A stretch of DNA of 60,350 nt from an uncultured Clostridia bacterium (GTDB lineage: Bacteria > Bacillota > Clostridia > TANB77 > CAG-508), in contig CANQDX010000004.1 in NCBI GenBank assembly GCA_947594065.1, positions 1 to 60,350 on the forward strand. Reading direction: 5' to 3'. This document shows positions 1 through 60,350 of the stretch, piece after piece (positions within the stretch are counted from its first letter, which is position 1; every line of letters starts with the position of its first letter). The notes under the pieces were generated by a model, which had not been told where the DNA came from, ran no database searches, and saw only the letters and a list, made by a program, of their open reading frames with translations. The position numbers were made by a program, and so were the translations under genes.

Positions 1-425
1 GGTTGCATTTGAAAAGAAACATACCTACCAGCTAATAGTGTTGCTAATTCACCAGATAGTAGATTACTATTGGAACCCGTTATAAAAATAGATACATTTT
101 TTGTTGCTTTAAATGAATTTATAGCTTTTTCCCAATTGACTACATTTTGAATCTCATCGAAAAATAAGTAATATTTTTCTTTTTTAGTCATTTGTTTTTT
201 GATATAGGAATTTAAATCCATATCGTTTTTGATAAATGACATATCTATATCTTCAAAATTAATATAAATAATTCTTTCTTCTGGTATACCTTTAGCCTTT
301 AATTCGTCTATAATCTGTTTTAGCAAAGTTGATTTTCCAGACCTTCGAATTCCTGTAATTACTTTTATTAAATCTTGATCATAAAACCCTCTTATTCTTT
401 TTAAGTATTCTTCTCTTTTTATCAT
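1..425 (-). CDS. AAA+ ATPase, AAA_14/DUF4143-type (N-terminal 141 codons; the rest lies beyond the window edge)
   Basis: Absent from the ORF track because it is open at the window edge. Minus-strand ATG at 425-423 with GGAGG 8 nt upstream (434-438). My translation MIKREEYLKRIRGFYDQDLIKVITGIRRSGKSTLLKQ...YYLFFDEIQNV shows a Walker A (GIRRSGKST) and a Walker B-like (LFFDE) motif typical of this family. Confidence 0.7.
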   Translation of the reverse strand, partial: MIKREEYLKRIRGFYDQDLIKVITGIRRSGKSTLLKQIIDELKAKGIPEERIIYINFEDIDMSFIKNDMDLNSYIKKQMTKKEKYYLFFDEIQNVVNWEKAINSFKATKNVSIFITGSNSNLLSGELATLLAGRYVSFQMQ

Positions 426-670
426 AAAGATATCCTCCTTGCTTTATTCTTATACCCATTATACTATTTCTTTATGAAAATGTCAAATTTTTACGATACA
501 CCGTAAAAAAATATAAAAAATTAAACTAATTTACGTTTAACCGTAATAATTAAAATTTTGTATCTATCCAACTTGAACATTACATTTATATATTTTTATT
601 CAATATATAATATTCTTTTTCAAATAAAAAAAATTATTCTGATAAATTGAATACCTTTACCATAAAAAAA

Positions 671-699
671 TTGACAAAGATGAAATGAATGTATATAAT
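671..699 (+). promoter_or_regulatory. consensus sigma-A-type promoter TTGACA-17-TATAAT
   Basis: TTGACA 671-676, 17-nt spacer, TATAAT 694-699. It lies about 30 nt upstream of RBS GAGGGAG (721-727) and ATG 733. Confidence 0.6.
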
Positions 700-732
700 A
701 AAGAAAAAAGAAAAACGAAAGAGGGAGTAGAA

Positions 733-2315
733 ATGTCCGAAAACCGTTGCGCTTGTAGAGAGAGAGAGAGAGAGAGAGAAGCAATTCTAAAGAAAAAATA
801 GTAGAAGAAAGATTAAAAAATAATAGAGTAAGAAATCAAAAAAGCGAAAAGGGAGCAATAGCCATATTTGTATTAGTAGCGCTCTTGTTTATGTCCGCTT
901 TTTTAATTTTGCTATTTGCAAGCAATGTAAACAAAGGAAAAGATGTGCAAGAACAATTTAACATAGTAAGCGAGATCTATGCAGGAGAAGGAGAGCAAGG
1001 AGCCTATGACCAAGCCTTTGGAGCATTAAGAAAAAAGAATAAAACAACATTAACAGCAGAAGTAGAAAATAGCGCAGCCCTACCATTAGAAAGAACTTTT
1101 GGAGGAAACATAGGCAATTACAGAATATATGGAAACAGTGTGCAAAACGGAACCCCATCTCCAACGAATCCAGTAGAAATACAAAGTGTAGGAGATAGAA
1201 CAAAAAATTTATTTAACCCTAATGACCCAAATGTTATAAAAACTAATTGTGAAATGCAAATAGATGGAAATAATGTAATAGAAAAGCCAAATGGAGATAA
1301 GCAAACAGCACTAATTTATCCTTTAAAATTAAAAAAGAATACCTATTATACAGTAAGTGGAAGCTTTCAAATGATTAATTCAGAAGAATATAACGGTGGT
1401 GGTAGTGTATGGGTAAGGACTTCTACTACTGGAGGATCGGATTACGTATTTGGAACACACCCAACATTTGAACACCCATTTTCATCTGAAAAAGTAATTA
1501 ATGATACATTTAATAGCGGCTCATATGAAACAGTGTACCTATGGCTATATTTTCAAATGGGAAATAATGGAGAGCAAAAAAATGGAAATTCCTATGGAAT
1601 ATATAAAAATATACAAATAGAAGAAGGAACGACGGCAACCGCTTATGAGCCTTATGGCTACAAAGTTCCAGTACAGGTAAGTGGAAAAAATTTATTTGAT
1701 ATAGACGGTGCAGTAAATGAAAATTTAATAAAAAACGATGATGGAACTTATACAATATGGAAAAATAAAGAAAACAATGATGGAAGATTATCAAAAAGAC
1801 TATCTATCAATATACCAGCTCAAACAAAAATAACAGTTTCCGTGGACATAGTGGATTATAATGGAACATACAGCTTACCATTTCAAATAGTTTGCTTTCC
1901 TAAAGATGGAGGAGAAGAATATATACAGTTTATGTTAAATGAAAAACATAAAACATATTCCTTTTCCAAAGAAATAACAAGAATGACGATATATCAAGAG
2001 TCTCGAATGCCAGTCGGAACTTATACAACCTTTAAAAATCTACAAATAGAACTAGGAGAAACAGCAACTGCTTATGAACCGTACCACGCCCCAGTAACCA
2101 CCAATATTTACTTAAACGAACCATTAAGGAAAGAAGGGGAAAAGGCAGACTATTTGGATTTCAAAACTGGAAAAGTAGTAAGATTAGATGGAACAACAGA
2201 AACCGTTGAACTACCAGAGCTACCAGCCTTCGAAGATTATTCAAAAATAGAAGTATTAACTACTGTTTCGCCATCCAAAATACAAGCAGAATATGAAGGG
2301 TATACAATAAAATAA
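733..2315 (+). CDS. membrane-anchored surface protein with two tail-fibre/CBM-like modules; reading frame interrupted in an (AG)11 tract (phase-OFF state)
   Basis: The track ORF 885..2315 begins at a TTG with no RBS, inside a TM segment. The same frame is open back to 759, through the AG repeat. ATG 733 has a strong RBS but sits in a frame that stops at TAG 799-801. Removing one AG unit fuses it to the long ORF. The ectodomain has two modules, each ending in [IL]QIExGxTATAYEPY. Confidence 0.6.
757..778 (+). repeat. (AG)11 dinucleotide microsatellite inside the 5' coding region
   Basis: Read directly: agagagagagagagagagagag, 11 perfect units. It is the only such tract in the window. Confidence 0.95.
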
Positions 2316-2320
2316 AGAAA

Positions 2321-2342
2321 AGGACACAAAAAAACGTGTCCT
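2321..2342 (+). terminator. hairpin after the surface-protein gene
   Basis: AGGACAC-aaaaaaac-GTGTCCT lies 6 nt after stop 2315. The trailing T-run is weak. Confidence 0.45.
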
Positions 2343-2417
2343 TAAAATATTTCCTAAAAAATAAAACAAATTTTCGTAAAAATATTGCAATTTGACAAAT
2401 AGTATAGTAAAATAGTA

Positions 2418-2726
2418 ATGAATGTAAAAGGAGATGAAGTTACATTGGAGAATAATAAATTAGAAACGATTTCTAATCTTTTTGAAGGAAAAGAAATAAG
2501 AAGTGTTTGGAATGCTGAAAAAGAAGAATACTTTTTTAGTGTGGTAGATGTCATTTATGCATTAACAGATAGTAACATTCCAAGAAATTATTGGAGTGAT
2601 TTAAAACGAAAATTAATTAATGAGGGAAGTGAGTTGCACGAAAAAATCGTGCAACTGAAATTAAAGTCAAGCAAAGACGGAAAAAACTATTTAACTGATA
2701 CATTAGATACCAAAGTAATTTATTAG
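2418..2726 (+). CDS. BRO-N/KilA-N-like (phage antirepressor-type) N-terminal domain protein, apparently truncated
   Basis: The 102-aa ORF contains EIRSVWNAEKEEYFFSVVDVIYALTDS...NYWSDLKRKL...KLKSSKDGKNYLTDTLDT, which matches my recollection of BRO-N domain proteins. Those normally continue for more than 100 aa; here the ORF stops just before trmL. Confidence 0.45.
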   Translation: MNVKGDEVTLENNKLETISNLFEGKEIRSVWNAEKEEYFFSVVDVIYALTDSNIPRNYWSDLKRKLINEGSELHEKIVQLKLKSSKDGKNYLTDTLDTKVIY

Positions 2727-2756
2727 AAAGTAAAATGTAAAGGAATGGTGTAAGAA

Positions 2757-3266
2757 ATGAAAATGAATATTGTAATGGTAGAACCAGAAATACCACAAAA
2801 TACAGGAAATGTGGCAAGAACTTGTGCAGCAACAGGTGCTAAACTGCATTTAGTAAAACCACTTGGTTTTCAAATAAACGATAAATATTTAAAGCGTGCA
2901 GGTTTAGACTATTGGGACAAATTAGAAATAGAAGAACACAAAAGCTTAGAAGCTTTTTTAAATAAGTATGCAGGTGCTTCTAAAAAGGTAAATTCTAATA
3001 TTTTCCTTGTAAGTACTAAATCACAGCATACATATTCTCAAATACAATATAATGAATATGATGAGGTATTTTTCTTATTTGGAAAAGAAACGAAAGGTCT
3101 TCCAGAATGGCTTATTCAAAATAATATCGAGCAGGCAATTCGTATTCCAATGAAAGAAGGATTACGTTCATTAAATTTATCCAATTCTGTGGCAATTGTA
3201 GTATATGAAGCATTAAGACAAAATAATTTTAACGATTTACAACAAATAAGCGATTATTTTAAATAA
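2757..3266 (+). CDS. trmL: tRNA (cytidine/uridine-2'-O)-methyltransferase TrmL (SpoU/TrmH superfamily)
   Basis: PEIPQNTGNVARTCAATGAKLHLVKPLGF...YLKRAGLDYW and a C-terminal LNLSNSVAIVVYEALRQ knot motif; about 165 aa. Confidence 0.85.
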   Translation: MKMNIVMVEPEIPQNTGNVARTCAATGAKLHLVKPLGFQINDKYLKRAGLDYWDKLEIEEHKSLEAFLNKYAGASKKVNSNIFLVSTKSQHTYSQIQYNEYDEVFFLFGKETKGLPEWLIQNNIEQAIRIPMKEGLRSLNLSNSVAIVVYEALRQNNFNDLQQISDYFK

Positions 3267-3413
3267 AAATAGTCGCTTTTTTTATCTTTTATAAACTCTT
3301 AAATATTTTTAAAATCAAGAGTTTTAATTCCCAAAATTAACAAAAAAAATCATATATCAATAATGATAATTATATAATATTATGGATAAAGCTAAATTTT
3401 AGGTATACATAAT

Positions 3414-3442
3414 TTGACATTTGGAATAATATGTAGTATAAT
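3414..3442 (+). promoter_or_regulatory. consensus promoter TTGACA-17-TATAAT
   Basis: TTGACA 3414-3419, TATAAT 3437-3442, upstream of the M23 peptidase gene. Confidence 0.55.
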
Positions 3443-3541
3443 AGTATTTGTGTTCAAAAAAAGACGAAAAAAGGAGAGTGTTTATTTATTTTAAAAAACA
3501 ATCTAAAATACTACACAAAAGAGTTTATCAAATTACTTAAA

Positions 3542-4555
3542 TTGGCTTTTATAGCATTGATTTTAATAAGTACATTTATTTTAATAAAATATAAACCTCA
3601 ATACAAAGTTTCTATTAATAATAAAAAAGTAGGACACATTGATTCACCAAGTGATATAGACGAATATATTAATGAAAAAGTAGAGCAAGAAGAAGGAAGG
3701 AATATTGCTTTTGTAGATTTAAAAAATATTCCTATGTTGAAATTAGAGTTAGTAAATAGAAATATAGAGGAACAAGAAGCAGTCAAATCAGAAATAGAAA
3801 ATCAAGTATCAATAGAATATACAAATTATGCTATTTCTTTAGACGGAAAAAATAAAACGTACGTTGCAAGTATGAACGAAGCAGAGGCAATTGTAGACGA
3901 TTTAAAGAAAGAATATGAAAACAAATATACAAAGAAAATCGGCATTGTACAAGTATATTCTGATTGTTATGAAGATATTAGCGCAATAGATTCAGACAAA
4001 GCAAAGAGCATAGTTTCAAACGAATTAAAAAAGGAAAAGCAAACTGATATTAAAATAGCAAAAGAAAAAGCAGCCAAAGCAAGAGCTGCAAAATTAAAAG
4101 CTGCAGCAGCTGTTGTAGAAAAAAATATTGCAGTAACAAAATTAGTAAAAGAAAGCAATGTAAATGGAATTGAATTTTCTGTACGACCTGTTTCAGGAAT
4201 CATTACATCCAGATATGGAAAACGTTCTTCACCTGGAGGAATAGGAAGTACCAACCATAAAGGACTAGATATAGCAGCAAGTGCCGGCACACCTATTTAT
4301 GCCGTAGCTGCAGGAACAGTTACATTTTCTGGAAGTAGAGGAGAACTTGGAAACTTAGTAATTGTAAATCACGGAAATGGCGTAGAAACTTACTATGGAC
4401 ACTGCAGTAAGCTAAAGGTTTCAAAAGGACAAAAAGTAAATGCAGGTGATAAAATAGCCTTAATTGGTCAAACAGGTTCTGCAACTGGACCACATTTACA
4501 TTTAGAAATTCATATTAATGGAAAAGTGGTAAACCCACAAAAATATGTATATTAA
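3542..4555 (+). CDS. membrane-anchored M23 (LytM-type) peptidoglycan endopeptidase
   Basis: N-terminal TM segment. The C-terminus carries HKGLDIAASAGTPIYAVAAGTV...GHCSKL...GSATGPHLHLEIHINGKVVNP, the M23 metallopeptidase motifs. The TTG start is uncertain. Confidence 0.8.
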   Translation: MAFIALILISTFILIKYKPQYKVSINNKKVGHIDSPSDIDEYINEKVEQEEGRNIAFVDLKNIPMLKLELVNRNIEEQEAVKSEIENQVSIEYTNYAISLDGKNKTYVASMNEAEAIVDDLKKEYENKYTKKIGIVQVYSDCYEDISAIDSDKAKSIVSNELKKEKQTDIKIAKEKAAKARAAKLKAAAAVVEKNIAVTKLVKESNVNGIEFSVRPVSGIITSRYGKRSSPGGIGSTNHKGLDIAASAGTPIYAVAAGTVTFSGSRGELGNLVIVNHGNGVETYYGHCSKLKVSKGQKVNAGDKIALIGQTGSATGPHLHLEIHINGKVVNPQKYVY

Positions 4556-4572
4556 CCGTATTAGGAAAATTT

Positions 4573-4640
4573 TGACCCCATTGGGGACGTTCCTAAAATG
4601 GTCCAAATGGACCTTTTTAGGAACGTCCCCAATGGGGTCA
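4573..4640. repeat. 68-bp perfect palindrome (26-bp outer arms plus 6-bp inner arms), probable terminator/REP-like element
   Basis: TGACCCCATTGGGGACGTTCCTAAAA (4573-4598) is the exact reverse complement of 4615-4640. The loop contains GGTCCA-AA-TGGACC. A T-rich stretch follows (4641-4657). GC-rich relative to its surroundings. Confidence 0.85.
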
Positions 4641-4705
4641 CTTGATTTTTGTTTTTGAATAATATATAATTACTTGGAAATAATTATTTTAAAAGGAGGA
4701 ATATT

Positions 4706-7324
4706 ATGGCAAATGAAATTAGCGAAGAGGAAAAACTTAGGATTAAGACAATGGTAGATAGTTTGGTAGCTCGTGCCAAGGTGGCATCAGAAGAATATAT
4801 GAAACTAGACCAAGATACAATAAACAATATTGTAAAAGCAATGGCTATGGCTGGTCTTGATAATCATATGAAACTTGCAAAGATGGCCGTAGAAGAGACA
4901 GGACGAGGAATTTACGAAGATAAAATTACGAAGAATATGTTTGCAACAGAATACATTTATCATAATATTAAATATGATAAAACAGTTGGCGTAATTTCAG
5001 AAAACGACGAAGAAGGCTATGAGGAAATTGCCGAACCAATTGGAATTATTGCAGGTGTAACACCTGTTACTAACCCAACATCTACTACAATGTTTAAGTC
5101 ATTAATTGCGGCAAAAACAAGAAATGTTATTATTTTTGGTTTCCATCCATCAGCACAAAAGTGTAGTGTAGAAGCGGCTACAATTTTAAGAGATGCTGCT
5201 GTAAAAATGGGAGCACCTAAAGATTGTATTTTATGGATAGAAGAACCATCTATAGAGGCAACAAGTCAGCTTATGCATCATCCAGATGTAAATTTGATTT
5301 TAGCAACAGGTGGAACTGGAATGGTAAAAGCAGCATATTCATCAGGAAAGCCTGCTTTAGGTGTAGGACCAGGAAATGTTCCTTGTTATATAGAAAAAAC
5401 AGCAAAATTAAAAACATCTGTAAACGACTTGGTAATGTCAAAATCTTTTGATAATGGTATGATTTGTGCATCAGAACAAGCTGTTATCGTTGATAAGGAA
5501 ATAACAAAAGAATTTGAAAAATTAATGAAAGAAGCAGGTTGTTATTTCCTAAGCAAAGATGAAAAACAAAGATTGCAAGAGGCAATGTTCAACAAAGAAA
5601 AAGGAAATACGCTAATTGGAGCAATTGCAGGACAGAGTCCTTATAAAATAGCAAAATTGGCAGATATTGAAATTCCAAAAGATACAAAAGTTTTAGTTGT
5701 AGAAGAAACAGGCGTTGGATCAGATTATCCATTTTCTCAAGAAAAGCTTAGCCCTGTTTTAGCTTATTACAAAGTAAATAATAGCGAAGAGGGAATTTCT
5801 TTAGCAGAAAAATTACTAGAATTTGGTGGACTTGGACATTCAGCAGCTATTCATTCCGAAAATAATGAAATTATTGAGAAATTTTCAGAGAGAGTAAAAG
5901 TAGGAAGAATTATTGTAAATTCACCTTCAACTCACGGAGCAATTGGAGATATATATAATACTAATATGCCATCTTTAACTTTAGGATGTGGGTCATTTGG
6001 AGGAAATTCAACAACATCAAATGTATCATCAGTTAATCTAATAAATATAAAAAGAGTCGCAAAAAGGAGAGTTAATATGCAATGGTTTAAAATTCCAGAA
6101 AAAATATATTTTGAAGCAGGCTCTATTTCTTATCTAGAAAAGATGCCTGATATTAGTAAAGCATTTATTGTAACAGATAGTTCAATGGTAAAACTAGGAT
6201 ATGTAGATAAAATTTTATATCATTTAAGAAAAAGAAGTCAATATGTTCATTCTGAAATATTCTCAGATGTAGAGCCAGATCCATCTTTTGCAACAATTAA
6301 AAGAGGAGTTGCAGCAATGAACAGTTTTGAGCCAGATGTTATTATTGCATTAGGTGGAGGAAGCGCAATAGACGCTGCAAAGGGAATGTGGCTATTTTAT
6401 GAATATCCAGAAGCAGATGTTGAAGGAATGAAATTAAAGTTTATGGATATCAGAAAACGTACCTATAAATTTCCAAAACTTGGAGTTAAATCAAAATTAG
6501 TAGCAATACCAACCACTTCAGGAACAGGTTCAGAGGTAACTTCTTTTGCAGTTATTTCCGATAAAGAAAAAAATATGAAATATCCACTAGCAGATTATGA
6601 ATTAACTCCAGATGTTGCAATTATAGATCCAGACTTAGTAATGACTTTACCAAAATCAATTACAGCAGATACAGGTATGGATGTTTTAACACACGCAATT
6701 GAAGCTTATGTATCTAATATGGCGTCCGATTATACAGACGGTTTATCAGAGAAAGCGGTAGAAATAGTATTTAATTATTTACAAGAAGCGTATGAGCACG
6801 GAGATAATAAAACGGCAAGAGAAAAAATGCATAATGCAAGTTGTATTGCTGGTATGGCATTTACCAATGCTTTCTTAGGATTAAATCACTCTATTGCTCA
6901 TAAATTAGGTGGAGAGTTCCATATTCCACACGGAAGAGCAAATGCAATTATTTTGCCTTATGTTATTAAATATAATGCATCAAAACCAACTAAATTTGTT
7001 TCATTCCCTAAATATGAATATTTTATAGCAGATCAGAAATATGCAAATTTAGCACGTAAATTAGGATTACCAACTAAAACAACAGAAGAAGGAGTAAATT
7101 CTTTAATAAAAGCTATACAGCAATTAAATAACAATTTAAATGAACCAAAAAGTCTACAAGAAGCAGGAATTGACGAAAAAGAATTCCTAGCAAAAGTAGA
7201 TGAACTAGCAGATAAAGCATTTTCAGACCAATGCACATCTGCTAATCCAAGAGTACCGTTAATACCAGAAATAAAACAAATTATGTTAGATGCGTACTAT
7301 GGAAGGGAAATATTCAATAATTGA
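4706..7324 (+). CDS. adhE: bifunctional acetaldehyde-CoA/alcohol dehydrogenase
   Basis: 872 aa. N-terminal aldehyde dehydrogenase part (catalytic-Cys region [11 protein letters not shown]) and C-terminal iron-ADH part ([26 protein letters not shown]). Confidence 0.95.
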
Positions 7325-7349
7325 CGTTTTATGTAAAATATGGTATAAT
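7321..7349 (+). promoter_or_regulatory. promoter TTGACG-17-TATAAT
   Basis: TTGACG 7321-7326, TATAAT 7344-7349, immediately after the adhE stop and upstream of the Spo0A_C gene. Confidence 0.5.
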
Positions 7350-7417
7350 ATAAATGTATTGAGAAACTCAATGCGCAAAAAAAGCGGAAACGCAAAAAAT
7401 GAAAAGGAGACAAGAAA

Positions 7418-7855
7418 ATGACGACAGAAAGAGTACTTTTGCGGAAAATGCTGGATGCATTAACCCCTGAAGAAAGGAGAAGTCTACTGAAACAAATTGC
7501 TGCTGAAGAGAAGTTGACTATTGAGCAGAAAATTTGTAGGCTGATCAACGAAGTAGGGATTCCAGCTCACGTCCTAGGTTACGACTATCTACAGTATGCA
7601 ATATCACTGGCATATAGTGATGATGAATACGTACATAGTATAACCAAGCAGCTCTATCCAGCAGTTGCCAAAAAGTTCGGAACTACGCCTAATCGCGTTG
7701 AAAGAGCAATACGGCACGCTATTCGGATGGCCTGGAGAAATGGCGATACAAGTGTCCACGAGAAGTATTTTGGTTCTACAACCAAAGATACTGATCAAAA
7801 GCCAACTAATGGCAAGTTTATTGCTACGATGGCAGACGTTTTGTATAACCAATAA
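7418..7855 (+). CDS. stand-alone Spo0A C-terminal (DNA-binding) domain protein, no receiver domain
   Basis: GIPAHVLGYDYLQYAI...ITKQLYPAVAKKFGTTPNRVERAIRHAIRMAWRNG...KPTNGKFIATMADVL matches the Spo0A_C effector domain. Codon usage (CTG, CAG, GGC, three CGG) and GC content are visibly atypical for the window. Confidence 0.8.
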   Translation: MTTERVLLRKMLDALTPEERRSLLKQIAAEEKLTIEQKICRLINEVGIPAHVLGYDYLQYAISLAYSDDEYVHSITKQLYPAVAKKFGTTPNRVERAIRHAIRMAWRNGDTSVHEKYFGSTTKDTDQKPTNGKFIATMADVLYNQ

Positions 7856-7863
7856 CCCGCTTT

Positions 7864-7897
7864 AACCGGATTCTATTTTTTAGAATCCGGTTTTCTT
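7864..7897 (+). terminator. intrinsic terminator
   Basis: AACCGGATTCTA-ttttt-TAGAATCCGGTT followed by TTTCTT. Confidence 0.8.
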
Positions 7898-8000
7898 AAT
7901 ATACTATTAATAAAACTGAATGAAAAGCTTGTTTTTTTCCTTATTTCGTTATATAATTACGGCTATAAGAATTTATGCAATTTAAAATAGGAGGTAAAAA

Positions 8001-8285
8001 ATGGAAGTTAGTAAAGAAGAAATCTTACATATTGCAAACTTAGCAAAGCTAAAATTGAAAGAAGAGGAAATTCCAGAATATATTAAAAATTTGCAAGATA
8101 TACTTAACTTTGCAAATATTGTAAATAAAGCACCAATAGATGGATTAGATACAGCAATTGGAGCAATAGATAACTATAACGTTTTTAGAAAAGATGAAAT
8201 AAAAGTATTTGAAGATAATAAAGCATTATTGCAAAATGCACCAGAACAAGAAGATAATATGTTTAAAATACCCAAAGTAATATAG
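8001..8285 (+). CDS. gatC: Asp/Glu-tRNA amidotransferase subunit C
   Basis: 94 aa, IAxLAKLxLxEEE motif, directly upstream of gatA and gatB. Confidence 0.9.
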   Translation: MEVSKEEILHIANLAKLKLKEEEIPEYIKNLQDILNFANIVNKAPIDGLDTAIGAIDNYNVFRKDEIKVFEDNKALLQNAPEQEDNMFKIPKVI

Positions 8286-8299
8286 AGGAGGAAAGCTAA

Positions 8300-9772
8300 A
8301 TGAATATTACCGATTTAACTGTATATGAGTTAAAGGAAAAATTAGATAAAAAAGAGTTAACAGTAAAGCAAATTACACAGGCATATATTGATAGAATTAT
8401 AGAAAAAGAGCCAGATGTAAATGCTTTTGTAACACCATTAACCGATACGGCTTTAGAACAGGCAGATAAAATACAAGAAAAAATAGATAACGGAGAAATA
8501 TCAGCTACATATTCTGGCATTCCAATAGGAATAAAAGATAATATATGCACTAAAGGGGTAAAAACAACCTGTAGTTCTAAAATGCTAGAAAATTTTGTTG
8601 CTCCATACAATGCAACAGTAACTGAAAAAATAAATGCAGAAGGAATGATAGATTTAGGCAAATTGAATATGGACGAGTTTGCGATGGGAGCGTCTACCGA
8701 ATATTCTGCATTTAAGAAAACACGTAATCCTTGGAATTTGAACAAAGTACCTGGAGGATCATCAGGAGGAAGTGCAGCAGCGGTTGCAGCAGGTTTAGTT
8801 CCTTGGGCATTAGGTTCAGATACAGGTGGCTCAATTCGTCAGCCTGCAAGTTTTTGCGGTGTAGTAGGGTTAAAACCAACTTATGGCTTAGTTTCAAGAT
8901 ATGGTTTAGTTGCATTTGCTTCCTCTTTAGACCAAATAGGACCTATTACAAAAGACGTAAGAGATAGTGCAATGCTTTTAAATGTAATAGCAGGACACGA
9001 TGAAAAAGATACAACATCTATTCAAACAGAGAAAAAAGATTATACAAAAGCATTAAAAAATGATGTAAAAGGATTGAAGATTGGCGTACCAAAAGAATAT
9101 TTTGGAGAGGGAATAAATAGTGAAGTAAAAGCCGCATTGGAAAAAGCAATAGACGAATACAAAGCAATGGGAGCAACTGTAGAAGAATGTTCTATTCCAA
9201 TTGCAGATTATGCATTAGCAACTTACTATATCATTGCTTGTGCTGAAGCAAGTTCAAACTTAGGAAGATTTGATGGAATACGTTATGGATATAGAACACC
9301 AAATTATGAAAGCTTAAAAGATATTTTTGTAAATTCAAGAACAGAAGGATTTGGAGCAGAAGTAAAAAGAAGAATTATACTTGGTACTTATGTTCTTTCT
9401 TCAGGATATTATGATGCATATTACAAAAAAGCACAACAAGTTAGAACATTAGTAAAAAAAGAATTTGATAAAGCATTTGAAAAATATGATGTTTTAATTA
9501 CTCCAACATCACCAACTGTTGCATTTGATATAGGAGTAAGGTCAAATAATCCATTAGAAATGTATTTAGCAGATATTTGTACTGTTTCAGTTAATATCGC
9601 AGGATTACCAGGTATTTCAATTCCTTGTGGAGTAGATTCACAGGGAATGCCAATTGGAATGCAGATTATAGGAAAGCATTTCGATGAAGAAACAATTCTA
9701 AATGCAGCATATACTTATGAGCAAAGGGTAAAATTTAGAGATAAATATCAACCAGAATTTAAAAACAAATAA
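8300..9772 (+). CDS. gatA: Asp/Glu-tRNA amidotransferase subunit A (amidase)
   Basis: 490 aa with the amidase signature [14 protein letters not shown]...[12 protein letters not shown]. Confidence 0.95.
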
Positions 9773-9845
9773 ATGCGTTTTTTATTTGTTTTAGTATATA
9801 TCTTTGAATAATCAAAACAAAATTAAATATAAAGGAGATAAATTT

Positions 9846-11291
9846 ATGCCTAGAGAAGATTATGAAGTGATTATAGGGTTAGAAGTTCATAGCGAACTTT
9901 CAACTAAAACTAAAATATTTTGTTCTTGTCCTACAGAATTTGGAGGAGCGCCTAATACACATACTTGTCCAGTATGTATGGCAATGCCAGGAACACTTCC
10001 TGTATTGAATGAAAAAGTTGTAGAATATGCAGTAAAAGCAGGATTAGCAACTAATTGCGAAATTTCTAGAAATAGTAAAAATGATAGAAAAAATTACTTT
10101 TATCCAGATTTACCAAAATCTTATCAAATTTCACAATTTGATAAACCACTTTGTGAACACGGATATGTAGAAATTGAAACAGAGAATGGACCAAAGAAAA
10201 TAAGGCTTACCAGAATTCATATAGAAGAAGATGCAGGAAAACTAAACCACGATCCTTATGGTAGAGGTAGTTTGGTTGATTTAAATAGAGCAGGAGTACC
10301 ATTAATTGAAATTGTATCAGAACCAGATTTAAGGTCAAGCAGTGAAGTAGAAATGTATATGAAAAAATTAAAATCTATATTAGAGTATATAGAAGTATCA
10401 GACTGTAAAATGCAAGAAGGATCATTAAGAGCAGATGTTAATGTTTCTATTAGACCAAAGGGAAGTTCAAAATTAGGTACAAGAACAGAAATGAAAAATA
10501 TGAATTCCTTCAGAAGTATTGTAAGAGCAATCGAATACGAAGTAGATAGACAAGTAGAAGTAATTGATAATGGAGGTACAATTACACAAGAAACACTAAG
10601 ATGGGATGATGTATCTGGAAGAACATTTTCAATGAGAGATAAGGAAGATGCACAAGATTATAGATATTTTCCAGACCCAGATTTAGTAGCTATTAAATTA
10701 TCTGATGAATATATAGAAAATATTAGAAAAAATTTACCGGAATTACCTGAAAGCAGAAAAGAAAGATACATAGCAGAATATAGTTTAACAGAAAAAGAAG
10801 CTAATATTTTAACAGCCTCTAAATATCTTTCTGATATGTTTGAAAAAGCTTCTAAAATTTGTGGAAATACAAAAGCAGTAGCAAACTGGCTATTATCTGA
10901 TGTATCTAGAATTTTAAATGAGAAGGAATGGGAACCAGATAGAATACCATTTGCTGCAGAATCTTTAGCAGAATTAATTACATTAATAGAAAAAGGAACA
11001 ATAAGTAGTGCAATAGCAAAGAAAGTTTTAGAAGAAATGTTTGAAACACCAGAAAAAATGCCATCAAAAATAATAGAAGAAAAAGGATGGGTACAAATTT
11101 CTGATGAAGGAGCAATTAAAGAGGTTGTACTAAAAATATTAGCAGCAAATATGCAATCTGTTACAGATTATAAGGCAGGAAAAGATAAAGCATTAGGTTT
11201 CTTAGTAGGACAGGCAATGAAGGAAACAAAAGGAAAAGCAAACCCACAAATGTTAAATAAAATGTTTGTGGAAGAAATAAATAAAATGTAA
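9846..11291 (+). CDS. gatB: Asp/Glu-tRNA amidotransferase subunit B
   Basis: YEVIIGLEVHSELSTKTKIFCSC...; start moved to ATG 9846 (RBS AAGGAGA), 14 codons inside the track ORF. Confidence 0.9.
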   Translation: MPREDYEVIIGLEVHSELSTKTKIFCSCPTEFGGAPNTHTCPVCMAMPGTLPVLNEKVVEYAVKAGLATNCEISRNSKNDRKNYFYPDLPKSYQISQFDKPLCEHGYVEIETENGPKKIRLTRIHIEEDAGKLNHDPYGRGSLVDLNRAGVPLIEIVSEPDLRSSSEVEMYMKKLKSILEYIEVSDCKMQEGSLRADVNVSIRPKGSSKLGTRTEMKNMNSFRSIVRAIEYEVDRQVEVIDNGGTITQETLRWDDVSGRTFSMRDKEDAQDYRYFPDPDLVAIKLSDEYIENIRKNLPELPESRKERYIAEYSLTEKEANILTASKYLSDMFEKASKICGNTKAVANWLLSDVSRILNEKEWEPDRIPFAAESLAELITLIEKGTISSAIAKKVLEEMFETPEKMPSKIIEEKGWVQISDEGAIKEVVLKILAANMQSVTDYKAGKDKALGFLVGQAMKETKGKANPQMLNKMFVEEINKM

Positions 11292-11296
11292 GAATA

Positions 11297-11557
11297 TTAA
11301 GCCATTTGTTTCTTTATTTTATCAAATCCAATTCCTAATATAATAAAATCTGCAAAAAACATTAAAGAAGTCTTAAATAGAGTAGTTCCAGCATAATAAA
11401 TAATTGGCATTTTATAAAATAAAGTATAGATTAATAAAATAATGGTAGAGAAAATACAAAAAGTAAAGGCAAATTTAAAACCATTTTTCATAATTTTTTT
11501 AACCGTGTTATCTAAATTATTAAATTCATTTTTAATTATTTTTATCATATGTATCAA
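11297..11557 (-). CDS. small membrane protein, unknown function
   Basis: 86-aa ORF with two hydrophobic segments; no recognisable motif. Confidence 0.4.
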   Translation of the reverse strand: MIHMIKIIKNEFNNLDNTVKKIMKNGFKFAFTFCIFSTIILLIYTLFYKMPIIYYAGTTLFKTSLMFFADFIILGIGFDKIKKQMA

Positions 11558-11616
11558 CTCCTATTATTAATGATAACACGATAAAAAAGAAAAAACAAAT
11601 GTAAATAATGGAAGAA

Positions 11617-11641
11617 AAAAAGGTGGCATAGCCACCTTTTC
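11617..11641 (-). terminator. palindromic (bidirectional) terminator GGTGGC-ATA-GCCACC
   Basis: AAAAAGGTGGCATAGCCACCTTTT lies downstream of rpsT on the minus strand. A near-identical copy is at 50306-50336. Confidence 0.7.
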
Positions 11642-11654
11642 TTGTTTACTTATA

Positions 11655-11921
11655 TTATTTGCTCATAGCATTTAATTTTTTAGCTAAATTAGATTTTTTT
11701 CTTGAAGCAGTATTTTTAACAATAACACCTTTTGTGCAAGCTTGATCTATTTTCTTTGTAGCTTGTGAAAGTAATGTTTCAGCTTTTTTAACATCACCTT
11801 CAGCAACAGCTAATTCAAAATTTTTAACAGCTGTTTTGTATGCTGATTTAATCATATTATTTTCTAATGTTTTCTTTTCTATAATACCTACTCTTTTAAT
11901 TGCTGATTTAATATTTGGCAT
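11655..11921 (-). CDS. rpsT: 30S ribosomal protein S20
   Basis: MPNIKSAIKRV... 88 aa, a typical S20 N-terminus. Confidence 0.95.
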   Translation of the reverse strand: MPNIKSAIKRVGIIEKKTLENNMIKSAYKTAVKNFELAVAEGDVKKAETLLSQATKKIDQACTKGVIVKNTASRKKSNLAKKLNAMSK

Positions 11922-12085
11922 CTATAAGCACCTCCTCTTGATAAGTCTAAACTATAACATATAACATTCTACCACAAAAAATGAAATATTGCAAGCGAAA
12001 TATGAATTATTGCAAAATTTCTTAAAAAAAGGTATAATTTAGATGCAAAATTAAATATTGAATTTCATTAGAAAGGAAGTATAAT

Positions 12086-13256
12086 ATGGGAAATATTTTT
12101 GATGAAATAAGAGAAGAAATAATAAAAAAAGAAGATACTCTTTCAAAATATGCCTGCAAAAGTAAGGATGCTATATTACTAAAAAAAGATAACAGAATGA
12201 AGGAAAATGAATCAAGAACTTTATTCTCTAAAGATGCTGACAGGATTATACATTCTATGAGTTATACAAGATATATAGATAAAACACAAGTATATTCTTT
12301 TATCGAAAATGACCATATTACGCACAGGGTTTTGCACGTACAACTTGTATCTAAAATTGCAAGGACGATTGGAAAAATATTAAATTTAAATCAAGATTTA
12401 ATAGAAGCAATATCTCTTGGGCACGATGTAGGACATACGCCATTTGGACATATAGGTGAATATATTTTAAATGATATTTGTATTAAAGAAAATATTGGCT
12501 ATTTTAAGCATAATGCACAAAGTGTAAGAACATTAAAAGATATAGAGGGAATAAACCTTACTCTTCAAACCTTAGACGGAATTTTAGCTCACAATGGAGA
12601 ATTATTGCAAAGCGAATATAGGCCAAAAGCAAAAACAAAAGAACAGTTTTTAAACGAATTGAATCAGTCATTTCACGAAGAAAAATATTCCCAAAAAATA
12701 ACTCCTATGACCTTAGAAGGCTGTGTTGTAAGAATTTCGGATATAATAGCATATATTGGTAGAGATATTGAAGATGCAATTATAGTAGGAAGCATAAAGA
12801 GGGAAGATTTACCAACTGAAATAACTAAAATATTAGGTAATAATAATTCAACTATTGTAGATAAAATTATAAAAGACATTATTGAAAATAGTTATGGAAA
12901 AGATTATTTATGCTTTTCAAAAGAAGTTTTCAATAGTTTAATAAAATTAAAACAATGGAATTATGAACATATATATAATTCTAAAGAAGCAAGTAAAAAT
13001 AAGGAAATAATTAAGAAATACTTTAATAAACTATTTTATAAATATTTGGATTACTTAGATGAAAGTAATCAAGAAGTAAACGAAAGTAAAAACAAATTAT
13101 ATGCATTTTTGAATGAAAGGAATGCAGAATATAAGGAAAATACAAGCAAAAAAAGAATGGTAATAGATTACATATCTCGGACATACAGATCATTATTTTT
13201 TAAGAGAATGCGAGTGTAACTTCCCAGAATTTCATAAAGATGTTTTGTATAAATAA
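12086..13256 (+). CDS. dGTPase-like HD-domain triphosphohydrolase, with a +1 frame change at CGG 13178-13180
   Basis: HD motif (THRVLHVQLVS...LGHDVGHTPFGH). The zero frame ends ...VIDYISRTYRSLFFKRMRV* at 13219. The +1 frame from GGA 13179 reads GHTDHYFLRECECNFPEFHKDVLYK* (stop 13254-13256) and restores the family motif DYI[AS]G(M)TD. Confidence 0.75.
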
Positions 13257-13270
13257 TAATATTGAATAAA

Positions 13271-13318
13271 AATTGAACCCAAGTTATTAAACTTTTGTCT
13301 AATAATTTGGGTTCAATT
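13271..13318. terminator. bidirectional hairpin between convergent genes
   Basis: AATTGAACCCAA (13271-13282) pairs with TTGGGTTCAATT (13307-13318). Confidence 0.55.
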
Positions 13319-13325
13319 TATAATG

Positions 13326-13826
13326 TTATACATCTTTTAAATTAGAAGTACAGTGTGGGCATCTAGTTGCTTGTTTATTAATTTCTGAAAAGCAGTAAGG
13401 GCAAAGCTTCGTAGTAGAATTTACGTCTTCTGCTGTTTCATCTTCAATCTCAATTTTCTTTGTAAATTTTCCTAAGAATCTATTATTTTTTTGAATTTTT
13501 GAAATCCTTTTCATTTCCTCTTTTTTAGCTTCTTCTAATTTTGCATTAAATTTATTAACATATTTTACTACTAAAAATAACGAAAACGCAATTAGTAAAA
13601 AATTAACAATAGCTGATATAAAAGAACCATAAGCAATAGTAGTATTACCAATTGTAAATCCCCAATTTGAAAAATCCACATCTCCAATAAAAATTGAAAT
13701 AAATGGCATAATAATATCATCAACTAAAGATTTAACAATAGTTTGAAAAGCACCACCAATAATCACACCTACTGCAAGTTCTAAGGCATTCCCTTTTATT
13801 GCAAACTCCTTAAACTCTTTAAACAT
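13326..13826 (-). CDS. mscL: large-conductance mechanosensitive channel with a C-terminal CxxC...CxxC zinc ribbon
   Basis: MFKEFKEFAIKGNALELAVGVIIGGAFQTIVKSLVDDIIMP is canonical MscL. The start is set at the ATG 8 nt after GGAGG. The C-terminal tail reads CPYCFSEINKQATRCPHC. Confidence 0.85.
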   Translation of the reverse strand: MFKEFKEFAIKGNALELAVGVIIGGAFQTIVKSLVDDIIMPFISIFIGDVDFSNWGFTIGNTTIAYGSFISAIVNFLLIAFSLFLVVKYVNKFNAKLEEAKKEEMKRISKIQKNNRFLGKFTKKIEIEDETAEDVNSTTKLCPYCFSEINKQATRCPHCTSNLKDV

Positions 13827-14022
13827 AAACATTCCTCCAATATTCCATATATTTATATAATATGACAAAAAGCACCAAAAGTCAAATTGCAACTTATATA
13901 AAATTTTTACATATACTATATGAATTATCGTTTAATGTATTGACAACGAAATTTATTCAATATAAAATATAAAAAATAGGAGAATAAATAAAGAAAATTA
14001 AAAATATTTAGGGAGAGATATA

Positions 14023-14358
14023 ATGTATAGAATATTTTGCGAAAGTTATCAAAACTTTCTAAATACATTTGATGGAGATAGTTATAGATTAAGAATTTCA
14101 GAGCCCCTTGAACTAATTGTAAATTCAGACCAGTATCAAAAAGAAGAGGAAAAGCAAAGTGAATTATATAAAAGGTTATGCGATTTAATTTGCTTTATGA
14201 AGGAAAATGTTGAGAGATTCCCAAAATTAAAAGCATTTTTATGGACATTAAGTTCAAGAAATATAAACGGAAAAAAATATGATGTATCAAACCTAGAGGA
14301 ATTGGAAGAACAAACAAAATTAATCAATTCATTTCTAAATCTAGCGTATTGGTACTAA
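14023..14358 (+). CDS. hypothetical protein
   Basis: 111-aa ORF with RBS GGGAGAG upstream and promoter TTGACA-17-TAAAAT at 13940-13968. No recognisable motif. Confidence 0.45.
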   Translation: MYRIFCESYQNFLNTFDGDSYRLRISEPLELIVNSDQYQKEEEKQSELYKRLCDLICFMKENVERFPKLKAFLWTLSSRNINGKKYDVSNLEELEEQTKLINSFLNLAYWY

Positions 14359-14452
14359 GTGACAGACAAATTGCAATTTATTCAAACACCCCTAGACTTT
14401 TATGGAAAAAAATGGTATAATAGTTACATTAAGGAGTTTACTCGAAAACAAA

Positions 14453-17400
14453 ATGAATGCCATTATTAAAAATTTAATTGATAACGAAAAGTTTCAAGAC
14501 TATTTAAAAAATATAAAAGAAAAAATAAGCCCAATTAATTTATTGGGCTTAACTGACGTGGCAAAAATACAATTCTTAGAAGCAACAAAAGAAGAAACAA
14601 AAAAGCCAATATGTATTATTACATATAATGAAATACAGGCAAAAAAACTAATGCAAGACATCAGCTATTTTACTTCTAAAGTTGTATATTTTCCTAAAAA
14701 AGAAATTGTAACTTACGACTATATAGCAGAAAGTAAAGATGCATTTTATGAAAGAATGGAAGCATTAAACAGAATACAAAATGGAAATGTAGATATAATT
14801 GTAACCACAATAGAAGCTTGTATGCAAGAAATGATACCTGCAAAAGATTTGTATTCAAAAACAATGAATTTTCAATTCAATAAACAATATCATTTTGAAA
14901 AAGTTAAGGAAAACTTAGCAAAACTAGGCTACGAAAGAACAGATATGATAGAAGGTAAGGGACAATTTAGTATTAGAGGAGACATAGTTGATATTGCCAT
15001 TACCAATAAAAAAGGGGTTAGAATAGAATTTTGGGGAGACGAAATAGATTCTATTCGTTATTTTGATATTTCCTCTCAAAGATCAACAGAAGAGCTAAAA
15101 GAAATAAAAATTTTTCCAGCAAATGAGTATTTATTAACAGATTCTTTAGAAAAAATAACAAAGAAAATATCTCAGGAAGAAAATTTCAATGCTAATGATG
15201 AAAGAAATGAAATAGTTTCTAATGATATAGAACAAATAATGTCAGGTAATTATTTATCTAAAATTGACAAATATTTTCACTATTTTTACAAGGAAACAGT
15301 AAGTTTTATAGAACATTTGCCAAAAGATACAATTATATTTTTAGATGAAATTACAAAAATAAAGGCAAGAGCAGAAAATATAAAAAAAGATAGTGAAGTA
15401 TTAATAAAAGCTCTTATTGAAAAGCAAAAAATTGTACCACAAGTTTTAGAAGGCTTAAAAGATTTCTTAGAAATTGAAGATATTTTAAGTAAAAGACAAC
15501 AGGTCTTTTTGGAAAAACAAGATATTGCTTTTAATAGACCAAATATGTATAGATTTACTTACAAAGAACTTAATTTCTATAAAAGTAGTATAGAACTTTT
15601 GATAGACAAAACAATAGAAAGTGTATTAAATAATAAAAAAATTATTATTTTATGTGGTAATGAAGAAAACAGTAAAAAGGTAGTAAAAATATTAGCAGAA
15701 AAGGACATTCCACATCTATATTTAGATAACTTAAATCAAAAACTAGAAAATGGAAGGGTAACTATATCTAAAGGAATTTTATCATCAGGATTTGAATGTT
15801 ACGATACAGATTTAATAGTAATTACAAGTGAAGAAATATTTTCTTCAGACAAAAAAAGAAAAAGAACGTCTTCATCTAGTGCTTTTAGACAAGGAGAAAA
15901 GGTTGTATTTGCAGATTTAAAAGTAGGAGACTATGTTGTTCATAGAACAAATGGAATTGGACAATTTGTTGGCGTTAATACAATAAAAACAGGCGATGTT
16001 ACCAAAGATTATATTAAAATAAAATATAGAGATGACGATGTTTTATATGTTCCTACTAATTCTTTAGATAATGTAAGAAAATACATTGGTGCAGGCGAAG
16101 CTATTCCTCAACTAAACAAATTGGGAACAAAAGATTGGGAGAGAGCAAAGGCAAAAGTTAAATCAAATTTAAGAGAAGTAGCCAAGAATTTAATTGAATT
16201 ATATGCAAAAAGAAAAAATGCAAAAGGATTTGCTTTTGGAAAAGATACGGGATGGCAAAAACAGTTTGAAGACGATTTTCCTTATGTTGAAACAGATGAC
16301 CAATTAAGATGCATAGAAGAAGTAAAGCAAGATATGGAGAAGGAAGAACCTATGGATAGGTTGCTTTGTGGAGATGTTGGATATGGTAAAACAGAAGTAG
16401 CTATTCGTGCAGCATTTAAAGCGGTAATGGACCAAAAGCAAGTTGCATATCTTGTTCCTACCACAATTCTTGCAAACCAACAATACGAAACTTTTAAAGA
16501 AAGAATGAAGAATTTTCCAATTAGAGTAGAGTTATTAAATAGATTTAGAACTCAGAAAGAACAAAAAGACATAGTTAAAAAATTACAATTAGGAGAAATA
16601 GATATTCTTATTGGTACTCATAGAATTTTAAGTAAAGACGTTAATTTTAAGGATTTAGGGCTATTGATTATCGATGAAGAGCATCGATTTGGTGTTAAAG
16701 ATAAAGAAAAAATAAAAGAACTAAAAGCAACAGTTGATGTTTTAACAATGACCGCCACTCCAATTCCTAGAACATTACATATGTCTATTGTTGGAATAAG
16801 AGATATGTCTGTTATTTACGAGCCACCTCAAAACAGAAAGCCAGTTCAAACTTATGTGCTTGAATATGATGATGAAATTATAAAGGAAGCAATTACAAAA
16901 GAGTTAGAAAGAGGAGGTCAAGTCTTTTATTTATACAATAATGTAGAACAAATTCTAAGAAAAGCGGAAGAAGTAAAAGATTTTGTCCCAGAAGCAAAAG
17001 TGGAATATGCTCACGGACAAATGAGCGGTAGAGAACTAGAAGATATTATGGAGCGTTTTGTTGATGGTAAAATTAATGTGCTTGTTTGTACAACAATTCT
17101 AGAATCAGGAATTGATATACCAAATGCTAATACTATTATTGTAGAAAATGCAGATAGATTAGGTTTAGCTCAGCTTTATCAAATTAGAGGAAGAGTGGGC
17201 AGAAGTAACACACAAGCTTATGCGTATATCACTTACAAAAGAGATAAGCTATTGTCTGAGGTTGCAGATAAAAGATTAAAGGCAATTAAGGAATTTACTG
17301 AATTTGGTTCTGGATTTAAAATTGCAATGAGAGACCTAGAAATTAGAGGGGCTGGAAGCTTGCTTGGAGAAATTCAGCACGGACATATGGATCAAGTAGG

Positions 17401-17911
17401 TTATGACACATATTGTACAATATTGGATGAAGTTATTAAATCAATGCAGGGAATAGAGGTAAAAGAAGAAAAAGAAATTCAAATTGATTTAAATGTATCA
17501 AGCTATATTTCAGATGATTATATTGAAAATACTTCTCAAAAAATTGAAGTTTATCAAAATATAGCGATTGCTAAAACAGAAGAAGACATTATGGATGTAG
17601 TAGATGAAGTAACAGATAGATATGGAAATATGCCAAAAGAAATGGAAAATTTATTAGAAATTGCAAGAATTAAAATGCTATGTAAAAAAAGTGGCGTGTT
17701 TAAAATTTCTCAAAAAATATCTAATATTGTTTTTTACTTTGATTTAGAATCATTTCATCCAGAGGTAATTGACGATTTAATAAAAGAATATAAAGATAGA
17801 ATAAGATTTTCACCAGGTGCAGAACCTTATATAACTTTAAGAATAAAATCAGAATCTGGTAAAATACTATTAGAAGAAGTTAAAAATTTTTTAAATCATC
17901 TTTGTAAATAA
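14453..17911 (+). CDS. mfd: transcription-repair coupling factor
   Basis: CarD-like domain, helicase motifs GDVGYGKTEVA, DEEHRFGV, TATPIPRTL, QLYQIRGRVGRS and a TRCF C-terminal domain. The start is probably ATG 14453 (the track gives 14402). Confidence 0.93.
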   Translation: MNAIIKNLIDNEKFQDYLKNIKEKISPINLLGLTDVAKIQFLEATKEETKKPICIITYNEIQAKKLMQDISYFTSKVVYFPKKEIVTYDYIAESKDAFYERMEALNRIQNGNVDIIVTTIEACMQEMIPAKDLYSKTMNFQFNKQYHFEKVKENLAKLGYERTDMIEGKGQFSIRGDIVDIAITNKKGVRIEFWGDEIDSIRYFDISSQRSTEELKEIKIFPANEYLLTDSLEKITKKISQEENFNANDERNEIVSNDIEQIMSGNYLSKIDKYFHYFYKETVSFIEHLPKDTIIFLDEITKIKARAENIKKDSEVLIKALIEKQKIVPQVLEGLKDFLEIEDILSKRQQVFLEKQDIAFNRPNMYRFTYKELNFYKSSIELLIDKTIESVLNNKKIIILCGNEENSKKVVKILAEKDIPHLYLDNLNQKLENGRVTISKGILSSGFECYDTDLIVITSEEIFSSDKKRKRTSSSSAFRQGEKVVFADLKVGDYVVHRTNGIGQFVGVNTIKTGDVTKDYIKIKYRDDDVLYVPTNSLDNVRKYIGAGEAIPQLNKLGTKDWERAKAKVKSNLREVAKNLIELYAKRKNAKGFAFGKDTGWQKQFEDDFPYVETDDQLRCIEEVKQDMEKEEPMDRLLCGDVGYGKTEVAIRAAFKAVMDQKQVAYLVPTTILANQQYETFKERMKNFPIRVELLNRFRTQKEQKDIVKKLQLGEIDILIGTHRILSKDVNFKDLGLLIIDEEHRFGVKDKEKIKELKATVDVLTMTATPIPRTLHMSIVGIRDMSVIYEPPQNRKPVQTYVLEYDDEIIKEAITKELERGGQVFYLYNNVEQILRKAEEVKDFVPEAKVEYAHGQMSGRELEDIMERFVDGKINVLVCTTILESGIDIPNANTIIVENADRLGLAQLYQIRGRVGRSNTQAYAYITYKRDKLLSEVADKRLKAIKEFTEFGSGFKIAMRDLEIRGAGSLLGEIQHGHMDQVGYDTYCTILDEVIKSMQGIEVKEEKEIQIDLNVSSYISDDYIENTSQKIEVYQNIAIAKTEEDIMDVVDEVTDRYGNMPKEMENLLEIARIKMLCKKSGVFKISQKISNIVFYFDLESFHPEVIDDLIKEYKDRIRFSPGAEPYITLRIKSESGKILLEEVKNFLNHLCK

Positions 17912-17937
17912 AATTATAATTTTTTAAAGGAGCTAAA

Positions 17938-18732
17938 ATGCAAATTATTACAAGTAAAGATAATGAAATTATTAAAAATATTAGAAAATTAAAAGAAAAA
18001 AAATACAGAGATTTGAATAATGAATATATCGTAGAAGGCATAAAAATGATTAAAGAGGCAATTAAAGAAGAAGCGGTTATTAATTTAATTGTTGTTTGTG
18101 AAGAAAATGTAGAAAGTGGAACAATAGATAAAAAACTATTATATGAAATTGCAAAATATGAGTGTATCTATGTAAATAAAAAAATATTTTCCTTGATTAG
18201 TGATGTTCAAAATCCACAAGGAATTTTAGCAGTTATAAAAAAGCAAAACTCAGAAGAAAATATAGATTATAAAGAAGATATGATTGTTGTTTTAGATGGT
18301 ATACAAGATCCGGGAAATCTTGGTACTATATTAAGAACAGTTGACAGTACAGGTCTAAAACAAGTAATCGTATCAAGAGAAACAGCAGATGCCTATAATC
18401 CAAAAGTTGTAAGGTCAACAATGGGTGCTATTTTTAGAGTAAATATTATTGAAAGTGATAATTTGCTAGAAACATTAAAAAATATGAAAAAGCATAAATA
18501 TAAAATTATGGCAACATCATTAGAAACGCAAAATAGTATTTATGATGTGGATTATAACAAGAAAGTAGTTGTAATAGGAAATGAAGCAAGTGGAGTATCA
18601 AAAGAAATTTTAGAATATTCAGATGAAAAAATAAAAATACCTATGTTAGGAAAAACAGAAAGCCTAAATGCATCAGTTGCTACAGCAATTATCTTATATG
18701 AGTATGTAAGAAATAAAATAAAAAATAATTAA
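17938..18732 (+). CDS. TrmH-family RNA 2'-O-methyltransferase (RlmB-like)
   Basis: 264 aa with an N-terminal substrate-binding domain and the SpoU motifs LDGIQDPGNLGTILRT, IGNEASGVS and ESLNASVATAIILYE. Confidence 0.85.
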   Translation: MQIITSKDNEIIKNIRKLKEKKYRDLNNEYIVEGIKMIKEAIKEEAVINLIVVCEENVESGTIDKKLLYEIAKYECIYVNKKIFSLISDVQNPQGILAVIKKQNSEENIDYKEDMIVVLDGIQDPGNLGTILRTVDSTGLKQVIVSRETADAYNPKVVRSTMGAIFRVNIIESDNLLETLKNMKKHKYKIMATSLETQNSIYDVDYNKKVVVIGNEASGVSKEILEYSDEKIKIPMLGKTESLNASVATAIILYEYVRNKIKNN

Positions 18733-18774
18733 AAAGTATTTACAAATTGTAAAATTTTGTATATAATAAAAATA

Positions 18775-18806
18775 GATAGTAAGGTTACCACAAAAGTGTG
18801 GTTGCC
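18775..18806. repeat. left arm of imperfect inverted repeat (GATAGTAAG...AAGTGTGGTTG)
   Basis: GATAGTAAGGTTACCACAAAAGTGTGGTTGCC; compare the reverse complement of 18987-19019, GATAGTAAGTTATTATTTAGAAGTGTGGTTGTC. It starts 7 nt after TTTACA-17-TATAAT (18739-18767). Confidence 0.7.
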
Positions 18807-18853
18807 AATAAAAATAGAAACATTTCTATTGGTTCTAGAAATGTGAATTTACT

Positions 18854-18952
18854 TTAGAATAAAATAATTAGTATCAAAGTAAATATGATAAATAATAATA
18901 AAATATTAATAATTATTGAAATTACTAATGATTTAAATAATAATTTATTCAT
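18854..18952 (-). CDS. 32-aa hydrophobic peptide (type I toxin-like)
   Basis: Not in the track (under 60 aa). ATG 18952 has a perfect SD AAGGAGGTGA 7 nt upstream. Peptide MNKLLFKSLVISIIINILLLFIIFTLILIILF. An intrinsic terminator follows on the minus strand (ACATTTCTA-gaaccaa-TAGAAATGT then TTCTATTTTTATT, about 18847-18812). Confidence 0.5.
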   Translation of the reverse strand: MNKLLFKSLVISIIINILLLFIIFTLILIILF

Positions 18953-18986
18953 ATTATCACCTCCTTATCTTATGTAAAATGGAGAT

Positions 18987-19019
18987 GACAACCACACTTC
19001 TAAATAATAACTTACTATC
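18987..19019. repeat. right arm of imperfect inverted repeat
   Basis: See 18775-18806. It forms the 5' end of the minus-strand transcript predicted from TTGACT-17-TAAACT (19058-19030). Confidence 0.7.
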
Positions 19020-19112
19020 TATGAACAACAGTTTAATATAATTTATACAAAAAGTCAATAATAATTTTACAAAAAAACAAAAATCCTAATCGAATTAGAT
19101 TAGGATTTTTTC

Positions 19113-19646
19113 TTAAAATAATAAATGAATCATTTTAGGGTAAATGTCCACTGCATTTTCTTTCCAGTTGTCAGAGATTGCTTTTGCGTGCTCCCTAGAA
19201 GATGCAAAAGTAGATACCTCAAAGATAGTTTTATTATGTTCTACAACTTTACAGGTAACCATAAATCCACCATCATCTTGTGGTGTGAATTCAGAAATAA
19301 TAGAAACTTCTTCTTCTATTTCTTTTAATTCACCTTTTATGGTACTATCAATTTTTAATTTTACAATTCCAGGAATTAAATCTTTTGTTAGTTCCAAAGT
19401 TTTCTTTCCACTTGTAGTTAAACGATAAATTTGCTCGCAATGTTCATTTTCTTGATATGTTTCAATATATTTATTTTCAAGTAAATCTAAAAGAAATTGT
19501 TGAAAATAAAAATAATTCATATCTTCAATAGATAAAACCAATTGGTATAACTCATCATTGCTAATAGATCTATCAATTTTATTTAAAATATATAATATTA
19601 ATACTTTATTTTCTGCTAATGTTTCGTTGTCTGAAGTAAGTTTCAT
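19113..19646 (-). CDS. DUF4364-family protein
   Basis: MKLTSDNETLAENKVLILYILNKIDRSISNDELYQLVL... resembles the clostridial DUF4364 family (recollection). Start set at ATG 19646 with a GGAG RBS. Confidence 0.55.
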   Translation of the reverse strand: MKLTSDNETLAENKVLILYILNKIDRSISNDELYQLVLSIEDMNYFYFQQFLLDLLENKYIETYQENEHCEQIYRLTTSGKKTLELTKDLIPGIVKLKIDSTIKGELKEIEEEVSIISEFTPQDDGGFMVTCKVVEHNKTIFEVSTFASSREHAKAISDNWKENAVDIYPKMIHLLF

Positions 19647-19708
19647 TATATAAATCTCCAATCTTAATCGTCTAAAAATAAATTTTGTAGATTACAATTT
19701 AAAAATAA

Positions 19709-20293
19709 TTATTGTATGTATTTTTCTATCATATTCCAAACATTTTCAGTGTAAATCTTTCTTTCTGAAGAAAAAGGAAGAATAACATCATTTTCATCTG
19801 TTTCTAGCGATTTTTTCAAATCTTGTACATAGCTTTCAACTTTAGTTGAAGCTATTTTATCTGCTTTATTTGCTAAAATTAAATATGGAAGATGCGTATT
19901 TCTAATATAATTAAGCATTAAAATATCATTTTCACTAGGCTTGTGGCGTATATCAAGGAAAAGTATAATAAGGGAAATATTTTTTCTAGAAAATAAATAT
20001 TCTTCAATAAATTTTCCTACTTTTTCTTGTTCTGTATGAGACATTTTGCTGTATCCAAATCCAGGCAAATCTACAAAATAGAATTTTTCATCCATATTAT
20101 AAAAGTTAATCTGTCTTGTTTTACCAGGTTCGCTACTAGTTCTTGCTAAAGCTTTTCGATTAATCATAGTATTAATAAAAGAAGATTTTCCAACATTAGA
20201 TTTACCGCTAAGCACAATTTCTGGTAAGTTGTTATTTGGATATTGTTTAGGTCCAACAGCAGAAATTTCAAATCTAGGATTTTTAATTAACAT
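19709..20293 (-). CDS. engB: ribosome biogenesis GTPase YsxC/EngB
   Basis: G1 GKSNVGKSS, G3 DLPGFGY, G4 NKADK. Confidence 0.9.
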   Translation of the reverse strand: MLIKNPRFEISAVGPKQYPNNNLPEIVLSGKSNVGKSSFINTMINRKALARTSSEPGKTRQINFYNMDEKFYFVDLPGFGYSKMSHTEQEKVGKFIEEYLFSRKNISLIILFLDIRHKPSENDILMLNYIRNTHLPYLILANKADKIASTKVESYVQDLKKSLETDENDVILPFSSERKIYTENVWNMIEKYIQ

Positions 20294-20324
20294 ACCATTT
20301 CCTTTCTATAAATTACAGTTCATT

Positions 20325-21611
20325 TTATTTTTTAGGAATTAATTTTTCTGTTCCACCCATATAAGGTCTTAGTACTTCAGGAATATTAACACTTCCGTCT
20401 TCATTATAATTATTTTCCAAAAGAGCTATAAGCATTCTTGGAGGAGCTACTACTGTATTATTTAAAGTATGTGCTAAATAGTTTCCTTTTTCTCCCTTAA
20501 TACGAATTCCTAATCTTCTTGCTTGTGCATCTGTTAAATTAGAACAACTTCCAACTTCAAAATATTTTTGCTGTCTTGGGCTCCAAGCTTCTACATCTAC
20601 ACTTTTTGCTTTTAAATCTGCTAAGTCTCCACTGCAACATTCTAAAGTACGAACAGGAATATTCATACTTCTAAATAATTCAACAGTGTAAGACCATAAT
20701 TTATCATACCAATTGTAACTATCTTCTGGCTCGCAAACAACAATCATCTCTTGTTTTTCAAATTGATGAATTCTGTAAACACCACGTTCTTCAATACCGT
20801 GTGAACCTTTCTCTTTTCTAAAACAAGGAGAATAAGATGTCATAGTATAAGGTAAATTTTCTTTATTTAAAATTTGTCCTTTAAACTTGCCAATCATAGA
20901 ATGTTCGCTTGTACCAATTAAATATAAATCTTCACCCTCAATTTTGTACATCATAGCGTCCATTTCTTCAAAACTCATAACGCCATCTACTACATCGCTT
21001 CTAATCATATAAGGGGGAATACAATATGTAAAGCCTTTATTAATCATAAAATCTCTTGCATAAGAAAGTATAGCAGAATGTAATCTTGCAATATCTCCTA
21101 TTAAATAATAAAAGCCATTTCCTGCAACACGTCTTGCAGAATCCAAATCTATACCTGAAAAAGATTCCATAATATCAGCGTGATAAGGAATTTCATAATT
21201 TGGAACAACAGGTTCACCAAATTTTTGTACTTCCACATTTTGACTATCATCTTTTCCTATAGGAACTGATTGATGCATTATATTTGGAATTTTCATCATT
21301 CTAGTTTTAATTTCCTCAGCATATTTTTCCTCTAATTTTTCATTTTCAACTAATTCATTATTAATTTCTTGAACTCTCGCTTTTATTTTTTCTGCTTCAT
21401 CTTTTTTTCCGTTTTGCATCAAGCTTCCAATTTTATTACTTAATACTTTTCTTTCATTTCTAAGTTCATCACCGTGCATCATAGCATCACGATTTTTTTT
21501 ATCTAAATCAATAACTTCATCTACTAATACTAATTTATGGTCTTGAAATTTTTTCTTAATATTTTCTTTTACCACATCAGGATTTTCTCTTAAAAATTTA
21601 ATATCTATCAT
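20325..21611 (-). CDS. serS: serine--tRNA ligase
   Basis: 428 aa with an N-terminal coiled-coil arm and class II motifs (FRKEKGSHG...RIHQFEKQE, GSCSNLTDAQARR). Confidence 0.95.
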   Translation of the reverse strand: MIDIKFLRENPDVVKENIKKKFQDHKLVLVDEVIDLDKKNRDAMMHGDELRNERKVLSNKIGSLMQNGKKDEAEKIKARVQEINNELVENEKLEEKYAEEIKTRMMKIPNIMHQSVPIGKDDSQNVEVQKFGEPVVPNYEIPYHADIMESFSGIDLDSARRVAGNGFYYLIGDIARLHSAILSYARDFMINKGFTYCIPPYMIRSDVVDGVMSFEEMDAMMYKIEGEDLYLIGTSEHSMIGKFKGQILNKENLPYTMTSYSPCFRKEKGSHGIEERGVYRIHQFEKQEMIVVCEPEDSYNWYDKLWSYTVELFRSMNIPVRTLECCSGDLADLKAKSVDVEAWSPRQQKYFEVGSCSNLTDAQARRLGIRIKGEKGNYLAHTLNNTVVAPPRMLIALLENNYNEDGSVNIPEVLRPYMGGTEKLIPKK

Positions 21612-21652
21612 TTTTTAAACCTTCTTTTCTTGAATTATGGAATACCATAATT

Positions 21653-21910
21653 TTATCTTAAATAATTTTTATTAACGTCTTCTATAAGCTCAAAACGATG
21701 GCTTTGACCTGTTATATTATCAGGCCTTTTTGGGATTTCTTCTAAAAACATTTTCTCTGGTCTAACCCAAATTTGCGAATCATCTCTATCATATAAAGCT
21801 CTATATACAACCATCCATTCTTGCGTTTCCGAGTCTTTAGCTCTATTTTCTACATAATAGTAATTTCCTTTAAAATGTCTATAAACTTTTCCAGTCTTAA
21901 CTTGCTCCAT
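21653..21910 (-). CDS. DUF1653 domain protein
   Basis: GKVYRHFKGNYYYV...VVYRALY...WVRP motif. Start ATG 21910 after GGAGG. Confidence 0.7.
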   Translation of the reverse strand: MEQVKTGKVYRHFKGNYYYVENRAKDSETQEWMVVYRALYDRDDSQIWVRPEKMFLEEIPKRPDNITGQSHRFELIEDVNKNYLR

Positions 21911-22080
21911 AGCAAATTTCCTCCGTATTTTAAATATGTACATAATTTTATCATTTTTTTACTCAAAAAGCAATAGGGAAGAGAAATTGTAATTGATTTA
22001 ACCAAAAATGAATAAAAAAAGAAGTACTATTTAAAGTACTTCTTTTTAGGAGTTTGAATCATTCAATGATGTACCGCTTT

Positions 22081-22584
22081 CTAGTAATTGAAATTTCCTT
22101 TTACGCGGATTTTACGGCGATGTTTGTCGATAGTACCAGCACAATAAAAGTCACCTTTTACACGAATTTTGCGCTCATTTCTGTTGATATTACCACCACA
22201 GTAAAAGTCACTTCCTACACTGATAGCTCCGGTATCCATATTACCCTTGCAAGAAAGTTTACCTCCAACTGTAATACAACCAACATCCATACAGCCTTCA
22301 CAAAAAAGATTACCAGATACTTTTATATTGCCATAAATCTTCATATTGCCGTCACAAGCAAGATTACCGCCAATTGTGATTTTAGCCTTACGATATGGTT
22401 TTGGTAGAATATCGCCAATAACGCCGAGATTGTATCGCGTAAAAAGGTCTTCATCAAGGATTATGTTTCCCTTGATAACGACGTGTCCCCGGAAATCATC
22501 GAATGATTTGTTTAGCTTGCTTGCTAAAACATTTTTGTCAAAGCAAACAATTGACTTATTGGAATAGATTATCTCCCGTTCCAT
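22081..22584 (-). CDS. repeat beta-helix protein (bactofilin/polymer-forming-like), compositionally atypical
   Basis: Repeating units of about 17-20 aa: GGNLACDGNMKIYGNIKVSGNLFCEGCMDVGCITVGGKLSCKGNMDTGAISVGSDFYCGGNI. Start ATG 22584 after AAAGGAG. Visibly higher GC than neighbours, and two in-frame CGG codons. Confidence 0.5.
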   Translation of the reverse strand: MEREIIYSNKSIVCFDKNVLASKLNKSFDDFRGHVVIKGNIILDEDLFTRYNLGVIGDILPKPYRKAKITIGGNLACDGNMKIYGNIKVSGNLFCEGCMDVGCITVGGKLSCKGNMDTGAISVGSDFYCGGNINRNERKIRVKGDFYCAGTIDKHRRKIRVKGNFNY

Positions 22585-22772
22585 ACGAATACTCCTTTTC
22601 AATTATTACAAACTGTGTTTAACAGTATGTTAGCCTTATTATATCACATTTTTATGTTAATTGCAAACTTAAACTTTGAAACTGTATTTATTGTTGATAA
22701 ATTGCAATTTAACTGCATAAAATGGAAATTTTTGCATATAATGATTACAAAATGCATATAAGGAGAAAATGT

Positions 22773-23057
22773 ATGAAAGAAAAATATGTTAAAGAAGCTA
22801 AAATAGTAAAAAAAGATAAAGAAGAAATGAATAAAATGCTCATTCAAAGCATCATTCACACCAACGATAGAATACAAATTGCACAAAAAAATTATGAATT
22901 TGCAGAAGGAGAATTAATAGATTACTATTTATATGAAATAAAAGCAAATCAATCTAAATTAAATTATCTCATAAAAAAAACTAAAAAAAACGGAATAGAA
23001 TTGGACAGAATTAAAAAATTGCAAATGATGAACATAGAAGAAAATCAAGTTAGCTGA
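22773..23057 (+). CDS. yaaL: YaaL/DUF2508 family protein
   Basis: About 94 aa, helical, immediately upstream of bofA as in Bacillus (recR-yaaL-bofA). Start ATG 22773 after AAGGAGA. Confidence 0.6.
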   Translation: MKEKYVKEAKIVKKDKEEMNKMLIQSIIHTNDRIQIAQKNYEFAEGELIDYYLYEIKANQSKLNYLIKKTKKNGIELDRIKKLQMMNIEENQVS

Positions 23058-23146
23058 AAATTTGCATAAAATGAAATATACAATAATATTATTAAAAAAG
23101 GACAGGTAGTAAATCCATAACTTTTCATTAAGAAAGGAAGGAAAAT

Positions 23147-23416
23147 ATGAATTTCGATTTTAATAGTATTATTGTATATATTGCTTGTATATGTTTTTTA
23201 TTTATATTTGGTAAACTTTTTATAGTACCAATTAAAACAATTTTAAAACTTGTTATTAACTCTATTTTAGGCGGTTTCATTTTATTTCTAATTAATGCAA
23301 TAGGAGCAGCTTTTCAATTTCATATTGGACTAAATATCATTACTTCTATTTTTGTCGGAATCTTAGGAATTCCTGGAGCAATTGTAATTATTATTATAAA
23401 ATTATTGATTATGTAA
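23147..23416 (+). CDS. bofA: pro-sigma-K processing inhibitor BofA
   Basis: 89 aa, two TM segments, NSILGGFILFLINAIG...GLNIITSIFVGILGIPG. Confidence 0.8.
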   Translation: MNFDFNSIIVYIACICFLFIFGKLFIVPIKTILKLVINSILGGFILFLINAIGAAFQFHIGLNIITSIFVGILGIPGAIVIIIIKLLIM

Positions 23417-23438
23417 GTGAATAATAAATTTTAAATGC

Positions 23439-25256
23439 TTATTCTACCGTTACAGATTTGGCCAAGTTTCTTGGTTTATCTACATCTAATCCCTTTTCTT
23501 TGGAGATATAATATGCAAGTAATTGAAGAGGTATAACAGAAAGAATAGGCGTTAAATACTGATTGGTTTTTGGTATTTTAATAATATAATTAAATGCTTT
23601 TGAAACATTCTCTGTTGTAATCACAATCGTTTTTGCTCCTCTAGAAATAACTTCTTGAATATTACTTACTGTTTTACTTGCTAATACTTCATCTGTAACA
23701 ATAGCAATTACAGGAAAGTCATCATTAATTAAAGCAATTGGTCCGTGTTTTAATTCACCAGCAGCATAAGCTTCAGAATGAATATAAGAAATTTCTTTTA
23801 GCTTTAAAGAACCTTCCATTGCAACTGGATAATCTATTCCTCTACCTAAAAAGAACGCATCCTTTGCAGAATAAATATCTTTTGAAATATTAATAATCTC
23901 CTCTGTATTTTCTAATATGGTTTCTATTTTGTTTGGCAATTCGAATAAATCTTCTTTCAAACTTTTTATTAATTTATTATCTATATATCCTAAAACTTGA
24001 GCAATATAAAATGCTAGTATGTTTAATAATGTAACTTGTGCAGTATACGCTTTAGTTGATGCTACAGCTATTTCTGGACCAGCGTGTGTGTATATAAAAA
24101 GGTCAGCTTCTCTTGTAATGGAACTTCCTATTACATTGGAAATAGCAAGAGTGGTAGCTCCTTTTTCTTTTGCAATTTTTAAAGCGCCGATTGTATCTGC
24201 AGTTTCACCAGACTGACTAATAAAAATAGCAAGTGTATTTTTATTTACTAATGGATTTTTATATCTGAATTCCGATGCTACGTCAACTTCAACTGGAATT
24301 CTGCATAAATTTTCAAATGTAGCTTTAGCAGATAGGCCAGCGTGCATAGCAGTTCCACACGCTACAATTACTATTTTACTAATATTACTTAAAAATTCTT
24401 TTGAAAATTCTATATTATCAAGGGTTATTTTATCTTTATCTAACTTAAAACCAATAGTATCTCTTATAGTTTTAGGCTGTTCAAATATTTCTTTAAGCAT
24501 AAAATCGTCAAAACCATTTTTCTCTATTGCAGATTCATCCCAAGATATAATTTCAGTTTTTTTAGAAATGGGTTCTAAATTTTTATTAAAGAAATTTAAT
24601 TTATTACCGTAAACTTCTACAATTTCGTTATCTTCTAAAAGATAAAAATTCTTTGTATGAGATAATACTGCAGGAATATCGGAAGCGATATAATTACCAT
24701 CATTAGATGTACCAATAACCAAAGGACTATCTTTTCTTACAACTATGATGTGGTCAGGATAATCTTGGCAAAGGACTTCTATGGCATAACTTCCTTTTAA
24801 ATCTTTGCACGCTAAATAAACTGCTTGCAAAAAATTATTTTGAGCATAATAATAGTTAATTAAATTAGGAATAACCTCTGTATCTGTGTCAGATATAAAT
24901 TTATATTCATTATCCATTAAAAATTTTTTTATATCAGCATAATTTTCAATTATTCCATTATGTACAACGCAAAATTTTCCTGTATTATCTAGATGAGGAT
25001 GAGAATTTACTTTACTAGGTTTTCCGTGTGTAGCCCATCTTGTGTGTGCAATTCCGATGTTTGAACTAGATGAATGATTTTCTAGTAATTCCTGTAAATG
25101 CTTTACTCTTCCTTTATCTTTAGTAATGGAAATTTTATTATTTTCAAAAGTAGCAATCCCAGCTGAATCGTAACCTCTATATTCTAATTTGCTTAAACCT
25201 TCTAATAAGATAGGTATAGCTTTTTTATTACCTACATAACCAACAATTCCACACAT
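23439..25256 (-). CDS. glmS: glutamine--fructose-6-phosphate aminotransferase
   Basis: MCGIVGY N-terminal nucleophile, two SIS domains, C-terminal ...LAKSVTVE. Confidence 0.95.
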   Translation of the reverse strand: MCGIVGYVGNKKAIPILLEGLSKLEYRGYDSAGIATFENNKISITKDKGRVKHLQELLENHSSSSNIGIAHTRWATHGKPSKVNSHPHLDNTGKFCVVHNGIIENYADIKKFLMDNEYKFISDTDTEVIPNLINYYYAQNNFLQAVYLACKDLKGSYAIEVLCQDYPDHIIVVRKDSPLVIGTSNDGNYIASDIPAVLSHTKNFYLLEDNEIVEVYGNKLNFFNKNLEPISKKTEIISWDESAIEKNGFDDFMLKEIFEQPKTIRDTIGFKLDKDKITLDNIEFSKEFLSNISKIVIVACGTAMHAGLSAKATFENLCRIPVEVDVASEFRYKNPLVNKNTLAIFISQSGETADTIGALKIAKEKGATTLAISNVIGSSITREADLFIYTHAGPEIAVASTKAYTAQVTLLNILAFYIAQVLGYIDNKLIKSLKEDLFELPNKIETILENTEEIINISKDIYSAKDAFFLGRGIDYPVAMEGSLKLKEISYIHSEAYAAGELKHGPIALINDDFPVIAIVTDEVLASKTVSNIQEVISRGAKTIVITTENVSKAFNYIIKIPKTNQYLTPILSVIPLQLLAYYISKEKGLDVDKPRNLAKSVTVE

Positions 25257-25357
25257 AAACTTACCTCCTAATGTCTCTTCATATAATATTATAATAAAAA
25301 TAAAAATGTTTCAATACAAATTGTAATATACCAAGAAAATGTGTTAAAATAGAATAG

Positions 25358-27152
25358 GTGATAAAAGTGTTTAATATAGAGGAAGAATTAAAGAAATTAC
25401 CTGCTAAACCAGGCGTGTATATTATGCGCGATAAAGATGGAAACATTATTTATGTTGGAAAAGCAGTTTCTTTAAAAAACAGAGTAAGACAATATTTTAG
25501 AAAAAATAATAAAACGGCCAGAATTGAAAGAATGGTTTCTTTAATTAGCTATTTTGAATATATTGTTGTCGATAATGAAGCAGAAGCATTAATTTTAGAG
25601 TGTAATTTAATTAAAAAAAATAGACCTAAATTTAATGTTTTATTAAAAGACGATAAGACATACCCATATATTAAAATAACTTTAAATGAAGAATATCCTA
25701 CTATTTACACAACAAGAAGGATCTTAAATGATGGCGCAAAATATTTTGGACCTTATGCAAATCCACGGAAGTGCCAAAGAAATGGTAGATTTTATTAAAC
25801 AAAAATTCAAAATTAGACAATGTAAAAATTTTAAATCAAACAAAAGAGTTTGTTTAAATTATCATATTGGTAGATGCTTAGGACCTTGTGTTAATAAGGT
25901 TTCTAAAGAAGAATATCGCAAGCAGATAGACGAAATTATAGATTTCTTAGACGGTAAAGAACAAACAATTATAAAAAAACTTAAAACAGAAATGGAAGAG
26001 GCATCTGAAAAGCAAGACTATGAAAAGGCAGCTTATTTAAGAGATAAAATGTTGGCAATTGAAAATATTTCTCAAAAACAAAAAGTTTCTAATATTAATG
26101 AAAATGCAATTGATGTAATTGGAATAGCTAAAAATAATTTAACTGCTTGTATTGAAATTTTCTTTGTAAGACAAAGTAAAATGATTGGAAGAGAAAATTA
26201 CTTTTTTAATGATTTAAGTGAATTAGATGAAAAAGAAATTTTATCTGAGTTCGTGAAACAATACTATTTGAATAATGAAAATATTCCAAGTAAAATTATG
26301 GTAAGTGACGAAATTGAAGACAAGGAACTTTTAGAAGAAATATTAACAAAAAAATCAAATAAAAAAGTTGAAATAAAACATCCTCAAAAGGGCGAAAAAT
26401 TGAGATTTGTAGAAATGGCACAAAATAATGCAAAAGTGTCATTAGAAAATAAAGTAAATGATAAATATAATATATTAAATGAGCTAAAAGAATTATTAGA
26501 ATTAGAACAATTGCCAAGAAAAATAGAGTGTTATGATATTTCAAATTTATCTGGTACAAATGTAGTGGCTGGAATGTGCGTATTACAAGATGGTATTGTA
26601 AATAAAAAATTATCTAGAAGGTTTAAAATAAAAACAGTAATTGGTCAGGATGACCCAGCCTGTATGAAAGAAGTAATTAGTAGAAGATTAAAACATTCTA
26701 TTGAAAATCCAAATGGGGGATTTGGAAAATTACCAGATGTAATTTTCGTAGATGGTGGTATCACCCAACTTCGAGCCGCACAAGAAGCAATTGCAGAATA
26801 TAATTTAGCAATACCTATTTATGGAATGGTAAAAAACGATAAGCATACTACGAGAGCCTTAATTGATGAAAATAAAAAAGAACTACCGCTATCACAGGAA
26901 TTGAAAAATTTAATTACAAAATTTCAAGATACGGTTCACGACACAGCAATCGAATATCATAGAAAGTTAAGAGATGTAGAAGTTAAAAAATCAAAATTAG
27001 ATAATATAAAAGGAATTGGCGATAAAAAGAAGGCAGAATTATTAAAGAAATTTAAAACAATTCAAGAAATAAAGAATGCAAAATTAGAAGATTTAACACA
27101 GATAAAAGGAATAACAGAAGAACTTGCAAAAAAAATAAAGAAAGAATTGTAA
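25358..27152 (+). CDS. uvrC: excinuclease ABC subunit C, with a +1 frame change at CGG 25766-25768
   Basis: GIY-YIG domain ([19 protein letters not shown]) in ORF 25358..25798; the remainder, including the C-terminal HhH, is in the +1 ORF 25728..27152. Joining at CCA-C-GGA gives [25 protein letters not shown]. It has the same length as B. subtilis [25 protein letters not shown] (quoted from memory). Confidence 0.85.
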
Positions 27153-27228
27153 AAATGTAAAAAAAGAAAGATGAAAAGATGGAATAAAAACCTCCTATTG
27201 TAATAAATATAAAATAGGGGGTTTTATA

Positions 27229-27417
27229 ATGGAAAATATAAAAAATGTATATATGCCGATTGGACAAGTTGTTAGAATAAACGATAAAAAAATAAAATTT
27301 TTAAATTGGGTTAATAAAAATAAAATAATGCTTACAATTAGCACTATTTTTATTGCACTAATCTCATTGTATGGTATTTTAATTTCTCAATTTATTCATT
27401 TACTACAAATTATTTAA
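27229..27417 (+). CDS. small membrane protein, unknown function
   Basis: 62-aa ORF with a GGGGG RBS and a C-terminal TM segment. Confidence 0.35.
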   Translation: MENIKNVYMPIGQVVRINDKKIKFLNWVNKNKIMLTISTIFIALISLYGILISQFIHLLQII

Positions 27418-27539
27418 TCTATAAATTCCAATAAAGATAGAAAAAATTAAAAAAATATGTTAAAATAGAGGTATATTTTTTGAAGGGAGAACAGATACCT
27501 TTTATTATGCGTGTATTAAAAAGGTATCATAATAAATTT

Positions 27540-28400
27540 ATGAACTTAGCAAATAAATGGAAAGATTATGAAATATTAGATATGGCAGACGGAGAAAAAC
27601 TTGAAAGATGGGGGGATATTGTTCTAATAAGACCAGATCCACAAATTATTTGGAAAGATAAAAGTTTTCCTAATAAATGGAAAAATGTAAATGCCAGATA
27701 TAACAGAAGTAAAAGTGGTGGAGGAAGTTGGGAAAACACAAAGAATTTACCAAAGGTATGGCAAATAAAGTACAATAATTTAGTATTTAATATTAAGCCT
27801 ATGGGATTTAAACATACTGGTTTATTTCCAGAGCAAGCTGTAAACTGGGATTGGATGATAGATAAAATACAAAAAGAAAAAAGAGAAATAAAGGTACTTA
27901 ATTTATTTGCATATACTGGCGGTGCAACTGTTGCTTGCTTATCTGCAGGTGCTAGTGTATGCCACGTCGATAGTTCTAAAGGAATGACTGCGTGGGCAAA
28001 AGAAAATGTTATTTCATCTGGATTAGAAAAGGCAAGTGTAAGATACATTGTAGATGATGTTTTTAAGTTTGTGAATAGAGAAATAAGAAGAGGAAATAAA
28101 TATGATGCAGTTATTATGGATCCGCCATCTTATGGAAGGGGAACAAATGGAGAAGTTTGGAAGTTCGAAGAAAATGTAGATGAATTAATTAGCTTATGTA
28201 AAAAAGTGCTATCAGATAATCCTTTGTTTTTCTTAGTTAATTCATATACAACAGGAATTTCTTCTACAGTTTTAGAAAATATTTTAAAAATGAAATTAAT
28301 GGAAAAAAATGGAAAATATTCTTCAGGTGAAATCGGTCTGCCAATGTCTAATTCTAACTTAATTTTACCTTGTGGAATTTTTGCAAAATGGGAAAAATAA
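27540..28400 (+). CDS. class I SAM-dependent (rRNA large-subunit-type) methyltransferase
   Basis: WKDYEILDMADGEKLERWG...RPDPQIIW, SAM-binding LNLFAYTGGATVAC...HVDSS, and DPPSYGRG. The start could instead be 27507 or 27480. Confidence 0.7.
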   Translation: MNLANKWKDYEILDMADGEKLERWGDIVLIRPDPQIIWKDKSFPNKWKNVNARYNRSKSGGGSWENTKNLPKVWQIKYNNLVFNIKPMGFKHTGLFPEQAVNWDWMIDKIQKEKREIKVLNLFAYTGGATVACLSAGASVCHVDSSKGMTAWAKENVISSGLEKASVRYIVDDVFKFVNREIRRGNKYDAVIMDPPSYGRGTNGEVWKFEENVDELISLCKKVLSDNPLFFLVNSYTTGISSTVLENILKMKLMEKNGKYSSGEIGLPMSNSNLILPCGIFAKWEK

Positions 28401-28448
28401 GATTTATAAATTACAATTTTTGTTAAATAAAAATGAAAGGAATAAAAA

Positions 28449-29138
28449 ATGAATAGCTTAAAGGTAATTTATGAGGATAATCACATAATTGTAGTAGAAA
28501 AAATGCCCAATATTCCATCACAATCAGATAAAACTGGCGATATTGATATGCTTACTATTATAAAACAATACTTAAAAGAAAAATATAATAAACCAGGAAA
28601 TGTATATTTGGGATTAGTACATAGACTAGACAGACCAGTTGGTGGAGTAATGATATTTGCTAAAACATCAAAGGCTGCAGCAAGACTAAGCGAGCAGGTA
28701 CGCGATAAAGTATTTAAAAAAGAATATTTAGCAATCGTTGATGGAAAGCTGGAAGAAAAAAGTGGTACATTAGAAAATTATTTATTAAAAAATGAAAAAA
28801 CAAATACAAGCAAGATTGTAAAAGAAAATACATCAAATGCTAAATTTGCTAAGTTAGATTATGAAGTTTTAAAATACCAAGAAGACATTAATTTATCTTT
28901 ATTAAAAATTATTCTTCATACTGGAAGACACCATCAAATTAGAGTGCAATTAAGCGGAATGGGACATAGTATATGCGGAGATCAAAAGTATGGAACAAGA
29001 GGAAGAGGAAAGCAAATTTCTTTATGGGCGTACAAGCTTCAAATAGAGCATCCAATTACAAAAGAATTAATGACGTTCACAGATTTGCCCGAAGAAATTG
29101 GACCGTGGGTTATATTAAAAGACACAAAAATTATGTAA
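28449..29138 (+). CDS. RluA-family pseudouridine synthase
   Basis: Catalytic motif HRLDRPVGGVMIFAKT and HTGRHHQIRVQL. Confidence 0.85.
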   Translation: MNSLKVIYEDNHIIVVEKMPNIPSQSDKTGDIDMLTIIKQYLKEKYNKPGNVYLGLVHRLDRPVGGVMIFAKTSKAAARLSEQVRDKVFKKEYLAIVDGKLEEKSGTLENYLLKNEKTNTSKIVKENTSNAKFAKLDYEVLKYQEDINLSLLKIILHTGRHHQIRVQLSGMGHSICGDQKYGTRGRGKQISLWAYKLQIEHPITKELMTFTDLPEEIGPWVILKDTKIM

Positions 29139-29146
29139 ATTTTATG

Positions 29147-29189
29147 AAGAGTTATAAATTGTTTATGAAAATAATTTATAACTCTTTTT
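29147..29189 (+). terminator. intrinsic terminator
   Basis: 14-bp perfect stem AAGAGTTATAAATT/AATTTATAACTCTT followed by TTT. Confidence 0.8.
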
Positions 29190-29275
29190 GTATATGAAAA
29201 AACACATTTGATAAATAAAATAAAAAATCACAGATAAAATACTATAAAATTGCCTCATAGAAAAAAGAGGTAAAA

Positions 29276-29902
29276 ATGGTAGATAAAATCTGTGATTTTT
29301 TAACAAACAAAATTAGAAATAAAATGCCTGATGTAAATGACGAAAGAGCAGAAGTAATTAACTATGGAATTCATTTAATTGTAGGTGAAATACCTAAAAC
29401 ATTTATATTTATTGCTATTGCAGCTATTTTAGGAGTGCTAAAAGAATTTTTTATAACAATGTTGGTTATTTTTCCATATAGAGCTTTTTCAGGTGGATTT
29501 CATATGAAAACACATATTGGTTGTATTGTATGCTCTAGTTTGATGTACTGTGGAACTGCATATATAAGTCAATTTCAACTATTTAGTAATCCAGCTAAAT
29601 ATATATTAATCGTATGTGTTTGGGTATTTGGAATGGTTATGTGCAAACTATATGCGCCAGCAGATACAGAAAATGTTCCAATTTTAAGAAAAAAAGATAG
29701 AAAAATTAAACAAATCTTATCATATATAACTCTAACAATTACACTACTTATTGGCGCATTAGTAAATAACTATGTAATTTCTAACATAATTATTATTGGA
29801 ATGTTAATACAAAGTATAAGCATTACAAGGCTGGCATATAAATTAACAAATAACCAATATGGTTATGAAATTTATTTAAAAAATGAAAAAGCGCAAATTT
29901 AG
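29276..29902 (+). CDS. agrB: accessory gene regulator protein B (AIP-processing membrane peptidase)
   Basis: 208 aa, polytopic, with NYGIHLIVGEIPK...PYRAFSGGFHMKTHIGC typical of AgrB. Confidence 0.85.
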   Translation: MVDKICDFLTNKIRNKMPDVNDERAEVINYGIHLIVGEIPKTFIFIAIAAILGVLKEFFITMLVIFPYRAFSGGFHMKTHIGCIVCSSLMYCGTAYISQFQLFSNPAKYILIVCVWVFGMVMCKLYAPADTENVPILRKKDRKIKQILSYITLTITLLIGALVNNYVISNIIIIGMLIQSISITRLAYKLTNNQYGYEIYLKNEKAQI

Positions 29903-29967
29903 TTTAATACAATTGTGTAATATCACAATTTATTATTTAAAAACATTTGATAAAGGAGGGTTTTATT

Positions 29968-30087
29968 ATGTTAAAATTCTTAGCAAAAGTAGCAGAAAAA
30001 TATGCTAGATCTACTAATACAGCTTGTGTTTGGATAGGTTGGATTCATCAACCCAAAATGCCAGCTTCTTTAATTAAAAAGGATTAA
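29968..30087 (+). CDS. agrD: AgrD-like autoinducing peptide precursor (39 aa)
   Basis: Not in the track. RBS AAAGGAGGG. MLKFLAKVAEKYARSTNTACVWIGWIHQPKMPASLIKKD has an amphipathic leader, a single Cys and the clostridial HQPxxPxSL tail, directly downstream of agrB. Confidence 0.75.
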   Translation: MLKFLAKVAEKYARSTNTACVWIGWIHQPKMPASLIKKD

Positions 30088-30098
30088 TTACATAAAAA

Positions 30099-30126
30099 AG
30101 GATAAGCAAATTATGCTTATCCTTTT
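30099..30126. terminator. bidirectional terminator between agrD and the convergent kinase gene
   Basis: AGGATAAGCA-aatta-TGCTTATCCT flanked by A-run and T-run. Confidence 0.8.
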
Positions 30127-30137
30127 AGCATATTTAA

Positions 30138-31487
30138 TTATAAATTATACATTTCCAATTGTTGTTTAAAGAAACGTTCATCTTTACTTGTAAATAAATT
30201 TAAGTTATTATTTTTCTTTAAAATTTGTCTTACTTCCCATAAGCCAAGTCCTGTATTACCAGGTTTAGTAGAATATTTCTTTTCAAATATTTTTTCTGTA
30301 TCAACATCTTTATTTAAGTACGTATTTTCCACAAGAAGTATTTGTCTATTTCTTTTAGAATCTTTTCTAATTTCAATATTAACTATTTTTTCTTCACAAT
30401 CTTTAGCTGCTTCTAATGCGTTGTCTAATAAAATTCCTAAAATTCTTGTGAATTCATATATTTTCATATTTAATGTATTAAGGTCTAAAAATACATTAAT
30501 ATTCATTTCAATGTTAAGTTCTAAGGCTTCATCATATTTAGACGAAATTAAAGCAAAAACTGCAGGATTATTAATAGTTTTCGTATTTAGTGCTCCTAAG
30601 TTATTTACTTTATTAATGTCTTTTTGAATTTGAGAATAGTAATTACTTAAGCCATTCATATCTTTTACTTGCACATAACCACCAATTGTACACATAATGT
30701 TTGAAAAATCGTGTCTAAATCCGTGTAAGTCATCTTGTGATAATTTTAAAAGTCTATTTTGCTCTTTTTCTTGTTCCAAATTTAAAGAAGTTAACTCTAA
30801 TTGTGTAGTTTTACTTAAACTATATATGCTTAGTACAAAGTATGCCATTAAACTTAAATTACTAAATATAACAATATAAATTGGCAAAACATCTAAATAA
30901 AATCCAGTTATAATAAATTGTATTGCTAAAGCAAGGATTGCAAGTGCAAAATTTAGCATAAAAATTGTTTTATTTTTCTTTGACATATTTTCTAATAGAG
31001 ATATTTGCACTTTAGAATATTTTATGATTAAGTAAACTATAAATATTAATGTCTGAATACATAAAGCATAAATGAATCTATATAAAGGAATTGTGGTTAT
31101 GCTTGTTATATTAAAGTTAAAGAAAACAGAAGAGAATTTAATCATAATAGATTCACATAATATTGTAAAAAAAGTAGGTATGATAAGCGAAAATATAGTT
31201 TTAATTATATTCGTATGAAAGAATATCTTAATACATACTAACATTAAAACCATATTAACTAAAGATTTTATAGGATTAGGTATTAATACATTAAAAATAT
31301 TAGCTAGTGTTGATGCTATTAAAATATATTTTATTTTTGTTTTTTTATCTGATTTAATATTTAGTACAGTGGTAAAAAGTAACATATTTATAAATGTTTC
31401 TAAGAAAGATTCTGGTACTAAAATTATAGTTGTTAATAATTCATTCTCCGTTGTTAATGCTGTCCAAATTGTTTGAAATAGTTCCAT
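30138..31487 (-). CDS. AgrC-like sensor histidine kinase (GHKL ATPase, multi-TM sensor)
   Basis: 449 aa with about six N-terminal TM segments, H-box LHGFRHDFSN, and a C-terminal ATPase (LDNALEA..., KPGNTGLGLW). Confidence 0.8.
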   Translation of the reverse strand: MELFQTIWTALTTENELLTTIILVPESFLETFINMLLFTTVLNIKSDKKTKIKYILIASTLANIFNVLIPNPIKSLVNMVLMLVCIKIFFHTNIIKTIFSLIIPTFFTILCESIMIKFSSVFFNFNITSITTIPLYRFIYALCIQTLIFIVYLIIKYSKVQISLLENMSKKNKTIFMLNFALAILALAIQFIITGFYLDVLPIYIVIFSNLSLMAYFVLSIYSLSKTTQLELTSLNLEQEKEQNRLLKLSQDDLHGFRHDFSNIMCTIGGYVQVKDMNGLSNYYSQIQKDINKVNNLGALNTKTINNPAVFALISSKYDEALELNIEMNINVFLDLNTLNMKIYEFTRILGILLDNALEAAKDCEEKIVNIEIRKDSKRNRQILLVENTYLNKDVDTEKIFEKKYSTKPGNTGLGLWEVRQILKKNNNLNLFTSKDERFFKQQLEMYNL

Positions 31488-32181
31488 ATTTAAAAACCTC
31501 CATTAAATTATTTTTATATTTTGGTCCAATATCACAAGATAAATTGTTTCCAAAGATAATTTTATTTTTATTTGTATTAATATTTAAAATATTTTCTGTA
31601 TTTACAATATAAGATTTGTGACAACGCACAAAATTGCTTGAAAGGTTACTTTCAAGTTTATTAAAAGAATTGTAGGTCTGATATTCACCAGAGTTTGTGC
31701 AAAAAACAAGCTTCATTTTATCTCTTTTAATATAATTTATTTCTTTTTCATTTATAATAGTTTTATTGTTTATTTGTACATATTTTTGAGAAGGATTATT
31801 ACTTAAATCATCTAAAAGCCTATTAAGTGTTATTTCTAATCTTTCCATAGTAATTGGCTTAGGTAAATAGTCAAAAGTCTTAACAGAATAAGCCACTAGC
31901 GAGTATTCCAAATGCCCAGTTGAAAATATAATATATACTTTCTTGTTATTCTTTCTAATCTTCTGTGCTAAGTCAATACCAGAAATATTAGAATTCAAAT
32001 TAATGTCTAGAATTAGAACATCAATATTATTGTTTCTTTCGTATTCTAAAACCTTTTGAGGATTATCTGTAAAAAAAGATACCTTTGCATCAATATCGTT
32101 TTTTACAAATAATATTTCAAGCATTTCCTTTAATTTCTTTACAATACTTAAATTATCATCACAAAGTACAAAATTTAACAT
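31441..32181 (-). CDS. LytTR-family response regulator (AgrA-like)
   Basis: Receiver domain (VLCDDN...DVLILDINL) plus a C-terminal LytTR domain (FVRCHKSYIVN). It overlaps the kinase gene start by 47 nt. Start ATG 32181 after GGAGG. Confidence 0.85.
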   Translation of the reverse strand: MLNFVLCDDNLSIVKKLKEMLEILFVKNDIDAKVSFFTDNPQKVLEYERNNNIDVLILDINLNSNISGIDLAQKIRKNNKKVYIIFSTGHLEYSLVAYSVKTFDYLPKPITMERLEITLNRLLDDLSNNPSQKYVQINNKTIINEKEINYIKRDKMKLVFCTNSGEYQTYNSFNKLESNLSSNFVRCHKSYIVNTENILNINTNKNKIIFGNNLSCDIGPKYKNNLMEVFKYGTISNNLDSINNGE

Positions 32182-32570
32182 AATTAATTCCTCCATATAA
32201 TATAAAAACATTATATCAAGGCAATTTATTTTTTATCTATAGTGCGTTTTCTGGCAAAAGCAGACAAAAAAATGAAAAAATTACCTAATATTTCCATTTT
32301 CCAAAACAATATAACAAAATCTGTTGCTTGTCAAGATAATAATAAGTTAAATTTTTAAAGAAAAAAAGATTTAATTAAACGCCAAATTCTTTTATTTTAT
32401 AGAGATTTTAAAGGATGAAGAATATTTTTTAAAATGGGAAAATATGGAAAAACATTTTAAAAAACCAGTGGTAGTTTGGAACTTTATTAATATAAAAAAC
32501 AATTTGCCTTATTAAAGTTATTTTTTTGCTTTTTTTTCATAAGATTTAAGAAGATAAGGAGTAGAGAAGT

Positions 32571-33392
32571 ATGAATTCAAGAAAAAAAGTTTTATTTTTA
32601 AGCATTTTAAGTGCTTTTATTTTAGTATTATTCAGCATTTTAATAGCAAATGACAATTTGTTAAGTACAAAAGCGGTGCACGCTAACGCAGAAGTTAGCT
32701 TATCTAATGCAAAAATAGAATGGGGCATTAAAAGAGAAAAAGACCACAAGCAACCAGATTTAGGTTCTAGAAACAAGGAGCTAATAGAAAAGTATAATGG
32801 AATGGCAATGGGAAATTCAGAAGATAAATATATTTATTTAACTTTTGATTTAGGATATGAAGCAGGCTATACAGAGAATATATTAAAAACGCTAAAGGCT
32901 AATAATGTAAATGCTACTTTTTTTATTACAGCTCATTATGTTAATACTGCATCCAACATAGTAGAAACTATGATAAATGATGGACATATTATAGGAAATC
33001 ATACTGTTAATCATAAAAGCATACCATCTTTAAGTGAAGAAGATTTAACTAAGGAGTTAATGAATTTACACACAGCAGTTTATGAAAAGTTCAATTATGA
33101 AATGAAATATATGAGACCACCTAAGGGCGAGTACAGTGATAGATCTTTAAATATTGTTACTAAGTTAGGTTATGTACCTGTTATGTGGAGTTTTGCTTAT
33201 GCGGATTGGGATGAAGCAAAACAGCCTTCACAAAATGATGGAATTAATAAAATAGTTGAAAATGTACATAATGGAGAGATTATGTTATTGCACGCTACTT
33301 CTAAAACGAATATGGAAATTTTAGATACGGTTATTAAGCAAGTAAAAGAGATGGGATATGAGTTTAAGTCATTAGACGAATTCGCCAAATAA
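32571..33392 (+). CDS. pdaA: delta-lactam-biosynthetic de-N-acetylase (polysaccharide deacetylase, sporulation)
   Basis: Signal anchor. WGIKREKDHKQP...IYLTFDLGYEAGYT...FFITAHY...GHIIGNHTVNH...RPPKGEYS...WSFAYADW matches PdaA-type NodB domains. Confidence 0.8.
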   Translation: MNSRKKVLFLSILSAFILVLFSILIANDNLLSTKAVHANAEVSLSNAKIEWGIKREKDHKQPDLGSRNKELIEKYNGMAMGNSEDKYIYLTFDLGYEAGYTENILKTLKANNVNATFFITAHYVNTASNIVETMINDGHIIGNHTVNHKSIPSLSEEDLTKELMNLHTAVYEKFNYEMKYMRPPKGEYSDRSLNIVTKLGYVPVMWSFAYADWDEAKQPSQNDGINKIVENVHNGEIMLLHATSKTNMEILDTVIKQVKEMGYEFKSLDEFAK

Positions 33393-33420
33393 ACTGTAAT
33401 TTGTCTATCTAATATTTAAG

Positions 33421-33584
33421 TTCGCTCCCGGTGATTTATTAAAATTTTCATCGCAACGCCCCAACTGCATAATAGTCTGTAGAGCAGAAACTTCACGAGA
33501 GTTCGTTTCTGCTAACAGCCTATAATTTGTCGGTCCCCACCCATAACTTGCTCGAAAATTTTAATTGAAATCACCTCGCGCTAC
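33421..33584 (-). ncRNA. ssrS: 6S RNA-like (SsrS) structured RNA; strand assignment tentative
   Basis: A GC-enriched segment of about 165 nt in a 260-bp intergenic region. The ends form a long imperfect helix: GGTGATTT + ATTAAAATTTTC (33430-33449) pairs with 33554-33575. The centre is a stem-loop (CTGTAGAGCAGAAAC...GTTTCTGCTAACAG), and a large internal bubble is non-complementary on both strands. The minus strand is G-rich (44 G vs 26 C by my count), and its 5' bubble reads GGGGACCGAC, resembling the B. subtilis 6S-1 pRNA template GACCGAAC (from memory). Confidence 0.55.
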
Positions 33585-33651
33585 TCTAATAATCTTAGTA
33601 AATTTTTTATTATGCATACAAATTACAATTTACAGAAAAAGGAGGAAAGCG

Positions 33652-33939
33652 ATGAAAAGAAAAAAGCCAAAACAATATACAAAACTAGATAGCTTGCTTG
33701 AAATTCCAAGAGAAGTAGCATCAACAGATATAAAAATAACAATGAATGGATTTAACGAAATATTAATAGAAAATTACAAAAATATCTTAGAATATCAAGA
33801 TATTTTAATTAAAGTAAATACATTCGAAGGGGCCATTACAATTTATGGATTTGGCTTAAAATTAGAACAAATGACAGACGAAGATATAAAAGTAAATGGA
33901 AAAATAGATACAATAGAATTAGAAAGAATAACAGATTAG
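33652..33939 (+). CDS. yqfC: sporulation protein YqfC
   Basis: Start ATG 33652 after AAAGGAGGAAA; the track ORF N-terminal extension overlaps the RNA. IPREVASTDIKITMNGFNEILIENYKNILEYQD is typical YqfC. Confidence 0.8.
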   Translation: MKRKKPKQYTKLDSLLEIPREVASTDIKITMNGFNEILIENYKNILEYQDILIKVNTFEGAITIYGFGLKLEQMTDEDIKVNGKIDTIELERITD

Positions 33940-33969
33940 AAAAAATAGTTTTCTAAGGGGAGGACAAAA

Positions 33970-35157
33970 TTGTTTATTAAAATTATTTTAAACTATATAT
34001 TAGGTTTCGTTACCATAACAGTAGAAGGCTTTTTTGTAGAAAGATTCATTAACACTTGTATGAACAATAAAGTGTTTTTGTGGGGAACGAAAAGAAAAAG
34101 TACAACACTACTTACTACTAATATCAATATAAGTGACTTTAAAAAAATTAGAAAAATAGCAAGAACAACCAAGTGCAAAGTAAGTATTCGTTCTAAAAAA
34201 GGCTTACCAATTTTAATACATAGATATAGAAAAAGGAAATTATTACTGTTATTAATGATACCAATCATTCTTGCAATTATTATTTCTTCTAGATTTATAT
34301 GGAATATAGAAATTGTTGGTACGCAAGCAATTAGCCAAGAGGAAATAATGGAGAATTTAAAAGAAGAAGGTGTACTAATTGGAAAAACTAAAAGTAGTAT
34401 AAACTCTAAAAAAGTAATTAGTAATATTCGATTAAAAAGGCAAGATATTTCGTGGATGTCTATAGATTTAAAAGGAACCAATGTTATAGTAAACATTGTA
34501 GAAGCTGAGCAAAAGCCAGAAATAATTAATAAAGATGAATATTGCAGTATTGTTTCAGATGCAAGAGGTGTTATTACAAAAATTACAGCAGATGTGGGAA
34601 CTGCTCTTGTTAAGCCGGGAGATATTATAAATAAGGGAGATGTTTTAATTGGTGGCTATATGGAAGGTAAATTCACAGATACAAGACAAGTTCACGCAAA
34701 AGGAATAGTTGAAGCAAAAGTTTGGCATACAAAAAATATAAAATCAGGATTTACTAGGGAAATAAGCACAAAAACTGGTAATGAAAAAAAGAAATATGCA
34801 ATTTCTTTTAATAATTTTAAAATAAATTTATATAAAACCCTTCCAAATTTTGAAAACTATGATACAATAAATGAGACGAATAAAATAAAGTTATTTAAAA
34901 ATTTTTATTTGCCAATAGAAATTCATACAACAACTTATATAGAAAATAAAAAAGAGCAAATTACTTACGGAAAAGAAGAATTAAAGGCAATTTTAATTAA
35001 TGAATTGGAAAAGCAATTTGAAGAAGAAGGAATAGACAAATTAAATGTTACTAATAAAGTTGTAAATATTTACGAAAACGAAGATAATACATTAGAACTT
35101 GAAATGACCTATGAAGTAATTTCCAATATTGGTGTAGAAGAAAAATTGAATGAATAA
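33970..35157 (+). CDS. yqfD: sporulation protein YqfD (stage IV)
   Basis: 395 aa, an N-terminal segment plus one TM, in the conserved position after yqfC. Confidence 0.75.
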   Translation: MFIKIILNYILGFVTITVEGFFVERFINTCMNNKVFLWGTKRKSTTLLTTNINISDFKKIRKIARTTKCKVSIRSKKGLPILIHRYRKRKLLLLLMIPIILAIIISSRFIWNIEIVGTQAISQEEIMENLKEEGVLIGKTKSSINSKKVISNIRLKRQDISWMSIDLKGTNVIVNIVEAEQKPEIINKDEYCSIVSDARGVITKITADVGTALVKPGDIINKGDVLIGGYMEGKFTDTRQVHAKGIVEAKVWHTKNIKSGFTREISTKTGNEKKKYAISFNNFKINLYKTLPNFENYDTINETNKIKLFKNFYLPIEIHTTTYIENKKEQITYGKEELKAILINELEKQFEEEGIDKLNVTNKVVNIYENEDNTLELEMTYEVISNIGVEEKLNE

Positions 35158-36380
35158 TGTATGACAGAATCATAAAATTTAAGTTAGAAAGGAATCAAAA
35201 GATAATGGAAGAAAGAAGTTTAAGAGTTTATGAACAAAAAACGTTTTTCTCAAAAATTGGAACAACAATAGGAAAAATACTAATGCCAACAAAGATTGGT
35301 TTAAACAGTGTTATGATTTCTGTTAAAAGAAATAACGTATTAAAAGCGTATGAAGCTGTAAAAAATTTTACAGAAGAAAATACTGAAAAAAGGGAACATC
35401 TAAATCAGAAGTATGAAGATACTTTTGCCTTATACCTAGAGTCAATTGATAAATATATAATGGATTCTATTTACAAAAAAGTTAAAAGTGGTATAGCTAG
35501 CGCATTTGAAGAAAATGCATTATCTAAATATTATATGATAACTCATTTAAAGGAAACGCAATATTTAGAATATAAATACAGAAAACAAAAATATTTATTA
35601 GAGTTAGATTATGAAATTATAAAAGAATCTGGAAAAGAAAAAACAATGCAAAAATTCCAACAGTTCTATATTGAAAAGATGGATACATTGTACAAAGGAA
35701 TTTTAAAAAATTATTCTATTCAATTAGCTGATAACCTAAAAACCTCTGCAAATGATAAGAATGAAATTTATGATAAAGTTTTTGATACAGTTGAAGAATA
35801 CATTCTTAATATTCTAAATCTTAAAATGAAATTAGAAGAGTACAATATAGAAAAAGCAACATTAGATGAATATGATAGATATGCTAAATTTTTAGCAGGA
35901 AAGCCAGATTCAGTTGATTTACTTGAAAAGAAAATGATTATTTTATCACTTAGCAGAAAATTGTTTACTCATAGCTTACCTCTTATTATTGCAGAGCAAT
36001 GCTATGAACAACTATTGAATGAAATAAGGTCTGAATTAGTTCATTCTAAAAATAAAAGAATGGCCCAAAAATCGTATGAGATGTTGTTAAATATTTTAGA
36101 AGAATATAATATAGGATTATTATCTACTAAAATATATTGGGACAAACCACAAGAAAAAGAAGAGTTTAAAGCCTTTTGGGAGGTATTCAAAAAAGCTTCC
36201 TCAGAAAAAGAAAAAGATATTATATTACTAAAAAAAGATTTAAAACAAATTAGCAAAGAGCCAGAAAGATATAAATTAGTAATAGATGTATATAAAAATA
36301 AATTAGTAGAATTGGGAGCAATGAGACAAGTTAAAGATGCTTGTAAAACATTGCAAACAAGATATATTAAGAAAAAATAA
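35157..36380 (+). CDS. hypothetical helical protein
   Basis: 407-aa ORF, K/E-rich, with no motif I recognise. It occupies the position held by phoH/pgpH in Bacillus. Confidence 0.45.
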   Translation: MYDRIIKFKLERNQKIMEERSLRVYEQKTFFSKIGTTIGKILMPTKIGLNSVMISVKRNNVLKAYEAVKNFTEENTEKREHLNQKYEDTFALYLESIDKYIMDSIYKKVKSGIASAFEENALSKYYMITHLKETQYLEYKYRKQKYLLELDYEIIKESGKEKTMQKFQQFYIEKMDTLYKGILKNYSIQLADNLKTSANDKNEIYDKVFDTVEEYILNILNLKMKLEEYNIEKATLDEYDRYAKFLAGKPDSVDLLEKKMIILSLSRKLFTHSLPLIIAEQCYEQLLNEIRSELVHSKNKRMAQKSYEMLLNILEEYNIGLLSTKIYWDKPQEKEEFKAFWEVFKKASSEKEKDIILLKKDLKQISKEPERYKLVIDVYKNKLVELGAMRQVKDACKTLQTRYIKKK

Positions 36381-36393
36381 ATGAGGGAAGAGA

Positions 36394-36873
36394 ATGGAAA
36401 ATAAAGCAGAACTAAATTATACAGATATAGAAGAAAAGCCAGAATATAATACTATTATACAAAAAGTAGTAAGACAAGCGTTCTTAGAGGAAAAACTAGA
36501 TAATTGCAATTTATATATCAATATTATTTTAACTAATCCAGTAAATATCAGAAAAATAAATAAAGAGTATAGAAAAGTAGATAAAGAAACAGATGTCTTG
36601 TCTTTTCCAATGTTTGAAAAAGATGAATTAAAACAAATAATAGAAAAAGGAAATCCAATAGAAGAAGTATTAGGAGATGTAATTATATCTATTCCACAGG
36701 TAGAAAAACAAGCAGAAGAATATGGACATAGTTTTGAAAGAGAACTAGCGTATATGGTAATTCACGGATTTTATCATTTGATGGGTTATGATCATATTGA
36801 TGAAGAAGATAAAAAAGTAATGAGACAAAAAGAAGAAAATGTATTAGAAAAATTAAGTATAAATAGAAATTAA
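36394..36873 (+). CDS. ybeY: rRNA maturation endoribonuclease YbeY
   Basis: Zinc motif HGFYHLMGYDH. Confidence 0.9.
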   Translation: MENKAELNYTDIEEKPEYNTIIQKVVRQAFLEEKLDNCNLYINIILTNPVNIRKINKEYRKVDKETDVLSFPMFEKDELKQIIEKGNPIEEVLGDVIISIPQVEKQAEEYGHSFERELAYMVIHGFYHLMGYDHIDEEDKKVMRQKEENVLEKLSINRN

Positions 36874-36903
36874 GATTATAATGCAGAAAGGAAAGCAATC
36901 AAA

Positions 36904-37674
36904 ATGGAAAATAAAAATCAAGAGCCTAATGAAGAAAAAGAGAAGAAATTAAAAAATAAAAATTTTATAGATGCGTGGGTAAATGCTTTTAATGGAATTA
37001 TCTATTCTGTTACAACTCAAAGTAATATAAAAAAACAATTAGTAATTGCTGTTATTGTTATGCTTATTAGTTTGCTATTTGACTTATCACGTGCAGAATT
37101 TTTATGTTTAATGTTTACAATTGTACTTATAATTGTAGCAGAAATGTTCAATACAGCAATAGAAACGGTAGTAGATTTATATACGGATTTATATCACCCT
37201 AAAGCTAAAATAGCTAAAGATGTTGGAGCAGGAGGAGTTGTTATTGCATCTATTAATGCTATCATTGTAGCTTATTTTTTGTTTTTTGATAAAATAAGTG
37301 ATATAGGATTAAACTTCATCAGAAATTTAGCCAATTCACCAGTACATATGGCATTTATAGGGATTTTCTTAATTATTATATTAATTGTTACATTAAAAGC
37401 AATGGCATCTACGAATAAACACAAACTTCTAAAAAGTAGCTTTTCTCCTAGCGGACAGGCTGCTATGGCATTTGGAGCTAATACAATTATTTGGCTATCT
37501 ACCACTAATATTGTTGTATTAACTTTATCAATGGTAATGGCAATCTTAGTGTGTGTCACACGAATGGAAACAAAGCAAAAAAAATTAGGAGAGATTATTA
37601 TTGGCGCATTAATAGGCATTTCTGTTGTATCATTATTATATGGCTTAGCGGGATTATTTTTAAAATACTTTTAA
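36904..37674 (+). CDS. dgkA: diacylglycerol/undecaprenol kinase DgkA fused to a degenerate PAP2-like membrane domain
   Basis: The N-terminal part (about 130 aa) has AEMFNTAIETVVD and KDVGAGGV, the DgkA motifs. The C-terminal part (about 120 aa) has SFSPSGQAAMAF and VTRMETKQKKLGEII. These resemble PAP2 motifs C2/C3 with the catalytic His residues replaced. Confidence 0.7.
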   Translation: MENKNQEPNEEKEKKLKNKNFIDAWVNAFNGIIYSVTTQSNIKKQLVIAVIVMLISLLFDLSRAEFLCLMFTIVLIIVAEMFNTAIETVVDLYTDLYHPKAKIAKDVGAGGVVIASINAIIVAYFLFFDKISDIGLNFIRNLANSPVHMAFIGIFLIIILIVTLKAMASTNKHKLLKSSFSPSGQAAMAFGANTIIWLSTTNIVVLTLSMVMAILVCVTRMETKQKKLGEIIIGALIGISVVSLLYGLAGLFLKYF

Positions 37675-37686
37675 TAGGAGGAACCA

Positions 37687-38721
37687 ATGAAAAAATTTTT
37701 AATAACTATTATAATTATTTTAATTCTTGTAATCGTGGTAACAGTAACGTATGGCGTATATAAGGTGTTTCGCCAAGAAGCAGAAATAATAGATAATGAA
37801 GTGGAGAAAATACCAGAAATAGTAGAAGAACCAGAGCCAGAAACAGTAAAAATTGTAAGTGGAAATAGCAGACCAATAGCGGTTATGATTGATAATGTAG
37901 GTTCTGCAAGACCACAAGCAGGATTAAATGATGCATATCTTGTTTATGAAATTATAGTTGAAGGAAGCCAAACAAGATTAATGGCATTATTTCAAAATAA
38001 AGAATTAGATAAAATTGGACCAATAAGAAGTTCTAGACATTATTTTCTAGATTATGCATTAGAAAATGATGCAATCTATGTTCACTTTGGTTGGAGTCCA
38101 AAGGCAAAGTCTGATATTTCTTCATTAAAAGTAAATAATATCAATGGAATGGTTGAAAGTTCAAAATCTTTCTGGAGAGTTAAAGAAAAGTCAGCACCAC
38201 ATAACGTTGTTACATCTACAAATAAAATATTAGAAATAGCAGAAAGAAAGAATTATCGTACAACAACACAGAAAGAAAGTGTATTAAACTATGTAACAAA
38301 CGAAGTGGAATTAGAAGAAGGAATTGATGCAAATAGTATAGCAATTCCATATTCTACATCATATAAAGTAACTTACAAATATGATGAAGAAACAAAAAGA
38401 TACACAAGAGGGTATAATAAAACAACTCAAAAAGATTGGACAACTAAAGAATTAGTAACAACTAAAAATATTATTATTACATTCATAAAAAACTCTACAT
38501 TAAAAGATGGTACAAATAAAGATAGACAAAACTTATCTAATATAGGCACTTTTGATGGCTATTATATTACAAATGGAAAAGCAATAAAAATAAAATGTTC
38601 AAAATCATCTAGAACAGCGCAAACTGTTTACAAAGACCTAGAAGGAAATGAAATAGAAGTTAATGACGGCAATACCTTCATACAAATTGTACCTGTTAAT
38701 AGTAAAATTGTGATAGAATAA
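37687..38721 (+). CDS. DUF3048 (YerB-like) secreted/lipoprotein
   Basis: Signal anchor; RPIAVMIDNVGSARPQAGLNDAYLVYEIIVEGSQTRLMALF is typical of DUF3048. Confidence 0.7.
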   Translation: MKKFLITIIIILILVIVVTVTYGVYKVFRQEAEIIDNEVEKIPEIVEEPEPETVKIVSGNSRPIAVMIDNVGSARPQAGLNDAYLVYEIIVEGSQTRLMALFQNKELDKIGPIRSSRHYFLDYALENDAIYVHFGWSPKAKSDISSLKVNNINGMVESSKSFWRVKEKSAPHNVVTSTNKILEIAERKNYRTTTQKESVLNYVTNEVELEEGIDANSIAIPYSTSYKVTYKYDEETKRYTRGYNKTTQKDWTTKELVTTKNIIITFIKNSTLKDGTNKDRQNLSNIGTFDGYYITNGKAIKIKCSKSSRTAQTVYKDLEGNEIEVNDGNTFIQIVPVNSKIVIE

Positions 38722-38804
38722 AAATTTTTTGTTTTAACAACTTATGACAAATTATGCAAATAAGAAGGAGTAAAATATACTTAAAAAATAAAAGAGGAAA
38801 ATAT

Positions 38805-39707
38805 ATGGAGGAATTCAAATCAGGTTTTGTATCAATTATTGGAAGAACTAACGTAGGAAAATCTACTTTAATTAATTCTTTGGTAGGAGAAAAAGTAGCC
38901 ATTATTGCAAATAAAACACAAACAACAAGAACTGCTATCAGAGCAATTGTAAATAGGCCAAATTCACAAATTGTATTTATAGATACGCCTGGTATTCATA
39001 AACCTAAAACTAAGTTAGGCGATACAATGATAGAAACAGCATTTGGAACTATTTCAGAAGTAGATGTTATATTATTTATGATAGAAGCAACATCTGATGA
39101 AATTGGAAGAGGAGATACAAAAATACTAGAAAAACTAAAAGAGGCAAATAAAAAAGTTATTTTATTAATTAATAAAATAGACTTGGTAAAAAAAGAGCAA
39201 ATAGCTAAAATAATAGATTTATATTCTAAGGCATATCATTTTGAAGCTATTATTCCAATTTCTGCTATCAAAGAAAAACAGGTAGAAATTATTTTGCAAG
39301 AAGTAGAAAAATTGCTAAAAGTTGGCCCAGCATATTATGATGTAGACGAATACACTGATCAAACAGGTAGACAATTAGTAGAAGAAACAATTAGAGAAAA
39401 AGCATTAAAATTATTACAAGATGAGATTCCACACGGAATATATGTTGAAGTTCAAAAAATGAAATTATCAAGAACAAAAAATAAGGAACCAATCTATAAT
39501 ATAGAAGTAGTTATTTATTGTTTAAGGGAATCACATAAGGGAATTATTATTGGAAAAAACGGAGAAATGCTAAAAAAAATTGGAAGTTACGCAAGGGAAG
39601 ACTTAGAAAAAATGTTAGATACAAAGATTAATTTAAAAACGTGGGTAAAAGTAAGAAAGGACTGGCAAAGCGAGGATAGTATTTTAAAAAAATTTAAATT
39701 TAATTAG
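38805..39707 (+). CDS. era: GTPase Era
   Basis: GFVSIIGRTNVGKST, DTPGIH, NKIDL and a C-terminal KH domain. Start ATG 38805. Confidence 0.93.
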   Translation: MEEFKSGFVSIIGRTNVGKSTLINSLVGEKVAIIANKTQTTRTAIRAIVNRPNSQIVFIDTPGIHKPKTKLGDTMIETAFGTISEVDVILFMIEATSDEIGRGDTKILEKLKEANKKVILLINKIDLVKKEQIAKIIDLYSKAYHFEAIIPISAIKEKQVEIILQEVEKLLKVGPAYYDVDEYTDQTGRQLVEETIREKALKLLQDEIPHGIYVEVQKMKLSRTKNKEPIYNIEVVIYCLRESHKGIIIGKNGEMLKKIGSYAREDLEKMLDTKINLKTWVKVRKDWQSEDSILKKFKFN

Positions 39708-39778
39708 TATAAAAATTTGAAAAATGCGAAAGATAAAATTAAAGGTAAATATAATACTTTTAACTTAGGAGTGGTGGT

Positions 39779-60350: not shown

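Follow-up and report, generated by a model that had tools for sequence, protein, structure and literature searches.

A stretch of DNA from an uncultured gut Clostridia bacterium (the window; the whole 60 kb sequence analysed, 28% G+C) raises the question of whether a simple dinucleotide repeat, lodged between a well-formed start codon and a long open reading frame (ORF), acts as a random switch for a surface protein. The original prediction, made from the letters of this stretch, was that slippage within the repeat throws the gene in and out of frame and that the sequenced copy is out of frame. With a little more than even confidence, we read the gene as a slipped-strand translational switch (a contingency locus) that is currently OFF.

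The repeat tract and the reading frames around it

The elements of the locus on which the argument turns are the following:

671-699, plus strand: sigma-70-type promoter, TTGACA-17-TATAAT, with a scan score of 12/12
721-727, plus strand: Shine-Dalgarno sequence GAGGGAG with a 5-nt spacer to ATG 733, read directly from the sequence
727-751, plus strand: conserved leader motif GTAGAAATGTCCGAAAACCGTTGCG, which includes the start ATG 733-735 and is matched before (TA)n in relatives
757-778, plus strand: (AG)11 simple sequence repeat, the proposed slipped-strand switch, eight codons past ATG 733
788-801, plus strand: stops shutting both OFF frames, namely TAA 788-790 (9 units) and TAG 799-801 (11 units)
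759-2315, plus strand: long ORF of 518 sense codons and a stop, specifying a charged tail, anchor helix, helical stalk and tandem beta-sandwich domains
780-851, plus strand: linker of 24 codons, open in the long-ORF frame only, holding a degenerate ancestral Shine-Dalgarno sequence and start
855-920, plus strand: transmembrane/anchor helix AIAIFVLVALLFMSAFLILLFA, predicted from motif conservation and forming part of the long N-terminal helix in the AlphaFold model
2320-2343, no strand assigned: 9-bp G+C-containing hairpin right behind the stop codon, terminator-like for the minus strand in our scan, which may have a role for the plus-strand gene

The promoter, the ribosome-binding site and the position of the tract are all as originally predicted. 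The tract is perfect and is the sole dinucleotide run of at least six units within the 60 kb window. The description of the frames was equally correct. As sequenced, the frame of ATG 733 runs for 22 codons to TAG 799-801, and that of the long ORF, closed by TAG 756-758, is open from 759 to TAA 2313-2315. The length of the AG unit is not a multiple of three, and the gain or loss of units moves ATG 733 in or out of frame with the intact ORF. The predicted arithmetic, by which the loss of one unit or the gain of two restores the frame, was reproduced in silico, with 10 or 13 units giving products of 526 and 528 aa, and 9, 11, 12 or 14 units giving peptides of 17-24 aa.

In the mechanism that we favour, transcription would begin at the promoter at 671-699 and translation at ATG 733, with the ribosome reading through (AG)n into the only long ORF. 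Where n is 10 or 13 (n ≡ 1 mod 3), this would produce the full-length protein, comprising a charged cytoplasmic tail beginning MSENRCAC(RE)n, one membrane helix, a helical stalk and two to three extracellular beta-sandwich domains resembling carbohydrate-binding modules (CBMs). Any other n would bring a stop 3-6 codons past the tract and leave no anchored protein. Replication slippage would add or remove one or more units much more often than point mutations arise, so that a population would keep yielding both ON and OFF cells.

The absence of a usable start downstream of the repeat bears directly on this mechanism. The ORF listing contains no ATG, GTG or TTG in the long-ORF frame between 759 and 885, and TTG 885 and ATG 891 are both located in the hydrophobic segment and lack a Shine-Dalgarno sequence, as had been predicted for the former. 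The N-termini of 19 aligned homologues, which take the form M-x(4-13)-KG[SA]I..IFVLV.LLFM, indicate that the anchor helix begins upstream of these two codons. As judged from such alignments, the annotated start (TTG 885/ATG 891) falls within the conserved membrane helix, and this helix cannot be made from any start codon 3' of the tract. The linker contains what look like the remains of an ancestral start: AGGAG and ATG stand 18-42 nt before the KG codon in 10 of the 10 relatives compared, and the window has GAAG (804-807) and ATT (812-814) instead, corresponding to changes of GGAG to GAAG and of ATG to ATT. The chance of a given linker frame staying open is about 0.08, as estimated from shuffles.

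Neither the orthologues nor the adjacent paralogue, designated A, have the tract or the N-terminal extension. The original prediction held that orthologues lacking the tract and starting downstream of it would refute a switch; this is formally the case in other species and in the paralogue, but it is not decisive, since the corresponding Shine-Dalgarno sequence and ATG are mutated in the window gene. The same mutations also fit the reading of the gene as a decaying duplicate, to which we return below.

The long ORF might alternatively be expressed leakily, either through a -1 ribosomal slip on AAG AAA AAA TAG (790-801) in the 11-unit allele or through rare initiation at ATA 864, either of which could yield some protein of full or nearly full length and make the gene constitutively low instead of OFF. 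The ATG frame of that allele does end in six A followed by the stop, a -1 shift would re-pair the P-site Lys-tRNA perfectly and enter the long-ORF frame at ATA 798, and AAGGGAG at 848-854 is well spaced, 9 nt before ATA 864. A programmed -1 ribosomal frameshift was nonetheless rejected, in that the heptamer (G AAA AAA, before TAG) is imperfect and there is no downstream stimulatory structure, the window leader RNA folding no better than its shuffles (z = +0.7). Moreover, A-runs are common in A-rich sequence and the coincidence of a slip site is therefore cheap, the 9-unit allele would require a +1 shift at TTC TAA, a site not known to be slippery, and ATA is a very poor initiator. We consider leaky expression of either kind very improbable. 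An invertible promoter of the Clostridioides difficile type was ruled out, given that no inverted repeats bracket the promoter at 671-699, positions 1-3400 holding only weak, imperfect and A+T-rich ones.

Tract-length alleles and the homologous leaders of related bacteria

The window could be compared with three near-identical metagenome contigs (L001, L002 and L003; at least 99.94% identity), which with the window itself make four assemblies at about 4x coverage, probably derived from one study. The comparison of repeat number across related strains, which the original prediction had proposed, does reveal variation: L001 carries 9 units, and L002, L003 and the window each carry 11, on backgrounds that are otherwise 99.94-99.98% identical, L001 having, apart from the tract, 1 mismatch in 8.3 kb. 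The presence of 9, 11 and 11 units on contigs at least 99.94% identical indicates that the tract is hypermutable, and this difference between near-identical genomes, together with the lack of any other run of comparable length in the window, argues that (AG)11 is not a chance feature. Since the length of the tract changes between near-identical strains, it is most likely a random ON/OFF switch.

Errors of assembly or sequencing in a dinucleotide repeat could produce both a frame break and a 9/11 difference in a gene that is really in frame, and the low coverage of the contigs and the stutter of such repeats in PCR-based libraries point in that direction. Against this, 11 units were recovered in three independent assemblies, 9 in one and 10 in none; the 22-bp tract is far below read length; and stutter gives mostly minority reads of ±1 unit rather than a two-unit change of the consensus. 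We find an artefact scarcely credible.

Both alleles among the four assemblies are OFF, and the sequenced populations are thus all OFF (n = 9 or 11). A search of a 5.8-billion-protein collection with the 526-aa ON form as query recovered no ON-state protein, only a 474-aa truncated product in a one-member cluster. Exact pattern scans of genome, metagenome and viral contig collections with the tract flank and the conserved leader motif gave no matches and no further alleles. Look-ups of neighbouring proteins (the 102-aa Bro-N-like fragment and TrmL) led back to the same three contigs and to an extra one, L011, that stops short of the tract. The ON/OFF switch as originally predicted is strengthened by the want of a downstream start, the conserved ATG and the length polymorphism, and is weakened by the exclusively OFF alleles of the four assemblies and the lack of an ON protein, on account of which we infer reversibility and expression: ON alleles presumably occur, their product would be made and exported, and switching would be selected.

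The leader of the gene has homologs in related bacteria. The GTAGAAATGTCCGAAAACCGTTGCG motif, with a 1-nt indel, sits before a (TA)n tract in L014, L028-L034 and L030. The relationship was established by local alignment (score 49 vs 22±3.6 for shuffles), a global MAFFT alignment of two leaders having proved misleading and been replaced. L014 and L030 have in common with the window leader the type of promoter, equally perfect and at the equivalent place, the ATG and about 70 nt, with (TA)n at the position of the tract; ATG 733 is thus conserved in two related lineages, where its equivalent opens an ORF that contains a repeat. Among the (TA)n alleles of the related species, which have 11, 13 or 14 units and flanks identical over 260 nt, those of 11 and 14 units keep the leader ORF in frame, as does L030, and the one of 13 units throws it out of frame. 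In L030, a 1-nt flank change compensates for the difference in tract length and the leader ORF stays open. The L014 sequence behind (TA)n (CGCTAATCTAA) likewise stops both alternative frames. The idea that the conserved 25-nt motif is a non-coding DNA or RNA signal, raised by the 1-nt indel that shifts the frame between species, was dropped as unnecessary in view of the background nucleotide identity of 78-82% between the genomes and of the ORF that begins at the ATG in every lineage.

The L014-type leader is highly structured (z = -9.9): its (TA)n forms a long hairpin, and its leader ORF ends in KIDEF-TAA, within the 5' arm of a 17-bp terminator hairpin that immediately precedes the structural gene, and the repeat itself stands some 150 nt ahead of the real start, outside that gene. 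These features, and the repeat-dependent 5'-UTR mechanisms known in Haemophilus influenzae (PMC12721329), favour the view that the tract acts on RNA or transcription, as a 5'-UTR or leader repeat affecting mRNA structure, stability or termination, and not on the reading frame. The window, however, has neither of the downstream hairpins nor the terminator, its leader is unstructured, (AG)n cannot self-pair, and an effect at the RNA level would still leave the structural gene without a start codon. We accordingly hold this view to be quite improbable. A permissive Rfam search of the window and the L014-type leaders returned only noise, e.g. miRNA models on the TA hairpin, and the leader matches no known riboswitch or RNA family in Rfam.

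A broader interpretation, which we offer tentatively and consider rather doubtful, is that promoter, ATG and dinucleotide repeat constitute a portable repeat-gated leader-ORF cassette for extra copies of a hypervariable surface-protein gene within a lineage of uncultured gut Clostridia, operating in two modes. In the L014-type mode, (TA)11/13/14 would set the frame of a 42-60-aa leader ORF whose last five codons and stop would double as the 5' arm of an intrinsic terminator. The ribosome would melt the terminator and turn the downstream gene ON only with in-frame repeat numbers, which would amount to slipped-strand phase variation via translation-coupled anti-termination. In the mode represented by the window, the terminator would have been deleted and the same leader ORF fused straight to the structural gene.

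The encoded protein and its chromosomal slot

The anchor segment of the protein displays a conserved motif, KG[SA]I..IFVLV.LLFM..FL, in which G40, F45, L50-M53 and L57 are invariant in 20 homologues. In the AlphaFold model (mean pLDDT 83) an N-terminal helix is followed by tandem CBM-like beta-sandwiches, for which Foldseek detected the CBM-like domains of the toxins Vip3 and Cry1Ac, of GH101 and SGBP-B, and of a CBM22 tandem (E 6e-9 to 5e-6), and also a phage baseplate protein. Going by this model, the window product is a carbohydrate-binding-module-like beta-sandwich surface protein. Sequence support at the level of the family is weak, with Pfam CBM_4_9 detected in 1 of 20 members (E = 0.008) and NCBIfam GTA_spike_fiber in 9 of 20; the window protein itself had no significant family match in Pfam, PHROGs or NCBIfam. 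A type IV pilin-like protein with a class III signal peptide was also considered and rejected: the G expected at -1 is present, but position +5 is F and not E (KG/AIAIF), and the prepilin N-methylation domain PF07963 was found in 0 of the 20 family members scanned. The long N-terminal helix and beta domains of the model are a resemblance to pilins only. A more distant relative, P0109, has PF07963 before the same ectodomain modules.

The gene occupies a hypervariable chromosomal slot, its orthologues being 35-40% identical and the flanking genes 78-82% (nucleotide level). The orthologues keep a fixed position between the POR operon and trmL-M23-adhE, which rules out a prophage tail-fibre gene. 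Distant homologues lacking the anchor helix have N-termini that, by eye, may be phage-like. The product is a surface-exposed, hypervariable protein, and such proteins are the usual targets of phase variation.

The immediate surroundings of the gene provide some of the grounds for the main rival explanation. Two independent contigs show paralogue A broken into two ORFs, and the locus may therefore simply be decaying; in addition, a stand-alone ATPase gene and a truncated Bro-N-like fragment flank the gene, which suggests a rearranged region. The window gene (gene B) could thus be a recently inactivated duplicate, a pseudogene that lost its own Shine-Dalgarno sequence and ATG on joining a foreign leader, with the AG tract being a functionless hypermutable relic subject to neutral drift. 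The mutated ancestral start, the uniformly OFF alleles, the lack of an ON protein in the database and the location of the L014-type repeat outside the structural gene are all in keeping with such a history. It is less easily reconciled with the 518 consecutive sense codons that remain intact at 28% G+C, with a linker open in exactly the frame that joins ATG 733 to the ORF, with the continued presence of a perfect promoter and strong Shine-Dalgarno sequence, and with the diverged L030, whose homologous leader ORF is held open by a flank change offsetting the tract length. Furthermore, were A and B both dead, the strain would be without a gene that is kept in the slot in 9 of the 9 related loci examined. 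We regard a dead duplicate as unlikely. The slipped-strand switch, for its part, is supported by the tract, the frame logic, the length polymorphism, the homologous polymorphic leader and the intact ORF, whose dN/dS value against the paralogue is about 0.39.

Implications and comparison with known systems

Literature text searches found no example of repeat-driven phase variation in Clostridia or uncultured gut commensals. The original prediction had likewise pointed to no well-documented case in Clostridia, in agreement with a 2025 review that mentions Clostridioides only in connection with DNA inversion (PMC11868660). If the switch is real, abundant gut anaerobes, too, have their surface shaped by slipped-strand contingency loci, and the one described here would act on a membrane-anchored protein, glycan-binding-like according to its model, that is already hypervariable between species and hence likely to be under selection by phages, immunity or nutrient niche. 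For annotation, it would mean that gene callers hide the switch by placing the start within the membrane helix. Through the homologous (TA)n leader, repeat number may be linked to the translation of a leader peptide and to transcription termination.

Within Clostridia, phase variation is known at cwpV, flgB, cmrRST and pdcB/pdcC of C. difficile (PMC11868660; PMC8890394). These loci resemble the one proposed here in the stochastic ON/OFF control of surface or signalling functions, but their mechanism is the site-specific inversion of a promoter or leader between inverted repeats, which the window promoter does not have. The L014-type leaders call to mind attenuators of the E. coli pyrBI type, in which translation of a leader ORF through an arm of the terminator prevents termination. 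As in these, the short ORF of the L014-type leader, starting from the conserved ATG, ends on the 5' arm of the terminator before the structural gene. In contrast to them, its frame would be set by a hypermutable (TA)n instead of a metabolic signal; the window, for its part, has lost the terminator, and its leader ORF runs directly into the gene.

In Helicobacter pylori, the outer-membrane adhesin genes oipA and hopZ have dinucleotide repeats in the 5' part of their coding sequence. In sabA of the same organism, slipped-strand mispairing at such a repeat is reported to shift the frame ON and OFF (PMC2715451). The likeness to the window gene is close: a dinucleotide tract stands a few codons past the start of a surface-protein gene, AG here being the complement of CT there. 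The differences are that the host here is a Gram-positive-type uncultured gut bacterium of the Clostridia, that the protein is unrelated, with a single N-terminal anchor helix and CBM-like domains in its model in place of the beta-barrel of the adhesins, that the repeat would encode part of a cytoplasmic tail and not of a signal peptide, and that only OFF alleles are known here.

The Type III mod gene of Mycoplasma mycoides subsp. capri has (AG)12 in its coding region and, in the sequenced state, is reported to end at a premature stop (PMC3498834). It matches the window gene in a nearly identical unit and repeat length, in the location of the repeat in coding sequence, in the premature stop and in a low-G+C, Firmicutes-related host; the target there, however, is a DNA methyltransferase (a phasevarion) rather than a surface protein, and the position of the tract differs. 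In sclB of Streptococcus pyogenes, (CAAAA)n lies directly past the start codon and translation depends on the number of repeats. Its unit is a pentanucleotide, its product an LPXTG cell-wall protein and its host a pathogen, in all of which it differs from the window gene, but both would be Firmicutes surface proteins gated by a short repeat just past the ATG.

The AG tract and its reading frames

The surface-protein gene under study (long ORF 759-2315, plus strand) can be entered from an ATG at 733 only through a dinucleotide repeat. The sequence elements on which the original prediction of a slipped-strand ON/OFF switch was built are all present: a perfect run of 11 AG units, a Shine-Dalgarno (SD) sequence ahead of ATG 733 (GAGGGAG, 721-727) and a perfect promoter (TTGACA-17-TATAAT, 671-699; scan score 12/12). 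The frame of ATG 733 does close after 22 codons, and that of the long ORF, shut upstream by a TAG at 756-758, is indeed open from 759 through the repeat to its stop at 2313-2315.

Features of the tract in the window
757-778, plus strand: (AG)11 repeat, by direct reading
788-790, plus strand: TAA stop of the 9-unit frame, by frame analysis
799-801, plus strand: TAG stop of the 11-unit frame, by frame analysis

The predicted arithmetic, by which losing one AG or gaining two brings ATG 733 into frame, also holds: in-silico tracts of 10 and 13 units (ON) give products of 526 and 528 aa, and those of 9, 11, 12 or 14 units (OFF) give only 17-24 aa. Slippage would alter the number of units, and translation from ATG 733 would reach the long ORF only at an in-frame number. 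The tract is no accident of composition, and is the only dinucleotide run of at least 6 units in the 60-kb window (28% G+C). It is joined to the conserved KG codon of the protein by a 24-codon linker that is open solely in the frame leading into the long ORF; in shuffled sequences the chance of a given linker frame staying open is ~8%. The sole other long simple repeat of the window is an A9 homopolymer (55203-55211), forming an in-frame lysine run inside a 368-aa ORF (54474-55580) that by eye we take to resemble an SbcD/Mre11-type nuclease. A 57-bp tandem duplication (22097-22211; 79% identity) inside a 173-aa minus-strand ORF with repeated G-N-rich motifs (22081-22602) is an internal protein repeat with no relation to the AG tract.

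Three more metagenome contigs, L001, L002 and L003 (ENA assemblies ERZ27249451, ERZ27249440 and ERZ27249446), also encode P0001, the truncated annotated product of the gene; their identity to the window is 99.94-99.98% across 4.6-8.3 kb. The comparison of repeat number across related strains, proposed as a check of the switch, revealed (AG)11 in the window, L002 and L003 but (AG)9 in L001; apart from a single mismatch, all that separates L001 from the window is one gap, at the AG tract. Given 9 versus 11 units on so nearly identical a background, the tract evolves far more rapidly than the DNA around it. An assembly artefact at the repeat is hardly credible, as 11 units were recovered in three assemblies, 9 in one and 10 in none. 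Both known alleles are OFF, each in a different wrong frame, and a stepwise change from 11 to 9 units would go through the ON length of 10. Pattern scans of three contig collections for further alleles were empty, look-ups via neighboring proteins returned the same contigs with no extra allele, and the N-terminus of the in-frame ("repaired") protein had no match in the protein collection, where the P0001 cluster has one member.

On this evidence we moderately favor slipped-strand translational phase variation of the classical type, currently OFF, as the best-supported reading: the frame logic, the length polymorphism and the status of ATG 733 as the only plausible start all stood, but no ON allele was seen among the four sequences. 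Leaky expression of the 11-unit allele through a -1 slip is quite improbable: its ATG frame ends in AAG AAA AAA TAG (790-801), from which a -1 slip of Lys-tRNA would enter the long-ORF frame at ATA 798, but the heptamer is imperfect and no stimulatory structure was found downstream. An invertible promoter is excluded because no inverted repeats bracket the promoter.

Ancestral start and chromosomal slot of the gene

A search with the repaired protein recovered 932 relatives, the best 40% identical, all without protein names and originating from metagenomes of the gut and MAGs of uncultured Clostridia. All membrane-anchored relatives share the N-terminus M-x(4-13)-K-G-[SA]-I-x-[IV]-F-V-L-V-x-L-L-F-M, in which G40, F45, L50-M53 and L57 (repaired-protein numbering) are invariant in 20 aligned sequences. 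Since this N-terminus begins further upstream, P0001 (474 aa, MSAFLILLFA) starts midway along the hydrophobic helix that is conserved in these relatives, bearing out the claim that its annotated start, TTG 885, falls within the transmembrane segment. The ORF listing of the window contains no in-frame ATG, GTG or TTG between 759 and 885. The 10 relatives compared have an AGGAG SD and an ATG 18-42 nt before the KG codon, where the window has GAAG (804-807) for the SD and an out-of-frame ATT (812-814) for the ATG. The absence of an in-frame start together with these degenerate signals shows that the gene has lost its own ancestral start, leaving ATG 733 as the only plausible one.

All nine related loci examined (those of proteins P0026, P0017, P0008 and P0025, and contigs L012, L013, L015, L016 and L017) carry one copy of a family gene in a fixed slot, bordered by a minus-strand 2-oxoacid:ferredoxin oxidoreductase (POR) operon and by trmL-M23 peptidase-adhE. 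When window 1-3300 was compared with L004, L006, L013, L015-L017 and L021, the flanking genes showed 78-82% nucleotide identity, and the slot gene aligned only in patches. Given that its protein is just 35-40% identical between loci while the flanking DNA is so conserved, we read the slot gene as a hypervariable gene at a conserved place. In the window strain the order is paralogue A (a neighboring copy of the same family), DUF4143 ATPase gene, gene under study, truncated Bro-N-like fragment and trmL.

Neighbors of the gene in its slot
L003 1130-2582, outside the window, left of position 1 beyond the ATPase gene: paralogue A, at the ancestral position
Between paralogue A and the gene under study, minus strand: DUF4143 ATPase gene
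Window 2418-2726, plus strand: 102-aa ORF, putative antirepressor-like fragment

Paralogue A retains the ancestral promoter and a start of its own (MRKVKNSIIKKEKGAIAIF), carries no repeat, and is broken into overlapping 219-aa and 290-aa ORFs in both L002 and L003; dN/dS between it and the gene under study is ~0.39. Its first beta-sandwich domain is missing and the second duplicated. The match of the 102-aa ORF to the phage family phrog_15286 (E = 1e-20) is confined to the first third of the 274 positions, and a Bro-N match is weak; the ORF seems to be what is left of a truncated phage antirepressor-like gene, and its position next to the gene under study gives a hint of an earlier insertion or rearrangement. 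The whole gene lies between the arms of an imperfect 26-nt inverted repeat (471-496/2374-2399; 77% complementary), and either arm holds a promoter-like TTGACA hexamer for the neighbor gene that faces outward; the inverted repeat may be due to chance or mark the edges of an inserted segment.

That the gene is a recently dead duplicate and the tract a relic is possible, though doubtful. Every observed allele is OFF, the ancestral start is lost and paralogue A is broken; yet all 518 codons of the ORF run on uninterrupted, the fusing frame of the linker has no stop, promoter and SD are kept, and the strain would be without a gene that 9/9 related loci keep in this slot.

A homologous leader with a TA repeat

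L014, a Hadza-gut MAG contig, carries a second family-gene copy between an HD-domain gene and smc. About 70 nt of its leader resemble the window leader (local alignment score 49 versus 22±3.6 in shuffles), including the motif GTAGAAATGTC...AAAACCGTTGCG and the same ATG; its promoter scores 12/12, and (TA)14 occupies the position of the AG tract. Two strong hairpins lie 3' of the tract (leader fold z-score -9.9), the second being a 17-bp terminator-like stem with a T run, after which come the SD and ATG of the homologue itself. Reading from the conserved ATG, the leader ORF runs through (TA)14 and ends KIDEF-TAA on the terminator's 5' arm. More alleles, gathered by protein search with the 60-aa L014 leader ORF and cluster look-ups, share identical flanks over 260 nt.

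The (TA)n leader and its alleles
L014 3711-4000; also L028-L034, L030 and L019: leader with promoter, ATG motif and (TA)n
(TA)14: three further samples
(TA)11: two samples, in frame
(TA)13: one sample, ORF stopping at CGC-TAA directly after the tract

The in-frame excess among these alleles is biased and of no use as a test, because they were retrieved through the ORF itself. In the diverged relative L030, (TA)9 with a flank 1 nt longer again puts the ORF in frame to KIDEF-TAA, and the first hairpin is kept via one double compensatory change; the Logan contig L019 begins within the tract. What the comparison does show is that one leader carries a hypermutable dinucleotide repeat in two species whose repeat units differ, and that its ATG opens an ORF in each lineage. 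This speaks for ATG 733 being a genuine start, and for the tract having a function instead of being debris. Both hairpins are missing from the window leader, which is unstructured (z = +0.7) and has the look of this cassette joined directly to the structural gene. Action of the tract at the RNA level is improbable, as the gene would stay without a start codon. The leader-ORF/terminator arrangement of the relatives, a possible control device read from its anatomy, is the more novel possibility.

Protein family and known repeat switches

The AlphaFold model (35-sequence alignment; mean pLDDT 83) has a long N-terminal helix comprising tail, anchor and stalk, two more helices and then beta-rich domains. 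Foldseek against PDB matched the beta part (E 6e-9 to 5e-6) to CBM-like domains of Vip3 and Cry1 protoxins, GH101, Bacteroides SGBP-B, a CBM22 tandem and a staphylococcal phage baseplate protein. Pfam and PHROGs scans of the protein found no significant family, and 9/20 family members match an NCBIfam phage spike-fibre domain. From this layout and these matches, the product is a surface protein with a membrane anchor that probably binds glycans, and its family is uncharacterised. We considered a type IV pilin-like N-terminus and rejected it: a G precedes the helix, but there is neither a PF07963 match nor an E at +5. P0109, a distantly related 690-aa JGI metagenome protein, has a true prepilin N-methylation domain (PF07963; MNKKGFTLIELL...) ahead of the same beta-sandwich modules, and other relatives have pilin-like KGISLIVLV N-termini; hence, some lineages may present the ectodomain on anchors resembling pili.

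Of the six features that define an SSR contingency locus, this one has four: a repeat in the 5' reading frame, a unit that is not a multiple of 3 with an intact ORF, no bypassing start and varying length. For the fifth, ON and OFF alleles occurring together, the four sequences showed OFF alleles; the sixth would be reversible switching accompanied by a corresponding change in the protein. It works like S. pyogenes sclB, with its (CAAAA)n tract after the start. Similar operation is seen in H. pylori adhesins such as SabA, whose genes have a dinucleotide-repeat switch in their 5' coding region (PMC2715451), and in the (AG)12 tract of the Mycoplasma mycoides mod gene (PMC3498834). Phase variation in C. 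difficile is attributed to DNA inversion (PMC11868660; PMC8890394), and the literature searched yielded no repeat-driven example in Clostridia, in agreement with the original prediction. Given these likenesses and the inversion-based clostridial cases, we rate the type of switch as known, and the unexpected lineage and the new protein family as what is new here.
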